From Yeosuana sp. (lineage in GTDB: Bacteria; Bacteroidota; Bacteroidia; Flavobacteriales; Flavobacteriaceae): a stretch of 64,000 nucleotides of DNA. Location: contig DATCZQ010000184.1 of NCBI GenBank assembly GCA_036525815.1, positions 39,803 through 103,802 on the forward strand, in the 5' to 3' direction. The notes below the pieces were generated by a model. It did not search any database. It saw only the letters and a program-made list of their open reading frames with translations, and was not told the DNA's origin. Below are positions 1 to 64,000 of the stretch, piece after piece. Made by a program: the position numbers and the translations under genes. The first letter of the stretch is position 1; every line of letters begins with the position of its first letter.

Positions 1-205
1 AATATTTTAGTTCATTTTTTTAATATTGAACATCATAAAAAATTTAAATTAAAATATTATAAATCAAAGTTTTACGTACTATTAAAGTGTGATGAATTTA
101 AACTTAAATACTAAAGAATTGAATTATTAAAAGCGTAATAATTTAATTTCGAACTTTATTTTAATAAACATAAGAAGATAATGCTTTAAATTATCTAAAT
201 CTAGT

Positions 206-1885
206 ATGAATAAATTAAATAAGTATAGTAAAACAGTTACTCAAGATCCAACGCAACCTGCAGCACAAGCCATGTTGCATGCCATTGGATTAACGGAAGA
301 AGATTTTTATAAACCAATGATAGGTATTGCAAGTACAGGTTATGAGGGAAATCCCTGTAACATGCATTTGAATGATCTGGCCAAACTTGTCAAAAAAGGA
401 ACGCAAAATGAAGACATTGTTGGTCTGATTTTTAATACTATAGGTGTAAGTGATGGAATTTCTATGGGAACTCCAGGGATGCGTTACTCATTACCGTCTA
501 GAGATATTATTGCAGATTCTATGGAAACTGTAGTGCAAGCCATGAGTTATGATGGCTTAATTACAGTTGTGGGTTGTGATAAAAATATGCCAGGAGCCTT
601 AATGGCTATGATTAGGTTGAATAGACCGTCAATTTTGGTATATGGAGGCACCATTGATTCAGGCTGTCATGAAGGAAAGAAACTGGATGTCGTCTCCGCT
701 TTTGAAGCATGGGGTAGTAAAGTTGCTGGAACCATGAGCGAAACGGAATTTAAAAGTATTGTTCAAAAAGCCTGTCCAGGGGCTGGTGCTTGTGGTGGTA
801 TGTACACGGCAAATACAATGGCATCCGCAATAGAAGCCTTAGGAATGACTTTGCCATTTAATTCGTCTAATCCTGCGACAGGAGAAGAGAAAAAGTTAGA
901 ATCTGTAAAGGCAGGAGAGGCTATGCGTTTATTGCTTGAAAATGATATTAAACCTTCAGATATTATAACGAGAAAATCATTAGAAAATGCCATTCGTTTG
1001 GTAACTATATTAGGAGGTTCGACGAATGCTGTTTTACATTTTTTAGCAATAGCAAGAGCGGCCCAAATAGATTTCACTCTTAAGGATTTTCAAAATATTA
1101 GTGATAATACGCCCTTTTTAGCTGACTTAAAACCTAGCGGAAAGTATTTAATGGAAGATGTGCATGCTGTTGGAGGTATTCCAGCCGTTTTAAAATATTT
1201 ATTGAAGAAAGGATTATTGCATGGTGATTGTTTAACAGTCACAGGTAAAACCTTAGCTGAAAACTTATTGGACGTTGCAGATTTATCAGAAGGTCAAGAC
1301 GTTATCAAGCCTTTGGAAAATCCAATAAAAATTTCCGGGCACTTGCGCATGCTTTATGGTAATCTAGCTGAAGAAGGTAGCGTTGCTAAAATTACCGGAA
1401 AAGAAGGCCTTAGATTTCAAGGAAAAGCAAAAGTATTTGATGGCGAATATGCTGCAAATGATGGGATTAGAGATGGTAAGGTGAAAAAGGGAGATGTGGT
1501 GGTCATTCGTTATGAAGGACCTAAAGGAGGTCCTGGAATGCCAGAAATGTTAAAGCCTACGGCCGCTATTATGGGTGCTGGTCTAGGAAAAGAGGTGGCT
1601 CTTATTACAGACGGTCGTTTTTCTGGTGGAACCCACGGGTTTGTGGTGGGACATATCACGCCTGAAGCTCAAGAAGGGGGAACTATTGCGTTTGTTAAAG
1701 ACGGAGACACCATTACAATAGATGCTGAAACTAATTCAATTGTTCTGGAAGTGTCAGATTCAGAATTACAACAAAGAAAACAAAACTGGAAAGCACCAAA
1801 ATTAAAATTTGATCGTGGTGTGCTTTATAAATATGCAAGAACAGTCTCATCCGCCTCTAAAGGATGTGTGACTGATGAATTTTAA
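206..1885 (+). CDS. ilvD: dihydroxy-acid dehydratase
   Basis: 559 aa; motifs [52 protein letters not shown]. Confidence 0.97.
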
Positions 1886-1894
1886 GGAAGACTT

Positions 1895-3628
1895 ATGAAT
1901 ACAGAAACAGAAAATAAAACTAAAGAATTGGCTCAAAAAACCGAACGAATTACGGGAAGCGAAGCCATTATAAGATGCTTAATTGAAGAAGGGGTCGATA
2001 TTCTTTATGGATACCCCGGTGGCGCTATCATGCCTGTGTATGATGAGTTATATAAATTTAGAGATAGAATTCATCACGTGCTTACACGCCATGAACAAGG
2101 CGCAACGCATGCCGCTCAGGGTTATGCTCGCATTTCTGGAAGAGTTGGTGTTGCTATGGCGACATCAGGTCCGGGTGCGACTAATTTAATTACAGGTATA
2201 GCAGATGCGCAAATTGATTCGACGCCTTTGGTGTGTATAACTGGTCAGGTTTCTTCTCATTTATTAGGAAGTGATGCCTTTCAGGAAACTGATATTGTGG
2301 GTATATCTACTCCAGTAACAAAATGGAACCATCAAGTAACCAAAGCTTCTGAGATACCTGAAGTCATAGCAAAGGCTTTTTATATTGCTAAAAGCGGAAG
2401 GCCAGGACCAGTGTTAATTGATATTACAAAAGATGCTCAATTTGAGGAATTGGATTTTTCATATAAGAAATGTGCTGGAATAAGAAGTTATAGTCCAATA
2501 CCTAAAATCAATATAAATACAATTGAAGCAGCGGCCTCTTTAATAAATCAGGCTAAAAAGCCTATGATTGTATGGGGTCAGGGGGTTATATTAGGTAAAG
2601 CAGAGGCTGAATTAAAAGCCGTTATTGAAAAAGCAGGTATACCGTCTGCCTGGACCATTTTAGGAGCTTCGGCCTTACCAACATCGCATCCGCTTAATAT
2701 AGGCATGGTTGGTATGCACGGTAATTATGCACCAAACAGATTAACGAATGAATGTGATGTCCTTATTGCTATTGGGATGCGTTTTGATGACCGCGTTACA
2801 GGTAATTTAAGCACCTACGCAAAACAAGCCAAGATTATTCATTTTGAAATTGATCCGGCTGAGGTTGATAAAAATGTTAAAACTGATATTGCCGTTTTAG
2901 GTGATTCCAAAGTTAGTTTAGCGGCTATTTTACCTCTTTTAAATGCTAAATCTCATTCTGAATGGCTTCAAGAATTTAAAGATTTATATGATATTGAATT
3001 TGAAAAGGTAATAAAAAATGACCTGCATCCAACCAAAGAAGGTTTAACCATGGGTGAAGTGCTAAATGAAATTAATCTTCAAACTAAGGGGAATGCGGCT
3101 ATTGTTTCTGATGTTGGTCAACATCAAATGATTGCTTGTCGATATGCCGATTTCAACATTTCAAAAAGTAATATTACTTCTGGTGGATTAGGAACTATGG
3201 GCTTTGCGCTTCCTGCAGCTATCGGTGCCAAAATGGCGGCGCCGGATAGAGAAGTAATTGCGATTATCGGGGACGGCGGTTTTCAAATGACCATTCAAGA
3301 GTTAGGGACTATTTTTCAGCAAAAAACACCTGTTAAAATAGTGGTTTTAAATAATGGGTTTTTAGGAATGGTTCGCCAATGGCAACAATTGTTTTTTGAT
3401 AAGCGATATGCTTCTACAGAAATGACAAATCCAGATTTTGTCGCTATTGCTAAAGGTTATTACATAGAAGCCAAACGAGTTAAAAAAAGAGAAGAATTAG
3501 CGGAGGCCGTTAAAGAAATGATTGCCTCAAAAGAGGCTTATTTTCTTGAAGTTTGTGTTGAAAAGGAAGATAATGTATTTCCAATGATCCCGTCAGGAGC
3601 TTCTGTTTCAGAGATTAGATTAAGTTAA
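1895..3628 (+). CDS. ilvB: acetolactate synthase large subunit
   Basis: 577 aa; GYPGGA, RHEQGA, TSGPGATN, ThDP-binding GDGGFQM...LNN. Confidence 0.96.
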   Translation: MNTETENKTKELAQKTERITGSEAIIRCLIEEGVDILYGYPGGAIMPVYDELYKFRDRIHHVLTRHEQGATHAAQGYARISGRVGVAMATSGPGATNLITGIADAQIDSTPLVCITGQVSSHLLGSDAFQETDIVGISTPVTKWNHQVTKASEIPEVIAKAFYIAKSGRPGPVLIDITKDAQFEELDFSYKKCAGIRSYSPIPKININTIEAAASLINQAKKPMIVWGQGVILGKAEAELKAVIEKAGIPSAWTILGASALPTSHPLNIGMVGMHGNYAPNRLTNECDVLIAIGMRFDDRVTGNLSTYAKQAKIIHFEIDPAEVDKNVKTDIAVLGDSKVSLAAILPLLNAKSHSEWLQEFKDLYDIEFEKVIKNDLHPTKEGLTMGEVLNEINLQTKGNAAIVSDVGQHQMIACRYADFNISKSNITSGGLGTMGFALPAAIGAKMAAPDREVIAIIGDGGFQMTIQELGTIFQQKTPVKIVVLNNGFLGMVRQWQQLFFDKRYASTEMTNPDFVAIAKGYYIEAKRVKKREELAEAVKEMIASKEAYFLEVCVEKEDNVFPMIPSGASVSEIRLS

Positions 3629-3646
3629 GTTTTTAGAAAGAAAAAA

Positions 3647-4180
3647 ATGAACGAAGAAATAAAATCATTCACCATATCAGTTTATACCGAGAATAATATC
3701 GGGTTATTAAATAGAATATCGGCCATTTTTCAGCGCAGGCATATGAACATTGAAAGTTTAACAACCTCTCAGTCAGAAATTGAAGGTGTAAACAGGTTCG
3801 TTATTGTGGTTAATATCACTGAAAATCAAGCTAGAAAAGTGGTGAAACAAATAGAAAAGCAGGTCGAAACGATTCGAGCGTATTATCACACAGATGAAGA
3901 GACTATATATACTGAGTCTTGTATGTTCAAAATAAAATCTTCTTTACTATTTGAAGAACCTCAAATTCAAAATATTATTAAAGATAGTAATTCACAGATT
4001 GTGACTGTAAACAAAGAGTTTTTTGTATTAGAAAAATCAGGCAGACGCCATGAAATTGAATCGCTTCGCAGAGATTTAAATGTATTTGGAATCATGCAGT
4101 TTGTGCGTTCAGGTAGAATAGCAGTAACAAAAAGTGAAATGAAAATAACAGAAATGCTTTTGGCATTCAATAATCAATAA
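3647..4180 (+). CDS. ilvN: acetolactate synthase small (regulatory, ACT) subunit
   Basis: 177 aa; ENNIGLLNRISAIF..R..NIESL and RSGRIA; follows ilvB. Confidence 0.93.
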   Translation: MNEEIKSFTISVYTENNIGLLNRISAIFQRRHMNIESLTTSQSEIEGVNRFVIVVNITENQARKVVKQIEKQVETIRAYYHTDEETIYTESCMFKIKSSLLFEEPQIQNIIKDSNSQIVTVNKEFFVLEKSGRRHEIESLRRDLNVFGIMQFVRSGRIAVTKSEMKITEMLLAFNNQ

Positions 4181-4189
4181 AAACAAGAA

Positions 4190-5665
4190 ATGGGAAATTA
4201 CTTTAACACACTGTCGTTAAGAGATAAATTAAATCAATTGTCAAAGTGCAGATTTATGGATACTTCAGAATTTGAAGATGGTGTAAATGTTTTATTAGGA
4301 AAAAAAATTGTCATAGTTGGTTGCGGGGCACAAGGCCTAAATCAAGGGCTCAATATGAGAGATTCTGGTTTAGATATATCTTATACTTTGCGTGAGGCTG
4401 CTATAAAGGAGAAAAGAGCATCTTATGTAAATGCCACCAATAATGGCTTTAAGGTAGGAACTTATGAAGAATTGATTCCATCAGCTGATTTAGTGTTAAA
4501 CTTAACTCCAGATAAACAACATACCAGTGTTATAAAAGCGATCATGCCTTTAATGAAAAAGGGTGCAACCTTGTCCTATTCTCACGGCTTTAATATTGTG
4601 GAAGAAGGCACCCAAATACGTAAAGATCTTACGGTTATTATGGTAGCGCCAAAATGTCCGGGTACGGAAGTAAGAGAAGAATATAAAAGAGGTTTTGGAG
4701 TGCCAACATTAATAGCTGTTCATGAAGAAAATGATCCAGAAGGTAAAGGATGGGCGCAAGCTAAGGCTTATGCTTCAGCTACTGGAGGCGATAGAGCCGG
4801 TGTTTTAGCATCTTCATTTGTAGCCGAGGTAAAAAGTGATTTGATGGGAGAACAAACCATACTTTGCGGTTTGTTGCAAACAGGATCAATCCTTTGTTTT
4901 AATAAGATGATTGAAAAAGGAATAGATGCTGGGTATGCTTCCAAATTAATCCAATATGGTTGGGAAACAATTACTGAAGGTTTAAAATATGGAGGTATTA
5001 CCAATATGATGGATCGTTTGTCTAATCCAGCAAAAATTAAAGCATTTGAATTGTCTGAAGAATTAAAAGATATTATGCGTCCACTATTCCAAAAGCATAT
5101 GGATGATATTATGGAAGGAAACTTTTCAAAAGGAATGATGGAAGATTGGGCTAATGATGATAAAAAATTGTTAACCTGGAGAGCTGCAACAGCAGAAACT
5201 GCTTTTGAAAAAACACCAGCGGGTAATGTAAAAATTTCAGAACAAGAATATTACGATCATGGGGTTTTAATGGTGGCTATGGTAAGAGCCGGAGTAGAAT
5301 TGGCATTTGAAGCTATGACGGAGTCAGGAATTATTGATGAATCTGCCTATTATGAGTCTTTACACGAAACACCGCTAATTGCAAATACCATTGCAAGACG
5401 TAAATTATATGAAATGAATAGTGTGATTTCTGATACGGCTGAATATGGTTGTTATTTATTTGACCATGCCTGTAAACCATTATTATCAGATTTTATGAAG
5501 AAGATAGATACTGATGTTATAGGAAAGGCTTATTCAAAAGATAATGGAAAAGGTGTTGATAATGCTAAATTAATTGAAGTGAATAAAACGTTAAGAGAAC
5601 ATCCAGTTGAAAAAATAGGAACCTTTTTAAGGGCTTCAATGAAGGCAATGAAACCCATTATATAG
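4190..5665 (+). CDS. ilvC: ketol-acid reductoisomerase, long (class II) form
   Basis: 491 aa; [33 protein letters not shown]. Confidence 0.97.
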
Positions 5666-5716
5666 TTAATATTATTATGAAAAGGTAGGTTACCTTTGTT
5701 GTATAATTAGTCATAT

Positions 5717-5759
5717 TATAAAAGTCGAAACACCTTAAACGTTTCGACTTTTGTATTTT
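5717..5759 (+). terminator. intrinsic terminator after ilvC
   Basis: 12-bp perfect stem AAAAGTCGAAAC/GTTTCGACTTTT with 9-nt loop, followed by a T-rich tract. Confidence 0.85.
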
Positions 5760-5797
5760 GTGAAGTTTTATATAAATAGAGTATTTAACTATTGTTA

Positions 5798-5815
5798 AAC
5801 GAAAACGTTTTCGTT
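5798..5815. promoter_or_regulatory. perfect 18-bp palindrome, putative LacI-family operator upstream of gapN
   Basis: AACGAAAAC|GTTTTCGTT with central CG; AAAACGTTTT core is typical of LacI-family sites. Confidence 0.6.
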
Positions 5816-5946
5816 GTAAGTTATTTGTTTTCAATTGATTAAATGCTTGAAAACACTTTATTATTTCAAGATTTTTCATTTTTAAAATGACATCTGAAAT
5901 AAAATATAAGTATATTAGCTCGAAGTAATTAATTCATTTGTATTCT

Positions 5947-7539
5947 ATGAAAACATCCTTTTCTGACATTCCCGAAGCCTATAAAATAAATGCTCCTTTA
6001 CATCAAAATACTTATTTGGTATCAGGAGAATTAAAAAAATGGGAAGGAGAATCGTCCAATGTATACTCTACAATTTCATCGACAGAAACCTATAAGCCAA
6101 CATGGTTAGGGAGTATTCCAAACCAAGGCAAACAAGAAGCTCTGGAAGCCTTGGAATCTGCCTGCTTGGCGTATGATAAGGGGCAAGGGTTATGGCCAAC
6201 TATGAAAGTTTCTGACCGTATCAAGTGTATGGAGACTTTTGTTGAAATGATGAAAACCAAGCGTGAAGAGGTTGTAAAGTTATTGATGTGGGAAATAGGC
6301 AAGAATTTACCAGATTCACAAAAGGAATTTGATAGAACGGTTGATTATATCTATGATACTATTGAGGACTACAAGAAAATGGATCGGGATAGTGCTAAAT
6401 TTATTAAGAGCGATGGTATTTATGCGCATATCAGACGTGGTCCACTTGGTGTTGTTTTGTGTTTAGGTCCTTATAATTATCCGCTTAACGAAACTTTTTG
6501 CTTATTAATACCGGCCTTAATTATGGGTAACACGGCTATTTTTAAACCAGCAAAACATGGCGTATTACTTATAACACCACTTTTAGAAGCTTTTCAAAAA
6601 AGCTTTCCGAAAGGGGTCGTTAATATTATTTTTGGCAGAGGTAGAGCAGTGGCCTCTCCCATTATGGAATCAGGAAGAGTAGATGTTTTGGCCTTAATAG
6701 GTAACAGTACCTCGGCTAATGCTTTACAAACAATCCATCCAAAGAAGAACAGATTAAGATTAGTTTTAGGTTTAGAGGCTAAAAACCCAGGGATTGTGTT
6801 GCCAGATGCTGATTTGGATTTAGCTATTGATGAATGTATTGCAGGAACCTTGTCTTTTAATGGTCAGCGTTGCACCGCACTCAAAGTGTTATACGTCCAT
6901 AAGAATATTATTGAGGAGTTCAATAGGCGGTTTTCATTGCGCGTTGATGCTTTGAAATTTGGAAATCCGTGGGAACCAGGTGTAAAATTAACACCGCTTC
7001 CCGAAAAGGATAAACCAGCTTATATCAAAGAATTAATAGATGATGCTAAAAATTTGGGGGCAAAAATCATTAATGAAAAAGGAGGACAAATAACTGAGAA
7101 TTACATTTTCCCCGCCGTTTTGTATCCAGTCAATAAGTCCATGCGGGTTTTTAAAGAAGAGCAATTCGGTCCAATAATTCCAATTTTACCTTTTACTGAT
7201 ATAGCGGAACCATTAGATGATATGGCTGAATCAAATTATGGTCAGCAGGTAAGTGTTTTTGGTAAAGATGTAAAAAAGTTAGCGCCTTTAATCGATACTT
7301 TGGTCAATCTAGTATGTCGTGTTAACTTAAACAGCTCTTGTCAGAGAGGTCCAGATGTCTATCCATTTACAGGAAGAAAAGATTCAGCCTTTAGTACATT
7401 GAGCGTTCATGATGCGCTTCGTTCATTCTCAATAAGAACTTTTGTGGCTTCAAAGGACAATGATTATAATAATGCCATTCTAAAGGAGCTTTTAAACAAG
7501 AAAGCGTCTAATTTCATTAGTACAGATTATATTTTATAA
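5947..7539 (+). CDS. gapN: non-phosphorylating NADP-dependent glyceraldehyde-3-phosphate dehydrogenase (ALDH superfamily)
   Basis: ALDH motifs GPYNYP, FKPAK, GLEAKN, catalytic GQRCTA, EEQFGP; ATG at 5947 preferred over TTG at 5938. Confidence 0.8.
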
Positions 7540-7601
7540 ATTAAAATTAGTGAAATAAGTGAGTTTTTTTTTATTTTAGGCGGAATTATAAATGATCCCT
7601 T

Positions 7602-8123
7602 ATGAAAATGATTAGAATTCAATTATTAGTTCTTTTATCGGCTACAATACTATTTAATTGTGGAGGAAAAGAAGAAAAGAAAAAGCAAGGGTTTTCATAT
7701 GAAAAGTCAAGTGCACAGGAAAACTCTGAAGCAAAAAAGCTTGATGCCAATGTGGCTAATATAGTATTAACTGCTAACGATATGATGCAGTTTAATATTA
7801 AAGAAATAAAGGTTAAAGCGGGGCAAAGGGTAAGACTCACCTTAAGGCATATAGGTACATTAGATGTTAATATAATGGGACATAATTTCGTGCTCTTAAA
7901 ACAAGGCGCTGATTTAGTAGCTTTTGCCACCGCTGCAGCAACTCAAAAAGAAAATAAGTATTTACCTATAGATACCGAAGATGTCATTGCTCATACGGAC
8001 ATCATTGGAGGAGGTCAAGTTGCTACCATAGAATTTGAGGCACCTGCTGTTGGTGCTTATGAGTTTCTATGCAGCTTTCCGGCACATTATGCCATGATGC
8101 GAGGTCAATTTATAGTTGAGTAA
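7602..8123 (+). CDS. azu: azurin-like blue copper lipoprotein
   Basis: lipobox (ILFNC); type-1 copper ligands in MGHNFV and FLCSFPAHYAMM (His, Cys, His, Met). Confidence 0.92.
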   Translation: MKMIRIQLLVLLSATILFNCGGKEEKKKQGFSYEKSSAQENSEAKKLDANVANIVLTANDMMQFNIKEIKVKAGQRVRLTLRHIGTLDVNIMGHNFVLLKQGADLVAFATAAATQKENKYLPIDTEDVIAHTDIIGGGQVATIEFEAPAVGAYEFLCSFPAHYAMMRGQFIVE

Positions 8124-8138
8124 CAATAAGTATTAATA

Positions 8139-9590
8139 TTATTCTAGTTTCCAGCCTTCTCTATAAGTTCGTTTTACGAATTGATTAGCATGTTCAAAAT
8201 TGGTTATTTTCATATTAGTAGCATCCCAAAGTAATTTTTTACGGCCTGGATATTCAAAACTATTACCAGTTTTTTTTCTTAGGTTATGACTTCTTATAGC
8301 TAAATTACCCATTAAAACGGATTCTGTAAGTGGCCCTGCAAAATCAAAAGAAGAAGTTAATTGCTTGTGTTTTTCACTGCCATATCCCTCTTTACAGGCT
8401 TCAGCCCATTTAGCTTGATGACCATTTTCAGGTAATGAGTTCGTGTTATCATCCTCTTCAAAATTTGCTTTTATAATTTCTCCTGTATTGAGATATATCT
8501 TAGGGTTTAGGCCATAAGTTCCACAAGTCATAATACCTTTATCTCCAATCATAATAACTCCATTGGTGCTGTTTTCGTCACCAATAGGGTAATCTGCTGG
8601 AATCAATTCTGGATGAAATGGACGTAAACCGCCATCAGTCCAGTTTAGCTTTACATCTGAGGGATTTTTTTCTGTAGCTGAAAATTTTAGTTGCGTTCTT
8701 GATGATGGCGGACAAGATTCAGGATAATAATCTGGTGTCCAGTCTTGAGTGAAGATGGATCCAACGCTACTTTCAACCTCAGTTGGATATCCTAACCCTA
8801 AAACTCTGTAAGGTGGATCCATTAAATGACATCCCATATCGCCAAGGGCTCCCGTTCCAAAATTCCACCAGCCGCGCCATTTAAATGGATGATATAAGGG
8901 GTTATAATCCACCCATTCCGCTGGTCCTATCCATGTATCCCAATCTAATCCATCCAAAATAGTTGGTTTATCAGTTGGAGTCTTAATACCTTGAGGCCAA
9001 ACAGGTCTGTTTGTCCAAACTTCTACAAGATTTACGGTTCCTATCATTCCAGAATTAAACCAGTTAATCATGGTTCGAACACCTTGTCCTGAGGCTCCTT
9101 GGTTACCCATTTGGGTGACTATCTGGTATTTGTTGGCCGCTTCCGTGAGTACGCGGGCTTCATAAATATTATGAGTTAATGGCTTTTGTACGTAAACATG
9201 TTTGTTTAATTGCATGGCGGCCAAAGTAATAACGGCATGTGTGTGATCAGGAGTAGATACTGTTATGGCATCAATGTCTTTAATTTCGTCTAAAAGAATT
9301 CTGTAATCTTTAAACTTTTTAGCTTTCGGAAAAAACGAGAAAGTGCGGTTAGCGCTATTCCAGTCTACATCACAAATAGCAGTAATATTTGAAGCCCCTT
9401 TATTGTAAACATTTACAGCATCACTATAACCTTTGCCACCAGCCCCAACAATGGCGATATTTAATTTATCACTTGGCGGAATAAACCCTCTTCCCATGAC
9501 GTGTCTAGGTATAATGGAAATCCCAAGTGCTGTTAAGGATGATTTTTTAATAAATGAACGTCTGCTATTGGGATTGCTATTTTTTTTCAT
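8139..9590 (-). CDS. Gfo/Idh/MocA-family NAD-dependent oxidoreductase with twin-arginine signal
   Basis: SRRSFIKK Tat-like motif; VGAGGKG, STPDHTH, YVQKPL, GALGDMGCH; ATG at 9590 preferred over the track start at 9629. Confidence 0.9.
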   Translation of the reverse strand: MKKNSNPNSRRSFIKKSSLTALGISIIPRHVMGRGFIPPSDKLNIAIVGAGGKGYSDAVNVYNKGASNITAICDVDWNSANRTFSFFPKAKKFKDYRILLDEIKDIDAITVSTPDHTHAVITLAAMQLNKHVYVQKPLTHNIYEARVLTEAANKYQIVTQMGNQGASGQGVRTMINWFNSGMIGTVNLVEVWTNRPVWPQGIKTPTDKPTILDGLDWDTWIGPAEWVDYNPLYHPFKWRGWWNFGTGALGDMGCHLMDPPYRVLGLGYPTEVESSVGSIFTQDWTPDYYPESCPPSSRTQLKFSATEKNPSDVKLNWTDGGLRPFHPELIPADYPIGDENSTNGVIMIGDKGIMTCGTYGLNPKIYLNTGEIIKANFEEDDNTNSLPENGHQAKWAEACKEGYGSEKHKQLTSSFDFAGPLTESVLMGNLAIRSHNLRKKTGNSFEYPGRKKLLWDATNMKITNFEHANQFVKRTYREGWKLE

Positions 9591-9597
9591 GATTTTT

Positions 9598-10527
9598 TTA
9601 AAAATTATCAGAAATTTTATAAGCTTCAATCACTTTTAACTCACCTTCTATACCATTTATTGAGTTGCCGTGCTCCATTCCTAAAATACCTTTATATCCC
9701 TTAGAGTGAATAAGTTTAAAAATATTATTGTAATTTATTTCGCCCGTTGTTGGTTCTTTACGGCCTGGATTGTCACCAATTTGTAAATAGGCAATTTCAT
9801 CCCAACAACTATCAATATTTGGAATTAAGTTTCCTTCCTGTATTTGTTGGTGGTAAATGTCGAATAGTATTTTACAAGAGGGAGAATTAACGGCTTTGCA
9901 TATTTGGTATGCTTGTGGTGAACGACTTAGAAACATACCAGGATGGTTTCTGAAATTTAAAGGTTCCAATACCATGGTTAGTTCATGTGGTTCTAAAATG
10001 GCAGAGGCTTGTTTTAGTGTTTCGATAACATTTTGGGTTTGAAAGTCCATGTTTAAACTTAAGGCTACAAATCCAGGAACAACAGTCATCCATCTAGCAT
10101 TGATGCGTTTTGCCACTTCTACGGATTCTTTAATCTCTTTTAAAAAAGTTTCACGGATATCTATCTTACCTGTAGTAAGGGTAGGTTCATTCCAGTAAAT
10201 GGTGTGTGCCACAAAAACACCCATTTTCATACCTCTATCTAACATGGTTTTTGCAATTTCTTCTTGTGTTTTAATAGAACGATTTTTCATGTTGTTGTCT
10301 TCAAACGCTCTAAAACCTTGATCGGCCATGAAGTTTAATTGATTGATAGGATCGTCACCAGCGTGATTTTTAAACATGCCTAAATGTGGTGCATAATTTA
10401 ATTTAAAAGAATTCATTGTTGAATTTTGAATCTTATATCGCGAATTAATGGCGTTTATACCCGTAAATCCTAAGCCCAAAAAGGAAACTGCTGCTGCACT
10501 ATTTTTTACAAATAATCGTCTTTGCAT
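9598..10527 (-). CDS. hydroxypyruvate isomerase-like (xylose isomerase/AP2Ec TIM barrel) protein with Tat signal
   Basis: MQRRLFVK; LEPLN, ILFDIYHQQIQEG, GDNPGRKEPTTGEINY, GMEH. Confidence 0.85.
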   Translation of the reverse strand: MQRRLFVKNSAAAVSFLGLGFTGINAINSRYKIQNSTMNSFKLNYAPHLGMFKNHAGDDPINQLNFMADQGFRAFEDNNMKNRSIKTQEEIAKTMLDRGMKMGVFVAHTIYWNEPTLTTGKIDIRETFLKEIKESVEVAKRINARWMTVVPGFVALSLNMDFQTQNVIETLKQASAILEPHELTMVLEPLNFRNHPGMFLSRSPQAYQICKAVNSPSCKILFDIYHQQIQEGNLIPNIDSCWDEIAYLQIGDNPGRKEPTTGEINYNNIFKLIHSKGYKGILGMEHGNSINGIEGELKVIEAYKISDNF

Positions 10528-10543
10528 TTTGAAAGAAATAAGT

Positions 10544-11308
10544 TTATAATTCTAAAATCTCAATATTTTTAAATTCTATGGGATGACTTTCACTTTGTAG
10601 TGAGATATAACCACTCTTTACGGGATTACCTTCTTTAAATACGGTATTGAATTGACCGCCAAAAATTGGTTTTGAGTATGATATAACCTTTAAGCCATTA
10701 ATTTTATGACTTATTAATGAATCATGATGTACTTCTATTTCAACATCAATCCATTCATCACCATAAAAAGTAGGACTTGATGATGGTATGCAATGTTCAG
10801 TAACCATTTGATTATTCATATTAACATGCATTCCAGGCGTGCATAAATTTCCGGTTGGACGTTCAATTTGTTCTATAACACCACCTAATAATTGTACTTC
10901 AAGTGAAACAGGGAAATTCTGATTTAATTCCATGCTTTCTGGTGATTGAGAGTGAATCATGATACCACTGTTTTTCTTTGCCCATTCTTGTCCGCCTTTA
11001 GCTTGTTTTCCAACAAATCTATATTGTAGTTTTAAAATATAATTTGAAAAAGGCTTTTCATAAAAAATATGACCGAATGATTCTCCGAAATCTTCATAAC
11101 TATCGTATAAAACTTTTAAAAGACCGTCTTCAACTCTAAAAGTATTGTGAATATTTTCTCCTAGAGGATACCCCTTAATTTTTACTACCCAGCCAGTTAA
11201 ATCTTTACCATTAAATAATTGAATCCAATTTTCAGTATCATTCTTTTGGCAAAAACTTAAAAGCGGGAAACATAGAATAAAAACCAGTAAATTTTGGATA
11301 AGACGCAT
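10544..11308 (-). CDS. DUF1080 (3-ketoglycoside hydratase/hydrolase family) secreted protein
   Basis: signal peptide; LFNGKDLTGW, NSGIM, LEVQL, GYISLQSESHPIEFKNI. Confidence 0.88.
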   Translation of the reverse strand: MRLIQNLLVFILCFPLLSFCQKNDTENWIQLFNGKDLTGWVVKIKGYPLGENIHNTFRVEDGLLKVLYDSYEDFGESFGHIFYEKPFSNYILKLQYRFVGKQAKGGQEWAKKNSGIMIHSQSPESMELNQNFPVSLEVQLLGGVIEQIERPTGNLCTPGMHVNMNNQMVTEHCIPSSSPTFYGDEWIDVEIEVHHDSLISHKINGLKVISYSKPIFGGQFNTVFKEGNPVKSGYISLQSESHPIEFKNIEILEL

Positions 11309-11330
11309 CAATTGATTTTTTTTTGAAATT

Positions 11331-11930
11331 TTATTTTAATGACCATGATTTTCCTCCTGTCAATTCTTGTAAATCACCACAATAGTATGCTGCAGGTATT
11401 GGGTCATATTTTAAAACACGTTCACCTATTTCTTCTGAAGTAACATAAGCCATAATAGTAATATCTTTTAGACTATTTAAAAATTCAGATTTGGTTAATT
11501 CCAATGATTCTGGATTAGCCGCTCTTTCTTCATCTATCTCACCTTTTACTAACATATGTTGATCTAAAACGAACTTATAATTGTCTTCAGTAAGTTTATC
11601 AACAGACTCAATTCCATCTTGCTTTAATATTGAAACCATCATCTTAAATCCGTTTTTTACCCGATGTTGTTGTTCGTCTTTTAAAACCTCATTAATATAT
11701 TTATCGATAAATTGAGGCACATTCATTTCAGTTGCAGATGGTAACTCCGTTTTCGGTAAAATGACATCCACAAGTTTGGTTAAAACAACACCCTCTTCAA
11801 TATTTAAAAAATCAGGAACCCATGTTTTAACATCACTGGTACAGCTTTGTAACAAACTTAAAATGGTAGGTGTGGCCACTAGGTATCCCGTTGCAAAACC
11901 CATATGCTTTAATACATCTCTTCTGTTCAT
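11331..11930 (-). CDS. gluconate 2-dehydrogenase subunit 3-like Tat chaperone/small subunit
   Basis: MNRRDVLK Tat motif; VILPKTELPSATEMNVPQFID; AYVTSEE.G..VLKYDPIP; directly downstream of the GMC gene. Confidence 0.87.
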   Translation of the reverse strand: MNRRDVLKHMGFATGYLVATPTILSLLQSCTSDVKTWVPDFLNIEEGVVLTKLVDVILPKTELPSATEMNVPQFIDKYINEVLKDEQQHRVKNGFKMMVSILKQDGIESVDKLTEDNYKFVLDQHMLVKGEIDEERAANPESLELTKSEFLNSLKDITIMAYVTSEEIGERVLKYDPIPAAYYCGDLQELTGGKSWSLK

Positions 11931-11940
11931 CGTGCAAAAA

Positions 11941-13665
11941 TTATAAGTTATTTGATTTTAATTGTTCTGCAGCATGGTTCGCAGCTCTTGCCGTAAAAGC
12001 CATATATGTTAAAGATGGATTTTGACATCCTGCTGAAGTCATAAACGAGCCGTCTGTTACATATACATTTGGACATGCATGTATTTGATTAAATTCATTT
12101 AAAACAGAAGTTTTAGGGTCTCTACCCATTCGTGCAGTTCCCATTTCATGAATACCTAATCCCATGGCTCTCTTATGGACTTCATCATATCCTTCAACAT
12201 CTTTAAAACCAGCAGTTTTTAGCATTTGTACAGCCTGTTCCTGCATATCTATGCGCATAGCTAATTCATTGTCTCCAAAATCAGCATCAAAAGTTACTGT
12301 TGGTAATCCCCATTCGTCAAGTTTTTCGTAATCAAGATACATTCTGTTACTATGATCTGGAAGGGTTTCACCAAATCCTGTTAAAGTAATATTCCATTCA
12401 CCTGGTTTTAAAATAGCTTCTTTTAATTTGGGTCCATATTTTAATTCTGCAACTAATTCTGAAATACTTTCTCTTGTGGCTCCACCTTGGTATCCATAAC
12501 CTCTTTTAAAATCGTTGGTGTCTGTTTTGCCTCCTAGGTTTCTAAATCTTGGAATATAAATGCCATTGGCTCTTCTTCCTTTATTGTACTTGTCTTCAAA
12601 ACCATCTGCTTTTGCACGCGCTCCAACTTTAAAATGATGGTCCATGATGTTGTGACCCAATTCTCCGCTATCATTGCCTAGACCATTAGGAAAACGTTCA
12701 GATTTTGACTGTAATAATATAGCAGCTGATGCTATTGTTGACGCACACATAAAAATTACTTTTGCATTATAAATGGTTGTTTCTTTAGTTTCAGCATCAA
12801 TCACCTTAACACCAGTTGCTTTTTTCGTAACCTCATCATAAATAACCTCATGTACTATGGAATTCGGTTTTAATGTCATATTTCCAGTAGCTTCAGCCGT
12901 TGGAAGCGTGGATGAATTACTGCTAAAATATGCTCCAAAAGGGCAGCCTCTAGCACATCTGTTTCTGTATTGACAGGTACTTCTTCCCATTCCAGGTTTA
13001 GTGCCTTCTGTAATATGCGCAGTTCTTCCAATAGTCAATAGTCGCCCATCATCAAAATTATCAGCAATTTTAGATTTTAAAAGTTCTTCAACACAATTAA
13101 GATTCATTGGTTTTAACAATTTCTGATCGGGGAGTTGTTTTAGGCCTAAATTCTCACCACTTACCCCTATAAATTCTTCAACCTTATCATACCAAGGCTC
13201 AATATCTTTATAGCGCACTGGCCAATCAACAGCGATGCCATCATTTTTATTAGCTTCAAAATCGATATTACTAAGGCGGTAGCTTTGTCTGCCCCACATC
13301 AATGAGCGTCCTCCTACGTGATAACCGCGAATCCAATCAAATCGTCTGTCTTCATTATAAGGATGTTTGATGTCGTCCACAAAAAAATGCTGTCTGTCTT
13401 CTTTGATTGCATTTTCATCTCTAGCCTGTTTAAATTTTCTCTCCCTGGTTTCTCTTTTTGGATCACCTCCATTCGGAAAATCCCAAGGATCCATGTTCGC
13501 TGTGGTATAATCTTCAATGTGTTTAACCATCCTTCCTCTTTCAAGGACCAGTGTTTTTAAACCATTTTCACATAGTTCTTTGGCGGCCCATCCTCCCGAT
13601 ATACCTGTGCCTACAACGATTGCGTCATACGCTTCGGCTGAAACTTTAAAATTGCTATTAATCAT
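11941..13665 (-). CDS. GMC-family flavoprotein, glucoside 3-dehydrogenase-like catalytic subunit
   Basis: VGTGISGGWAA FAD motif, GGRSLMWGRQ, CQYRNRCARGCP Cys cluster, IHEMGTARMG, QNPSLTYMA. Confidence 0.9.
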   Translation of the reverse strand: MINSNFKVSAEAYDAIVVGTGISGGWAAKELCENGLKTLVLERGRMVKHIEDYTTANMDPWDFPNGGDPKRETRERKFKQARDENAIKEDRQHFFVDDIKHPYNEDRRFDWIRGYHVGGRSLMWGRQSYRLSNIDFEANKNDGIAVDWPVRYKDIEPWYDKVEEFIGVSGENLGLKQLPDQKLLKPMNLNCVEELLKSKIADNFDDGRLLTIGRTAHITEGTKPGMGRSTCQYRNRCARGCPFGAYFSSNSSTLPTAEATGNMTLKPNSIVHEVIYDEVTKKATGVKVIDAETKETTIYNAKVIFMCASTIASAAILLQSKSERFPNGLGNDSGELGHNIMDHHFKVGARAKADGFEDKYNKGRRANGIYIPRFRNLGGKTDTNDFKRGYGYQGGATRESISELVAELKYGPKLKEAILKPGEWNITLTGFGETLPDHSNRMYLDYEKLDEWGLPTVTFDADFGDNELAMRIDMQEQAVQMLKTAGFKDVEGYDEVHKRAMGLGIHEMGTARMGRDPKTSVLNEFNQIHACPNVYVTDGSFMTSAGCQNPSLTYMAFTARAANHAAEQLKSNNL

Positions 13666-13770
13666 TTAAATGTGAATTTTATTGTTAATTTGATAATAAT
13701 ATAGGTGTAAAATTATACTTATCTCGGCAAATTAAGTATTTTGCATATCAATCATGTTTAATTTTTTTCA

Positions 13771-14793
13771 GTGAAGATAAATATACAAAAAATAACTCCT
13801 TTTGAAGCAGATGGAATTGTGTATCAAGCAGACACTTGTTTGCCTCTTATAGATGCTGTAAAAAGGAAAAAATTAAAATTTAAAGCACTTGCCAGATATA
13901 CCTACCCTGGCGACAGGCTAACGGATGACACTCTAGGGCTTAATAGCATAGGATATTGGGATGCCAATGAACCTCAAGACTGGGGTTTGGACTGGCATAG
14001 AAATGAAGGTATTGAAATTCATTTTTTAGAATCTGGCACGATGCCTTATGCTCAGCAGAATAAAGAAATGGAGCTGTTGCCTAACTATCTTACTATTACA
14101 AGGCCATGGGAAGCTCATAAAGTTGGGAGTCCTTCCATTGGAATTGGTAAGTTTTATTGGGTTATTTTAGATCTTGATGTAAGAAGACCGCACCAAAATT
14201 GGGTCTGGCCGGACTGGGTTATGTTAGCGCCAAAAGATCTTGAAAAACTGACCATTATTTTAAGGCAAAACGAAAAAATTATTTGGAAAACAGATAAACG
14301 AATCAGAGACTGTTTTCAACGTATTGGAAAGGCCGTAGACACCGATGTTGAAGGAAGTAACTCTTCTAAAATAAGGTTATTAATAAATTATTTATTGATA
14401 CTGCTTTTAGATTTATTGGTTGAAGAAGAAGTTGAATTAAATGAGCAACTGACGGATAGCTCTAGAAGTGTGAGATTATTTTTAAGCGAGTTGGATAATA
14501 ATTTATCAGAAGTATGGTCTATTGAGGACATGGCAAAATCAGCAGGGGTGGGTTTGACTAGATTTACGCATCATTGTAAACAGTTGACTAATTTAACCCC
14601 TATGCGTTATTTAATGATGAAACGCATTGAATGGTCAAAGGAAATTTTAATGAATAAAGAATTTCTAACGGTTTCAGAGGTGGCTTTTGCTTGCGGGTTT
14701 TCAACGAGTCAGTATTTTTCCACGGTTTTCAAAAAGCAGGCAAAATGCACGCCGGTTGAATTCAGACAAAAAAAACTAGAGGCAGTATATTAA
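13771..14793 (+). CDS. AraC-family transcriptional regulator
   Basis: GTG start; cupin-like WHRNEGIE; C-terminal HTH with CGFSTSQYFSTVFKK; divergent from the GMC operon. Confidence 0.9.
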   Translation: MKINIQKITPFEADGIVYQADTCLPLIDAVKRKKLKFKALARYTYPGDRLTDDTLGLNSIGYWDANEPQDWGLDWHRNEGIEIHFLESGTMPYAQQNKEMELLPNYLTITRPWEAHKVGSPSIGIGKFYWVILDLDVRRPHQNWVWPDWVMLAPKDLEKLTIILRQNEKIIWKTDKRIRDCFQRIGKAVDTDVEGSNSSKIRLLINYLLILLLDLLVEEEVELNEQLTDSSRSVRLFLSELDNNLSEVWSIEDMAKSAGVGLTRFTHHCKQLTNLTPMRYLMMKRIEWSKEILMNKEFLTVSEVAFACGFSTSQYFSTVFKKQAKCTPVEFRQKKLEAVY

Positions 14794-14892
14794 TTTTGTT
14801 TTTGTTTAAATTCTTTCACTGAATAAATATACACAAGAATGGTAAATGGATTTTATATTTTTCAGTTCCAATATATTTTAATAAACTAATCT

Positions 14893-15870
14893 ATGAAAAC
14901 AATCAGTTTTTCAAATAAATGGGCATCTTCCATATTTTTAGTGTTTTTGCTTTTATTATTGAGTTGTGGTAAAAATGAAAAAAGGACAATAACTGAAAAA
15001 ATTGTTAACACACCATCTGAACCATTTTTCGAATTATCATTAGCCCAATGGTCATTGCATTTAATGTTTAATGAAAAAGGTGTAAGCCCATTTGAATTTG
15101 CAAGAATTGCAGATTCTTTAGGTTTTAATACACTGGAATATGTGTCTCAGCTTTACACAAAACAGATTAAGGAATTGGGTTTTGAAACTGTTATTGATTC
15201 TCTTAAAAAAGAAAGTGAAAAATATAATTTGAAAAATAATTTAATCATGGTCGATAATGAAGGGGATTTAGCTAATCAAGATTTAGCGATTCGAAATCAA
15301 GCTGTTGAAAATCATAAAAAATGGGTAGATGCAGCCGAGAAATTGGGCTGTCAAGCTATTAGGGTAAATACCTTTGGTAACAATGATCCAAAAATTTGGG
15401 GTGAAACGGTTGTTGATGGCCTTAAAAAATTATGTGAATATGCAGCAACCAAAAATATAAATGTCATATGTGAAAATCATGGTTGGTTATCCTCAGATGT
15501 GCCTAAATTAATGCAGGCAATAAGTGCTGTTAATATGCCAAATTGTGGTACGCTCCCTGATTTTGGTAATTGGTGTATAAAACGAACTGAAGATAAATTT
15601 GGGGGAGAATGTTTAGAATTATATCCAGATAAATATGAAGGGGTTAAAATAATGATGCCCAAAGCATTTGGAGTCAGCGCAAAATCCTATGATTTTAATG
15701 AATATGGCTATGAAACTACCATTGATTATGCAAAAATGTTACAAATAGTTAAGGATTCTGGGTTTAAGGGTATTATTGGTATTGAATACCAAGGTGAAAT
15801 AATCAGTGAAATTGAAGGAATTATAGCTACCAGGGCTCTTTTGTTAAATGTGGCGAAAGAATTACATTAA
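14893..15870 (+). CDS. sugar phosphate isomerase/epimerase-family TIM-barrel lipoprotein
   Basis: lipobox LLLSC; LSLAQWSLH, ENHG, PDFGN, IEYQG. Confidence 0.85.
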   Translation: MKTISFSNKWASSIFLVFLLLLLSCGKNEKRTITEKIVNTPSEPFFELSLAQWSLHLMFNEKGVSPFEFARIADSLGFNTLEYVSQLYTKQIKELGFETVIDSLKKESEKYNLKNNLIMVDNEGDLANQDLAIRNQAVENHKKWVDAAEKLGCQAIRVNTFGNNDPKIWGETVVDGLKKLCEYAATKNINVICENHGWLSSDVPKLMQAISAVNMPNCGTLPDFGNWCIKRTEDKFGGECLELYPDKYEGVKIMMPKAFGVSAKSYDFNEYGYETTIDYAKMLQIVKDSGFKGIIGIEYQGEIISEIEGIIATRALLLNVAKELH

Positions 15871-15901
15871 TTAATTTGAAAATTAACTAACAAACTATTT
15901 T

Positions 15902-17128
15902 ATGAAAAAATCAATTCAATATCAACTATCATTCATGATGTTCCTCGAATTTTTTATTTGGGGCGGATGGTTTGTAACTTTAGGTTCTTTTCTTGGCTAT
16001 AATTTGAATGCTACAGGAGCTGAAACGGGTATGGCTTATTCCACGCAGTCATGGGGCGCTATTATTGCACCTTTTATCATTGGTTTGATTGCAGATAAGT
16101 TTTTTAATGCAGAGAAGATTTTAGGCGTATTGCATCTCGTTGGTGCGGTATTGATGTATCAAATGTCACAATCAACAGAATTTGCAACTTTTTACCCTTA
16201 TGTTTTGGGTTATATGATTGCTTACATGCCAACCTTAGCCTTAGTGAATTCGGTTTCCTTTAATCAAATGAAAGATCCTGCAAAAGAGTTTCCTTTTGTT
16301 AGAGTATTTGGAACCATTGGTTGGATTTTGGCCGGTTTAATTATAAGTTTTGTTTTTAAATGGGATTCTATTGAAAATATAGGTAATGGGATGTTATCAA
16401 ATACTTTTACTATGGTGGCGATAGCTTCCGGTATTTTAGGGGTGTTTAGTTTTACACTTCCAAAAACGCCGCCTAAAGGGAAAGGTGAAAAAACAAGGAT
16501 TTCAGATATTCTGGGATTGGATGCTTTAAAATTATTAAAGGATAGAAACTTTTTAGTATTCTTTCTATCATCAGTTTTAATTTGTATTCCATTGGCTTTT
16601 TATTATCAAAATATCAGTCCTTTTTTAACTGAATATAAAGTTGAAAACTCTACTGCATGGGCCTCTATCGGGCAAATCTCAGAGGTAGGATTTATGCTGT
16701 TATTACCGTTCTTTTTTAAAAAATACGGATTCAAAAAAACAATTCTTTTTGGAATGTTAGCATGGGGTATTAGATACGCATTATTTGCTTATGGGAATGC
16801 TGGCGATTTATTCTTTATGCTTGTAATAGGGATTGCCTTGCATGGGATCTGTTATGATTTTTTCTTTGTTTCCGGTCAAATATACACCGATTCAAAAGCT
16901 GGTGATAAGGTAAAAAGTGCAGCTCAGGGCTTAATCACATTGGCCACTTATGGCATAGGGATGTTAGTTGGATTTTGGGTTGCAGGCAATATAGTAGATA
17001 GGAACCTATTAGCAGATAGTGCGCATAGTTGGCAGGATGTTTGGATGTTTCCAGCATTTTTTGCTATCGGTGTTTTGATATTTTTTGCAGTATTATTTAA
17101 GAACGAAAAAGTAGAATATAAAGCATAA
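15902..17128 (+). CDS. MFS permease, NupG/XapB nucleoside:H+ symporter family
   Basis: about 12 hydrophobic segments; MMFLEFFIWGGW, RVFGTIGW, IGQISEV, LHGICYDFF. Confidence 0.88.
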   Translation: MKKSIQYQLSFMMFLEFFIWGGWFVTLGSFLGYNLNATGAETGMAYSTQSWGAIIAPFIIGLIADKFFNAEKILGVLHLVGAVLMYQMSQSTEFATFYPYVLGYMIAYMPTLALVNSVSFNQMKDPAKEFPFVRVFGTIGWILAGLIISFVFKWDSIENIGNGMLSNTFTMVAIASGILGVFSFTLPKTPPKGKGEKTRISDILGLDALKLLKDRNFLVFFLSSVLICIPLAFYYQNISPFLTEYKVENSTAWASIGQISEVGFMLLLPFFFKKYGFKKTILFGMLAWGIRYALFAYGNAGDLFFMLVIGIALHGICYDFFFVSGQIYTDSKAGDKVKSAAQGLITLATYGIGMLVGFWVAGNIVDRNLLADSAHSWQDVWMFPAFFAIGVLIFFAVLFKNEKVEYKA

Positions 17129-17139
17129 AAAAATATTTC

Positions 17140-18285
17140 ATGAGTTCAAAAATCAGATTAGGTATATTAGGAGGGGGTGGTGATTCTTTAATTGGAGTAC
17201 TTCATAGAATCGCTTCTGCAATGTATGATAAGTATCAAATTGTAGGTGGTGTTTTTAACCCGGTTTGGGAAGAGAATATAGGGTTTGCAAATAAAATAGG
17301 TTTACCAACAAATAGAATTTATAAGGATTTTGATACTTTAATTGAAGAAGAAATTAAACTTCCGGTGAATGAAAGGATGCAAGTAGTGTCCATTCTTACA
17401 CCAAATTTTCTTCATTTTCCTATGGCAAAAAAGCTGTTGGAAAATGGATTCAATGTCATTTGTGAAAAACCAATGACCACGACTTATGATGAGGCTAAGA
17501 TTTTAAATCAAACTTTAAAAATGGCTCAAACCGTATTTGCAGTCACTTATACCTATACAGGTTATCCTATGATACGTCAAATGCGGGAGATGATTAAAAA
17601 CGGTGAATTGGGAAAAATCCAAAAAGTAGATGCGCAATATTATCAGGGTTGGATAAATCCTATTATTCACGACAAGGAAAAACGTTCCACAACCTGGAGA
17701 TTAAATCCCGAAAAATCTGGAATCAGTTGCTGTATTGGAGATATAGGAACTCATGCTTTTGATATGATTGAATATGTTTCTGGTGAAAAAATAGAATCAG
17801 TATTGGCAGATTTAAATTATTTATATACAGATAACAAAATGGATATTGACGGCACCGTTTTACTACGCTGTTCTAATAATGTAAAAGGGCTTATATGCAC
17901 AAGTCAAATAGCCACAGGAGAGGAGAATAGTTTTATAGTAAAGATTTATGGAGATAAAGCTGGCTTAAAATGGGAGCAGGAAAATCCTAATTATTTATAC
18001 TTGATGGAAGATGGAAAACCACTCCGTGTGTTAAAACCCGGGCATGCTTATAATAGTGATTTATCTAAAGAAGGCACCAAATTGCCACCGGGACATCCAG
18101 AAGGTATTTTTGATTCAATGGGGAATATTTATAAAGGTGTTGCAAAGGCGATTAATAAGGAACCCTATAACCATGGTGAATTTCCAACGATGGTTGACGG
18201 AGTAAGAGGTATGGGTTTTATTGAAAAAGCTGTTGAGTCTCATCAAAAAGGAAATATTTGGGTAACTATTGAAAACTTAAACTAA
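17140..18285 (+). CDS. Gfo/Idh/MocA-family oxidoreductase (cytoplasmic)
   Basis: LGGGGDSLIG, TPNFLH, CEKP, GDIGTHA; no signal peptide. Confidence 0.9.
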   Translation: MSSKIRLGILGGGGDSLIGVLHRIASAMYDKYQIVGGVFNPVWEENIGFANKIGLPTNRIYKDFDTLIEEEIKLPVNERMQVVSILTPNFLHFPMAKKLLENGFNVICEKPMTTTYDEAKILNQTLKMAQTVFAVTYTYTGYPMIRQMREMIKNGELGKIQKVDAQYYQGWINPIIHDKEKRSTTWRLNPEKSGISCCIGDIGTHAFDMIEYVSGEKIESVLADLNYLYTDNKMDIDGTVLLRCSNNVKGLICTSQIATGEENSFIVKIYGDKAGLKWEQENPNYLYLMEDGKPLRVLKPGHAYNSDLSKEGTKLPPGHPEGIFDSMGNIYKGVAKAINKEPYNHGEFPTMVDGVRGMGFIEKAVESHQKGNIWVTIENLN

Positions 18286-19337
18286 TGAAAACGATTAAAG
18301 GACCAGCTATATTTCTCGCACAGTTTATGGATGAAAAAGCACCATATAATTCATTGGATGGATTATGTAAATGGGCTAGCGATTTGGGTTATAAAGGAAT
18401 TCAAATGCCTACTTTAGATTCTCGATTAATTAATCTAAGCACAGCAGCAGAAAGTCAAACCTATTGTGATGAGCTTTTAGGTAAAATAAATTCTTATGGA
18501 TTAGAACTAACTGAGTTGTCAACTCATATCCAAGGACAATTAGTAGCGGTCCATCCGGCTCATGATATGATGTTTGATGTGTTTGCACCTGACAAGTTAA
18601 AAGGAAAACCAAAGCAAAGAACGGCTTGGGCTATTCAAGAAATGAAATATGCCGCCATGGCGAGTAGACGATTAAATTTGAAAGCACATGCTACCTTTTC
18701 AGGGTCTTTATTATGGCCCATGATGCATCCATGGCCACAACAGCCAAAGGGATTGGTAGAATTGGGTTTTAGTGAATTAGCAGATCGGTGGTTGCCTATC
18801 TTAAATACTTTTGATGAGAATGGGGTGGATGTTTGCTACGAAGTACATCCTGTAGAAGATATTCATGATGGCGATACGTTTGAACGCTTTTTAGCCGCTA
18901 CAGGTAATCATAAGCGTGTCAATATTTTATATGATCCCTCACATTTTGTTTTGCAACAACTGGATTATATTACTTATATAGACCATTATCATGAATTTAT
19001 AAAAGCATTTCATGTAAAAGATTCTGAATTTAATCCTACTGGAAAAAAAGGGACCTTTGGAGGGTATAATGATTGGAAAGATAGGGCAGGACGTTATCGT
19101 TCTCCGGGAGATGGACAGGTTGATTTTAAAAAGGTATTCTCTAAACTAACAGAATATGGTTGCGACGTATGGGCTGTTTTAGAATGGGAATGCGTGATCA
19201 AGAGCCCTGAGCAAGGTGCCAGAGAAGGAGTTCCTTTTATTTCAAAACATATTATTGAAGCCACTCACAAGGCATTTGATGATTTTGCAGGAGGGGAGAC
19301 AAATCCAGAAAAGTTAAAACAAATATTAGGAATTTAA
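18285..19337 (+). CDS. IolE-like sugar phosphate isomerase/epimerase TIM barrel (candidate 3-ketoglycoside lyase)
   Basis: YEVHP, YDPSHF, FHVKD, VLEWE metal-binding pattern; 1-nt overlap with the upstream stop. Confidence 0.85.
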   Translation: MKTIKGPAIFLAQFMDEKAPYNSLDGLCKWASDLGYKGIQMPTLDSRLINLSTAAESQTYCDELLGKINSYGLELTELSTHIQGQLVAVHPAHDMMFDVFAPDKLKGKPKQRTAWAIQEMKYAAMASRRLNLKAHATFSGSLLWPMMHPWPQQPKGLVELGFSELADRWLPILNTFDENGVDVCYEVHPVEDIHDGDTFERFLAATGNHKRVNILYDPSHFVLQQLDYITYIDHYHEFIKAFHVKDSEFNPTGKKGTFGGYNDWKDRAGRYRSPGDGQVDFKKVFSKLTEYGCDVWAVLEWECVIKSPEQGAREGVPFISKHIIEATHKAFDDFAGGETNPEKLKQILGI

Positions 19338-19351
19338 TTTTAAATGTAATT

Positions 19352-20656
19352 ATGAATAATCTATTTGGGAATCTACTGAGAATATCAATATTTTCATTAT
19401 TTCTTGTGGCGTGTCATTCTAATAAATTAAAAGAAAATAATAAAGAAGCAGTAAATATTGGTATTTATGAAGGTGTTTTTATTGATATAAATGACACCAT
19501 CATTTCCGATAACATCGATCCTAATGTAACAATTGAAACCCATTTATTAAAAAATTTAAGCTTAACTAAAAGAGAAGATTTTTGGGGAGCTAAAAACAAT
19601 TTTCATTTACACGCCATGGGTAGTATCAATGTTCCAGAAAGTAATTATTATTACTTTAAACTTGTAAGCTCTGGAAGTGTGTTATTTAAATTAAACAATA
19701 AAGATTTATTTATTAAAAACCAGAGAATTCGTAAAAAAGAAACAGATAGTGCTAAGACTTATTTGGAAAAAGGTTATACAATTTTTGAGTTTGAATATTT
19801 TCCAGGTTATCAGGATTCTTATCTTGAGTTGGAATGGTCTAAGGACGGAAAGCAGTTCGAAGTAATTCCAGATTCCATTATTGGTAATTTGGACGCCTTT
19901 AGTGTTAAAGATTGGATTGCCCCTGATGAATCAGAGTCAGTTATGGTTCCTGACAATACCCTTACAGAAGCTGAAAAAAAAGATGGTTGGAAACTCTTAT
20001 TTGATGGAAAAACAATGAATGGATGGCATACCTACAATAAGCCTGGAACCATTGGAAGTAAATGGAAGGCTGAGAACAACATGTTATTATTTGAAGGTAG
20101 AAAACGTTTTGAATTTTATGTTGCAGGGCGTAAAATAGAATTAGGACCAGTAAATAAAGTATTAGATGGAGGTGAAGACATTGTTACTGATGATGCCTTT
20201 GAAAATTTCGAATTACATTTAGAATGGAAAATATCTGAAGCGGGCAATAATGGGATCTTTTTTACAGTTCAGGAGAATAAAAAATATAAAGAAAATTGGA
20301 ATACAAGTCCCGAAATGCAGGTTATGGATAATCAAAAACATAAGGATGGACTCATAAATAAGCATAGAGCAGGAGATTTATATGATTTAATTGCTACAGA
20401 TACTATAAGGGTAAAACCTTATGGTAAATGGAATAAGGTTCGTATCATAAAAAATAATGGAAAAGTTGAACAATGGTTAAATGGATATAAAGTAGTTTCC
20501 TATGATTTGAAGTCTAAAGAGTGGAAAGACCTCATATCTAAAAGTAAATTCGCAGATTTACCTGATTTTGCTAATCCGGGATTAGGCAAAATCGGATTTC
20601 AGGATCATGATAATGTAGTGTATTATAAAAATATAAAAATTAAAGTTCTTAAGTAA
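19352..20656 (+). CDS. PA14-like plus DUF1080 fusion lipoprotein
   Basis: lipobox FLVAC; PA14-like beta region (GSINVP..YYFKL..GYTIFEFEY..LELEW); C-terminal LFDGKTMNGW, PEMQVMDN, GKIGFQDH. Confidence 0.78.
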   Translation: MNNLFGNLLRISIFSLFLVACHSNKLKENNKEAVNIGIYEGVFIDINDTIISDNIDPNVTIETHLLKNLSLTKREDFWGAKNNFHLHAMGSINVPESNYYYFKLVSSGSVLFKLNNKDLFIKNQRIRKKETDSAKTYLEKGYTIFEFEYFPGYQDSYLELEWSKDGKQFEVIPDSIIGNLDAFSVKDWIAPDESESVMVPDNTLTEAEKKDGWKLLFDGKTMNGWHTYNKPGTIGSKWKAENNMLLFEGRKRFEFYVAGRKIELGPVNKVLDGGEDIVTDDAFENFELHLEWKISEAGNNGIFFTVQENKKYKENWNTSPEMQVMDNQKHKDGLINKHRAGDLYDLIATDTIRVKPYGKWNKVRIIKNNGKVEQWLNGYKVVSYDLKSKEWKDLISKSKFADLPDFANPGLGKIGFQDHDNVVYYKNIKIKVLK

Positions 20657-21393
20657 TGTTAAAGAAGGTTATAATAACGTTTTCAATGATGTTTTTGGAT
20701 TGTAATCAAATACCAAAGAGACTAGTGTCAAAGGAAAATCAAAGCATTATACAAATCGAATCAGTGCAGAAATCTGATTGGGTCTCTCTTTTTGATGGTA
20801 CTTCTTTTGAAAATTGGCGAGGATATTTAAATATTGCAATGTATCCTGAATGGGTGATTGAAAATAATGCTATGGTTTTCACTCCCGGAAAAAAAGGTAG
20901 GAAGAATATTATTTCAAAAGAAAAATACACCAATTTTATTTTATCACTTGAGTGGAAAATCTCAGAAGGAGGCAACAGCGGTGTTTTTTGGAGTGTTTTT
21001 GAGGACGAAAAATTCCCTGAACCATACCAAACAGGTCCTGAAATTCAGGTGTTAGATAATGAAAGACATCCTGATTCATTTTTGGCGAACGGCACTCGTA
21101 AGGCAGGCTCTATATACGATATGTTGGCATATCCACCTGAATACATTCATCCTGCTGGAGAATGGAATCTCTGTGTACTTGAAATAAACCATCAATCTAA
21201 CCTGGGGAAAGTAACTATGAATAGAGAAGAAACTATAACTTTTCCACTTCATGGATCGAAATGGGAAGAACTGGTATTAAATTCTAAATTTAAAGATTGG
21301 GAAGGTTTTGGGAAACATAAAGCAGGTCACATTGGTTTACAAGACCATGAAAACAAGGTTTCTTATCGTAATATAAAAATAAAGACATTGTAA
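20656..21393 (+). CDS. DUF1080 family protein
   Basis: LFDGTSFENW, GGNSGVF, GPEIQVLDN, GHIGLQDH. Confidence 0.88.
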   Translation: MLKKVIITFSMMFLDCNQIPKRLVSKENQSIIQIESVQKSDWVSLFDGTSFENWRGYLNIAMYPEWVIENNAMVFTPGKKGRKNIISKEKYTNFILSLEWKISEGGNSGVFWSVFEDEKFPEPYQTGPEIQVLDNERHPDSFLANGTRKAGSIYDMLAYPPEYIHPAGEWNLCVLEINHQSNLGKVTMNREETITFPLHGSKWEELVLNSKFKDWEGFGKHKAGHIGLQDHENKVSYRNIKIKTL

Positions 21394-21420
21394 AGGATTA
21401 ATCATTAGACTATTACTAAC

Positions 21421-21451
21421 AAAGGGCTTCAAATATTGAATGCCCTTTTTT
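21421..21451 (+). terminator. intrinsic terminator ending the glycoside island
   Basis: AAAGGGC-TTCAA-ATA-TTGAA-T-GCCCTTT followed by a T tract. Confidence 0.8.
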
Positions 21452-21582
21452 ATATTATTAATAGTTTTCCAAAAAAATACATTATTCCTAATGAATAGTT
21501 CTTTTTAAATAACTTTTGATAATTTTTTTAAAAAAGTAATAGTTTTTACTAGTAGTATTAAATAAAAATATAATTTTACTGT

Positions 21583-21657
21583 ATGAATACATTGAAAAAT
21601 AAAATACGTCCTTCATCTCCCGGATTGCCCGTGCGTAGTAATCGCCGCCGCTTTTAG
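21583..21657 (+). CDS. putative arginine-rich leader peptide MNTLKNKIRPSSPGLPVRSNRRRF
   Basis: ATG at 21583 to TAG at 21657; 5 Arg codons, three of them tandem CGC just before the stop; 230 nt upstream of the arg operon; below the ORF-track length cutoff. Confidence 0.65.
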   Translation: MNTLKNKIRPSSPGLPVRSNRRRF

Positions 21658-21887
21658 TCTTTAGTTAGCTCAATCCATACGTAATTTTAATTTTTTTCAT
21701 CTTGTATAAACTAGCATTCATAACATTTCAAAATATAATTAGTAGGTCAATTAACCACTATTTTATGTGTTATATTTTTCCCCGTCGCCCGTAAGGGTGT
21801 TATTCGTTATTTGAATTAGGTGAGTCCAGTTCATTATCTCCAAAGGATTAATTTTAAATTTTAATAAAAAAATAATAGATACAATAC

Positions 21888-22505
21888 ATGGAAATTGTAA
21901 TTGCTGATAAATCACATAGTATGTACGCAGAGATTATTTGCGAAACCATTTCAGAATCTGCTGCAGTAAGAGGTACTGGTATCGCTAGGCGAACTCCGGA
22001 ATATATCATAACAAAAATGGAAAACGGCAATGCTGTTATTGCTTTAGATGGGGATACTTTCGCAGGTTTTTGTTATATAGAAAAATGGGGTCATGGCAAA
22101 TATGTTGCCAACTCTGGGTTAATTGTACATCCAAACTACAGAAATGCGGGTTTAGCAAAAAAAATTAAACATAAAATATTTGAACATTCAAGAACTAAAT
22201 TTCCGGACGCTAAAATTTTCAGTATTACGACCGGTTTAGCTGTTATGAAAATGAATACTGATTTAGGATATAAACCTGTTCCTTTTTCTGAATTAACAGA
22301 TGATCCTACGTTTTGGGATGGCTGTCAAACCTGTAAAAATTATGATGTGTTAACAAGAACGGAAAGAAAAATGTGTTTGTGTACAGGCATGTTATTTGAT
22401 TCAAAAGCAAAGGATATTAATGAAAAAAAACAAGTGAAGTCAAAAGTGTTTCAAAGATTGAAGCATATCAAAGAAACCATGTTTTTAAAAAAGGATAAGA
22501 AATGA
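21888..22505 (+). CDS. GNAT N-acyltransferase, putative N-acyl(acetyl/succinyl)glutamate synthase
   Basis: GNAT acyl-CoA motif SGLIVHPNYRNAGLAK; C-terminal CQTC and CLC; first gene of the arg operon, overlapping argG by 4 nt. Confidence 0.75.
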   Translation: MEIVIADKSHSMYAEIICETISESAAVRGTGIARRTPEYIITKMENGNAVIALDGDTFAGFCYIEKWGHGKYVANSGLIVHPNYRNAGLAKKIKHKIFEHSRTKFPDAKIFSITTGLAVMKMNTDLGYKPVPFSELTDDPTFWDGCQTCKNYDVLTRTERKMCLCTGMLFDSKAKDINEKKQVKSKVFQRLKHIKETMFLKKDKK

Positions 22506-23686
22506 TTTTAAAGAAAAAATTAGTAATAGCTTATAGTGGCGGTTTAGATACTTCTTATTGTGCAGTCAGTTTATCTAAACAATATGATGTACATGCAGTT
22601 AGCGTTAATACCGGTGGGTTTACGCAAAATGAAATTAATACAATTGAAGCAAATGCCTATAAAATGGGTGTTTCTACGTATAAAAATATTAATGCGGTGC
22701 CTTCATTTTATCAAAAAGTAATCAAGTATTTAGTTTTTGGCAATGTTTTAAAAAATAATACGTATCCCTTATCTGTAAGCGCTGAACGTATTATTCAGGC
22801 TATTGAAATAGTAGAATATGCGAAAAGCATTGATGCAGAATTTATTGCACATGGAAGTACCGGGGCCGGAAATGATCAGGTGCGTTTTGATATGATTTTT
22901 CAGACTTTGGCGCCAAAAATTCAAATAATTACGCCTATTCGTGATAAGAAATTATCCAGACAAGAAGAGATTGACTATTTAAAAGCTAATGGTATAGATA
23001 TGTCATGGGAAAAGGCGAAATACTCTGTTAATAAGGGACTGTGGGGAACGAGTGTTGGCGGACAGGAAACGTTGACTTCAGAAAAACCTTTGCCTAGTGA
23101 AGCCTATCCCTCCCAATTAAAAAATGAAGGAGAAGAAAAGGTAACACTTACGTTTGAAAAGGGAGAATTCCTGGCATTAAATGGTGTGAAAAGTGAACCC
23201 TATAAAAATATTGAATTATTAAATAAAATGGCTTCCGCTTTTGCCATAGGCAGAGATATTCATGTTGGAGACACCATTATTGGTATCAAGGGACGAGTTG
23301 GGTTTGAAGCCGCCGCGGCATTAATTACAATAAAAGCACATCATCTATTAGAAAAGCATACCTTAACAAAATGGCAATTGCAACATAAGGAGTATTTGGC
23401 TGGTTTTTATGGGATGCATTTACACGAAGGGCAGTATTTAGATCCTGTAATGCGAAATATTGAAGCATTCTTACAAAGTAGTCAAGACAAAGTTAGTGGT
23501 GATGTTACCGTAAGTTTAAAACCTTATCACTTTTCCTTAGATGGTATTGTCTCTAAGCATGATTTAATGAATGCTGAGTTTGGAAGTTATGGCGAAGAAA
23601 ATAAGGGCTGGACACCTGATGAAGCCAAAGGGTTTATAAAAATTATAGGAAATCAAAATAAAATCTATCAACAAGTAAACTCATAA
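22502..23686 (+). CDS. argG: argininosuccinate synthase
   Basis: AYSGGLDTS, HGSTGAGNDQVRF, IGIKGRVGFEA. Confidence 0.96.
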   Translation: MILKKKLVIAYSGGLDTSYCAVSLSKQYDVHAVSVNTGGFTQNEINTIEANAYKMGVSTYKNINAVPSFYQKVIKYLVFGNVLKNNTYPLSVSAERIIQAIEIVEYAKSIDAEFIAHGSTGAGNDQVRFDMIFQTLAPKIQIITPIRDKKLSRQEEIDYLKANGIDMSWEKAKYSVNKGLWGTSVGGQETLTSEKPLPSEAYPSQLKNEGEEKVTLTFEKGEFLALNGVKSEPYKNIELLNKMASAFAIGRDIHVGDTIIGIKGRVGFEAAAALITIKAHHLLEKHTLTKWQLQHKEYLAGFYGMHLHEGQYLDPVMRNIEAFLQSSQDKVSGDVTVSLKPYHFSLDGIVSKHDLMNAEFGSYGEENKGWTPDEAKGFIKIIGNQNKIYQQVNS

Positions 23687-23689
23687 ATT

Positions 23690-24667
23690 ATGATACAAGT
23701 TGGGATTATTGGAGGTGCCGGTTATACGGCTGGAGAACTGATTAGATTGCTGATGTTTCATAAAGAAACAGAAATTAATTTTGTTTACAGCACATCCAAT
23801 GCGGGAAACCTAATAAGTAAGGTACATCAAGATTTAGAAGGTAGTTTAAATTTAAAATTTTCGGGAAGTATAAATTCAAATGTAGATGTGTTGTTTTTAT
23901 GTTTAGGTCATGGAAATTCTATTAAGTTTTTAGAAGCAAATACCTTCTCAAAGAACACTAAAATTATTGATCTAGGGAACGATTTTAGATTATTAAAAGA
24001 TAAACAATTCGGTGATAAAACCTTTGTTTATGGTTTGCCTGAACTACAAAGAGACCTTATAAAAAAGGCTCATTACATTGCGAATCCAGGATGTTTTGCA
24101 ACGGCCATTCAATTGGCTTTATTACCCTTGGCAAAGCACAACTTAATTAAGAATGATGTTCATGTAAATGCCGTTACCGGGGCTACTGGCGCGGGTACTT
24201 CATTATCTGAAACAACTCATTTTTCTTGGAGAGACAATAATTTTTCATATTATAAGCCTTTTACGCATCAGCATCTGGGAGAAATCAATCAATCGGTGAA
24301 GCAATTACAAAATGCTTTCAATTCAGAAATTCTTTTTATGCCAAATAGGGGGAATTTTTCAAGAGGAATATTTGCCACAGTTTATACAGATTTTGAAGGA
24401 AGTGTTGAAGAAGCAAAGGCTTTGTATAAAACTTTTTATCAAGAAGCGAAGTTCACATTCGTATCAGATGAAGTATTGCATTTAAAGCAAGTGGTCAATA
24501 CCAATAAATGTTTAATCCATTTACATAAACATAATAATAAGCTTTTAATAACGAGTGTTATTGATAATTTATTAAAAGGAGCTTCTGGGCAAGCCATTCA
24601 AAATATGAATTTAATGTTTGGATTAAATGAATGTGAAGGATTACAATTAAAGGCCAATTATTTTTAA
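23690..24667 (+). CDS. argC: N-acyl-gamma-glutamyl-phosphate reductase
   Basis: GGAGYTAGEL, catalytic ANPGCFAT, TGATGAG, IDNLLKGASGQA. Confidence 0.95.
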   Translation: MIQVGIIGGAGYTAGELIRLLMFHKETEINFVYSTSNAGNLISKVHQDLEGSLNLKFSGSINSNVDVLFLCLGHGNSIKFLEANTFSKNTKIIDLGNDFRLLKDKQFGDKTFVYGLPELQRDLIKKAHYIANPGCFATAIQLALLPLAKHNLIKNDVHVNAVTGATGAGTSLSETTHFSWRDNNFSYYKPFTHQHLGEINQSVKQLQNAFNSEILFMPNRGNFSRGIFATVYTDFEGSVEEAKALYKTFYQEAKFTFVSDEVLHLKQVVNTNKCLIHLHKHNNKLLITSVIDNLLKGASGQAIQNMNLMFGLNECEGLQLKANYF

Positions 24668-24682
24668 ATAAAAAACGAATTA

Positions 24683-25477
24683 ATGAAAATAGCCATCATA
24701 GGAGCAGGAAATTTAGGAAAATCTATTGCTAAAGGATTGATAACAACTAATGCGATCACTACCTTATATCTTACCAGACGAAATGTTGACAGTATTAAGG
24801 ATTTTGAAGGGTATAAGAACATTGTTCTAACCTCAGATAATGCTGAAGCTGTTAAGAATTCAGATATTTTAATTTTTGCGGTACAGCCAGCACATTTAGA
24901 AAAAATACTGATCAATATAAAGCCATTATTACATGATAATCATGTCTTGATATCAACCATCACAGGATTTTCAATTTCTAGAATGGAAAATATTATAGGT
25001 GAAGATAAATTTGTGATCAGAGCCATGCCAAATACAGCGATTTCTGTTGGGAAATCAATGACTTGCTTGTGTAGTAATGAAAAAGGCAAAGGTCGTATAA
25101 AAATAGCAGAAGCCATTTTTAATAGATTAGGAACTTCCATTGAAATTCCAGAAGATAAAATGCAGGCCGCCACAGTTATTTGTGCCAGTGGTATTGCTTT
25201 TTGGATGCGTCTAATTAGGGCTACGACACAAGGCGCTATCCAATTAGGATTTGAGGCCAAAGAAGCTCAGGAATTGGCGATGCACACGTGTTATGGAGCC
25301 GCGAGCCTGCTAATACAATCTGGAAACCATCCAGAACAAGAAATAGATCGTGTTACTACACCAATGGGTTGCACTATAGAAGGATTAAATGAGATGGAGC
25401 ATCAAGGGTTAAGTTCATCACTTATTAAAGGTCTAATCACCTCTTTTGAAAAGATTAATCAAATTAAAAAAAATTAA
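24683..25477 (+). CDS. proC: pyrroline-5-carboxylate reductase
   Basis: IGAGNLG, RAMPN, VTTPMGCTIEGL. Confidence 0.93.
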   Translation: MKIAIIGAGNLGKSIAKGLITTNAITTLYLTRRNVDSIKDFEGYKNIVLTSDNAEAVKNSDILIFAVQPAHLEKILINIKPLLHDNHVLISTITGFSISRMENIIGEDKFVIRAMPNTAISVGKSMTCLCSNEKGKGRIKIAEAIFNRLGTSIEIPEDKMQAATVICASGIAFWMRLIRATTQGAIQLGFEAKEAQELAMHTCYGAASLLIQSGNHPEQEIDRVTTPMGCTIEGLNEMEHQGLSSSLIKGLITSFEKINQIKKN

Positions 25478-25478
25478 A

Positions 25479-26612
25479 ATGCCATTATTTGACGTTTACC
25501 CATTATACAATGTAACCCCAGTCAAAGGGAAAGATGTTTTTGTTTATGATGACAAAGGACTTGAATATTTAGACCTTTATGGAGGCCATGCCGTCATATC
25601 TATTGGTCATTCACATCCTAATTATGTAAAAGCCATCACAAACCAGGTATCCAACCTCGGGTTTTATTCCAATGCGATACAAAACCCAATACAGGTAGAG
25701 CTGGCAAACCGTTTGGAAGAGGTTTCAGGTTGTTCTGGTTATCAGTTATTTTTGTGTAATTCAGGGGCTGAAGCTAATGAAAATGCTTTAAAACTGGCGT
25801 CTTTTAAGACGAATAAAGCCCGCGTTATTGCTTTTAATAATGGGTTTCATGGAAGAACGTCTGCGGCAGTTGCGGCAACAGATAATCCATCAATTAATGC
25901 ACCAATTAACCTACAGCAAAAAGTAACCTTCTTAGCTTTGAACGATATTGAAGGTGTAAAGCGAGAATTAGAAAAGGATGATGTTTGCGCTGTTATTGTC
26001 GAGTTTATTCAAGGAGTAGGAGGATTAGATCAGGGAACGGCTGAGTTTTTTGAACAAGTGGATGGGTTATGTAAATTAAACAACACTTTTTTCATAGCCG
26101 ATGAAGTGCAGTCCGGATATGGGCGATCTGGAAAGTTTTTTGCCTTTCAGCATTATAAGGTAACACCTGATGTTATTTCAATAGCTAAAGGAATGGGTAA
26201 TGGATTTCCAGTTGGTGGCGTATTAATTCATCCAAGTATTGAGGCTAAATACGGTATGTTAGGAACCACTTTTGGAGGAAATCATTTGGCTTGTGCTGCC
26301 GGTTTGGCCGTTTTAAATACTATAGAAGACGAAAACTTGATAGAGAATGTTAATCAGGTTTCTGAGTATTTTATTTCTGAAGCAAAAAAGATTGAACAAA
26401 TAAAAAACATTAAAGGACGCGGTTTAATGATTGGATTGGAATTTGATTTTGAGGTGGCTGAGCTTCGAAAAAAATTGATTTATGAGCATCATATTTTTAC
26501 AGGAGGTGCTTCCAATAAAAAACTCATTAGAATATTGCCGCCTCTTACAGTGACAACAGCGCATATTGACACTTATTTTATGGCATTAAAATCAGCATTA
26601 TTAAATTTTTAA
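25479..26612 (+). CDS. argD: N-acylornithine aminotransferase (class III PLP)
   Basis: NSGAEANE, FHGRT, DEVQSGYGRSG, PLP lysine in SIAKG; ATG at 25479. Confidence 0.93.
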   Translation: MPLFDVYPLYNVTPVKGKDVFVYDDKGLEYLDLYGGHAVISIGHSHPNYVKAITNQVSNLGFYSNAIQNPIQVELANRLEEVSGCSGYQLFLCNSGAEANENALKLASFKTNKARVIAFNNGFHGRTSAAVAATDNPSINAPINLQQKVTFLALNDIEGVKRELEKDDVCAVIVEFIQGVGGLDQGTAEFFEQVDGLCKLNNTFFIADEVQSGYGRSGKFFAFQHYKVTPDVISIAKGMGNGFPVGGVLIHPSIEAKYGMLGTTFGGNHLACAAGLAVLNTIEDENLIENVNQVSEYFISEAKKIEQIKNIKGRGLMIGLEFDFEVAELRKKLIYEHHIFTGGASNKKLIRILPPLTVTTAHIDTYFMALKSALLNF

Positions 26613-26613
26613 A

Positions 26614-27552
26614 ATGAAAAACTTTAGTTCAATAAGTGATATAGAAGATATAAATGCTTGGATTGATGAGGCCAAGAGCCTAAAAGCTAACCCGTATTTA
26701 CATAAGAATTTAGGGAATAACAAGACTATTGGATTGTTCTTTTTTAATTCAAGTTTAAGGACCAGGTTAAGTACTCAAAAGGCGGCTTTAAATTTAGGAA
26801 TGAATACCATGGTTATGAATGTTTCTGGAGATGCATGGGGTATAGAGTTTGAAGACGGAACCATTATGAATGGCACAACTGCAGAGCACATAAAAGAAGC
26901 GGCAGCTGTAGTTTCTCAATATTGTGATATCATTGCAGTCAGGGCATTTCCAACATTAACTGATAAAGTAAAAGATGAAAGTGAATACGTTTTAAAAGCA
27001 TTTATGAAATATGCTACAGTTCCCGTAGTTAATATGGAGAGTGCAACTGGTCATCCATTACAAGGGTTTACAGATGCTATGACTATTTCAGAATATGCGC
27101 AATCAAAAAAGCCAAAAGTAGTTTTAAGTTGGGCGCCTCATGTGAAGTCATTACCACATGCAGTGGCCAATAGTTTTGTTCAGGCTATGCAAAAAATGGA
27201 GGTGGAATTTGTCATCACGCATCCCAAAGGGTATGAATTAAATCCTCAAATTGTTGGAGATACGCCTGTTGTTTATAATCAAGAAGAAGCTTTTAAAAAG
27301 GCTGATTTTGTATATGTAAAAAACTGGAGCAGTTATAAAGATTATGGAAAAGTGTTGAATACAGATCCAAAATGGATGATTACCCAAAATAAATTAGGTC
27401 ATGCGAAATTTATGCATTGCCTGCCTGTTAGGCGTAACCTCATAGTTGAAGATGCTGTTTTAGATAGTAAAAATTCACTGGTTATTCAACAAGCAAATAA
27501 CAGAACCTTTGCAGCACAATTAGTGTTGAAAAAACTTTTAGAAAATGCCTAA
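26614..27552 (+). CDS. argF: N-acyl (probably N-succinyl) ornithine carbamoyltransferase, ArgF' type
   Basis: SSLRT instead of the classical STRT, GHPLQ, HCLP; Bacteroidetes/Xanthomonas acyl-OTCase pattern. Confidence 0.9.
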   Translation: MKNFSSISDIEDINAWIDEAKSLKANPYLHKNLGNNKTIGLFFFNSSLRTRLSTQKAALNLGMNTMVMNVSGDAWGIEFEDGTIMNGTTAEHIKEAAAVVSQYCDIIAVRAFPTLTDKVKDESEYVLKAFMKYATVPVVNMESATGHPLQGFTDAMTISEYAQSKKPKVVLSWAPHVKSLPHAVANSFVQAMQKMEVEFVITHPKGYELNPQIVGDTPVVYNQEEAFKKADFVYVKNWSSYKDYGKVLNTDPKWMITQNKLGHAKFMHCLPVRRNLIVEDAVLDSKNSLVIQQANNRTFAAQLVLKKLLENA

Positions 27553-28327
27553 AGAAAAATTATCGATAGTAAAAATTGGAGGGAATATCATTGAAGATGA
27601 TGTTTCATTAAAATCATTTCTTGACATTTTTTCAGCTTTGGAAGGCAAGAAAATTTTAGTTCATGGCGGCGGTAAACGAGCGACAAGTGTGGCATCTAAA
27701 TTAGGAATTGAATCGAAAATGGTCAATGGCAGAAGGATTACTGATGCTCAAACCTTAGAGATAATTACCATGGTTTACGGTGGTTTAGTCAATAAAAATA
27801 TAGTGGCCCAACTACAGGCTTTAAATATTGATGCTATTGGATTAACCGGTGCTGATGCAAATACTATTTATTCAGAAAAAAGACCTGTAAAAGATATTGA
27901 TTATGGTTTTGTTGGTGACGTAAAAAAAGTAAATCATCAATCAGTTGATAAATTAATTGAAGCTGGTTTTACGCCCGTTTTTTGTGCGATTACCCATGAT
28001 GGTCATGGACAGTTATTAAATACGAACGCCGATACCATTACTTCACAAGTGGCTGTGGGTATGAGCCAAATTTATGAAACGGCCATTTATTATTGTTTTG
28101 AATTGAATGGCGTTTTAAACGATATTAATGATAAAGATTCGGTTATCAAGCATATTAATTTGGCCAGTTATAGCACTTTGTTAAAAGAAGGTATTATTGC
28201 TGAAGGCATGCTTCCTAAACTTGAAAATTGTTTTGATGCCTTAAAAAATGGGGTTGGAACAATAAACATGGGTAATACCTCAATGCTCACAAAAGAAAAT
28301 GATAATTTTACAAGAATAACTTTATAA
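27545..28327 (+). CDS. argB: N-acylglutamate kinase
   Basis: VKIGG, VHGGGK, GRRITD, NTNAD, GMLPKL. Confidence 0.93.
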   Translation: MPKEKLSIVKIGGNIIEDDVSLKSFLDIFSALEGKKILVHGGGKRATSVASKLGIESKMVNGRRITDAQTLEIITMVYGGLVNKNIVAQLQALNIDAIGLTGADANTIYSEKRPVKDIDYGFVGDVKKVNHQSVDKLIEAGFTPVFCAITHDGHGQLLNTNADTITSQVAVGMSQIYETAIYYCFELNGVLNDINDKDSVIKHINLASYSTLLKEGIIAEGMLPKLENCFDALKNGVGTINMGNTSMLTKENDNFTRITL

Positions 28328-28328
28328 T

Positions 28329-29396
28329 ATGACGCTATCTGAATTAACCAATGATGCTATATTTCTATTAAAAGAGTTGATAGAAACCGAGTCGTTTTCG
28401 TCTGATGAAGACAAATCGGCATTGTTAATTGAAGATTGGTTTAAACGTTATAAGGTAGACTATAAAAGGACAAAAAATAATGTATGGGCAGTTAATAAAA
28501 ATTTTGATGAACGGAAACCAACCTTATTACTTAATTCTCATCATGATACGGTAAAACCAAATGCTGCCTACACTAAAGATCCATTTAAAGCCATTGTTGA
28601 AGACGGGAAATTATACGGTTTAGGCAGTAATGATGCGGGCGGATGTTTGGTGTCTTTAATAGCGTTGTTTACTTATTTTTATGATAAAATTGATTTAAAA
28701 TACAATCTTGTTATAGTGGCTTCAGCTGAAGAAGAAAGTAGCGGACCAGATGGACTAAACAGTATGCTGCCAATTATACCGAAAGTGGACGTAGCTATTG
28801 TAGGAGAACCAACCTTAATGAATTTGGCAATAGCTGAAAAAGGATTGGTAGTATTTGATGCCAAAGTAACTGGTACACCAAGTCATGCCGCACATCCAAA
28901 CGAAAATAATTGTATCTATAACACGATTAAAGTGTTACAATGGTTTAAGGACTTTAAGTTTGAAAAATCATCTGAAGTTTTGGGCGATGTTAAATTAACG
29001 GTGACGCAGATTAATGGAGGAACGCAGCATAATGTGGTGCCTGCAGAAGTTGATTTGGTAATTGATGTTCGCGTCAATGATAAATACACCAATAAAGAAG
29101 TTGCTGAAATATTGCAAAAGCTGGCACCTTGCAGCAGTATTACGCCACGAAGTTTAAGATTGAATTCATCATCAATTCCTGTTAATCACGAGTTGGTAAA
29201 AGCAGGAATAGCCATTGGCAGAAGTACCTATGGATCACCAACATTATCTGATCAGGCTGTTTTAACCTGTCCGTCCTTGAAATTAGGTCCAGGTGATAGT
29301 ACGCGCTCACATTCAGCTGATGAATTTATTTATATCAATGAAATTGAAGAAGGCATAAAAATTTATGTTGAATTGTTGAATCGAGTCATCGCATAA
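28329..29396 (+). CDS. argE: M20-family N-acyl-ornithine/citrulline deacylase
   Basis: NSHHDTV, GLGSNDAGG, AEEE, GEPT, HSADE; position inside the arg operon. Confidence 0.85.
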   Translation: MTLSELTNDAIFLLKELIETESFSSDEDKSALLIEDWFKRYKVDYKRTKNNVWAVNKNFDERKPTLLLNSHHDTVKPNAAYTKDPFKAIVEDGKLYGLGSNDAGGCLVSLIALFTYFYDKIDLKYNLVIVASAEEESSGPDGLNSMLPIIPKVDVAIVGEPTLMNLAIAEKGLVVFDAKVTGTPSHAAHPNENNCIYNTIKVLQWFKDFKFEKSSEVLGDVKLTVTQINGGTQHNVVPAEVDLVIDVRVNDKYTNKEVAEILQKLAPCSSITPRSLRLNSSSIPVNHELVKAGIAIGRSTYGSPTLSDQAVLTCPSLKLGPGDSTRSHSADEFIYINEIEEGIKIYVELLNRVIA

Positions 29397-29431
29397 ACAA
29401 CTCAACGAATAAACACATAAACATTAACGAA

Positions 29432-30706
29432 ATGAAACTCTGGGACAAAGGCATATCAATAGATAAAAGAATTGAACAATTTACTGTTGGAAATGACAGA
29501 GAGATTGATATTCATATCGCGAAGTACGATGTCATTGCATCCAGAGCGCATGCTAAAATGCTCAAGAAAATTGGGATTCTTACGGCAAATGAATTGGTAG
29601 AATTGCTAACGGGTTTAAAAAAACTTGAAGACCAAATAGATAACGGCACCTTTGTAATTGAGGCACAGTTTGAAGATGTACATTCTAAAATCGAGTTCGA
29701 GCTTACTAAAACCTTAGGAGATGTAGGGAAAAAAATCCATACAGCGCGTTCAAGAAACGATCAGGTTTTAGTGGCATTGCAATTATATTACAAAGAGAAT
29801 TTAGGCACTGTAAAACTCAAAACACAAAGCCTTTTTGAAACTCTTTTAGGATTAGCAGATAGGTATAAAGACAAAGTGCTGCCCGGATACACCCATCTTC
29901 AGGTGGCAATGCCATCATCATTTGGGTTGTGGTTTTCAGCCTATGCTGAGGTGCTGATCGATGATGTCTATTTATTAAATGCCGCTTTAAAAACAGTGGA
30001 TCAAAATCCATTAGGTTCTGCTGCCGGTTATGGAAGTTCCTTTCCTATAGATAGAGAATTGACTACCAAAGACATGAATTTTTCAACCCTAAAATACAAT
30101 GTGGTAGCGGCTCAAATGAGCCGAGGTAAAAGTGAACGCACCATTGCTGCAGGTTTAGGCGGTTTATGCAATACACTCTCACGTTTTGCCATGGATATAT
30201 GTTTGTATATGAGTCAGAATTTTGGGTTTATTTCTTTTCCAGATGAATTAACAACAGGTAGTAGTATTATGCCGCATAAAAAGAATCCGGATGTGTTTGA
30301 ATTGATTCGTGGTAAGTGCAACAAAATACAGGCTTTACAAACCGAAATGTTATTAATCACTAACAATTTACCAAGTGGTTACCACAGAGATTTTCAGTTG
30401 TTAAAGGAGAATATGATTGCTGCTTTTGAAGAGGTAAAAGACATTCTGGATATTTTTAATTACTCCATTCAACAAATTATCGTGAAAGATGTTGATGTTC
30501 ATAATGACTTATATAAATACCTTTTTACAGTAGATAATATAAATAGCTTGGTAGTTGAAGGCCAAAGTTTCAGAGAAGCCTATCAAAAAATTGGTGGACA
30601 AGTACAAGAGGGCACTTACAAACCTGATATCTCAAAAAAGCACACCCATGTAGGCAGTATTCATAACTTATGTTTAGATAAGATTAGGGCTAAGTTTCCA
30701 TTATAG
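29432..30706 (+). CDS. argH: argininosuccinate lyase
   Basis: HTARSRNDQ, PGYTHLQ, signature TGSSIMPHKKNPD. Confidence 0.97.
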   Translation: MKLWDKGISIDKRIEQFTVGNDREIDIHIAKYDVIASRAHAKMLKKIGILTANELVELLTGLKKLEDQIDNGTFVIEAQFEDVHSKIEFELTKTLGDVGKKIHTARSRNDQVLVALQLYYKENLGTVKLKTQSLFETLLGLADRYKDKVLPGYTHLQVAMPSSFGLWFSAYAEVLIDDVYLLNAALKTVDQNPLGSAAGYGSSFPIDRELTTKDMNFSTLKYNVVAAQMSRGKSERTIAAGLGGLCNTLSRFAMDICLYMSQNFGFISFPDELTTGSSIMPHKKNPDVFELIRGKCNKIQALQTEMLLITNNLPSGYHRDFQLLKENMIAAFEEVKDILDIFNYSIQQIIVKDVDVHNDLYKYLFTVDNINSLVVEGQSFREAYQKIGGQVQEGTYKPDISKKHTHVGSIHNLCLDKIRAKFPL

Positions 30707-30776
30707 TTAAGTTCTTTTTACTTTTTTTTTGTACAAAAAACAATAACTAGCCAACATTTTTTTTACTTATCACAAA

Positions 30777-30809
30777 TTTGTTATGTTAGAGATAATCCTT
30801 TTACCTTTG
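30777..30809 (+). promoter_or_regulatory. Bacteroidetes housekeeping-sigma promoter for the SET gene
   Basis: TTTG (30777-30780), 21-nt spacer, TACCTTTG (30802-30809). Confidence 0.75.
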
Positions 30810-30849
30810 ACTCATTCACATTTAAGAATTTTAAACTTTAAATAAACTA

Positions 30850-31206
30850 ATGACCGATTTAGTTGAAGTAAAACCATCTCTACTCCATGGAAAAGGTGTT
30901 TTTGCATTGCGTAATATTGAAAAAGGAGAAGTACTGGTTAAGAGCCATATGGCACTGATACATGTCAATGAAAATTTACCAGAAGTGTTGGCAACACTTC
31001 AATTTCCATGGACAGAAGAGTATGATGCCATTTGTATCAGTGATGCGGGTAGCTTTTTTAATCATAGCAGTTCACCAAATGCCGAAGTTAAAACGCGAGA
31101 TTTTGATAATTTAATTCAAACTTTTATTGCGAAAACGGCTGTTGTTAAAGGAACCGAAATTACTATTTACTACAACGATGCTTTTGAGGATTTTGTTAAA
31201 GGTTAG
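30850..31206 (+). CDS. stand-alone SET-domain protein
   Basis: 118 aa; HGKGVFA, FFNHSSSPN, GTEITIYY; no post-SET cysteines. Confidence 0.88.
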   Translation: MTDLVEVKPSLLHGKGVFALRNIEKGEVLVKSHMALIHVNENLPEVLATLQFPWTEEYDAICISDAGSFFNHSSSPNAEVKTRDFDNLIQTFIAKTAVVKGTEITIYYNDAFEDFVKG

Positions 31207-31315
31207 AACCAAATTTAAGTAGATTTAATATTTGAGTAAAGTTCGTATATGCACTAAGATAATGTAATAAAATTAGTTAACTTGCTTTATAACTCTAATT
31301 TGTTTTGAAAAATAA

Positions 31316-32392
31316 ATGCCTGATAAAAACACGGCTGAATTTTTAGGTTACCTGCATAGTTTTAGAGGTCTTGCTATTTTAAAAATTGTATTTGGGCATG
31401 CGGTTGCAGCAGCCTGTATTGGTGCTTATGGCGTTTTTGATATTTCAAAACCAATACTGATAATAAGTGAAGTGTTTTACCATGATAGCACCCTTTACTT
31501 TGCTATGATTTCGGGGTTGTTGTTTTCAAAAATTTTAAAACCAAGAGGTTATTTTAAATTTTATAAGAGTAAGTTAAAACACATTGTCCTGCCTTATTTG
31601 TTTTTTACTGTGGTACTGACGCTTATTAAAATAAATTTGAGTCAGATTTCAAGTTTTCAAGATGGGTTTCAACTTGTGGTATCAAAAGTCTGGATGAATT
31701 TTATTTTTGGAAAAGCCAATTTTGCCTTGTGGTACATTCCTGTTTTATTTTTTCTTTATTTAGTGACGCCGGTGTTAGAATTCCTTCAAAGAAAGAATTC
31801 AATAACCAAAACACTATTCTTTTTAATTATAATAACACCACTTTTTATATCAAGAATTCAAAATTTGACGGAGTATCGTTTAAGTATTGAAACCATGATT
31901 TATTTTACCGGTGCTTATGCCTTAGGAATGTTTTTGGGTGTTGATTTAAACAAGAAATTAAGTTGGCTTAAAAAACATAAAAGTCTGTTTGGCTTAATAG
32001 GGTTTATTAGTTCGGCTTTCTTGTTTTATTTTTATATTCATGATATCGATTATTTAGGAATAGTGTCTCTTAAAGAAACGGTTTTCTATATTCAGAAAAT
32101 TAGTTTTGCAATCGTTTTTATTTTGTTGTTAAAAAGTCTTGAGGATAAACAACCTCAATGGTTAAAACCTATAGCAAGTGAATCTTTCTCAATTTATTTT
32201 ATTCATGGGTCTATTCTATATGGTATATCTCCATGGTTTACATTTCTTTTAAAATCTAATACCATGAATCCGTGGAATGTGGTTTTGGGAGCTGTTATTC
32301 TTTTTTCCTTAGTCCTGTTGATATGCATAGTCATGGTTGTTGTTTCTAAAAAACTTTTTGGGAAATATTCAAGAATGATTGTTGGGGCCTAA
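31316..32392 (+). CDS. acyltransferase-3 (OafA-like) membrane acyltransferase
   Basis: HSFRGLAIL..VFGH, FAMISG, LWYIP, SIYFIH; about 10 TM segments. Confidence 0.85.
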   Translation: MPDKNTAEFLGYLHSFRGLAILKIVFGHAVAAACIGAYGVFDISKPILIISEVFYHDSTLYFAMISGLLFSKILKPRGYFKFYKSKLKHIVLPYLFFTVVLTLIKINLSQISSFQDGFQLVVSKVWMNFIFGKANFALWYIPVLFFLYLVTPVLEFLQRKNSITKTLFFLIIITPLFISRIQNLTEYRLSIETMIYFTGAYALGMFLGVDLNKKLSWLKKHKSLFGLIGFISSAFLFYFYIHDIDYLGIVSLKETVFYIQKISFAIVFILLLKSLEDKQPQWLKPIASESFSIYFIHGSILYGISPWFTFLLKSNTMNPWNVVLGAVILFSLVLLICIVMVVVSKKLFGKYSRMIVGA

Positions 32393-32500
32393 TTTGTTAA
32401 AAAAAATAATAAACCCCACTGTAGTTCCAAAAACTATTTTTTTTAATAAATTTCAGCAATAATTTAATAAAAGTTTGACTTATAAAATAATAGATATCAT

Positions 32501-32929
32501 ATGAAAATTAAAGAGCAAATTTCAAACAACCATATTCTGGCAATCACCATAGGACTGGTTTATTTGTGGTTTGGTGGTTTAAAGTTTTTCCCAGGCTTAA
32601 GTCCGGCTGAAGATTTGGCTAAAAACACTATAGAGGTCCTGACTTTTGGCTTTATTCCAACTAATATTGCCATTATTTTACTGGCCATTTGGGAAACTTT
32701 TATTGGGGCCTTTTTAATTTTAAATATGTTTAGAAAGCCCGTAATTATTTTGGCTTTAGTACATATGGTTTTGACATTTACACCATTTATATTTTTTCCA
32801 AATCAGTCATTTAATAATTCACCTTTGGTATTTACCTTATTAGGGCAGTATATTTTTAAGAATGTCATTATTATTGGAGCCCTTTTAACTTTGTATAAAC
32901 AGCCTTTTTCTGTAAAAAGGATACTATAA
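32501..32929 (+). CDS. DoxX-family membrane protein
   Basis: 142 aa, hydrophobic; YLWFGGLKFF, GQYIFKN. Confidence 0.75.
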   Translation: MKIKEQISNNHILAITIGLVYLWFGGLKFFPGLSPAEDLAKNTIEVLTFGFIPTNIAIILLAIWETFIGAFLILNMFRKPVIILALVHMVLTFTPFIFFPNQSFNNSPLVFTLLGQYIFKNVIIIGALLTLYKQPFSVKRIL

Positions 32930-32930
32930 G

Positions 32931-32957
32931 AAAAGAGCATCTTGAGAATGCTCTTTT
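32931..32957. terminator. bidirectional intrinsic terminator between DoxX and leuB
   Basis: AAAAGAGCAT-7 nt-ATGCTCTTTT perfect stem between convergent genes. Confidence 0.8.
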
Positions 32958-33000
32958 ATAATCCATAATATTTATTGGTTTGCGTGACTAACTCAAATAT

Positions 33001-34119
33001 TTAAATGATTGTGGACTGTCCTAGATGTATGTTTCTGAAATTTAAATTAGTTTCTTCAGGGTGGTTAATAAAATCTTCTATAAAATCACCAACCTTACTT
33101 GTTGAGATATTATCATATTTTGTATTTAGATCTGGCGTTGTAATATGCAGTTTTAAAGATTTTTTAATGGCTTTTCTAATTAAAGCGGCTTCATCTAACA
33201 ATCCAAAATGATCCAATAACATGGTAGCGGATAAAATGGAGGCAATAGGGTTAGCAATACCTTTATCAGTAGCTTTGGAGTAAGCCCCATGAATAGGTTC
33301 AAACATAGCATATTTAGGTCCTAATGAGGCCGAGGCTAATAAACCAATAGAGCCCACAATAACACTTGCTTCTTCAGACAGAATATCACCAAACATGTTT
33401 TCAGTTAAAATAACATCAAACTGTCTTGGATTTAAAATAAGTTGCATGGCAGCATTATCTATATAAAAGAAATCTAAAGTGACATCTGGATATTGAGGTG
33501 CCATCTCCATGATCACTTTACGCCAAAGCCTAGAGCTTGCAAGAACATTAGCCTTGTCAACTAAAGTAAGTTTTCGTTTTCTTGACTGAGCTGCTTTAAA
33601 CGCTAAATGAGCAATGCGTTCGATCTCAAAACGATTATACTGACAAACGTCAGAAGCTGATTGTCCATCTTCACTTAAAGTTTTTTCGCCATAATAAATG
33701 CCAGCACTTAATTCACGATAAATTATAATGTCAGTATCTTTAATGCACTTATTTTTTAAAGGGGAATGATTTAAGAGGTCTTCATAAGCAATAACCGGTC
33801 TTATGTTAGCAAACAAATCAAGTTCTTTACGCAATCTTAAAAGGCCTTGTTCTGGTCTTACTTTGGCATCGGGGTCAAAATTATATTTAGGTTCTCCAAT
33901 GGCTCCAAAAAGAATGGCATCTGCTTTTTTACATATTGAAAGTGTCTCTTCTGGTAGAGCGGTTTCTGTGTTTTTAATAGCTGCACCACCAATTAACCCA
34001 TATTCAAAAGTAAATATGTGACCAAACTCCATGGCAATGGCTTTTAAAACTTTTACAGCTTGGGAAGTAACTTCTGGCCCAATGCCATCACCAGGTAAAA
34101 CGGCAATATGTAGTGTCAT
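33001..34119 (-). CDS. leuB: 3-isopropylmalate dehydrogenase
   Basis: LPGDGIGPEV, RPEQGLL, NMFGDILSEEAS, MFEPIHG; short C-terminal extension. Confidence 0.93.
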   Translation of the reverse strand: MTLHIAVLPGDGIGPEVTSQAVKVLKAIAMEFGHIFTFEYGLIGGAAIKNTETALPEETLSICKKADAILFGAIGEPKYNFDPDAKVRPEQGLLRLRKELDLFANIRPVIAYEDLLNHSPLKNKCIKDTDIIIYRELSAGIYYGEKTLSEDGQSASDVCQYNRFEIERIAHLAFKAAQSRKRKLTLVDKANVLASSRLWRKVIMEMAPQYPDVTLDFFYIDNAAMQLILNPRQFDVILTENMFGDILSEEASVIVGSIGLLASASLGPKYAMFEPIHGAYSKATDKGIANPIASILSATMLLDHFGLLDEAALIRKAIKKSLKLHITTPDLNTKYDNISTSKVGDFIEDFINHPEETNLNFRNIHLGQSTII

Positions 34120-34134
34120 TTTTTTATTATACGT

Positions 34135-35310
34135 TTATGCTGAAATAATTTCCTTATACACTATGCTAGACTCTATTATTTGATGGATATCTGAATCATC
34201 TACTTCTTTCTTTTTATCAGCAAAATCTAAAAAGTTAGAATAAATTTCATCCAGTTGTAATTTCGTTAATTCATAACCAATATTTTTAGCTCTGTAAGCC
34301 AAAGCAGCTCTTCCACTCCTGGCCGTTAAAACAATGGATGATTCGGTAACACCCACATCTTTTGGATCAATGATTTCATAGGTTTCCCGGTTTTTAATCA
34401 CCCCATCCTGATGAATACCAGAACTATGAGCAAAAGCATTGGCACCAACGATAGCTTTATTTGGTTGTGTGTAAATACCCATACTATCAGAGACTAAGTG
34501 GCTAATACCATAAAGCATTTCTGTTTTAATATTAGTGTCTAATTTTAAATATGGGTGTTGTTTTAATATCATGACAACTTCTTCAAGAGCGGTGTTTCCA
34601 GCGCGTTCGCCTATTCCATTAATGGTACATTCAATTTGTCTAGCACCGTTAATGACCCCTTCAATTGAATTGGCCGTTGCTAAACCTAAATCATTATGAC
34701 AATGACAAGATAAAACAGCTTTTTCAATTCCTCTCACATTTTCTCTTAAATATTTGATTTTTGCCCCATATTCATGCGGTAAGCAATAACCCGTAGTGTC
34801 TGGGATATTTAGTACCGTTGCCCCAGCTTTAATAACCGTTTCACAAACTCTGGCTAAATACTCATTGTCAGTTCTTCCCGCATCTTCAGCGTAAAATTCT
34901 ACATCTTCAACGAAAGATTTGGCATATTTAACGGCTTCAAAAGCACGTTTTAAAATGTCTTCTTGATTTGATTTAAACTTAAATTTTATATGAGAATCTG
35001 AAGTGCCAATACCCGTATGAATTCTTGGTTTTTTAGCGTATTTCAAGGCTTCAGCAGCCACTTTTATGTCATTTTCAACAGATCTGGTTAGTCCACAAAC
35101 GGTGGCATGTTTTATTAATTTTGATATGGCTTCAACTGATTTGAAATCACCTGGACTTGAAACAGGAAAACCCGCTTCAATCACATCAACTCCTAATAAA
35201 TCAAGCTGCTCAGCTATTATTAATTTTTGTTCTGTATTTAGTTTACAACCAGGAACTTGCTCTCCATCCCTCAACGTGGTATCAAAAATTTGTACGTTCT
35301 TATCTAACAT
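34135..35310 (-). CDS. leuA: 2-isopropylmalate synthase, short form without the regulatory domain
   Basis: [33 protein letters not shown]; ends at 391 aa. Confidence 0.92.
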
Positions 35311-35458
35311 TTATTCAAATAAATTTTCTTATTGTATTACGAATGTATATTTTGGTTTCGTGAATTTAGAATTCAACATGTTTTTATTACGATGTTTAAC
35401 CTATTTATAAGAAGTTTAATAAATTGTATTTCAGTTATTTAGTCTTATTTTTACAACT

Positions 35459-37009
35459 ATGACAAAAGAGCAAAAAGATAATCTGTTTGTGTTAATAAAA
35501 TCACTGTCAAAATCAGAGAAGCGACAGTTTAAACTTTATGTTGGTAGATTAGGGGTCAATGAAGATTCAAAATTTTTAACGCTCTTCAATATTTTAGAAA
35601 AACTTCCTTATTATGATGAATCTACTATTCTTAAAAAAGGCATTGTTAAAAAACAGCAATTGTCAAATTTAAAAGCACATTTATACAAACAAATTCTTAT
35701 TAGTTTAAGACTTAATCCGTCACATCAAAATATTAGAATTCAGATCAGAGAGCAATTGGATTTTGCTACTATACTATATCATAAAGGATTATATAAGCAA
35801 AGTTTAAAAATTTTAGATAAGGCTAAAAGCTTAGCTATTGCTAATGAAGAAAAAAATATTGCTTATGAAATTGTGGAACTGGAAAAAGTTATTGAATCAC
35901 AATATATTACCAGAAGTATAAGCAGTAGAGCTGATGAATTAACCATACAAGCAAAAGAGCTAAGTCAGCAAAATGTTTTAGCTAGTAAATTGTCAAATTT
36001 ATCGCTTCAGTTATATGGTTTATTTTTAAAAACAGGCTATGTTAAAAATGACAAAGAGAACAAAAGAATCACTAAATATTTTAATGACAGGCTTCCTAAA
36101 TACGATATTAATACTTTAGGTTTTAGAGAGAAATTATGGCTTTATAAAGCACATTTATGGTATAGTTTTTTGACACAGGATTTTTTGGCATGTTATAAAT
36201 ATTCATCAAAATGGGTGACTTTGTTTTATGATAATCAAGACCAGATTGTTTTAAACCCTGTTTTTTTTCTAAAAGGGAATCATTACTTATTAGAGTCTTT
36301 ATTCTATTTAAGGCATTATGAAAAATTTAAGTCAACCTTGAATGAATTAGAAACCATAACTAAAGAGTCGTGGTTTCCATTAGATGACAATGTTGAAGGT
36401 TTAGCCTTCCTGTATGTTTATAATAACAAATTTAATTTACATTTTATTGAAGGTAGTTTTCAAGAGGGTTTACCAATGATAAATGTGGTCTTGGAAAATT
36501 TAAAAAAATATCAAGATAGAATTGATGAGCACCATGTCATGGTATTTTACTATAAAATTGCGAGTCTGTATTTTGGGGCAGGCGAAAATAAAAAATGCAT
36601 CTTCTTTTTAGAAAAAATCATTGAAAATAAGTCACTTGAAATGAGAGAGGACTTATTGTGCTTTGCCCGCATTTTAAACCTAGTGGCTCATTATGAAGCA
36701 GGTTTGGATTATAATTTGGAAGCGCTTATAAAAAGCACCTTTAAATTTTTAATTAAAATGGAGGATCTTTATGAGGTTCAGAAGGAAATCATCAAATTTT
36801 TGAGAAAATTAGGGGATATTTTTCCACATGAAGTTAAAGGTGAATTTGTTAAACTTCATGATAAATTGAAGGAGTTTGAAGAGGATCCTTATCAAAGTAG
36901 AGCCTTCTTGTATTTAGATATAATTTCATGGTTAGAATCAAAAATAGACAGTAAACCAATTGGATTAGTAATAAAAGAAAAATTTGAAGCGAATTTGCTG
37001 AGGAAATAA
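35459..37009 (+). CDS. conserved hypothetical all-alpha (TPR-like) protein
   Basis: 516-aa open frame with normal codon usage; LIKSLSKSEKRQFKLY N-terminus; amphipathic helical repeats; no signal or TM segment. Confidence 0.7.
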   Translation: MTKEQKDNLFVLIKSLSKSEKRQFKLYVGRLGVNEDSKFLTLFNILEKLPYYDESTILKKGIVKKQQLSNLKAHLYKQILISLRLNPSHQNIRIQIREQLDFATILYHKGLYKQSLKILDKAKSLAIANEEKNIAYEIVELEKVIESQYITRSISSRADELTIQAKELSQQNVLASKLSNLSLQLYGLFLKTGYVKNDKENKRITKYFNDRLPKYDINTLGFREKLWLYKAHLWYSFLTQDFLACYKYSSKWVTLFYDNQDQIVLNPVFFLKGNHYLLESLFYLRHYEKFKSTLNELETITKESWFPLDDNVEGLAFLYVYNNKFNLHFIEGSFQEGLPMINVVLENLKKYQDRIDEHHVMVFYYKIASLYFGAGENKKCIFFLEKIIENKSLEMREDLLCFARILNLVAHYEAGLDYNLEALIKSTFKFLIKMEDLYEVQKEIIKFLRKLGDIFPHEVKGEFVKLHDKLKEFEEDPYQSRAFLYLDIISWLESKIDSKPIGLVIKEKFEANLLRK

Positions 37010-37100
37010 TAATTTTTCTTTTTTTTTTCGATAAAAATTAGGATTTTAAATTTTTCTAACTGAATATTTGTACTCACAAAGTTCAATAACTTATTGAAAT

Positions 37101-37214
37101 GTTATCAAGAAAGGTGGAGGGATTAGACCCTGTGAAACCTTAGCAACCCTTTATTCGTAAAGAAGGTGCTAAATTCTACTTAAATAGTATTAATTGCTGT
37201 TTTAGATAGATAAC
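37101..37214 (+). ncRNA. SAM-I riboswitch upstream of metY
   Basis: GTTATC..GATAAC P1; ATCAAGA, GGAGGGA/CCCTGTGAAACC kink-turn, GCAACC, GGTGCTAAATTC. Confidence 0.95.
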
Positions 37215-37215
37215 T

Positions 37216-37254
37216 AGAAAAAAATTACCGGTTGTAATTTTATAGTTTCTTTTT
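37216..37254 (+). terminator. expression-platform terminator of the first SAM riboswitch
   Basis: AAAATTAC-CGGTT-GTAATTTT stem extended by AGAAA/TTTCT, then a T run. Confidence 0.6.
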
Positions 37255-37335
37255 AACATTTTTCTATTAAGTACATCAATTTTGATGCATTTGACTTTTG
37301 TTTTAATATTTATTAACTCAAAAAAAACTAGAAAA

Positions 37336-38610
37336 ATGAGTACACAAAATTTAGCCACTAAGGCATTACATGCAGGCCACAACGTCACTGCAAATGGCGG
37401 AACGAGAGCAGTTCCAATCTATCAAACAACTTCGTATGTTTTTAATGATTCAGACCATGCGGCAAACCTGTTTTCTTTAAAGGAATTAGGGTTTATTTAC
37501 ACTAGGCTTAATAATCCTACCAATGATATTTTACAACAGCGTTTGGCAGCTCTTGAAGGTGGTGTGGGCGCCGTTGTATTTGCTTCGGGAACGGCGGCTA
37601 TTTCAACAGGTCTTTTAACCTTACTAAAAGCAGGTGATCATATTGTAGCATCCAGTAGTTTATATGGTGGAACCTATAACTTATTGAAAGTAACTTTGCC
37701 GAGATTAGGTATCACAACAACATTTGTTAATGCAGATAATCCTGATAACTTTAAGGAAGCTGTTAAAGAAAATACAAGAGCTTTTTTTGTAGAGTCCTTA
37801 GGAAATCCAAAATTAGATGTTTTAGATTTAGAGGCGATTGCTGAACATTCAAAAGCTGCTGGGGTTCCTTTTATTGTTGATAATACTGTTGCAACTCCAG
37901 CCTTATTAAATCCTATAGAGCATGGTGCTAATATTGTAATTCATTCGTTGACAAAATACATTGGGGGTCAAGGCAACTCTTTAGGAGGCGCTATAGTTGA
38001 TGCCGGTACGTTTGATTGGGCCAATGGTAAATTTCCCGAATTTACAACACCTTCGGCTGGTTATCATGGTTTGGTCTACAGTGAAGCTTTAGGTGCAGCA
38101 GCTTATACTTTTAAATTAATTTTGGAAGGTTTAAGAGATTTTGGAGGTGCTTTAAGTCCATTCAATGCTTTTCAAATTATTCAAGGTTTGGAAACTTTAC
38201 CTGTAAGAATAAAACAACACAGCGAAAATGCTTTAGAGCTTGCAAAATGGTTAGAAAAACAAGATGAAGTAGCTTGGGTAAATTATCCAGGCTTAAAATC
38301 GAGCAAGTATCATGGACTAGCAACTAAATATTTACCAAAAGGTCAAAGTGGCATTGTAACCTTTGGCGCTAAAGGTGGTTATGATGCTGCAAAAGCAATT
38401 GCTGATAATTCAACATTATTTTCATTGTTGGCAAATATTGGTGATACAAAATCACTCATTATTCATCCGGCAAGTACCACACACCAACAATTAACTGATA
38501 AGGAACAGGAGTCTACTGGCGTTTCTAAAGATTTAATTCGCTTGTCTGTTGGAATTGAGGCTATTGAAGATTTAAAGGCTGATTTAAAAGAAGCTTTCAG
38601 TAAAATTTAA
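37336..38610 (+). CDS. metY: O-acetylhomoserine aminocarboxypropyltransferase (sulfhydrylase)
   Basis: AVPIYQTTSY, YTRLNNPT, HSLTKY, LANIGDTKSL, HPASTTH; ATG at 37336. Confidence 0.93.
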   Translation: MSTQNLATKALHAGHNVTANGGTRAVPIYQTTSYVFNDSDHAANLFSLKELGFIYTRLNNPTNDILQQRLAALEGGVGAVVFASGTAAISTGLLTLLKAGDHIVASSSLYGGTYNLLKVTLPRLGITTTFVNADNPDNFKEAVKENTRAFFVESLGNPKLDVLDLEAIAEHSKAAGVPFIVDNTVATPALLNPIEHGANIVIHSLTKYIGGQGNSLGGAIVDAGTFDWANGKFPEFTTPSAGYHGLVYSEALGAAAYTFKLILEGLRDFGGALSPFNAFQIIQGLETLPVRIKQHSENALELAKWLEKQDEVAWVNYPGLKSSKYHGLATKYLPKGQSGIVTFGAKGGYDAAKAIADNSTLFSLLANIGDTKSLIIHPASTTHQQLTDKEQESTGVSKDLIRLSVGIEAIEDLKADLKEAFSKI

Positions 38611-38624
38611 ATATAAGACCCATC

Positions 38625-41600
38625 TTGAAAAAGGCGTTGCAACATGTTATTGTCAAAGATTTTATTACAGAAAACAAGACTGAAAATTCTGAAATAAAAT
38701 TAAGCTATCAATTATTTGGTTTACCCTTAGGTGAAGCACCCATTGTATTGGTGAATCATGCTCTTACCGGTAATAGTAATGTAGCAGGGGAGGATGGCTG
38801 GTGGAAAGACCTTATTGGTGATGATAAAGTTATTGACACCAAAATTTATACGGTTCTGGCCTTTAATATTCCTGGGAATGGGTTTGACAGTTTTGTGATT
38901 GAAAATTACAAAGATTTTGTTGCCCGAGATATCGCTCGCTTGTTTTTAATCGGATTAAAGGAATTAAAAATAGAAAAACTTTTTGCTGTTATAGGGGGGT
39001 CTTTAGGAGGTGGCATTGCCTGGGAAATGGCAGTATTAGCGCCAGACATTACAGAGCATTTAATTCCTGTTGCCACAGATTGGAAATCTACAGATTGGTT
39101 GATAGCCAATTGCCAGATTCAAGAACAGTTTTTATTGAATTCTAAAAATCCCGTTCATGATGCCAGAATGCATGCCATGTTATGTTATAGAACACCAGAA
39201 TCTTTTAATGAGCGCTTCCAGAGATCAAAAAATGATGAATTGGAAATTTTTAATGTGGAGAGTTGGTTGTTGCATCATGGTAAAAAATTGCAGGAGCGGT
39301 TTCAGTTGTCGGCTTATAAATTAATGAATCAACTTTTAAAGACTATCGATGTTACTAAAAACAGATCCAGAGATTTTAATGTATTAGAAAATATTCATGC
39401 TAATATTCACATCGTTGGCGTTGATTCTGATTTGTTTTTTACGGCAGAAGAAAACAGGCAAACACACAAACAGCTTGCGGTAACAAATCCAAATGTCACT
39501 TATAATGAAATACATTCGGTACATGGGCATGATGCTTTTTTAATGGAATATGAACAATTAGAAAAAATTATAGAAGGCATTTTTGTGCCAAATTCTAAAA
39601 GAAAAAAAATGAAAGTATTAAAGTTTGGAGGGAAATCTCTAGCCAATGGAAAAGGTCTTCAGGCCGTTTTAAATATCATTGAAACTAAAATATTAGATGG
39701 TGAGAGAATTACGGTGGTAGCTTCGGCAAGAGGTGAGGCAACTGATGAACTGGAGACTATTCTGAGTAAGGCATCAAAAAGTTTAACATATAAGGAAGAT
39801 TTAGAAGCCTTCAAAGCATATCAATTAGAACCTTTAAAAGATATTGATTTTTCAAAAGAATTTTCAGTATTAGACAAATTGTTTGAAGGGGTCAGTTTGC
39901 TGGGTGATTACAGTCAAAAAACAAAAGATGAAATTTTGGCTCAAGGGGAATTACTGTCTGTAAAAATGATCTCAAGTTTATTGAATGCTAAAAATATTAA
40001 AGCATTAGCCGTTGATTCCAGAGCATTAATAAAGACGGATGGTAATTTTGGAAATGCAAAACCTATTGCCAATTTATCAAAAGATAATGTCAAAAATTTC
40101 TATAAAAACAGTCCTAATGAGGTCGTGAAAATAGTTACTGGTTTTATTGCAAGCAATGCCCAAAACGAAACAACAACCCTCGGCAGAAATGGAAGTAACT
40201 ATACGGCAGCATTAATTGCTAATTATTTAGATGCAGATGAATTACAAAACTATACACATGTCAATGGGATTTTTACCGCTAACCCGGATTTGGTCGAGGA
40301 TGCTCAAAAAATACGTGAGTTATCTTTTAGTGAAGCCAATGAGCTTGCTAATTTTGGCACTACTGTTTTACATGCTAAAACCATTATTCCTTTGGTGGAA
40401 AAAAACATCAATCTGCGTATTTTAAATACTTTTAATTCTGAAGATGAAGGCACTTTGATAACCGCAAAACCAAACTCTAAAGAAGTAACTTCTTTATCAG
40501 TTTTAGATAATGTCGCTTTATTGAATTTGGAAGGCCGAGGTTTGTTGGGTAAAAGTGGTGTGGATGCCAGAATTTTTGCTGCCCTGGCGGGACAGGATAT
40601 CAGTGTGAGTATTATTTCTCAAGGGTCTTCTGAAAGAGGCATTGGATTAATTATTAATGCCGATAAAGCGACAAAAGCAGTGATCGCTTTAGAACGAGAA
40701 TTTGAAAATGATTTTTATTCTCAAGATGTCAATAAGATAGGAATTGTTGACGACGTTGCAGTAATCTCAATCATCGGTATTGAATTGAGTTCATTCCATA
40801 AACCATTTAATGCGCTTATTAAAAACCAAATTACACCCTTGTTGTTCAATAATACAGTTACAGGAAGAAATGTAAGTTTAGTAGTTAAAAAGAGCCAGCT
40901 ACATAAAGCTATGAATGTGATTCATGGGGAGATTTTTGGGGTTTCTAAAAAAATTAATATCGCCATTTTCGGGCATGGTTTAGTTGGAGGAGCACTAATA
41001 AATCAGATTTTAAAATCAAAAGAAGATATTGAAAAAAGGAAAGGAATCAATCTAAATATTTTTGCGATTGCTAATTCAAAAAAATTGTTATTAAGCAAGA
41101 ATGGGGTGGATAAAAAATGGAAGGACTCTATCAAAGTGTCAACGGGGGAAAGTTCGATTGACGATGTTATCACTTATGCGAAAAAGTATCATTTAGAGAA
41201 TTTAATTGCTGTTGATAATACGGCAAGCTCCAATTTCTATACTCATTATATTCCTTTAATAGAGGCGGGATTTGATTTAGTGTCATCCAATAAAATAGCG
41301 AATACAATTTCTCATGATTTTTATGAGGATTTGAGGAGTCATCTCAAAAAGAATAACAAGCAATATTTATATGAAACAACGGTTGGTGCAGGTTTACCCT
41401 TAATTGATACTATTAAGTTATTACATGAATCTGGCGAGAATATCACAAGGATCCGTGGTGTTTTTTCTGGGACATTAAGTTATTTATTTAATAATTTTTC
41501 TGTTCAAGATAAACCATTCAGTACTATTGTTCAAGAAACCATTGATAAAGGATTCACAGAACCTGACCCAAGAGAAGATTTTTCTGGCAATGATGTGGCT

Positions 41601-42026
41601 AGAAAATTGTTAATTTTGGCCAGAGAATTGGATTTGCTAAATGAGTTTGAAGATGTATCTGTTCAAAATTTAATTCCGGAACAATACCAGCATATTTCAG
41701 TGGCTGAATTTTTAAAACAATTACAGGTATTGGATAGTGAATTTCAAAATATAAAGGACAATCAAAAACCTGGACATGTTTTGCGATATATTGGAGATTT
41801 GTCAGGTGATTTATCACAAGATAAAGGTCATTTGGAAGTAAAATTAGTCTCTATTCCAAAAGATAGCACTTTAGGTCATATTAAGGGTTCGGATGCTATT
41901 TTTGAAATATTTACAGAATCTTACGGTGAACAACCTATTGTTATACAAGGCGCAGGTGCTGGTGCAGAAGTAACGGCCAGAGGTGTTTTTGGAGATATTT
42001 TAAGGTTGTCAAAACATATAAACTAG
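38625..42026 (+). CDS. trifunctional fusion: homoserine O-acyltransferase (MetX fold), aspartokinase with ACT domains, homoserine dehydrogenase
   Basis: TTG start; HALTG, GGSLGG, HGHDAF (aa 1-328); KFGG, LGRNGSNYTA; GHGLVGG, YETTVGAGLP, EPDPREDFSG, GAGAGAEVTA. Confidence 0.92.
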   Translation: MKKALQHVIVKDFITENKTENSEIKLSYQLFGLPLGEAPIVLVNHALTGNSNVAGEDGWWKDLIGDDKVIDTKIYTVLAFNIPGNGFDSFVIENYKDFVARDIARLFLIGLKELKIEKLFAVIGGSLGGGIAWEMAVLAPDITEHLIPVATDWKSTDWLIANCQIQEQFLLNSKNPVHDARMHAMLCYRTPESFNERFQRSKNDELEIFNVESWLLHHGKKLQERFQLSAYKLMNQLLKTIDVTKNRSRDFNVLENIHANIHIVGVDSDLFFTAEENRQTHKQLAVTNPNVTYNEIHSVHGHDAFLMEYEQLEKIIEGIFVPNSKRKKMKVLKFGGKSLANGKGLQAVLNIIETKILDGERITVVASARGEATDELETILSKASKSLTYKEDLEAFKAYQLEPLKDIDFSKEFSVLDKLFEGVSLLGDYSQKTKDEILAQGELLSVKMISSLLNAKNIKALAVDSRALIKTDGNFGNAKPIANLSKDNVKNFYKNSPNEVVKIVTGFIASNAQNETTTLGRNGSNYTAALIANYLDADELQNYTHVNGIFTANPDLVEDAQKIRELSFSEANELANFGTTVLHAKTIIPLVEKNINLRILNTFNSEDEGTLITAKPNSKEVTSLSVLDNVALLNLEGRGLLGKSGVDARIFAALAGQDISVSIISQGSSERGIGLIINADKATKAVIALEREFENDFYSQDVNKIGIVDDVAVISIIGIELSSFHKPFNALIKNQITPLLFNNTVTGRNVSLVVKKSQLHKAMNVIHGEIFGVSKKINIAIFGHGLVGGALINQILKSKEDIEKRKGINLNIFAIANSKKLLLSKNGVDKKWKDSIKVSTGESSIDDVITYAKKYHLENLIAVDNTASSNFYTHYIPLIEAGFDLVSSNKIANTISHDFYEDLRSHLKKNNKQYLYETTVGAGLPLIDTIKLLHESGENITRIRGVFSGTLSYLFNNFSVQDKPFSTIVQETIDKGFTEPDPREDFSGNDVARKLLILARELDLLNEFEDVSVQNLIPEQYQHISVAEFLKQLQVLDSEFQNIKDNQKPGHVLRYIGDLSGDLSQDKGHLEVKLVSIPKDSTLGHIKGSDAIFEIFTESYGEQPIVIQGAGAGAEVTARGVFGDILRLSKHIN

Positions 42027-42032
42027 AGTGTT

Positions 42033-43205
42033 ATGAACGAGGATAAAAAGAATTTTGAAACGGAAGCCATTCGCACGCAATTAGAACGAACAGACTTTTT
42101 AGAGCACTCAACGCCATTGTATTTAACTTCAAGTTTTGTTTTTGAAGATGCTGAAGATATGCGTGCTTCCTTTACAGAAGAAAAGGAGCGTAACATTTAT
42201 AGCCGTTTTTCAAATCCAAATACCAGTGAGTTTGTAGAAAAAATTTGTAAAATGGAAGGAGCTGAAAGCGGTTATGCGTTTGCGACGGGTATGGCGGCGG
42301 TATTTTCTACTTTTGCAGCCTTATTAAATAGTGGAGATCATATTGTATCGGCACGTTCGGTATTTGGTTCTACTCATACTTTGTTTACGACTTATTTCCC
42401 AAAATGGAATATTTCAACAAGTTATTTCAATATAAATGAACCAGAAACCATTGAGAGTTTCATAACCCAGAAAACCAAAGTATTATATGCCGAATCACCT
42501 ACAAATCCTGCCGTAGATATTATTGATTTGGAACTCTTAGGAAGTATTGCTAAAAAACACAACTTAATTTTAATTATAGATAACTGTTTTGCAACGCCTT
42601 ATTTACAGCAGCCCATCAAATTTGGGGCACATTTGGTGATTCATTCTGCCACTAAATTAATTGATGGTCAGGGAAGAGTTTTAGGAGGTGTTACCGTTGG
42701 TAGCGCTGATTTAATTAGAGATATTTATCTGTTTTCCAGAAATACAGGTCCGGCATTATCACCTTTTAACGCCTGGGTATTATCAAAAAGTTTGGAAACC
42801 CTATCGGTTAGAGTTGATAAGCATTGTGAAAATGCCTTAAAAGTTGCTGAATTTTTGGAAAGTCATAAAAACGTAAATTGGGTAAAATACCCGTTTTTAA
42901 AATCACATCCACAATATGAAGTGGCTAAAAAGCAAATGAAATTAGGAGGTAATATTGTCGCTTTTGAAATAAAAGGCGGCATAGAATCTGGTCGAAAATT
43001 TTTAAATGCGATAAAAATGTGTTCATTGTCTGCCAATTTAGGCGACACCAGAAGTATTGTAACGCATCCGGCATCGACTACACACAGTAAATTGTGTGAA
43101 GCTGACAGGTTGGAAGTAAGTATTACAGATGGGTTAGTAAGAGTTTCGGTGGGATTAGAACATGTTGATGATATTATTAGTGATTTGAAGCAAGCCTTAA
43201 ATTGA
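42033..43205 (+). CDS. metZ: trans-sulfuration PLP enzyme, MetZ-like O-acylhomoserine sulfhydrylase
   Basis: YSRFSNP, ATGMAA, HSATKLIDGQG, ANLGD, HPASTTH. Confidence 0.78.
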   Translation: MNEDKKNFETEAIRTQLERTDFLEHSTPLYLTSSFVFEDAEDMRASFTEEKERNIYSRFSNPNTSEFVEKICKMEGAESGYAFATGMAAVFSTFAALLNSGDHIVSARSVFGSTHTLFTTYFPKWNISTSYFNINEPETIESFITQKTKVLYAESPTNPAVDIIDLELLGSIAKKHNLILIIDNCFATPYLQQPIKFGAHLVIHSATKLIDGQGRVLGGVTVGSADLIRDIYLFSRNTGPALSPFNAWVLSKSLETLSVRVDKHCENALKVAEFLESHKNVNWVKYPFLKSHPQYEVAKKQMKLGGNIVAFEIKGGIESGRKFLNAIKMCSLSANLGDTRSIVTHPASTTHSKLCEADRLEVSITDGLVRVSVGLEHVDDIISDLKQALN

Positions 43206-43218
43206 GTATATTAGCATC

Positions 43219-43632
43219 ATGCTATCTAAAAAAACAAAATATGGTTTAAAAGCGATTACCTATCTTGCAAGACAAGAAGGCAATAAGCCTGTGCAAGTAG
43301 GTGAAATTGCTAAAAATGAGCAAATTCCGCAGAAATTTTTAGAGAGCATTTTATTGACCTTAAGAAAGTCAGGATGCTTAGGATCAAAAAAGGGAAAACA
43401 TGGCGGATATTATCTTATCAAAAAACCTTCAGAGATTAATATGGCCGATGTGATGCGTGTTCTTGAAGGGCCCATTGCCATGGTACCCTGTGTGAGTTTG
43501 AATTTCTATGAAAAGTGTGATGACTGTCCTGATGAGAACAAGTGTAGTGTCAATAAATTGATGATTCAGGTTAGAGATAATACACTTGAAGTCCTTCGAA
43601 ATACTACACTGGAAGATTTGTCTACTATATAA
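43219..43632 (+). CDS. Rrf2-family transcriptional regulator with a four-Cys C-terminal motif
   Basis: SKKTKYGL, IPQKFLESIL, GKHGGYYL; C-x8-C-x2-C-x5-C. Confidence 0.93.
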   Translation: MLSKKTKYGLKAITYLARQEGNKPVQVGEIAKNEQIPQKFLESILLTLRKSGCLGSKKGKHGGYYLIKKPSEINMADVMRVLEGPIAMVPCVSLNFYEKCDDCPDENKCSVNKLMIQVRDNTLEVLRNTTLEDLSTI

Positions 43633-43726
43633 GCCTTGACAATTTCACAAAAAATTCTATTTTTCAGTTAGTTTTCTGCTGTTTAAACTAAAAATATTTC
43701 ATTATTCTAAAAAATTATTAATATTG

Positions 43727-43756
43727 TTTGGTATGTAATAAAATGTGTTACTTTTG
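43727..43756 (+). promoter_or_regulatory. promoter of the cys operon
   Basis: TTTG (43727-43730), 18-nt spacer, TACTTTTG (43749-43756). Confidence 0.72.
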
Positions 43757-43758
43757 TA

Positions 43759-43781
43759 ATTCCTAGTAAATCGATAGGAAT
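43759..43781. promoter_or_regulatory. inverted-repeat operator, likely Rrf2 site
   Basis: ATTCCTA-N9-TAGGAAT immediately downstream of the -7 box. Confidence 0.65.
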
Positions 43782-43799
43782 AATATAATTCATTGTAAA

Positions 43800-44063
43800 A
43801 TGATAGGACACGTTTTAACTAATTCAGGAGAAAAAGAAAAGTCATCATATAAAATTGATGTAGCAACAGAAAAACCTTTTAGAAGTATAGCCAAGTCAGT
43901 TAGCTGGAGAATTGTTGGGACTGTAGATACCATTTTAATATCCTGGTTTATTACTGGGCAGTTAGAATTGGCTTTTTCTATAGGTTCCATAGAACTGGTT
44001 ACGAAAATGATTTTATATTTTTTTCATGAGCGTATATGGAATACAATTAAATGGGGTAGATAA
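43800..44063 (+). CDS. DUF2061 small membrane protein
   Basis: RSIAKSVSWRIVGTVDT ... YFFHERIW. Confidence 0.85.
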   Translation: MIGHVLTNSGEKEKSSYKIDVATEKPFRSIAKSVSWRIVGTVDTILISWFITGQLELAFSIGSIELVTKMILYFFHERIWNTIKWGR

Positions 44064-44074
44064 TACAATTTATT

Positions 44075-44695
44075 ATGATTACAAAAGAGCAATTAATTGA
44101 ATTGAATCTTCTTTATAAAGAAGCGAAGCCATCCGATATTATTAAAAAAGCATTTGAATTTAGTCATGAGGCCGTTGTAACTACTAATTTCAGGCCTTAT
44201 GAAGTGGCTATTTTACATGCCGTTAATCTGGTAAAATCAAATGTTGATGTGGTTTGGTGTGATACCGGCTATAATACCCCACAAACGTATAGACATGCCA
44301 ATGAAGTTATTGAAAAGTTACAATTAATAGTCTCCTTATATGTACCACAGCAAACAGCAGCTTATAGAGATGTTGTGATGGGAATTCCTAATGTTGACGA
44401 TCCAAAACACGCCTTATTTACTGAGCAAGTAAAATTAGAACCGTTTAGGAGAGCTATGGAAATTCATAAACCTAAAGTATGGTTCACAAACTTGCGTAAA
44501 GGTCAAACAGCATTTAGAGACAGCATTGGAATATTTAGTATGAGTAAAGACAAAGTTTTAAAAGTGAGTCCGTTTTACTATTGGTCAGACACTGATTTAG
44601 ATGCTTATTTAGAAGAGTATAATCTACCTAATGAGTTTAAATATTTTGATCCAACTAAGGCATTAGAAAACAGAGAGTGTGGTTTACATTCTTGA
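44075..44695 (+). CDS. cysH: sulfonucleotide (PAPS/APS) reductase without Fe-S ligands
   Basis: DTGY, KLEPF, LRKGQ, C-terminal ECGLH; no CC..CxxC motif. Confidence 0.88.
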   Translation: MITKEQLIELNLLYKEAKPSDIIKKAFEFSHEAVVTTNFRPYEVAILHAVNLVKSNVDVVWCDTGYNTPQTYRHANEVIEKLQLIVSLYVPQQTAAYRDVVMGIPNVDDPKHALFTEQVKLEPFRRAMEIHKPKVWFTNLRKGQTAFRDSIGIFSMSKDKVLKVSPFYYWSDTDLDAYLEEYNLPNEFKYFDPTKALENRECGLHS

Positions 44696-44715
44696 AGTAA
44701 TTGAAAATTAATAAA

Positions 44716-45618
44716 ATGAATAAAGATACATCACATATTAATTCACTTGAAAACGAGGCCATATATATTATGCGGGAAGTGGCGGCTCAATTTGATAAGC
44801 CAGTACTGCTTTTTTCTGGAGGAAAGGATTCAATTACCCTGGTAAGACTGGCTGTAAAAGCGTTTTATCCGGCGAAAGTACCATTTCCATTAATGCATAT
44901 TGATACCGGGCATAATTTTCCTGAAACTATTGAATTTAGGGATAAATTGGTAAAGGAATTAGATTTAGAATTAATAGTCAGGAACGTTCAGGATTCCATT
45001 GATGAAGGCAGAGTGAAAGAAGAATCAGGTAGATATTCAAGTAGAAACTCATTGCAGACCACTACACTTCTGGATGCTATTGAAGAGTTTAAGTTTGACG
45101 CCTGTATTGGTGGTGCACGACGTGATGAGGAAAAAGCCAGAGCTAAAGAAAGAATTTTTTCTGTAAGAGATGATTTTGGGCAATGGGATGAGAAAAATCA
45201 ACGTCCGGAATTGTTTGATATGTTAAATGGAGACATTGAACATGGTCAGAACGTTCGAGTATTTCCTATTTCAAACTGGACAGAATTAGATGTCTGGTCC
45301 TATATTGAAAAGGAAAAAATTGAGATACCCTCTATTTATTTTGCACATAAACGAAAAGTGTTTTTACGTGACGGATTGATTTGGTCTCATTCTGAATATG
45401 TATACCAGGAAGAAGATGAAAAGGTTTTAGAACGTATGGTTAGATTTAGAACGGTTGGTGACATGAGTTGTACGGCTGCAGTTTTTTCGGAAGCTGCTGA
45501 TATCACTAGTGTAGTACAAGAAATTAGAGAGTCTACTATATCAGAACGTGGAGCCAGAATAGATGATAAACGTTCGGAGGCCGCTATGGAAAAACGTAAA
45601 CAACAAGGCTATTTCTAA
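44716..45618 (+). CDS. cysD: sulfate adenylyltransferase subunit 2
   Basis: LFSGGKDS, GGARRDEEKARAKER, RFRTVGD; ATG at 44716 (in-frame TTG at 44701). Confidence 0.96.
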   Translation: MNKDTSHINSLENEAIYIMREVAAQFDKPVLLFSGGKDSITLVRLAVKAFYPAKVPFPLMHIDTGHNFPETIEFRDKLVKELDLELIVRNVQDSIDEGRVKEESGRYSSRNSLQTTTLLDAIEEFKFDACIGGARRDEEKARAKERIFSVRDDFGQWDEKNQRPELFDMLNGDIEHGQNVRVFPISNWTELDVWSYIEKEKIEIPSIYFAHKRKVFLRDGLIWSHSEYVYQEEDEKVLERMVRFRTVGDMSCTAAVFSEAADITSVVQEIRESTISERGARIDDKRSEAAMEKRKQQGYF

Positions 45619-45664
45619 AATATTTAATAAAAAAACTCCTTCTTCTAGAAGGTTCATATAAAAA

Positions 45665-46912
45665 ATGGAAGTATTAAAAATTGCAACGGCTGGAAGTGTG
45701 GATGATGGTAAAAGTACCTTGATTGGACGTATACTTTATGATACCAAATCATTAACTACCGATAAGTTAGAAGCCATTGAAAAAACCAGTAAACAAAAAG
45801 GCTATGATTATCTTGATTTTTCATTAGCAACGGATGGTCTAGTGGCTGAAAGAGAGCAAGGAATTACTATTGATGTGGCTCACATCTATTTTTCAACGGC
45901 TAAAAAAAGTTATATTATTGCAGATACTCCAGGACATGTCGAATATACACGGAATATGGTGACTGGAGCTTCAACATCACAAGCCTCTATTATTTTAATT
46001 GATGCCAGAAAGGGCGTGATTGAACAAACCAACCGTCATTTCTTCATCAATAATTTATTGCGAATTAAGGATATTGTAGTCGCTATTAACAAAATGGATT
46101 TAGTAGATTATTCTGAAGACATTTATAACAAAATTAAAACCGATTTTGAGTCCTTAATGAGCAAGAGAGATTATCAGGATCAAAAAATTACCTTTATTCC
46201 GGTGAGTGCTTTAAAGGGAGACAATGTAGTGAACAGATCTGATAAGATGCCCTGGTTTACAGGACAAAGTTTATTGGAACATTTAGAAGCATTAGACAAG
46301 AAAGACATATTTAATGTTGGGACGCCAAGATTCCCGGTGCAATATGTTATACGTCCTAAAACTGAAGACTTTCATGATTTTAGGGGCTATGCCGGTAAAG
46401 TGTATGGTGGTGAATTAAGTGTAGGTGATGATATTGTGGTTTTACCATCACAAACAAAATCAAAAATAAAAGATATATACTTTTATAATGAAAAATATCA
46501 AACGGCTTCAAGACGCTCATCAGTGACTATCACCTTAGAAAATGACATCAATGTTAGCAGAGGCGATATGATTGTTAAGGATGGAGATTTACCAACTATA
46601 GATAAACAATTTACGGCCAATATTTGCTGGATGGATGCTACGCAATTAACTACAAGCGGTAAATATATAGTACAACATGGCGTGAATAAAGTCTTAGCGA
46701 AAGTTGATAAAATTCATTATAAAATCAATCCTGACTATTCAGGAATTGAAACCGATGTTACAGGGCTGAATGTAAATGATATTGCTCAGGTAACCTTCAA
46801 ATTAAACAAGCCTATTTTTTATGACCAGTTTAAAAACCATAGAACCAATGGCTCGTTTATTTTAATTGATACACAAACAAATAACACTGTTGGAGCAGGG
46901 TTTATTCAATAG
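45665..46912 (+). CDS. cysN: sulfate adenylyltransferase subunit 1 (GTPase), no APS-kinase domain
   Basis: GSVDDGKSTLIG, REQGITID, DTPGH, NKMD; 415 aa. Confidence 0.96.
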   Translation: MEVLKIATAGSVDDGKSTLIGRILYDTKSLTTDKLEAIEKTSKQKGYDYLDFSLATDGLVAEREQGITIDVAHIYFSTAKKSYIIADTPGHVEYTRNMVTGASTSQASIILIDARKGVIEQTNRHFFINNLLRIKDIVVAINKMDLVDYSEDIYNKIKTDFESLMSKRDYQDQKITFIPVSALKGDNVVNRSDKMPWFTGQSLLEHLEALDKKDIFNVGTPRFPVQYVIRPKTEDFHDFRGYAGKVYGGELSVGDDIVVLPSQTKSKIKDIYFYNEKYQTASRRSSVTITLENDINVSRGDMIVKDGDLPTIDKQFTANICWMDATQLTTSGKYIVQHGVNKVLAKVDKIHYKINPDYSGIETDVTGLNVNDIAQVTFKLNKPIFYDQFKNHRTNGSFILIDTQTNNTVGAGFIQ

Positions 46913-46961
46913 AAAATAATTAAAAAATGCTTTCCTGTTTCAGGAAAGGTCAGGTACGGTC

Positions 46962-49073
46962 ATGCAAAGTTTTAGAACGGAAATAGAAAATCCTATTATC
47001 GAAAAGGATATTATTGAATTAGCTCAAAAAATTGAGTTGTTCAATACAGGTAAAATTGATGAAGAAAAATTCAGAAGTCTTCGTTTGGCGCGGGGTGTTT
47101 ATGGTCAGCGCCAAGAAGGTGTTCAGATGATTCGTATCAAATTACCTTTCGGAAAAGTCTTAAGTCATCAATTGCGAAGAATAGCCGATGTTTCAGACGA
47201 ATATTCTCGTGGAAGATTGCATATCACGACACGTCAGGATATCCAAATTCATCATGTCGATTTAAACAGTACACCACAACTTTGGGCGGATTTAGAAAAG
47301 GATGAAGTCACCTTAAGAGAAGCTTGTGGGAATACGGTTAGAAATGTCACAGCATCCGAAACTGCAGGCATCGATATTAAGGAGCCTTTTGATGTATCGC
47401 CTTATGCGGAGGCCGTTTTCAAATTCTTTTTAAGAAATCCCATATGCCAGGAAATGGGAAGAAAGTTTAAAGTGTCATTCTCATCATCAGATGAAGATAC
47501 CGGACTTTCATACATGCATGATTTGGGTTTTATTGCTAAAATTGAAAAGGGCGAACGGGGTTTTAAAGTGATGCTTGGTGGTGGATTGGGTTCGCAACCA
47601 CGTCATGCCGACGAGTTATATGAATTTTTGCCTTCAGATAAAATTATTCCGGTCATGGAAGGTGTTTTAAGGATTTTTGATCGTCATGGAGAACGCAGAA
47701 GCAGAGCAAAGGCCAGAATAAAATTCTTAATAAAAGACATTAGTTTAGAAGCTTTTAAGACATTAGTAGAAGCAGAACAAAAGGCCATTGAATTTAAATC
47801 AGTACCAATTGATTTTGAATCTTACCAGCCTTCTATACCAGTTACAGTAACTGCACCAAAAGTTCAGATTATTGACCATAAGGCATATGAAACTTGGAAA
47901 GCAACAAATCTCATCCCTCAAAAGCAAGAAGGTTATGTTGCCATTGGAGTAAAAGTGTTATTAGGAGATTTTTATACAGATAAAGCAAGACTGTTGGCTG
48001 ATTTGGTGGAAAAATATGCGGCTGGAGAAATTCGATTAACCTTGAGACAAAATATTTTAATACCATTTGTGAAGGAAGAGTTGGTACCATTTTTTTACTC
48101 TGAATTAGATAAACTGGGTTTTGCTGAAGCGGGTTATAATAAAGCAGTAGACATTACGGCTTGCCCGGGTACAGATACCTGTAACTTAGGAATTGCCAGT
48201 AGTACCGGGATTGCCGCAGAATTAGAGCGGGTTATTAAAACCGAATATCCACAGTATTTAGAAAATAAGGATTTAGTTATAAAAATTAGTGGTTGTATGA
48301 ATGCCTGTGGGCAGCATACTATGGCCAACATTGGGTTTCAGGGTATGTCAGTTCGTACACCGGATAAATTAGTTGCTCCGGCATTGCAGGTGTTATTAGG
48401 GGGAGGTAATCTGGGTGATGGAAACGGTTTGTTTGCTGATAAAGTTGTGAAAATTCCCAGCAGAAGAGGTCCGGAAGCTTTACGCAAAATTTTAAATGAT
48501 TTTGAAGCCAATGCACAAGGTAAAACCTTTGTTGAGTATTATAAACTTACCGGAGAACGTTACTTCTATGACTTATTAAATGAGTTACAAGATGTAACAA
48601 ATCTTACCCAACAAGATTTTATAGATTGGGGAACCTCCGAAAAATATGAAAAAGCTATTGGTGTTGGGGAATGCGCTGGTGTGGTCATCGATTTGATTTC
48701 AACTTTATTCTTAGAAAGTGAAGAAAAAATTGAAGAGGCAAAATCCTCTTTTGAGGATAAAGTTTATTCTAGCGCCATTTATCATGCGTATAGTTCCATG
48801 GTCAATTCGGCCAAAGCACTGTTGTTAGCTGAAAATATAAGCACGAATACTCAAGCCAACATTATCAGTCAGTTTGATGACACTTTTGTGTCAAGTGGAA
48901 AACTAGATTTAGGAGTTCCTTTTTCAGAGATGATTTACCAAATAAAAGAATATGCTCCTACAGGAGCTTTTGCATTTAAATACATTGAAAATGCAAATCA
49001 TTTTTTAAATAATGTAAAAGCTTTTAGGACGAAAGAACAAGAAAGTAATAGTGGTAAAAGGCATATTATTTAA
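46962..49073 (+). CDS. ferredoxin-type siroheme sulfite/nitrite reductase with a C-terminal HEPN-like domain
   Basis: GVYGQRQ, HITTRQDIQ, REACGNTVRN, Fe-S/siroheme ligands ACPGTDTC and SGCMNACG; extra helical C-terminal domain. Confidence 0.9.
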   Translation: MQSFRTEIENPIIEKDIIELAQKIELFNTGKIDEEKFRSLRLARGVYGQRQEGVQMIRIKLPFGKVLSHQLRRIADVSDEYSRGRLHITTRQDIQIHHVDLNSTPQLWADLEKDEVTLREACGNTVRNVTASETAGIDIKEPFDVSPYAEAVFKFFLRNPICQEMGRKFKVSFSSSDEDTGLSYMHDLGFIAKIEKGERGFKVMLGGGLGSQPRHADELYEFLPSDKIIPVMEGVLRIFDRHGERRSRAKARIKFLIKDISLEAFKTLVEAEQKAIEFKSVPIDFESYQPSIPVTVTAPKVQIIDHKAYETWKATNLIPQKQEGYVAIGVKVLLGDFYTDKARLLADLVEKYAAGEIRLTLRQNILIPFVKEELVPFFYSELDKLGFAEAGYNKAVDITACPGTDTCNLGIASSTGIAAELERVIKTEYPQYLENKDLVIKISGCMNACGQHTMANIGFQGMSVRTPDKLVAPALQVLLGGGNLGDGNGLFADKVVKIPSRRGPEALRKILNDFEANAQGKTFVEYYKLTGERYFYDLLNELQDVTNLTQQDFIDWGTSEKYEKAIGVGECAGVVIDLISTLFLESEEKIEEAKSSFEDKVYSSAIYHAYSSMVNSAKALLLAENISTNTQANIISQFDDTFVSSGKLDLGVPFSEMIYQIKEYAPTGAFAFKYIENANHFLNNVKAFRTKEQESNSGKRHII

Positions 49074-49081
49074 TTTTTTAT

Positions 49082-49861
49082 ATGGAGTTAATTACTAAAA
49101 CACCCATGTTAACAGTTGTTGGTGCGGGGCCAGGAGATCCGGATCTGATGACACTTAAAGCCATAAAAGCTATTGAATCTGCTGATGTCATTTTGTATGA
49201 TGCCCTTATTAATGAAGAGTTACTTAAATACGCGTCGCCTAATACAGAAATAATTTTTGTTGGAAAGCGAAAAGGATGTTATGCTTTTCAGCAGGAACAA
49301 ATTAATGAACTTATTGTGAGCAGAGCAAAAAGTCATGGTCATGTGGTTAGACTAAAAGGGGGTGATCCCTTTATTTTTGGTAGAGGTGCTGAAGAAATTG
49401 ATTATGCCCAGCAATTTGATGTTGAAACCTATATGGTTCCCGGTATTTCATCATCGTTTGCCGTCCCGGCTTATCAAGGTATTCCATTGACCAAGAGAGA
49501 TGCGTCAGAAAGTTTTTGGGTGCTTACTGGGACTACTCAATTTCATGAACTATCAAAAGATATTGTTTTAGCTGCGCAATCAACAGCCACGGTGGTCATT
49601 CTAATGGGTATGGGGAAATTGAATGAAATTGTTGACATCTATAAATCTTTAGGAAAATATGATACTTCGGTTGCCATTATCCAAAATGGAACTACTAAAA
49701 AGGAAAAAGTTGGGTATGGTAAGATTAAAAACATACTTCAGGTCGTTGAAGAAAAACAATTATCCTCACCTGCTATTATCATAATAGGGGATGTTGTAAA
49801 TAAAAGAGTAGCTTTATCGTCTATGATTCATGATCATAAAAATAAATCCATTGCGGTTTAA
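49082..49861 (+). CDS. cobA: uroporphyrinogen-III C-methyltransferase
   Basis: VGAGPGDPDL, VVRLKGGDPFIFGRGAEE, VPGISS. Confidence 0.94.
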   Translation: MELITKTPMLTVVGAGPGDPDLMTLKAIKAIESADVILYDALINEELLKYASPNTEIIFVGKRKGCYAFQQEQINELIVSRAKSHGHVVRLKGGDPFIFGRGAEEIDYAQQFDVETYMVPGISSSFAVPAYQGIPLTKRDASESFWVLTGTTQFHELSKDIVLAAQSTATVVILMGMGKLNEIVDIYKSLGKYDTSVAIIQNGTTKKEKVGYGKIKNILQVVEEKQLSSPAIIIIGDVVNKRVALSSMIHDHKNKSIAV

Positions 49862-49864
49862 GGA

Positions 49865-50458
49865 ATGGAAAGAAATAATTTATACCCGGTTTTTTTAAAA
49901 CTCAACAATTTAAAAGTACTTATTGTAGGAGGCGGTTTTGTTGCGGAAGAAAAACTTACCTTTCTTTTAAAGTCAAGTCCAGATGCACATATAACACTGG
50001 TGTCTCCTATGTTTAGAGAAGGCACTTTGGATTTAGTTAAAAAAGGAGATATAACTTTGATACATGACGTTTATAGCAAAAAATATTTAAAAGGAAATCA
50101 TATAGTTATTGCAACTACCAATGTTCCTGAAGTCAATGTAAAAATATATAAACACTGTAGGAAGAGAGGTGTTTTGGTAAATGTGGCCGATAATCCTCCT
50201 TTTTGTGATTTTTATATGGGTGGAATCGTTACAAAAGGTAATGTAAAAGTGGCAATTTCGACTAACGGAAAGTCACCGACAACGGCCAAAAGATTACGTC
50301 AGTTTTTTGAAGATGTGATTCCAGAGAATGTGGATGATTTGGTTAAAAATTTAAATGACTATAGAAAAACAATTAAAGGTGATTTTGAACAGAAAGTAGA
50401 TGCTTTAAACGAATTCACTAAAGGATTAATTGCAAGAAAAGAAGATCAATATGATTAA
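49865..50458 (+). CDS. precorrin-2 dehydrogenase/sirohydrochlorin ferrochelatase (CysG N-terminal type)
   Basis: VGGGFVAEEK, VNVADNP..CDF, AISTNGKSP. Confidence 0.9.
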   Translation: MERNNLYPVFLKLNNLKVLIVGGGFVAEEKLTFLLKSSPDAHITLVSPMFREGTLDLVKKGDITLIHDVYSKKYLKGNHIVIATTNVPEVNVKIYKHCRKRGVLVNVADNPPFCDFYMGGIVTKGNVKVAISTNGKSPTTAKRLRQFFEDVIPENVDDLVKNLNDYRKTIKGDFEQKVDALNEFTKGLIARKEDQYD

Positions 50459-51503
50459 AACAGATATACTAATTATTGGCGCAGGACCAACGGGATTATT
50501 TACCGTTTTTGAAGCAGGATTATTAAAATTAAAATGTCATATAATTGATGCTTTACCACAACCTGGAGGTCAATGTTCTGAGATATATCCTAAAAAACCC
50601 ATTTATGATATTCCGGGATTTCCAGAAATATTGGCTGGTGATTTAACAAAAAATCTTTTAGAACAAGGAAAACAATTTGAGCCAGGTTTTACACTCGGAG
50701 AGCGCGCTGAAACCATCGAAAAGTTGGAAGACGAAACATTTATAGTAACTACCAACAAAGGGACCCAACATCATGCGCCGGTAGTGGCAATTGCAGGTGG
50801 CTTAGGCTCTTTTGAGCCCAGAAAGCCATTAATTGAAAATATAGCTTATTATGAAGAAAAGGGAGTAGAGTATTTTATAAAAGATCCTGAAGTTTATAGA
50901 AATAAAAAAGTAGTTATTTCTGGAGGTGGTGATTCGGCATTGGATTGGAGTATCTTTTTAGCTGATATGGCTTCTGAAGTGACGCTGATTCATAGAAGGA
51001 ATGAGTTTAGAGGCGCCTTAGATTCTGTAGAGAAAGTAAGCAAATTAAAGGCTTTAGGTAAGATTAACCTCATTACGCCCGCTGAGGTAACGGCCTTATA
51101 TGGGAATAAGAAGTTAGAAGGTATTACTATTACCAAAGAGGATGAAAAGATCTTATTAGATACAGATTATTTTATCCCTTTATTCGGTTTATCTCCAAAA
51201 TTAGGTCCTATTGCTAATTGGGGGTTAGAGATAGAAAAAAATGCCATTAAAGTTGATCATACTTTAAATTATCAAACCAATATACCTGGTATTTTTGCTA
51301 TTGGAGATGTCAATACGTATCCTGAAAAACTAAAATTAATTCTCTGTGGATTTCATGAAGCAACCTTAATGTGTCAAGCGGCCTATAGAATTATCAATCC
51401 TGGAAAAAAGTATGTTTTAAAATATACGACCGTAAGTGGAGTTGATGGTTTTGACGGAACTCGTAAAGAAGCCCCAAAAGTTGTCATTCAATCAATAAAA
51501 TAA
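50451..51503 (+). CDS. ferredoxin--NADP reductase, thioredoxin-reductase-like (YumC type)
   Basis: GAGPTGL, YPKKPIYDIPG, GGGDSALDW, HRR, FAIGD; no CxxC redox pair; ATG at 50451. Confidence 0.85.
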   Translation: MIKTDILIIGAGPTGLFTVFEAGLLKLKCHIIDALPQPGGQCSEIYPKKPIYDIPGFPEILAGDLTKNLLEQGKQFEPGFTLGERAETIEKLEDETFIVTTNKGTQHHAPVVAIAGGLGSFEPRKPLIENIAYYEEKGVEYFIKDPEVYRNKKVVISGGGDSALDWSIFLADMASEVTLIHRRNEFRGALDSVEKVSKLKALGKINLITPAEVTALYGNKKLEGITITKEDEKILLDTDYFIPLFGLSPKLGPIANWGLEIEKNAIKVDHTLNYQTNIPGIFAIGDVNTYPEKLKLILCGFHEATLMCQAAYRIINPGKKYVLKYTTVSGVDGFDGTRKEAPKVVIQSIK

Positions 51504-51547
51504 AGTTTTATTGCCTAATTTTGTTTTTCTGAACGAGATGTGAATCC

Positions 51548-52282
51548 ATGAAAAATTACAATATACGCTTAAAAGAGGATATAAAACCATTTACAAAACG
51601 CTTGTTTTATAACCTGTTTGATGAATTGGAAGAAGAAACTAAATATTTAAAAAATACTTTTTTAGAAATTTCATCAAAACTGTCTGTTGAAAACGCTGAA
51701 AATTTATGGGATGCGTTCCAAAAGCAGTTTTTAACCATAAGAAGGAAACTAGATTTAGATGCAGCCTCCTTTTTGAAAAATGATCCGGCTTCCACCTGTA
51801 TTGAAGAAGTTTATTTGGCATATCCGGGATTTTATGCCATTTCAATATACAGATTAAGTCATCAACTACATCTTTTAAAAGTCCCAATCATTCCAAGAAT
51901 GATGAGTGAATATGTGCATGGGATTACGGGGATTGATATCCATCCAGGCGCCACAATTGGGGAATCTTTTTTTGTTGACCATGGTACAGGTATTGTAATA
52001 GGTGAAACATCTGTTATCAAAAGTAATGTGAAGATATTTCAAGGAGTTACCCTTGGTGGTCTTCAGGTTAAAAAAGATATGCAGTCTACCAAACGTCATC
52101 CCACTATTGAAGATCATGTCACCATTTATGCTAACGCTACAATTTTAGGTGGCGATATTGTCATAGGTGCCAACAGTACCATAGGAGCCAATGTGTGGAT
52201 TACACAATCTGTTCCTGAAAACTCATTAGTTACCTACCAAACAGAAATTAAAATAAGACTCAAAAAAAATGGAATCCATTAA
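51548..52282 (+). CDS. cysE: serine O-acetyltransferase
   Basis: DPAS, YPGFYA, IDIHPGATIG, DHGTGIVIGET, KRHPTI. Confidence 0.93.
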   Translation: MKNYNIRLKEDIKPFTKRLFYNLFDELEEETKYLKNTFLEISSKLSVENAENLWDAFQKQFLTIRRKLDLDAASFLKNDPASTCIEEVYLAYPGFYAISIYRLSHQLHLLKVPIIPRMMSEYVHGITGIDIHPGATIGESFFVDHGTGIVIGETSVIKSNVKIFQGVTLGGLQVKKDMQSTKRHPTIEDHVTIYANATILGGDIVIGANSTIGANVWITQSVPENSLVTYQTEIKIRLKKNGIH

Positions 52283-53159
52283 AGGCATCTTAAGTCAAAT
52301 AGGAAATACCCCGCTAGTAGAAGCAAGTCATTTAATATCAAAAAAAGGGGTCAAGCTTTTTTTAAAATTAGAGGGGAATAATCCGGGCGGGAGTGTTAAG
52401 GATAGAGCGGCCTTTAATATGATTAACGAGGCGATTAAAAGAGGTGATATTAAAAAAGGAGGCTATCTGGTGGAGGCAACAAGTGGGAATACAGGTATTG
52501 CTTTAGCTTTTATTGCCAATCTTTTTGGGTTGAATATGATTCTTGTGATGCCTGAAAATTCTACTGAAGAACGTGTCAAAACAATGCGTGCTTATGGAGC
52601 CGAAGTTATTTTAACTTCAGGGGAAAAGGGCATTGAAGGCTCTAGAGATTTGGCCTTTCAATTAAGAGATGAAAAAGGATATACACTGTTGAATCAGTTT
52701 GAAAATCACGACAACTGGAGAGCACATTATAAAACTACTGGGCCGGAAATCTGGAAAGATACCAATGGAAAAATAACACATTTTGTTTCCGCCATGGGTA
52801 CTACTGGAACTATTATGGGTGTTTCTACTTATTTGAAGGAACAAAACAGAAATATTATTATTGTTGGAGCTCAACCAGAAGATGGTGCTAAAATTCCTGG
52901 TATCAGAAAATGGTCACCAGATTACATTCCTAAGTTTTTTGATAGGTCAAAAGTGGATAAGATCATAGAATTGAGTGAAATGGATGCTAAGGAGACAACA
53001 AAAAGGCTTGCTAGAGAAGAGGGGATTTTTGCAGGGATGAGTAGTGGAGGGTCCGTTTATAGTGCCTTACAAATAGCCGAATCAATTGAGAAAGGGGTAA
53101 TTGTCGCCATAATTTGTGATAGAGGTGACAGGTATTTATCGTCTGATTTATTTGATTAA
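52269..53159 (+). CDS. cysM: cysteine synthase B
   Basis: IGNTPL, NPGGSVKDR, ATSGNTGI, MGTTGT, IPGIRKW. Confidence 0.9.
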   Translation: MESIKGILSQIGNTPLVEASHLISKKGVKLFLKLEGNNPGGSVKDRAAFNMINEAIKRGDIKKGGYLVEATSGNTGIALAFIANLFGLNMILVMPENSTEERVKTMRAYGAEVILTSGEKGIEGSRDLAFQLRDEKGYTLLNQFENHDNWRAHYKTTGPEIWKDTNGKITHFVSAMGTTGTIMGVSTYLKEQNRNIIIVGAQPEDGAKIPGIRKWSPDYIPKFFDRSKVDKIIELSEMDAKETTKRLAREEGIFAGMSSGGSVYSALQIAESIEKGVIVAIICDRGDRYLSSDLFD

Positions 53160-53207
53160 TTTGGCAATTTTTTTCATCAAATACTGTTTATAGAATAAAT
53201 AATGTGT

Positions 53208-53215
53208 TATTTTTG
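53208..53215 (+). promoter_or_regulatory. -7 promoter box upstream of the second SAM riboswitch
   Basis: TATTTTTG matches TAnnTTTG, 29 nt before P1. Confidence 0.6.
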
Positions 53216-53243
53216 CTCGCAAGTTCATTAACGTATTAATATT

Positions 53244-53356
53244 GTTATCAAGAAAGGTTGAGGGAATAGACCCTGTGAAACCTTGGCAACCCTTTATTCT
53301 ATTAAAGAAGGTGCTACGTTCTACTGATATTTTATTTCGAATATTGGAAAGATAAC
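53244..53356 (+). ncRNA. SAM-I riboswitch upstream of metH
   Basis: GTTATCAAGAAAGGTTGAGGGA..CCCTGTGAAACCTTGGCAACC..GGTGCTA..GATAAC; followed by GAAAAGT/ACTTTTC hairpin. Confidence 0.95.
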
Positions 53357-53406
53357 GAAAAGTTTTTTTACTTTTCTTGATGATATATTGATATAAATAA
53401 TATCAA

Positions 53407-54411
53407 ATGTCAAACATACTACAAGCCTTACAACAACGTATTTTAGTGTTGGATGGTGCCATGGGCACCATGTTGCAGCAATATAAGTTTACTGAAACTG
53501 ATTTTAGAGGGGACCGATTCAAAGACTATCCAACTTCTTTACAAGGGAATAATGACCTGTTGTCCATTACCCAACCAGAAGCCATAAAAACCATTCATGC
53601 CAAATATTTTGAGGCTGGAGCGGATATTGTTGAAACTAATACATTTTCTGGGACCACCATTGCTATGGCAGATTATCAAATGGAAAATCTGGTATATGAA
53701 TTGAATTATGAGTCCGCTAAAATAGCTAGAGAAGTTGCTGATGAATTCACAAAAAGAGAACCAAATAAACCCCGCTTTGTTGCTGGATCTATAGGGCCAA
53801 CCAATAAAACCGCAAGTATGTCTCCAGATGTTAATGACCCTGGTTTTAGGGCAGTAACTTTTGATGATCTCCGTATTGCTTATAAGCAACAAGTTGAAGC
53901 TCTAATTGATGGTGGCGTTGATTTACTTTTGGTAGAAACAGTCTTTGATACCTTAAATGCAAAAGCTGCTTTGTTTGCTATTGAAGAGGTTAAGGAAGAA
54001 AGAAATGTGGATATCCCTGTAATGCTTAGTGGAACCATTACAGATGCAAGCGGGCGTACTTTATCAGGCCAAACAGCAGAAGCTTTTTTGATCTCAGTTT
54101 CACATATTCCATTATTATCAGTTGGTTTTAATTGTGCTTTGGGAGCGCATTTATTGCAGCCGCATTTAGAAGCTATTGCCAGCAAAACAGATTTCGCAAT
54201 TTCTGCCCATCCCAATGCAGGGTTGCCTAATGCTTTTGGTGAATATGATGAATCACCTGAAGAAATGGGAGCGCAAATTGAGGAATATCTAAAAAAAGAT
54301 TTAATCAATATTATTGGAGGCTGTTGTGGAACGTCTCCAGATCATATAAAAGTAATTGCCAGCATTGCTGCAAAATACAAACCAAGAAAAATATTGCAAG
54401 CTGCAATTTAA
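53407..54411 (+). CDS. metH: methionine synthase, homocysteine-binding module (split MetH, part 1)
   Basis: LDGAMGT, GFNCALG, HPNAGLP, IGGCCGT. Confidence 0.95.
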
Positions 54412-54417
54412 ATAGTT

Positions 54418-57093
54418 ATGAAAATCATTCAAACTAAATACATGCGTTTATCTGGACTGGAACCACTGGTCCTTAATGAAAACAGCAATTTTATTAATGT
54501 TGGTGAACGAACCAATGTTGCTGGTTCTCGTAAATTTTTACGACTTATTAAAGAAGAAAAATTTGATGAAGCCCTTGATATAGCTAGGCATCAGGTGGAT
54601 GGTGGTGCGCAAATAATTGATGTAAACATGGATGATGGCCTCATTGATGGCAAAGAATCCATGGTTCGTTTTTTAAATTTAATTGCTGCAGAACCCGATA
54701 TTTCGCGAGTTCCGATAATGATTGATAGTTCGAAATGGGAAATTATTGAGGCGGGCTTACAGGTAGTGCAGGGAAAATGTGTGGTTAACTCCATTTCTTT
54801 AAAGGAAGGGGAAGAAAAATTTATATGGGAAGCTAAGCAAATCAAACGGTATGGAGCCGCAGTCATTGTAATGGCCTTTGATGAGCTCGGACAAGCTGAT
54901 AATTATGAAAGAAGAATAGAGATAGCAAAACGCTCTTATGATATATTGGTTGATAAAGTCAACTTTCCTTGTGAAGATATTATTTTTGATTTAAATATTT
55001 TTCCAGTGGCTACGGGTATGGAAGAACACCGTAGAAATGCTCTTGATTTTATAGAAGCCACAAGTTGGGTACGCCAGAATCTACCCAATGCAAGTGTGAG
55101 TGGCGGTGTTAGTAATGTGTCCTTTTCTTTCAGAGGAAATGATGGTGTTCGTGAGGCCATGCATTCTGTATTTTTATATCATGCCATCCAGGCAGGCATG
55201 AACATGGGGATTGTAAATCCGGCACTACTTGAAGTATATGATGATATTCCAAAAGATCTTTTGGAAAGGGTTGAAGATGTTATTTTAGACAGACGTGAAG
55301 ATGCCACAGAGCGACTATTAGATTTTGCCGAAACTGTTAAAGGTTCTAAAGTTGAAAAAGGATTGGATTTGTCATGGCGCGAAAACACGCTTCAAGAACG
55401 TATAACACATGCCTTAGTAAAAGGTATAGATGCCTATATTATAGAAGATGTTGAAGAAGCGAGAATGCATGCAGAAAAGCCTATTGATGTCATTGAAGGG
55501 CATTTAATGATAGGAATGAATGTGGTAGGTGATTTGTTTGGAGCGGGAAAAATGTTCTTACCTCAAGTGGTAAAATCAGCCAGAGTGATGAAAAAGGCAG
55601 TCGCCTATTTAAACCCCTTTATTGAAGCTCTAAAAGGGGATAAACATGAACCCGTTGGTAAGGTTTTAATGGCCACGGTAAAAGGAGATGTGCATGATAT
55701 TGGAAAAAATATTGTGAGTGTTGTATTGGCTTGTAATAATTATGAAATCATTGATTTAGGAGTCATGGTACCACCTGAAAAAATTATTGAAACGGCGAAA
55801 AAGGAACAGGTGGATATTATTGGGTTGTCAGGATTAATTACGCCTTCTTTAGACGAAATGGTCTATTTAGCCAAAGAAATGGAACGTCAACAATTCACCA
55901 TTCCATTGCTTATTGGAGGTGCTACAACCTCAAAAGCACATACAGCGGTCAAGATTGATTCACAATATAAAAATGCTGTAGTTCATGTAAATGATGCCTC
56001 TAGAGCTGTAACAGTAGTGGGCGATTTATTAAATAAGAAGAGCTCTCAATCTTATGTAGCTGCCATGAAAAAGGATTATGACGCGTTTAGAGAGAAGTTT
56101 TTAAAACGAGGCAAAACAAAACAATATATTTCAATTATTGAAGCCAGAAAAAGGAAGTATCAGATTGATTGGAGTAAAACCAACATTAGTAAGCCAAAGG
56201 AATTAGGTGTTCAGGTGTTAAAACAAATCAGTCTGAAAGAGCTAGTACCTTTTATCGATTGGAGCCCGTTTTTTAGGAGTTGGGATTTACATGGTAAGTA
56301 TCCGGATATTTTAACCGATAATATTGTTGGGGAGCAAGCAACACATCTGTTTGAAGATGCGCAGGCAATGATTAAAGAGATTATTGCAAAACAATCTTTA
56401 AAGCCCAAAGCAATTTTTGGTTTATTTGAAGCCAATGCCATTCATGATGATGATATTGTCATTCATAAAAAAGGAAAAGAAATAGCCGTATTCAGAACTT
56501 TACGTCAGCAGTTAAGTAAAAGAGAGGGGGTTCCGACTATGGCTTTGGCTGATTTTGTGGCACCAAAGGATACGGGTTTAACCGATTATATGGGTGCTTT
56601 TTGCGTCGCTATTTTTGGAGCACAAGAATTGGCGACGACTTATAAAGAAAAAGAAGATGATTATAATGCGATTATGGTTCAGGCTATTGCCGATCGGTTT
56701 GCAGAGGCATTTGCTGAGTATTTACATAAACAGATAAGAACTAAACATTGGGGTTATTCATCTGATGAAAACCTATCAAATGAGGAATTGATAAATGAAA
56801 GTTATAAAGGGATCAGACCAGCTCCGGGATATCCGGCATGTCCTGATCATCTTGAAAAAGAAACTATTTGGAATCTTCTGGATGTTGAAAACAAAATAGG
56901 CGTCACACTCACAGAAAGTTTAGCCATGTGGCCTGCAGCAGCCGTTTCAGGATATTATTTTGCAAATCCTGAAGCGAAGTATTTTGGATTGGGAAAAATA
57001 ACAGATGACCAAGTAGTTGATTTTGCGGTTAGAAAGGGAATTAGTAATGATAAAGCAAGAAAATGGTTAAGCCCAAATATTGCTGAAGAATAA
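54418..57093 (+). CDS. metH: methionine synthase, pterin/cobalamin/reactivation modules (split MetH, part 2)
   Basis: [18 protein letters not shown] cobalamin motif, [21 protein letters not shown]. Confidence 0.96.
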
Positions 57094-57104
57094 AAAAGAG
57101 GTTA

Positions 57105-58061
57105 ATGAAAGTCACAGAACACATAAAAAAAGCTCAAGGAAAAACATTATTTTCTTTCGAAATTATTCCACCACAAAAGGGTAGAAACATTCAGGAATTA
57201 TATGATAATATAGAGCCACTAATGGAGTTTAAACCACCGTTTATTGATGTAACTACTTCAAGAGAAGAATATGTGTATATTGATAAAGGGCAGGGCCTTT
57301 TAGACAGAAAAATTACCCGTATGCGTCCCGGTACTGTGGGCATATGCGCAGCCATAAAGCATAAGTATAATGTGGATACTATTCCTCATGTGTTATGTGG
57401 TGGGTTCACCAAAGAGGAAACAGAATATCTTTTAGTAGATTGTCATTATCTGGGTATTGATAATGTCATGGCTTTGCGTGGAGATGCTATGAAACATCAA
57501 CAGTATTTTGAAGCTGCTGAAGGGGGACATACTTATGCCTCCGAACTGGTGCATCAAATGAGTGATTTAAACAAAGGTAAATATTTGCATGAGGTTGTTG
57601 AGTCAGATTATAAAACCAATTTTTGCATTGGAGTAGCTGGTTATCCGGAAAAGCATTTGGAAGCCCCATCATTAAACACCGATTTAAAGCGGCTTAAAGA
57701 AAAGGTAGATGCAGGCGCCAATTATGTGGTCACACAAATGTTTTTTGATAATGAGAAGTATTTTGAATTTGTTGAAAAGGCCAAACAGGCAGGAATCAAT
57801 GTGCCCATAATTCCAGGAATAAAACCTATTGCAGTCAAGCGGCATTTACAATTATTACCACAAGTTTTTAAAATTGATATTCCTGAGACCCTGATTCACG
57901 AAGTGGAAAAGTGTAAAGATAATCATCAGGTGCGTCAAGTAGGTGTAGAATGGGCTATTAAGCAGTCGCAAGAATTACTGAAAGCTGGAGTCCCTGTGCT
58001 GCATTACTATTCCATGGGAAAAAGCGATAATATAAAAGCCATAGCGTCACAGATATTTTAA
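57105..58061 (+). CDS. metF: 5,10-methylenetetrahydrofolate reductase
   Basis: SFEIIPP, ALRGD, AGYPEKH, VTQMFFD, HYYSM. Confidence 0.94.
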   Translation: MKVTEHIKKAQGKTLFSFEIIPPQKGRNIQELYDNIEPLMEFKPPFIDVTTSREEYVYIDKGQGLLDRKITRMRPGTVGICAAIKHKYNVDTIPHVLCGGFTKEETEYLLVDCHYLGIDNVMALRGDAMKHQQYFEAAEGGHTYASELVHQMSDLNKGKYLHEVVESDYKTNFCIGVAGYPEKHLEAPSLNTDLKRLKEKVDAGANYVVTQMFFDNEKYFEFVEKAKQAGINVPIIPGIKPIAVKRHLQLLPQVFKIDIPETLIHEVEKCKDNHQVRQVGVEWAIKQSQELLKAGVPVLHYYSMGKSDNIKAIASQIF

Positions 58062-58066
58062 TAAAA

Positions 58067-58092
58067 AAAGCGCATTTAAAAAAATGCGCTTT
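58067..58092. terminator. bidirectional intrinsic terminator after metF
   Basis: AAAGCGCATTT-AAAA-AAATGCGCTTT perfect stem between convergent genes. Confidence 0.82.
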
Positions 58093-58153
58093 GACTAATT
58101 CAAAAAAATAATTTTAAAATTTAAATGGTTGGTTAGGTTTTTTAAGGAAATTT

Positions 58154-58888
58154 TTATCTCAATTCAATACTAAAGTTATTTTGTCCACTTTTAGATGTAA
58201 TATTTTTTATAAAAAAATCATATTCTTCAGTAGCATCATTACATGATGATTCCCAAGTGTCAGGATCAGTATACAATGAATTGTTGATTTTAATGTTAGA
58301 ACCTTGAATAACAAAAGCTGAATCGTAAGGAGGGTTGCCTAAATCAGCGAAATAAATTGTTGCTGTTTCTCCCGTAGGTTCCCAAGTTACAGGATCATAA
58401 ATGTCTATTGTAAAAGAGAAATATGCAGCTCTCAAATTAACAGTAAATGTTCCAGTTTTATTTTCGATACAGTCATTTGAATAAATAGTATTCCAATTCC
58501 AATCTGTAAATGAAGCAGAAGGATTTTTGGATTTTGTAGAAAATTTTGCTGTTCCATCTGGCATCAGTTTTATTTGATCTTCTGTATTAGAGCTGGATAA
58601 CCAAAAAATGCCTTCAGGTGTTGCAAATGCATAATTTGATCCGTTACGAGTTTCTACAAATATTACACCATTTCCGTTATCTTGACCCTTTGAAAATTCA
58701 TTTACTTTAAGAGTTTTGTTAAGTTTGTTTTGAAATTCGACATTTAATAAAAGTTGTTTCATCACAATTGATAACGAAGTATCTTTTTCTAATTTTAAAT
58801 TTCTTTCTTGGGATTTTGCAACCTCTTCTGTAGAACAGCTAAAACTTAATAAAGCTAAGCCTAGGATAATTACTACTTGTTTTTTCAT
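58154..58888 (-). CDS. hypothetical lipoprotein
   Basis: MKK plus hydrophobic stretch plus LSFSC lipobox; 244 aa, beta-rich; no family recognised. Confidence 0.8.
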   Translation of the reverse strand: MKKQVVIILGLALLSFSCSTEEVAKSQERNLKLEKDTSLSIVMKQLLLNVEFQNKLNKTLKVNEFSKGQDNGNGVIFVETRNGSNYAFATPEGIFWLSSSNTEDQIKLMPDGTAKFSTKSKNPSASFTDWNWNTIYSNDCIENKTGTFTVNLRAAYFSFTIDIYDPVTWEPTGETATIYFADLGNPPYDSAFVIQGSNIKINNSLYTDPDTWESSCNDATEEYDFFIKNITSKSGQNNFSIELR

Positions 58889-59116
58889 AATGGATTAAAT
58901 TTTTAATTAGTGTTTTTCAACTAGTTGGTTTTACATGATTCAATATTAACTCACGATGGTTATAAATACAAGACATTTTTATTTAGTGACCATTCATTGA
59001 TTATTCGGTTTATTTAACGGTTTATTGTCTTGACCTTCGTCCGGTAAATCAGTTCGTTGTAAAATTTTAGTATTTCAATATTTTTTAAAGTATTATTGTA
59101 TAGATAATAGAATAAT

Positions 59117-59485
59117 ATGGATGCAAAATGGACTGATAGCACCATTATAGATCTTCAAAATGTTATCATTATTTCAAGAGATGATCCTGAACGGGTTTTG
59201 AAGTATTTGACTCAGTTTAAAGAATTGATACCTGAACGTATGGCTTATTTAAAAGAAAGTTTGCTGAAGGGTGATAGAAGGATGATACGGCAGATACTTC
59301 ATAAAATGAGTCCGCAATTACAATTTTTTGGCATCAAGAATATCACAACACCTATTCAACGTATGGAATTTGAATATCAGACCATGCCAGTTATGGAATT
59401 GGAACAATTAGTGAACAATATTATTGCTACATTAGATTTAGCAGTTAATGAAGTGTCTAAAATAATTGAATCAAATTTTGAATAG
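59117..59485 (+). CDS. stand-alone Hpt (histidine phosphotransfer) protein
   Basis: 122-aa helical protein with LHKMSPQL phospho-His motif, next to a hybrid kinase. Confidence 0.78.
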   Translation: MDAKWTDSTIIDLQNVIIISRDDPERVLKYLTQFKELIPERMAYLKESLLKGDRRMIRQILHKMSPQLQFFGIKNITTPIQRMEFEYQTMPVMELEQLVNNIIATLDLAVNEVSKIIESNFE

Positions 59486-60245
59486 TATCTCTCAATCTAC
59501 CAAAAACATAAAATGCCTTATTATTGATGATGATCCTTTTATACAGGACTTGCTTCAAGATAAGCTCACACACTATTTTCCAGAGATTCAAATTTTAGGA
59601 ATCGCCAGTTCCGGTAATGAAGGTATTGAGAGCATAAAGTCATTGCAGCCAAATCTTATTTTTTTAGATGTTGAAATGACAGATATGACTGGTTTTGAAA
59701 TGTTAAGCCGACTTAATAATATTGATTTTAAAACCATATTTATAACTTCCTATAACCATTATGCCATAAAAGCCATACGCTTTAATGCTTTGGATTATTT
59801 ATTAAAACCGTTTGATATTGAAGAATTAAAAAACGCCATAAAACGTTTTTGGAAATGGGAAAAATTAATCAGTAATACAGATCGTGTACCACTGGCATTA
59901 GCTAATATAAAGTCTGAAGACACTGATAATCAGGTTTTAACATTGAAAACACAGCAGGGTGTTTTACAGCTTAAACTAAAACATATCATGTATGTTGAAG
60001 GAGACAGTAATTATAGCATCATTCATCTAAACAAAGAGCGAAAGGAATTGGTATCAAAAACATTGAGCGATTTGGAGGATTTATTGGAAAACAAAGGGTT
60101 TTTTAGGTGCCATAAATCTTATTTAGTTAATAAATATCATATAATTACTAAGCCAAAACAATTTTCTCTGACATTAACCAATAATGTCACCCTTCCTATA
60201 TCTAGAAGAAAAAAAGAGATGTTTAAAGATTGGTTTAATCTATAA
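59466..60245 (+). CDS. LytTR-family response regulator
   Basis: IIDDD, FLDVEM, FITSY, YLLKP; LytTR YVEGDSNYS, FFRCHKSYLVN, ISRR; start codon uncertain (TTG). Confidence 0.92.
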   Translation: MNQILNSISQSTKNIKCLIIDDDPFIQDLLQDKLTHYFPEIQILGIASSGNEGIESIKSLQPNLIFLDVEMTDMTGFEMLSRLNNIDFKTIFITSYNHYAIKAIRFNALDYLLKPFDIEELKNAIKRFWKWEKLISNTDRVPLALANIKSEDTDNQVLTLKTQQGVLQLKLKHIMYVEGDSNYSIIHLNKERKELVSKTLSDLEDLLENKGFFRCHKSYLVNKYHIITKPKQFSLTLTNNVTLPISRRKKEMFKDWFNL

Positions 60246-60252
60246 AACAGTC

Positions 60253-62514
60253 ATGCGAAAACTAACTCTAATTTTAATTTTAGTCTGGTTTACTCCAATT
60301 GCTTTAGCACAAGGTAACATGGATTCTATTCGGATAAATCAAATTAAAAAAGAAAAGCTATACCAAATAGAGCAATGGGAAAATCAGATTGAAAGCGCCA
60401 GAAAGAATGGTGATTTATCCACAGAAATGAATGTTATGATGGAGTTGATCTCTGTTGAGCTAAATGATTTTGCAGATTACTCAAGCGCTTATGAAGATAT
60501 GCGTTACCTAGAAAAGTTAGTAGCTAACAACCCAAATGAACCGGCTATAATACAAATAGAAGCACAACTGAATGTTTTTTTAGGATGGATATTGAATGAT
60601 CAAGACAATTTGGAAGAAGCACTATACCATTATGAGAAAGCTCTGATGCTTGCTAAAAAGTATAATAAAACTGAATTTTACAAAAAAGTGAGTTGTGATA
60701 GAGCCCAATTACTTGCTAGAATCGGAAGAAGAGAAGAAGGTGTCAACTATTTAAGAAAATTGGAAAAAGAAGCCATTTTAAGTAAGGATTCTATTTTTAG
60801 AAATAGATTTTATGAGGTTATGGCTACTTTTTATTTTAATGAAAAAAAAATAGACTCTTCTTTATTTTATTCTAAAAAAAGTATTGATGACTTTTCTCCA
60901 TCGAATCAAAGAGTATTTCGCCTAATTCTTGTCGGAAGGTGTTTTTTTATTTTGGAAAAGGAAATGGACTCTGTTATTTATTATGGAGAAAAGGGATTGA
61001 AAATAGCCTTAGAATCAGGTCTAGAAAAGGAACAAAAATATGCATATGACCTTTTAAGGGAAACATATCACAAATTAGGAAACGATAAAAAAGCATATTA
61101 TTATTTTGAAAAATTTTATCAGCTGGAGCAAAAACAAAAATCTTTTGGAAATGCCCTACGCATTGGGAAAATAAATCTTCAAAGTGAAAGACAAGAGGCT
61201 AGTATCCGACAAGCTCTGGCTTCACAAAAATTATCCAATCAAAGATTGATTATTTGGATAGTTTCGATTACTCTATTGCTTTTGGCGATTGGATTGTTTT
61301 ACATTTTTAACCGTTTAAGATTAATTCAAAGCCAAAATAAAATTATAGCCCAGGAAAAACTTCGTGCCGAGCAATCTGAACGTTATAAAGAACAGTTTCT
61401 CGCTAACATGAGTCATGAAATACGCACGCCCATGCATGCTATTTCTGGTATGCTAAACTCATTACGTCGGCAACCACATCCAGAATCACAGAATGATTTT
61501 CTTAATGCTATGAAAATTAGTGCCGATAATCTTCTGGTACTGCTTAATGATGTGCTCGACATGTCGAAAATAGAATCAGGTAATTTGGATATTGAGCAGG
61601 TTAACATGAGTGCAAAGGTATCTCTTGAACAGGTTGTTGCAGTTTGTAAGTATAAAGCAGAGGAAAAAGGACTAGAACTAAAAATGAATATTAGCCCTGA
61701 TTTTCCAGATACTATTATTGGTGATCCGGACAGGTTACATCAAATATTAATGAATTTGTTGAGTAATGCTATAAAATTTACTGAAAAGGGATATGTTGAG
61801 ATCAACCTGTCACAAAAGGATGATAATTTAAGATTTACAATAAAAGATACCGGCATAGGTATATCAAGCAATCAAAAGGAACTCATATTTGATTCATTTA
61901 AACAAGGAAAAAGCAAATCAAAAGGAAAGTTTGGCGGTACGGGGCTGGGACTTACTATTAGTAAGCAACTTATTGAATTACAAGGAGGTAAAATGTGGGT
62001 GGAAAGTGAGGAAGATAAAGGCAGTATATTTTATGTTGAATTGCCTTTAATCGTTGGTGAGAAAACTGAGGCCACTGAGAAATTGGTAGGGGTGTCTGAG
62101 TTGAAATCCTTGGGAAATGCATTAAAAGGATTGAGGGTTCTTGTCGCGGAAGACAATGAGTTTAATGTCATGGTTATAAAAGATGATCTCACTTGGTATA
62201 TTCCTGAGGTAAAAATGACCGTTGCTGAAAATGGGAAATTGGCTTTTGAGACCTTTAAAAAGTTCGATTTTGATATCATTTTAATGGATGTTCAGATGCC
62301 GGAGGTGGATGGTTATAAAGCTACCAGAAAAATAAGGAAGTTTGAGAAAGACAATAACATCATAAAGCCAATAGCCATTGTAGCAATGACAGCAAGTTTG
62401 CTTAAAAATCAAATAGATAAATGTTATAAGGCCGGTATGGATGCTTATATTCCTAAACCCTACAAAGCAGAAGATTTAATAAATACTTTAATTAAGGTAA
62501 CACAAGGCGTATAA
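60253..62514 (+). CDS. hybrid sensor histidine kinase (TPR sensor, TM, HisKA, HATPase, REC)
   Basis: signal peptide from ATG 60253; MSHEIRTPM, NLLSNAIKFT, DTGIGI, GGTGLGL, AEDNE, LMDVQM. Confidence 0.94.
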   Translation: MRKLTLILILVWFTPIALAQGNMDSIRINQIKKEKLYQIEQWENQIESARKNGDLSTEMNVMMELISVELNDFADYSSAYEDMRYLEKLVANNPNEPAIIQIEAQLNVFLGWILNDQDNLEEALYHYEKALMLAKKYNKTEFYKKVSCDRAQLLARIGRREEGVNYLRKLEKEAILSKDSIFRNRFYEVMATFYFNEKKIDSSLFYSKKSIDDFSPSNQRVFRLILVGRCFFILEKEMDSVIYYGEKGLKIALESGLEKEQKYAYDLLRETYHKLGNDKKAYYYFEKFYQLEQKQKSFGNALRIGKINLQSERQEASIRQALASQKLSNQRLIIWIVSITLLLLAIGLFYIFNRLRLIQSQNKIIAQEKLRAEQSERYKEQFLANMSHEIRTPMHAISGMLNSLRRQPHPESQNDFLNAMKISADNLLVLLNDVLDMSKIESGNLDIEQVNMSAKVSLEQVVAVCKYKAEEKGLELKMNISPDFPDTIIGDPDRLHQILMNLLSNAIKFTEKGYVEINLSQKDDNLRFTIKDTGIGISSNQKELIFDSFKQGKSKSKGKFGGTGLGLTISKQLIELQGGKMWVESEEDKGSIFYVELPLIVGEKTEATEKLVGVSELKSLGNALKGLRVLVAEDNEFNVMVIKDDLTWYIPEVKMTVAENGKLAFETFKKFDFDIILMDVQMPEVDGYKATRKIRKFEKDNNIIKPIAIVAMTASLLKNQIDKCYKAGMDAYIPKPYKAEDLINTLIKVTQGV

Positions 62515-62554
62515 TTTAAAAGAGCATACATGCACTTATATTTTAATAATCTGT

Positions 62555-62562
62555 TATTTTTG
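62555..62562 (+). promoter_or_regulatory. -7 promoter box
   Basis: TATTTTTG, 20 nt upstream of the ATG at 62583. Confidence 0.55.
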
Positions 62563-62582
62563 CTGGCTAAGCCAACAATTTA

Positions 62583-63683
62583 ATGAGGTTATTATGCGCA
62601 CTAGTTTTTTGTTTATTATTTGGGATCTGTTTTTCTCAAGAAAAACAGTATGCGTCCTCTTTTGATGTTAACTATTTTAAAGGAAATATTACACTTCATA
62701 ACAATGATATTTTACATTTAATAACGGGTCATCCTGAAGGCGTTATTTTAAGCTGGAATAAAAAGACCTATGGTTTTAAGGAATGGGAACAGCGGTTTAA
62801 CTATCCAGATTATGGGGTCTCATTTGCTTATCAGAATTTAAAAAATGATGTTTTAGGAAATAACTATTCTTTATACGGACATTATAATTTTTATTTTCTA
62901 AAAAGAAATTTAATGTTCCGCATAGGTCAGGGATTAGCATTAACTACTAATCCTTATAACAGAGAAACCAACTACAGAAATAATGCCTTTGGCTCTAAAA
63001 TAATGAGCGCCACTTATATAATGCTTAATTATAAAAAGGAACATATTTTTGATCGGTTTGGTTTGCAGACAGGTTTTTCATTTTTACATTATTCAAATGC
63101 CAGTGTAAAATCACCAAATAAGAGTATTAATTCCGTAACCCTTAATTTAGGACTTATCTATAATTTGGATGAAGAGGAACCAGAATATGTATTATTAGAG
63201 AGCTCAGAAATACATAAAAAATTCAAAGAACCCATTAAATACAATCTTATTTTTAGAAGTGGCATTAATGAGAGCGATGTGGTTGGCAGTGGTCAATTTC
63301 CATTTTACGTCGTTTCGGCTTATGCCGATAAACGCCTCAATAGAAAAAGTGCTTTTCAGTTTGGTACAGATATCTTCTTTTCTGATTTTTTAAAGGAATA
63401 TATTTATTATAGATCTGTTTCTTTTCCTGAAGAAGCAACTACTGGAGATGAAGATTATAAGCGTGTTGGTTTGGTGGTTGGACATGAACTCTTCGTAAAT
63501 AAGATGTCATTAATAACTCAGTTAGGATATTACGTGTATTACCCATTTGATTTTGAAGGAAGAACTTATATTCGAATTGGTTTAAAGCACTATTTTGGAA
63601 AAAAATGGTTTGGAGCAGTAAGCTTAAAATCTCATGCAGCAAAGGCAGAAGCGGTTGAATTAGGAGTTGGGGTTAGATTATGA
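62583..63683 (+). CDS. acyloxyacyl hydrolase / PagL-like outer-membrane beta-barrel
   Basis: signal peptide, alternating beta strands, HYSNA (HxS) catalytic motif. Confidence 0.75.
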   Translation: MRLLCALVFCLLFGICFSQEKQYASSFDVNYFKGNITLHNNDILHLITGHPEGVILSWNKKTYGFKEWEQRFNYPDYGVSFAYQNLKNDVLGNNYSLYGHYNFYFLKRNLMFRIGQGLALTTNPYNRETNYRNNAFGSKIMSATYIMLNYKKEHIFDRFGLQTGFSFLHYSNASVKSPNKSINSVTLNLGLIYNLDEEEPEYVLLESSEIHKKFKEPIKYNLIFRSGINESDVVGSGQFPFYVVSAYADKRLNRKSAFQFGTDIFFSDFLKEYIYYRSVSFPEEATTGDEDYKRVGLVVGHELFVNKMSLITQLGYYVYYPFDFEGRTYIRIGLKHYFGKKWFGAVSLKSHAAKAEAVELGVGVRL

Positions 63684-64000
63684 AGAAATTATTTTACATA
63701 ACTATAGTAGTTTTATTATTTTCATGTCATGGTGAAAATGCTGGGGATTGTTTTCAAACAACTGGAAATATTATTCAACAAGAAGTAGCTTTAGATGCAT
63801 TTGACAAAATTTTGGTGAACAGAGATGTTGAATTAATATTAAAAGTTGGCAATAAGCAAAAGGTGGTAATTGAAACAGGAAAAAATTTATTAAATGATGT
63901 TGAAGCCATTGTAGCCGACAGTCAATTGATTTTAAGTGATAATAACAGTTGTAATTATATGCGTGAGTATGGCATTACAAAAGTATATGTTACTTCGCCA
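63680..64000 (+). CDS. DUF2807 (head GIN domain) lipoprotein, truncated by the window end
   Basis: MKKLFYITIVVLLFSC lipobox; FDKILV..VELIL..VVIETGKNLL..V..L.L pattern; open to 64000. Confidence 0.75.
   Translation, partial: MKKLFYITIVVLLFSCHGENAGDCFQTTGNIIQQEVALDAFDKILVNRDVELILKVGNKQKVVIETGKNLLNDVEAIVADSQLILSDNNSCNYMREYGITKVYVTSP

Follow-up and report, generated by a model that had tools for sequence, protein, structure and literature searches.

An arginine-codon leader conserved upstream of the arg operon in Flavobacteriaceae, a candidate tandem ribosome-stalling attenuator

Organization of the arg locus

In the analyzed window, a 64,000-nt stretch of a Yeosuana sp. contig (Flavobacteriaceae), an arginine biosynthesis operon is preceded by a 494-nt intergenic region of 26% G+C. 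The operon is headed by a GNAT gene belonging to PF00583, and its argF' is of the acyl-ornithine carbamoyltransferase type; by GNAT identity, the organism is close to Gaetbulibacter (97% to G. aquiaggeris). A proC gene, encoding pyrroline-5-carboxylate reductase, lies between argC and argD (24683–25477), so that proline synthesis would be co-regulated by a sensor responding to arginine only. The gene ahead of the arg leader (20656–21393) encodes a 3-keto-disaccharide hydrolase family protein (PF06439) and ends in its own terminator-like hairpin near 21423–21450, while the gene immediately 3' of argH (30850–31206) specifies a 118-aa protein with a SET domain (PF00856). The leader and the operon comprise the following features, numbered by window position.

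21571–21578, + strand: Bacteroidota-type -7 promoter box TAATTTTA (consensus TAnnTTTG), 4 nt 5' of the ORF1 ATG
21583–21657, + strand: ORF1, first leader peptide, 24 codons; conserved frame with in-frame indels
21594–21609, + strand: 5' arm (A-rich plus ACGU) of the outer helix H1 of hairpin T1, ORF1 codons 4–9; MFE fold
21622–21627, + strand: 5' arm GGATTG of the inner helix H2 of T1, ORF1 codons 14–15; MFE fold
21671–21676, + strand: 3' arm CAATCC of H2, 14 nt past the ORF1 stop; MFE fold
21679–21697, + strand: 3' arm ACGUAAUUUUAA of H1, continuing into the U7 tract; candidate stage 1 terminator of the intrinsic type
21740–21760, + strand: hairpin P0 (UAGU-A-GGU / ACC-ACUA), 5 nt 5' of ORF2; predicted fold
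21765–21794, + strand: ORF2, 9-codon mini-frame MCYIFPRRP-stop (family consensus M-R-R-x-F-P-R-R-P-stop), ending in the P1 loop
21786–21799, + strand: hairpin P1 (CGCCC-GUAA-GGGUG); the 5' arm is formed by the last Arg and Pro codons and the stop codon lies in the loop
21800–21811, + strand: U-rich linker UUAUUCGUUAUU, 12–16 nt over the family
21812–21833, + strand: hairpin P2, with a covarying lower stem, a bulged A, two G-C pairs and a pentaloop UGNGU; top UAGGUGAGUCC
21888–30706, + strand: GNAT-argG-argC-proC-argD-argF'-argB-argE-argH operon, putative target of leader regulation

The first leader frame and its promoter

ORF1 runs from an ATG at 21583 to a TAG at 21655–21657 and encodes MNTLKNKIRPSSPGLPVRSNRRRF. 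Five of its codons specify Arg, namely codon 9 (CGT), codon 18 (CGT) and codons 21–23 (CGC-CGC-CGC), the last three directly preceding the final sense codon. A sequence-only reading of the window had singled out this frame as the leader peptide of a candidate ribosome-mediated arginine attenuator, and its description agrees with the sequence: the frame is a GC-rich patch (44% G+C vs 26% for the surrounding intergenic region), and its stop lies 230 nt before the operon, whose GNAT gene starts at 21888. When the intergenic region was shuffled 3000 times, an ATG-initiated frame of 15–40 codons with an RRR run arose in just 4 cases. CGC is rare among the Arg codons of this genome (8.5%, with AGA at 49%), and CGT and CGC together make up 28% of the Arg codons in its long genes. 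Decoding of CGY normally falls to tRNA-Arg(ACG), which is encoded by one of the four tRNA-Arg genes found in the genome.

The same reading had proposed looking for a conserved Arg-rich short frame in orthologous leaders, and the comparison was positive. An ORF1-like frame with a fixed start position is present in 104 of the 150 arg leaders compared in Flavobacteriaceae, spanning dozens of genera, and it sits at the arg operon in every genome examined. Members of this family have 22–24 codons, a mean of 5.07 Arg and a C-terminal RR(R) run, with CGY accounting for 482 of 527 Arg codons (91%). Gaps within the aligned frame are 3 or 6 nt long, those past the stop are of any length, and the third positions of the leader Arg codons vary between C and T. 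The sole start change seen, ATG to GTG in one genus, leaves the frame intact. The peptide motifs MKNLKNKIR and PGLPVR recur among the ORF1 products. The conservation of ORF1 is far beyond chance.

The -7-like box that the sequence-only reading placed 4 nt before the ATG was recovered at the same or nearly the same spacing in most relatives: of 104 loci, 85 have a TAnnTTT[GAT] box ending 4 nt ahead of the ORF1 start, and 12 have one ending 5 nt ahead. In the promoter strings of Flavobacterium psychrophilum, as laid out in the supplement of a published study (PMC9723704), transcription appears to start about 3–5 nt past the box. The fixed spacing of 4–5 nt in 97 of 104 leaders makes a leaderless transcript plausible, in keeping with the earlier suggestion of leaderless translation; judged from box spacing, the ORF1 transcript would be leaderless or carry a 1-nt leader.

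Assembled RNA-seq contigs of a relative with the same leader architecture inform on co-transcription rather than on the transcription start site or attenuation. Single contigs span from upstream of ORF1 to more than 10 kb into the operon, so the leader and the arg genes are co-transcribed in this relative. The contigs start 40–60 nt 5' of the ORF1 ATG at positions that differ between runs, and hence provide neither support for a leaderless start nor its position. For the window organism itself, the expression data consist of low-depth metagenome-type contigs only.

Two leader architectures

The distribution of the leader was assessed in a family sample of 121 genera, represented by one genome each, of which 80 carry GNAT; upstream DNA was compared among these GNAT-bearing genera and 80 closer relatives. 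Two architectures were distinguished. In type A, which is that of the window, ORF1 occupies roughly -300 to -225 relative to the GNAT start (e.g., MKNLKNKIRCSxPGLPVRNRRRxF), and the 9-codon M-R-R-x-F-P-R-R-P-stop frame follows at about -120 to -86. In type B, a single ORF of approximately 27 codons, M...APVRPFxRRRRP-stop, spans about -170 to -87 and has its stop in the P1 loop; here, the -7 box ends 7–8 nt before the ORF start. About one third of the arg-operon genera thus carry the downstream core alone, read by one 27-codon, putatively leaderless ORF.

ORF1 is embedded in a predicted terminator-like hairpin

The unconstrained MFE fold of the leader pairs AAAATACGT (21601–21609) with ACGTAATTTT (21679–21688) and GGATTG with CAATCC, and the resulting hairpin T1, with a predicted energy of -13.6 kcal/mol, ends in the U7 (T7) tract at 21691–21697. 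In full, H1 joins 21594–21609 to 21679–21696, so that its 3' side includes most of the U7 tract. Both pairings had been pointed out in the sequence-only reading, together with the T7 tract and the composition of 21658–21740 (13 C and 5 G); all are present as described, and the pairings proved to be conserved with compensatory changes and followed by the U tract. The first Arg codon of ORF1, codon 9, falls within the 5' arm of H1. According to these folds, ORF1 is embedded in its own terminator-like hairpin.

Over 38 distinct type A leaders, H1 is paired in 93–95% of cases, with compensatory changes. H2 shows double changes at all five core pairs, and 73–77% of its cells are paired, a lower value because the register varies. 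The ACGT and T runs of the T1 3' side are invariant or almost so in the alignment. A covariance model of T1, R2, built from alignment A2, matched 39 of the 100 loci searched, every one of type A. In the R2 alignment, which is fitted to the model on which its pair counts therefore rest, 87.7% of cells pair compared with at most 57% for slid registers, double changes occur at 14 of the 22 T1 pairs, and the observed values were reached in none of 500 shuffles.

To follow the effect of a stalled ribosome on T1, parts of the leader were masked in the folds. A ribosome at codon 9 abolishes H1 and one at codon 18 abolishes H2; with the ribosome at codons 21–23 or at the stop, both helices are thermodynamically possible, so that there an attenuator would rely on steric exclusion. 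Conserved blocks lie between T1 and P0 in the window (21698–21740) and its type A relatives: CAUAGUGUCCAAAA follows the U tract in the relatives, and (G/A)CAUUUCAAAAU precedes P0.

ORF1 and T1 could also be regarded as an independent small gene that specifies either a 24-aa peptide or a small RNA ended by a separate terminator, leaving control of the operon to the downstream core alone. In favor of this, ORF1 comes with a promoter of its own and with a U7 hairpin resembling a terminator, and type B genera do without it. From T1 to the operon, however, no further conserved block resembling a promoter stands out, and the single RNA contigs of the type A relative cross T1 into the operon. The Arg-codon content and the position of the frame within the hairpin are also what an attenuator needs, and ORF1 is located at the arg operon in all genomes examined. 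We consider an independent gene highly improbable.

A conserved core of ORF2, P1 and P2

A core made up of ORF2, P1, the linker and P2 (21765–21833) lies 110 nt 3' of ORF1 and is better conserved than ORF1. On this comparative evidence, it would represent a further stage of the leader, more widely conserved than the elements that the sequence-only reading had described. Ahead of it, a hairpin is predicted at the position of P0 in 98 of 113 loci, with many and varied stem sequences; in the single-ORF leaders of type B, P0 falls inside the ORF. P0 is possibly a pause hairpin.

An in-frame ATG-initiated ORF reaching the core stop is present in 93 of 113 loci (54 short and 39 long), and the other 20 have no ATG in frame, which renders translation of the short ORF2 uncertain. 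The short ORF2 of type A may be a remnant of the ORF seen in type B. CGT and CGC constitute 330 of the 349 Arg codons of the core frames (~95%). The last frame ends in CGY-CGC-CCG-TAA in type A and type B alike, and a Pro-stop end is found in more than 90% of the leaders.

P1 is a stem of 4–5 bp with a conserved G.U pair and a predicted energy of -7.9 kcal/mol. The linker bases adjoining its stem are not consistently U, and with this imperfect U tail P1 is, as modeled, a poor intrinsic terminator. Between the ORF and the first gene, intrinsic terminator features thus amount to the conserved predicted hairpin T1 with its U7 tract and to the short, imperfectly tailed P1. In three genera, a C-G to A-U double change in P1 coincides with a Pro to Thr replacement in the frame, and in some genera the frame runs beyond P1; both observations place the constraint on the hairpin.

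These features of P1 bear on the possibility that a nascent peptide senses free arginine or an intermediate and arrests the ribosome at R-R-P-stop or within ORF1, thereby setting the outcome for the RNA or for Rho. TnaC arrests in a Pro-stop context, where termination is also slow, and the prevalence of Pro-stop at the end of the core frame would suit such a peptide, as would the recurring ORF1 motifs and a C-rich, G-poor leader in a genome that encodes Rho. Family-wide, however, the peptide sequence shows no conservation: type B ORFs vary freely toward their N termini, and in ORF1 variants, for instance ...YVFRRLPASNPRRRF or ...PSSPGFRASITRRSF, it is the RNA arms that are retained and not the residues. 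Pro is replaced by Thr where P1 compensates, and frames pass P1 in some genera. Runs of 3–5 cognate codons are, moreover, a hallmark of starvation sensing, and a ligand-dependent arrest that blocks Rho would activate a biosynthetic operon when arginine is abundant, the reverse of the sign required. An arrest peptide is accordingly very improbable here.

The P2 hairpin

The lower stem of P2 shows double changes at six pairs, with 95% of cells paired in an alignment of 64 genera (A1). Its top matches GGTGNG[TC]CC in 64 of 70 loci, an invariance that in A1 is partly circular because the alignment was anchored on this motif. In three loci off the pattern, the second G-C pair is replaced by A-U in a compensatory manner. 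No alignment column shows notable mutual information with the variable loop base of P2 that would indicate a pairing partner.

The P2 top, AGGUGA(G)UCC, is nearly complementary to the 3' tail typical of bacterial 16S rRNA, GGAUCACCU. The 16S 3' end is absent from this assembly, and with an assumed tail the duplex reaches -12.7 kcal/mol, within the top 0.3% of random 15-mers. A function of P2 as a Shine-Dalgarno mimic was given low odds, as three genera weaken this duplex by the compensatory G-C to A-U change in the top; Bacteroidota otherwise avoid Shine-Dalgarno pairing. Two further candidates were rejected. The G-poor stretch past P2 was considered as a rut site, but its G depletion of 6.7% is not diagnostic, because G-poor start regions are general in Bacteroidota. 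An ermC-like translational switch, in which the U-rich linker would mask the GNAT start, has a predicted pairing of 0.16, below the value of 0.21 that a shuffled start region gives.

The near-invariant P2 top on a covarying stem, reminiscent of ligand- or protein-binding RNAs, raises the question of an element that acts as RNA only, with P1-linker-P2 and perhaps T1 binding a metabolite or a regulatory protein and the frames being incidental or relics. The cores lacking an in-frame ATG would be compatible with it, and the conserved N-terminal codons of ORF1 double as helix H1. GCAU may also pair with the AUGC of ORF2 in some type A leaders: a GCAU...AUGC helix over the ORF2 start appears in some of their folds, its tabulation being too noisy to count, and the (G/A)CAUUUCAAAAU block may pair with ORF2 AUG(C/U). 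An RNA-only element, however, would not explain why ORF1 indels come in threes, why C/U changes at third positions keep Arg and CGY reaches 91–95% compared with 28% in genes, why the start codon is fixed relative to the promoter and changes only from ATG to GTG, or why type B leaders keep an open frame of ~27 codons from the promoter to the P1 loop. Nor is there an Rfam match: cmscan of the Rfam covariance models, leader, T-box and riboswitch families included, against 21300–22000, at E values up to 10, returned two chance-level matches only. As the whole story an RNA-only element is thus very unlikely, although P2 could be such a site atop a leader-peptide switch.

A related proposal sees in P1-linker-P2 not just a passive terminator but a novel, family-specific structured RNA, with a trans factor recognizing the P2 top (A-GG-UGNGU-CC); this factor could be an RNA-binding regulator, an arginine-pathway metabolite or the ribosome itself. 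The near-invariant P2 loop has no role in an attenuator model, and we regard this proposal as rather unlikely.

Distribution of the core across and beyond the family

A model of the core, R1, gave one match per genome in 76 of the 121 genera, and these matches sit at the arg operon, save one weak match inside a coding region. In the window organism, the single match in the genome is at 21772–21839, and P2 is unique in the genome. Outside the family, no convincing R1 match was found in 400 genomes of the phylum. In one genus, the first gene past the R1 leader is not GNAT but an unrelated one encoding 194 aa, and argG comes next (locus L181, 554–1138).

Five loci of a large genus of the same family, g122 (L183–L186 and L189), and two of a neighbouring family, f2 (L188 and L190), have GNAT-argG but lack both the R1 core and any Arg-rich leader. 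The f2 loci have repeated TTAGCAAAT-like words upstream, perhaps an operator. In family f3 of the same order, a different Arg-rich leader ORF, MKRPNAHSLTFSTLLRRRRPRALA, lies in a G+C-rich leader ahead of GNAT-argG, without P2 (L187, 647–721). With the exception of genus g122, Flavobacteriaceae that have the operon carry, as judged from these comparisons, a conserved putative Arg-codon leader.

Absence of ArgR and other leader peptides in the genome

In textbooks, bacterial arginine biosynthesis is under the control of the ArgR repressor. The sequence-only reading had noted that no argR lies in the window; the absence extends to the whole genome (99.99% complete) and to all 121 genera of the sample (g1–g121), where no ArgR (PF01316) was detected, in a search with a positive Bacteroides thetaiotaomicron control and with the g122 and f2 genomes outside the sample. 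The lack of ArgR, the anatomy of the leader, its conservation and its link to the arg operon are direct observations on these genomes.

Attenuation through leader peptides has been described for operons of Trp, His, Leu, Thr, Phe and Ile/Val. Two unannotated leader peptides of this kind were found in the same genome, a His leader MNFIQSHHHHFQICTQAK on contig C26 near 13314 (+) and a Trp leader MNTILNNTWWWCFKKINFVK on contig C4 near 13550 (+), which indicates that leader-peptide control is in use there. Each has a strong hairpin followed by U6, with -16.6 kcal/mol for His and -16.9 kcal/mol for Trp. The predicted terminators of the arg leader, T1 as well as P1, are much weaker in comparison.

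Proposed mechanism

We hypothesize that the leader is a tandem ribosome-stalling attenuator that senses charged Arg-tRNA and controls read-through into the arg operon, replacing ArgR, and we estimate the probability of this reading at about three in four. The attenuator interpretation of the sequence-only reading is supported by the comparative data. We infer the transcription start, the translation of both frames, ribosome stalling and both termination steps from the conserved sequence and predicted folds, and the steps below are worded accordingly.

In stage 1, the transcript would begin at or beside the ORF1 AUG. ORF1 codons 4–16 would form the 5' arms of T1, with the 3' arms past the stop and extending into U7. 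When Arg-tRNA(ACG) is plentiful, the ribosome would complete ORF1 and depart, T1 would fold and RNA polymerase would terminate. When it is scarce, the ribosome would stall at the CGY codons (9, 18 and 21–23) located in T1, cover or sterically block its 5' arms, and allow the polymerase to read on. A separate antiterminator helix would not be required in this stage. No conserved alternative partner for the terminator arms was found in folds, alifold or masked folds, which leads us to favor direct occlusion by the ribosome; a candidate GCGYCGU/ACGUCGC pairing is missing from the clade of the window organism.

In stage 2, a ribosome stalled on the CGY codons of the R-R-P-stop frame would hold P1 open. 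Once the ribosome has gone, P1 would close and, together with the U-rich linker and P2, stop or abort transcription, either by weak intrinsic termination or pausing, for which the linker could serve as a pause site, or by Rho loading on the bared C-rich leader. Because P1 is unfolded by a terminating ribosome as well, the distinction in this stage would have to be kinetic.

Comparison with known systems

The arg leader resembles the classical attenuators (trpL, hisL, leuL, thrL, pheL and ilvL), which likewise combine a short leader ORF, tandem codons for the end product and a hairpin followed by U residues, and which in Bacteroidota include the Bacteroid-trp leader; ilvE, hisG and trp leaders are among those reported in F. 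psychrophilum (PMC9723704). Short ORFs are present here as ORF1 (104 loci) and the ORF2 frame (93 loci), and cognate codons are clustered in both architectures (5 Arg in 24 codons with RRR in ORF1, RRR(R)P in type B). Unlike in the classical systems, the cognate amino acid is arginine, the ORF sits inside the putative terminator hairpin and a mutually exclusive 2:3 antiterminator helix was not found. The arg leader further differs in being apparently leaderless, in its two tandem stages and in the extra conserved hairpin P2.

Attenuation of pyrBI senses UTP through polymerase pausing and coupling. As in that system, the ribosome itself, rather than an alternative helix, would block the terminator hairpin in the arg leader; unlike in pyrBI, the signal would be stalling at Arg codons. 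With tnaC (PMC8429421) and speFL, the arg leader shares an ORF with Pro-stop or an arrest at its end by a C-rich leader, where a stalled ribosome could mask a Rho site. In those systems, a conserved peptide senses free ligand and the operon is on at high ligand, whereas the arg leader peptide is not conserved, its cognate codons are in tandem and the required sign is opposite. The conserved peptide that characterizes the arrest-peptide class (TnaC, SpeFL and fungal AAP) was not found, as residues vary outside the Arg run.

An upstream ORF of Staphylococcus aureus, rbfL, senses arginine limitation via Arg codons of one tRNA species; it uses the rare AGA/AGG codons and occludes the ribosome-binding site of a biofilm regulator, repressing its translation (PMC13009471). 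The arg leader is similar as a bacterial upstream ORF that would sense arginine limitation, but it uses CGY codons and precedes a biosynthesis operon. ArgR and its ARG box serve the same pathway and are kept by Bacteroides, whereas the ArgR gene is without trace in this genome and the 121 genera. The sequence-only reading knew of no described arg attenuator in this family, and in agreement with this, no bacterial arg-operon leader peptide was found described in a full-text literature search or in Rfam.

Significance

If the proposed attenuator operates, an ecologically important marine and soil family without ArgR would use an Arg-codon leader instead. Its design would be unusual, combining an apparently leaderless mRNA, an ORF within its own terminator, the lack of an antiterminator, serial stages and the near-invariant P2. 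It offers a testable case for the coupling of SD-independent, leaderless translation to transcription control in Bacteroidota, for which tRNA isoacceptor serves as the sensor, given a CGY-only leader in an AGA-rich genome, and for the partner of P2. The models R1 and R2 annotate a previously unannotated regulatory element in hundreds of genomes. Should P2 be read by a trans factor, the arg operon would integrate tRNA charging with a second input via P2.

Follow-up and report, generated by a model that had tools for sequence, protein, structure and literature searches.

A predicted iron-sulfur cluster-free APS reductase in the sulfate assimilation operon of Flavobacteriaceae

Background

[quoted passage not shown] In PAPS reductases the P-loop holds the 3'-phosphate. 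APS use has been demonstrated for the cluster-free APR-B of the moss Physcomitrella patens (structure 4bwv), as far as the work of Kopriva et al. 2007 and Stevenson et al. 2013 is presented in PMC2275785 and PMC11350084. This enzyme, cited as an established cluster-free APS reductase in a preliminary description of the locus studied here, serves as a comparison case. The CysH protein of Bacillus subtilis is reported to accept both APS and PAPS (PMC1175818). In a 2024 review (PMC11350084), PAPS reductases are still limited to gamma-proteobacteria and cyanobacteria, and no bacterial APS reductase lacking a cluster is mentioned. The paper on the M. tuberculosis structure contains no discussion of APS/PAPS discrimination (PMC8173546). 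In the literature we found no paper describing a cluster-free bacterial APS reductase of the form analyzed below, which is characterized by the P-loop TTNFRPYE and is called type A.

The cysH locus

The window is a stretch of 64,000 nucleotides from Yeosuana sp., a member of the Flavobacteriaceae. The sulfate-to-methionine genes follow each other in the order metY, metX-AK-HSD, metZ, Rrf2, DUF2061, cysH, cysD, cysN, sir, cobA, sirC, FNR-like reductase, cysE, cysK and the start of metH. The features considered are the following (window coordinates):

43219..43632, + strand, Rrf2-family regulator heading the cys operon (TIGR00738, Rrf2 superfamily, E 8e-36)
43800..44063, + strand, DUF2061 small membrane protein of 87 aa, 11 nt upstream of cysH (PF09834, E 2.4e-24)
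44075..44695, + strand, cysH, predicted type A APS reductase without cluster (PF01507, E 3.6e-19)
44180..44203, + strand, codons of the P-loop TTNFRPYE, residues 36-43, with the diagnostic Arg40 and Glu43 (invariant in 74/74 type A genomes)
44678..44680, + strand, codon of the catalytic Cys202 in the C-terminal ECGLH motif (invariant in the family)
44701..45618, + strand, cysD, ATP sulfurylase small subunit (NF003587, E 6e-136)
45665..46912, + strand, cysN, ATP sulfurylase GTPase subunit without APS-kinase domain (TIGR02034, E 1.8e-148)
46962..49073, + strand, sir, siroheme sulfite reductase of the NirA/ferredoxin type (NF007126, E 5.5e-69; NF007125, E 1.6e-64)
49082..50458, + strand, cobA and sirC, siroheme synthesis (TIGR01469, E 2.8e-79; TIGR01470, E 4.9e-36)
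50430..51503, + strand, thioredoxin-reductase-like flavoprotein (TIGR01292, E 3.9e-43, far under the cut-off of this model)
51548..53159, + strand, cysE-like gene and cysK (hexapeptide-repeat and PALP domains)

The flavoprotein at 50430..51503 is retained in related operons with 76-92% identity, and is probably a ferredoxin-NADP reductase feeding Sir. From their context, the two genes at 51548..53159 are assigned as a putative serine acetyltransferase and cysteine synthase. Of 20 related loci examined, belonging to type A and to a second type, B, described below, 18 have a Rrf2 gene upstream of cysH, as do Lentisphaeria metagenome-assembled genomes (MAGs). The DUF2061 gene precedes cysH in 10/10 type A loci and in 3/10 type B loci, and most PAPS modules have another DUF2061 gene, placed between cysQ and cysC. 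A cryptic kinase inside the operon was considered and rejected: all genes are otherwise assigned save DUF2061, which is itself found in cysC-containing modules.

P-loop and cysteines of CysH

The window CysH is a single-domain protein of 206 aa, in which the PAPS_reduct domain is recognized (PF01507, 69.9 bits for a cut-off of 22.5). It remains below the cut-offs of the more specific models, both those for PAPS reductases (NF002537, 103.3 bits for 154; TIGR00434, 80.9 for 165.1; TIGR02057, 86 for 254.2) and that for APS reductases (TIGR02055, 47.3 bits for 235.3). The protein contains exactly two cysteines, C62 (WCDTG) and C202 (ECGLH). The CC...CxxC cysteines of the [4Fe-4S] cluster were not found in it, the position of the CC pair being occupied by FT. 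The catalytic motifs are invariant in the 101 members of the family, both types included: DTG (D63-T64), K120, R141, R148 and RECG.H, with R200, E201, C202, G203 and H205 unchanged throughout the alignment. The part played by the C-terminal ECGLH motif is documented (PMC8173546).

An AlphaFold2 model of the window CysH (mean pLDDT 89.5) was compared to solved structures with Foldseek. Every solved CysH-type reductase was matched with a probability of 1.00, the top matches being the PAPS reductases 6vpu and 1sur (TM about 0.8). Both in sequence and in fold, the window CysH is nearer to PAPS reductases than to any APS reductase. At the level of secondary structure, the modelled P-loop sits between a strand (33-36) and a helix (41-53).

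The P-loop of PAPS reductases combines a glycine with a small neutral residue; the window CysH has Arg40 and Glu43 instead. In HMMER pairwise alignments Glu43 falls on Ala57 of the E. coli PAPS reductase (SSSFGIQA, 1sur chain numbering), on Asp66 of the P. aeruginosa APS reductase (SFSGAED, 2goy) and, in moss APR-B (4bwv), on the Asp of the segment IAGDVV. The same column holds Ala in the Vibrio PAPS reductase and Gly in the Candida enzyme (TTAFGLTG); iron-sulfur CysH proteins from three cysC-less Flavobacteriaceae genomes have G-x-E-D at this site. The two cysteines, the TTNFRPYE loop at residues 36-43 and the alignment of its Glu with Asp66 and with the E. coli Ala had all been put forward in the preliminary description, and each agrees with the present analysis. 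Arg40 stands at the P-loop glycine, Gly54 in E. coli and Gly63 in P. aeruginosa, a change that was absent from that description. A loop arginine could in principle bind a phosphate and not exclude it.

APS kinase and CysQ

The 415-aa CysN spans the whole TIGR02034 model (positions 1-406 of 406). On the 632-position model of the bifunctional CysN/kinase protein (NF004035) it covers only 23-431, and the kinase part is unmatched. In the genome containing the window, which is 99.99% complete, APS kinase (PF01583) has no match at E<=0.001; as a control, the same search matched 11 of 14 control genomes. No match to the PAP phosphatase CysQ (TIGR01331) was obtained in this genome either, and its PAPS_reduct-domain genes are two only, one cysD and one cysH. 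The earlier claims that CysN lacks a kinase domain and that cysC is missing from the cluster, which came with the suggestion of a genome search, are thus borne out, the second one for the whole genome and not just for the cluster.

PAPS might nevertheless be made in cysC-less genomes by a non-homologous APS kinase that escapes recognition, as the absence is read from one Pfam model, PF01583, to which some other genomes give weak matches of P-loop kinases. The model yields no match at all in the window's genome at the threshold used, and CysQ, needed for the removal of PAP, is missing as well. We regard this explanation as extremely improbable.

Distribution of the two CysH types in Flavobacteriaceae

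The survey took in 150 other Flavobacteriaceae genera, each represented by a single genome. The cluster-free CysH family is carried by 100 genomes, i.e. 99 other genera and the window's own. Type A, with the invariant TTNFRPYE loop of the window, accounts for 74 genomes, 45 without cysC and 29 with it. Type B has a loop resembling that of the E. coli PAPS reductase (FG.[YH][SA]) and is present in 26 genomes, all of which contain cysC. All 45 cysC-less genomes among the 100 carriers have the TTNFRPYE loop, and cysQ is absent too in 44 of them; where cysC is present, cysQ co-occurs with it and adjoins it. The association between type and cysC is strong when genomes are treated as unrelated (Fisher p = 5e-9), but type A probably arose once, so that it reflects one transition and repeated later losses in non-independent genomes. 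Only two alignment columns fully separate A from B, column 40 (Arg vs Gly) and column 43 (Glu vs Ser/Ala).

The neighbourhood of cysH also differs between types. A dedicated cysD-cysN pair comes after cysH in type A loci (11/11), whereas in type B loci no cysDN lies beside cysH (10/10). Type B genomes have a PAPS module apart from cysH, cysQ-DUF2061-cysC-cysD-cysN, which holds the only cysD found; in five complete type B genomes this single cysD adjoins cysC. Between the window CysD and its counterparts in other type A operons the identity is 68-91% (mostly 82-91%); with the CysD of PAPS modules it is about 60%.

These data bear on the simplest alternative, that type A is an ordinary cluster-free PAPS reductase and that sulfate assimilation is incomplete in the cysC-less genomes, whose bearers depend on reduced sulfur. 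Among solved structures the nearest are indeed PAPS reductases, and cluster cysteines are absent; genome papers on Kordia and Muricauda do call cysC-less clusters incomplete (PMC7477175, PMC10301316). However, the Rrf2-cysH-cysDN-sir-cobA-sirC-cysE-cysK operon is preserved in full, with conservation of the encoded proteins across those cysC-less genomes that were examined in detail. The invariance of the loop in 74/74 type A genomes argues for selection, and cysC, never missing with a Gly/Ser loop, appears to be lost without harm only with TTNFRPYE, cysQ being absent as well. This makes the alternative improbable in our opinion.

A second alternative is that the loop change widened specificity with no switch, giving dual use of APS and PAPS for which the bispecific B. 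subtilis CysH is a precedent (PMC1175818). It would account for the 29 of 74 type A genomes that keep cysC, some of them with a whole second PAPS module, and Arg40 could still touch the phosphate. Yet cysC is no commoner with type A (39%) than in genomes without this CysH family (55%, p = 0.10); cysC thus looks unlinked to type A, and nothing ties the kept gene to assimilation. In four of five cysC-positive type A genomes examined, no cysDN accompanies cysC-cysQ, an arrangement consistent with a role in sulfation, and Glu43 is the counterpart of the acidic residue in APS-specific enzymes. Dual use is therefore considered unlikely, although less so than an ordinary PAPS reductase.

Origin and spread of type A

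In a tree rooted on E. coli CysH, the type A sequences group together as a single clade (SH-aLRT 96) that branches from within type B. Resolution of the gene tree is poor: 51 of its 99 inner branches are unsettled, and E. coli, used as the root, attaches by a very long branch. After removal of the loop columns the E. coli-rooted tree was unstable; it was superseded by an unrooted tree, on which monophyly of type A without these columns was not rejected (AU test p = 0.48). The type B sequences closest to type A have the loop TTNFGPYS, which differs from TTNFRPYE by two substitutions. Type A thus probably represents one lineage that arose out of type B.

Related forms were found outside the family. 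A Lentisphaeria MAG contains the locus Rrf2-cysH(STNFRPQE)-cysD-cysN, and a metagenomic contig, a single one of 4 kb, encodes a CysN-CysH fusion with a Glu43-type CysH at the kinase position of CysNC. A DNA search for the exact TTNFRPYE motif in 400 Bacteroidota genomes gave 7/28 in Flavobacteriaceae and 0/372 elsewhere, but the exact pattern is blind to the variants STNFRPYE and STNFRPQE seen in a representative search, so this zero does not confine TTNFRPYE-like forms to Flavobacteriaceae. Longer fused relatives of CysH were searched through a word index and none was obtained at E<=1e-20, a result which says little since the known CysN-CysH fusion was also missed.

Discussion

The preliminary description had raised the possibility of a cluster-free, APS-using CysH in bacteria, and comparative genomics supports it along four independent lines: the genome without cysC and cysQ, the loop-cysC pattern, the acidic residue and the operons all point in this direction. 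We consider it very probable that the window CysH reduces APS directly without an iron-sulfur cluster, as a thioredoxin-type enzyme fed by the adjoining CysDN. Cys202 of the ECGLH motif would attack the sulfate of APS, releasing AMP and leaving an enzyme thiosulfonate, which a thiol reductant would resolve to give sulfite. Sulfite would then be converted to sulfide by Sir, and sulfide would pass to CysK and to MetZ/MetY.

The preference for APS and the parts played in it by Arg40 and Glu43 are predictions drawn from the loop residues, the genes present and the layout of the operons. The ancestor would have been a cluster-free PAPS reductase in which the coupled changes Gly40->Arg and Ser/Ala43->Glu remodelled the 3'-phosphate site. 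Glu43, placed in the first helical turn after the loop, would contribute a negative charge at the site of the Asp of APS reductases. Arg40 would probably act either by pairing with Glu43, which is a guess, or by adding binding energy for the 5'-phosphosulfate. After cysDN had joined the cysH operon, assimilation would no longer depend on the PAPS module (cysQ-cysC, with or without cysDN), which has been lost in about 60% of type A genera, the window's included. Blattabacterium, an endosymbiont placed in the class Flavobacteria, also lacks cysC, and the presence of the symbiont has been tied in its genome papers to the incorporation of sulfate into cysteine and methionine (PMC3590773, PMC2768785).

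A broader proposal, to which we give slightly less than even chances, is that the two-residue P-loop change makes an APS reductase out of a PAPS reductase that has no cluster, in bacteria and independently of APR-B, in a clade found in about half of the sampled Flavobacteriaceae genera and accompanied by the Lentisphaeria NFRPxE forms and the CysN-CysH fusion. If the prediction holds, a bacterial clade skips the kinase without having gained a cluster, which would be a second and independent exception, and the rule that APS use requires a cluster fails in a major group of marine bacteria. About half of the sampled genera would then have a complete sulfate pathway that is one ATP cheaper, with consequences for the modelled sulfur demand of abundant marine heterotrophs. 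An APS route without cluster would save both the iron of the cluster and the ATP of the kinase and could, speculatively, matter in iron-poor seawater. With just two diagnostic residues separating type A from type B, the choice between APS and PAPS would be testable by two-residue swaps, and natural pairs of type A and type B enzymes offer a direct and minimal system for the determinants of substrate choice.

Comparison with known sulfonucleotide reductases

Type B CysH, predicted to be a true PAPS reductase, resembles the window CysH in length, fold family, catalytic residues and the Rrf2-headed operon with sir and cobA (identity 38-57%). It differs by Gly40, by Ser/Ala43, by the lack of adjoining cysDN and by its constant association with a cysQ-cysC-cysDN module.

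The PAPS reductases of E. coli and Vibrio (1sur, 2o8v, 6vpu) are the closest solved relatives (E 3.7e-17, TM about 0.8). They share with the window CysH the absence of cluster, the DTG motif, the Arg loop and the ECGLH tail. Their loop is SSSFGIQA in place of TTNFRPYE, the C-terminal tail of the window protein is about 40 residues shorter, and the window's genome has no cysC to make PAPS.

With the iron-sulfur APS reductases (P. aeruginosa 2goy, M. tuberculosis 7lhr) the window CysH has in common the acidic loop residue (Asp66 of SFSGAED), the dispensability of cysC and the predicted substrate, and their thioredoxin-dependent thiosulfonate mechanism is the one proposed here (PMC1175818). These enzymes have CC...CxxC and the [4Fe-4S] cluster, and their match to the window CysH is weak (E 1.6e-4).

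With APR-B the parallel is one of function, APS use being shown for it and predicted for the window CysH. Both lack the cluster cysteines and a fused thioredoxin domain, and both have an acidic residue at the Glu43 position. By pairwise scores the window protein nevertheless appears to fall outside the APR-B clade and nearer to gamma-proteobacterial PAPS reductases: it reaches 33.6 bits with 4bwv (E 2.8e-7, about 23% identity, TM 0.71) compared to 65.8 with the E. coli PAPS reductase. APR-B has no Arg at position 40, its loop is otherwise unlike, and it is eukaryotic (plants and algae) whereas type A is a bacterial clade. Judged from these sequences, the origin of type A looks independent of APR-B, and the two cluster-free enzymes would be convergent.

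Sulfur cluster and gene content of the window

The sulfur cluster of the window consists, in order, of metY, a metX-aspartokinase-homoserine dehydrogenase fusion, metZ, an Rrf2 regulator, a DUF2061 membrane protein, cysH, cysD, cysN, a NirA-type siroheme sulfite reductase, cobA, sirC, a thioredoxin-reductase-like flavoprotein, cysE, cysK and the start of metH. Three of these genes are located as follows:

44075-44695, forward strand: cysH (206 aa)
44701-45618, forward strand: cysD
45665-46912, forward strand: cysN

The preliminary description proposed a possible cluster-independent APS reductase, from a CysH without iron-sulfur cysteines and a cluster without cysC (APS kinase). The protein sequence confirmed that CysH has only two cysteines, in WCDTG and ECGLH, and that its P-loop reads TTNFRPYE. 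CysN matched the full CysN model, and nothing in it matched the kinase region of the bifunctional one, as had been claimed. The search for cysC was extended to the whole genome (99.99% complete), where neither the APS kinase family nor CysQ (PAP phosphatase) found a match and only two genes, cysD and cysH, carry a PAPS_reduct domain. Named close relatives of the CysH belong to Flavobacteriaceae, including Gaetbulibacter, Yeosuana and Flavivirga.

Two neighbouring genes were also considered. The flavoprotein (50430-51503) overlaps the end of sirC, shows 76-92% identity in related operons and scores far under the TrxB cut-off; it may be a ferredoxin-NADP reductase supplying the NirA-type sulfite reductase. 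DUF2061 (43800-44063 in the window; loci L104-L111 and L115) is a small membrane protein linked with sulfate activation in two separate contexts: one copy is immediately upstream of cysH, and in other genera a copy within the PAPS module separates cysQ from cysC.

Two forms of CysH in Flavobacteriaceae

The sample comprised 150 other Flavobacteriaceae genera, each represented by one genome that was searched for CysH, APS kinase and CysQ. With the window's genome counted, a CysH ortholog is present in 100 of 151 genomes; all ortholog genes from the sampled genomes were retrieved and aligned. Type A (74 genomes) has the invariant P-loop TTNFRPYE, and type B (26 genomes) has FG.[YH][SA], which resembles SSSFGIQA of E. 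coli. Positions 40 and 43 are the sole columns that fully separate the two forms, and the catalytic residues do not vary across the 101 aligned sequences. No cysC is found in 45 of the type A genomes, against none of the type B genomes (Fisher p = 5e-9, kinship of genomes ignored). The frequency of cysC is 39% in type A genomes versus 55% in genomes without such a CysH, so that cysC behaves as unlinked to type A and as obligatory for type B. CysQ lies 1-4 kb from cysC, both being present together in 82 genomes, and cysQ is also absent from 44 of the 45 type A genomes without cysC. These results support a bacterial, cluster-free CysH with APS as predicted substrate. The main rival reading, to be considered beside the type A genomes that possess cysC, is dual specificity for APS and PAPS.

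Exceptions to the near-perfect cysC-cysQ pairing are rare: cysQ occurs without cysC in genomes G002, G070, G077 and G103 (the last of type A), and cysC without cysQ in G023.

Operon structure

Operon structure is an independent signal for the same split. Type A cysH is followed by cysD-cysN in 11/11 loci examined. Type B cysH is directly followed by sir, with no cysDN, in 10/10 loci; cysDN then lies in a separate cysQ-DUF2061-cysC-cysD-cysN module (6/6 loci, DUF2061 being undetected in one), and in five complete type B genomes this module holds the only cysD. Sulfate activation in these five genomes is tied to the kinase, as a PAPS route would predict. In type A genomes that retain cysC, cysC-cysQ mostly stand alone and the single cysD sits in the cysH operon; one such genome carries both sets.

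Evolution of the two forms

With E. coli CysH as the root of the tree, the type A sequences form a single clade (SH-aLRT 96) that is nested within type B. After removal of the loop columns, the best tree places two type B sequences beside type A, and type A monophyly is not rejected (AU p = 0.48). Both sequences read TTNFGPYS, exactly two diagnostic substitutions from type A. Parsimony on the gene tree gives 23 changes of cysC state within type A, at least 3 of them forced by well-supported branches, and none among type B. Evolution from a PAPS type to an APS type is likely but not secure, given the weakly resolved tree and the long root branch.

Relatives beyond the two forms

Among 400 Bacteroidota genomes the exact motif TTNFRPYE was not found outside Flavobacteriaceae, in a search to which loop variants are invisible. 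When 1.8 billion representative proteins were searched without a profile, just 34 clusters reached E<=1e-30. Several of these combine an NFRPxE loop with 40-46% identity to the window's CysH; one of this type comes from Lentisphaeria MAGs, with the operon Rrf2-cysH-cysD-cysN. The metagenomic protein P0129 (L119:1837-3795, 652 aa), encoded directly after cysD on a single 4-kb contig, is a complete CysN fused to a cluster-free CysH domain with the loop TTNFGPQE. This domain occupies the place of the kinase in CysNC proteins, and no kinase domain is present. The fusion, seen on one short contig, fits a direct hand-over of APS.

Flavobacteriaceae also possess iron-sulfur CysH, whose loop is G-x-E-D in three cases, from genomes without cysC. 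Other iron-sulfur-type CysH of some genera (L120, L121, L125; genomes G052, G010, G007) have CC...CxxC in about 230 aa and the loop LTSSFAATSAF, with no acidic residue; cysC accompanies them in two genomes and is lacking in one. A further CysH relative, P0126 / P0276 (Aureicoccus marinus and 11 metagenomic members), falls outside both types, with the loop TTNFKPYS (Lys 40, Ser 43) and a C-terminus reading RECGIQF instead of ECG(L/I)H.

Loop residues and comparison with known enzymes

HMMER alignment with solved structures pairs Glu43 with Ala57 in the PAPS reductase of E. coli and with Asp66 in the APS reductase of P. aeruginosa, in agreement with the preliminary description. It also reveals, beyond the preliminary description, that the loop glycine is replaced by Arg40. 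In the AlphaFold2 model, which is confident (mean pLDDT 89.5), the P-loop follows strand 33-36 and precedes helix 41-53: Arg40 ends the loop, and Glu43 stands in the first helical turn. In yeast PAPS reductase the 3'-phosphate of PAP is bound at the corresponding loop and helix end; in APS reductases, acidic residues presumably make this phosphate unfavourable. It is quite probable that the window's CysH is a bacterial cluster-free APS reductase whose ancestor, a PAPS reductase, underwent two substitutions in the loop, together with the acquisition of a dedicated cysDN.

The cluster rule is stated in reviews, which name APR-B as the exception and include no bacterial APS reductase that lacks the cluster (PMC2275785, PMC11350084). 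No description of the two loop forms was found in the literature covered, from which subscription journals were mostly absent, and an earlier one may exist. Flavobacterial clusters without cysC have been read as incomplete in Kordia (PMC7477175) and Muricauda (PMC10301316); in Blattabacterium the kinase step is missing, yet the pathway was considered likely to work (PMC3590773, PMC2768785). The solved folds nearest to the window's CysH are gamma-proteobacterial PAPS reductases (TM about 0.8), followed by fungal PAPS reductases, APR-B and iron-sulfur APS reductases (TM about 0.7-0.75). At the position aligned by HMMER with Glu43, moss APR-B carries an Asp.
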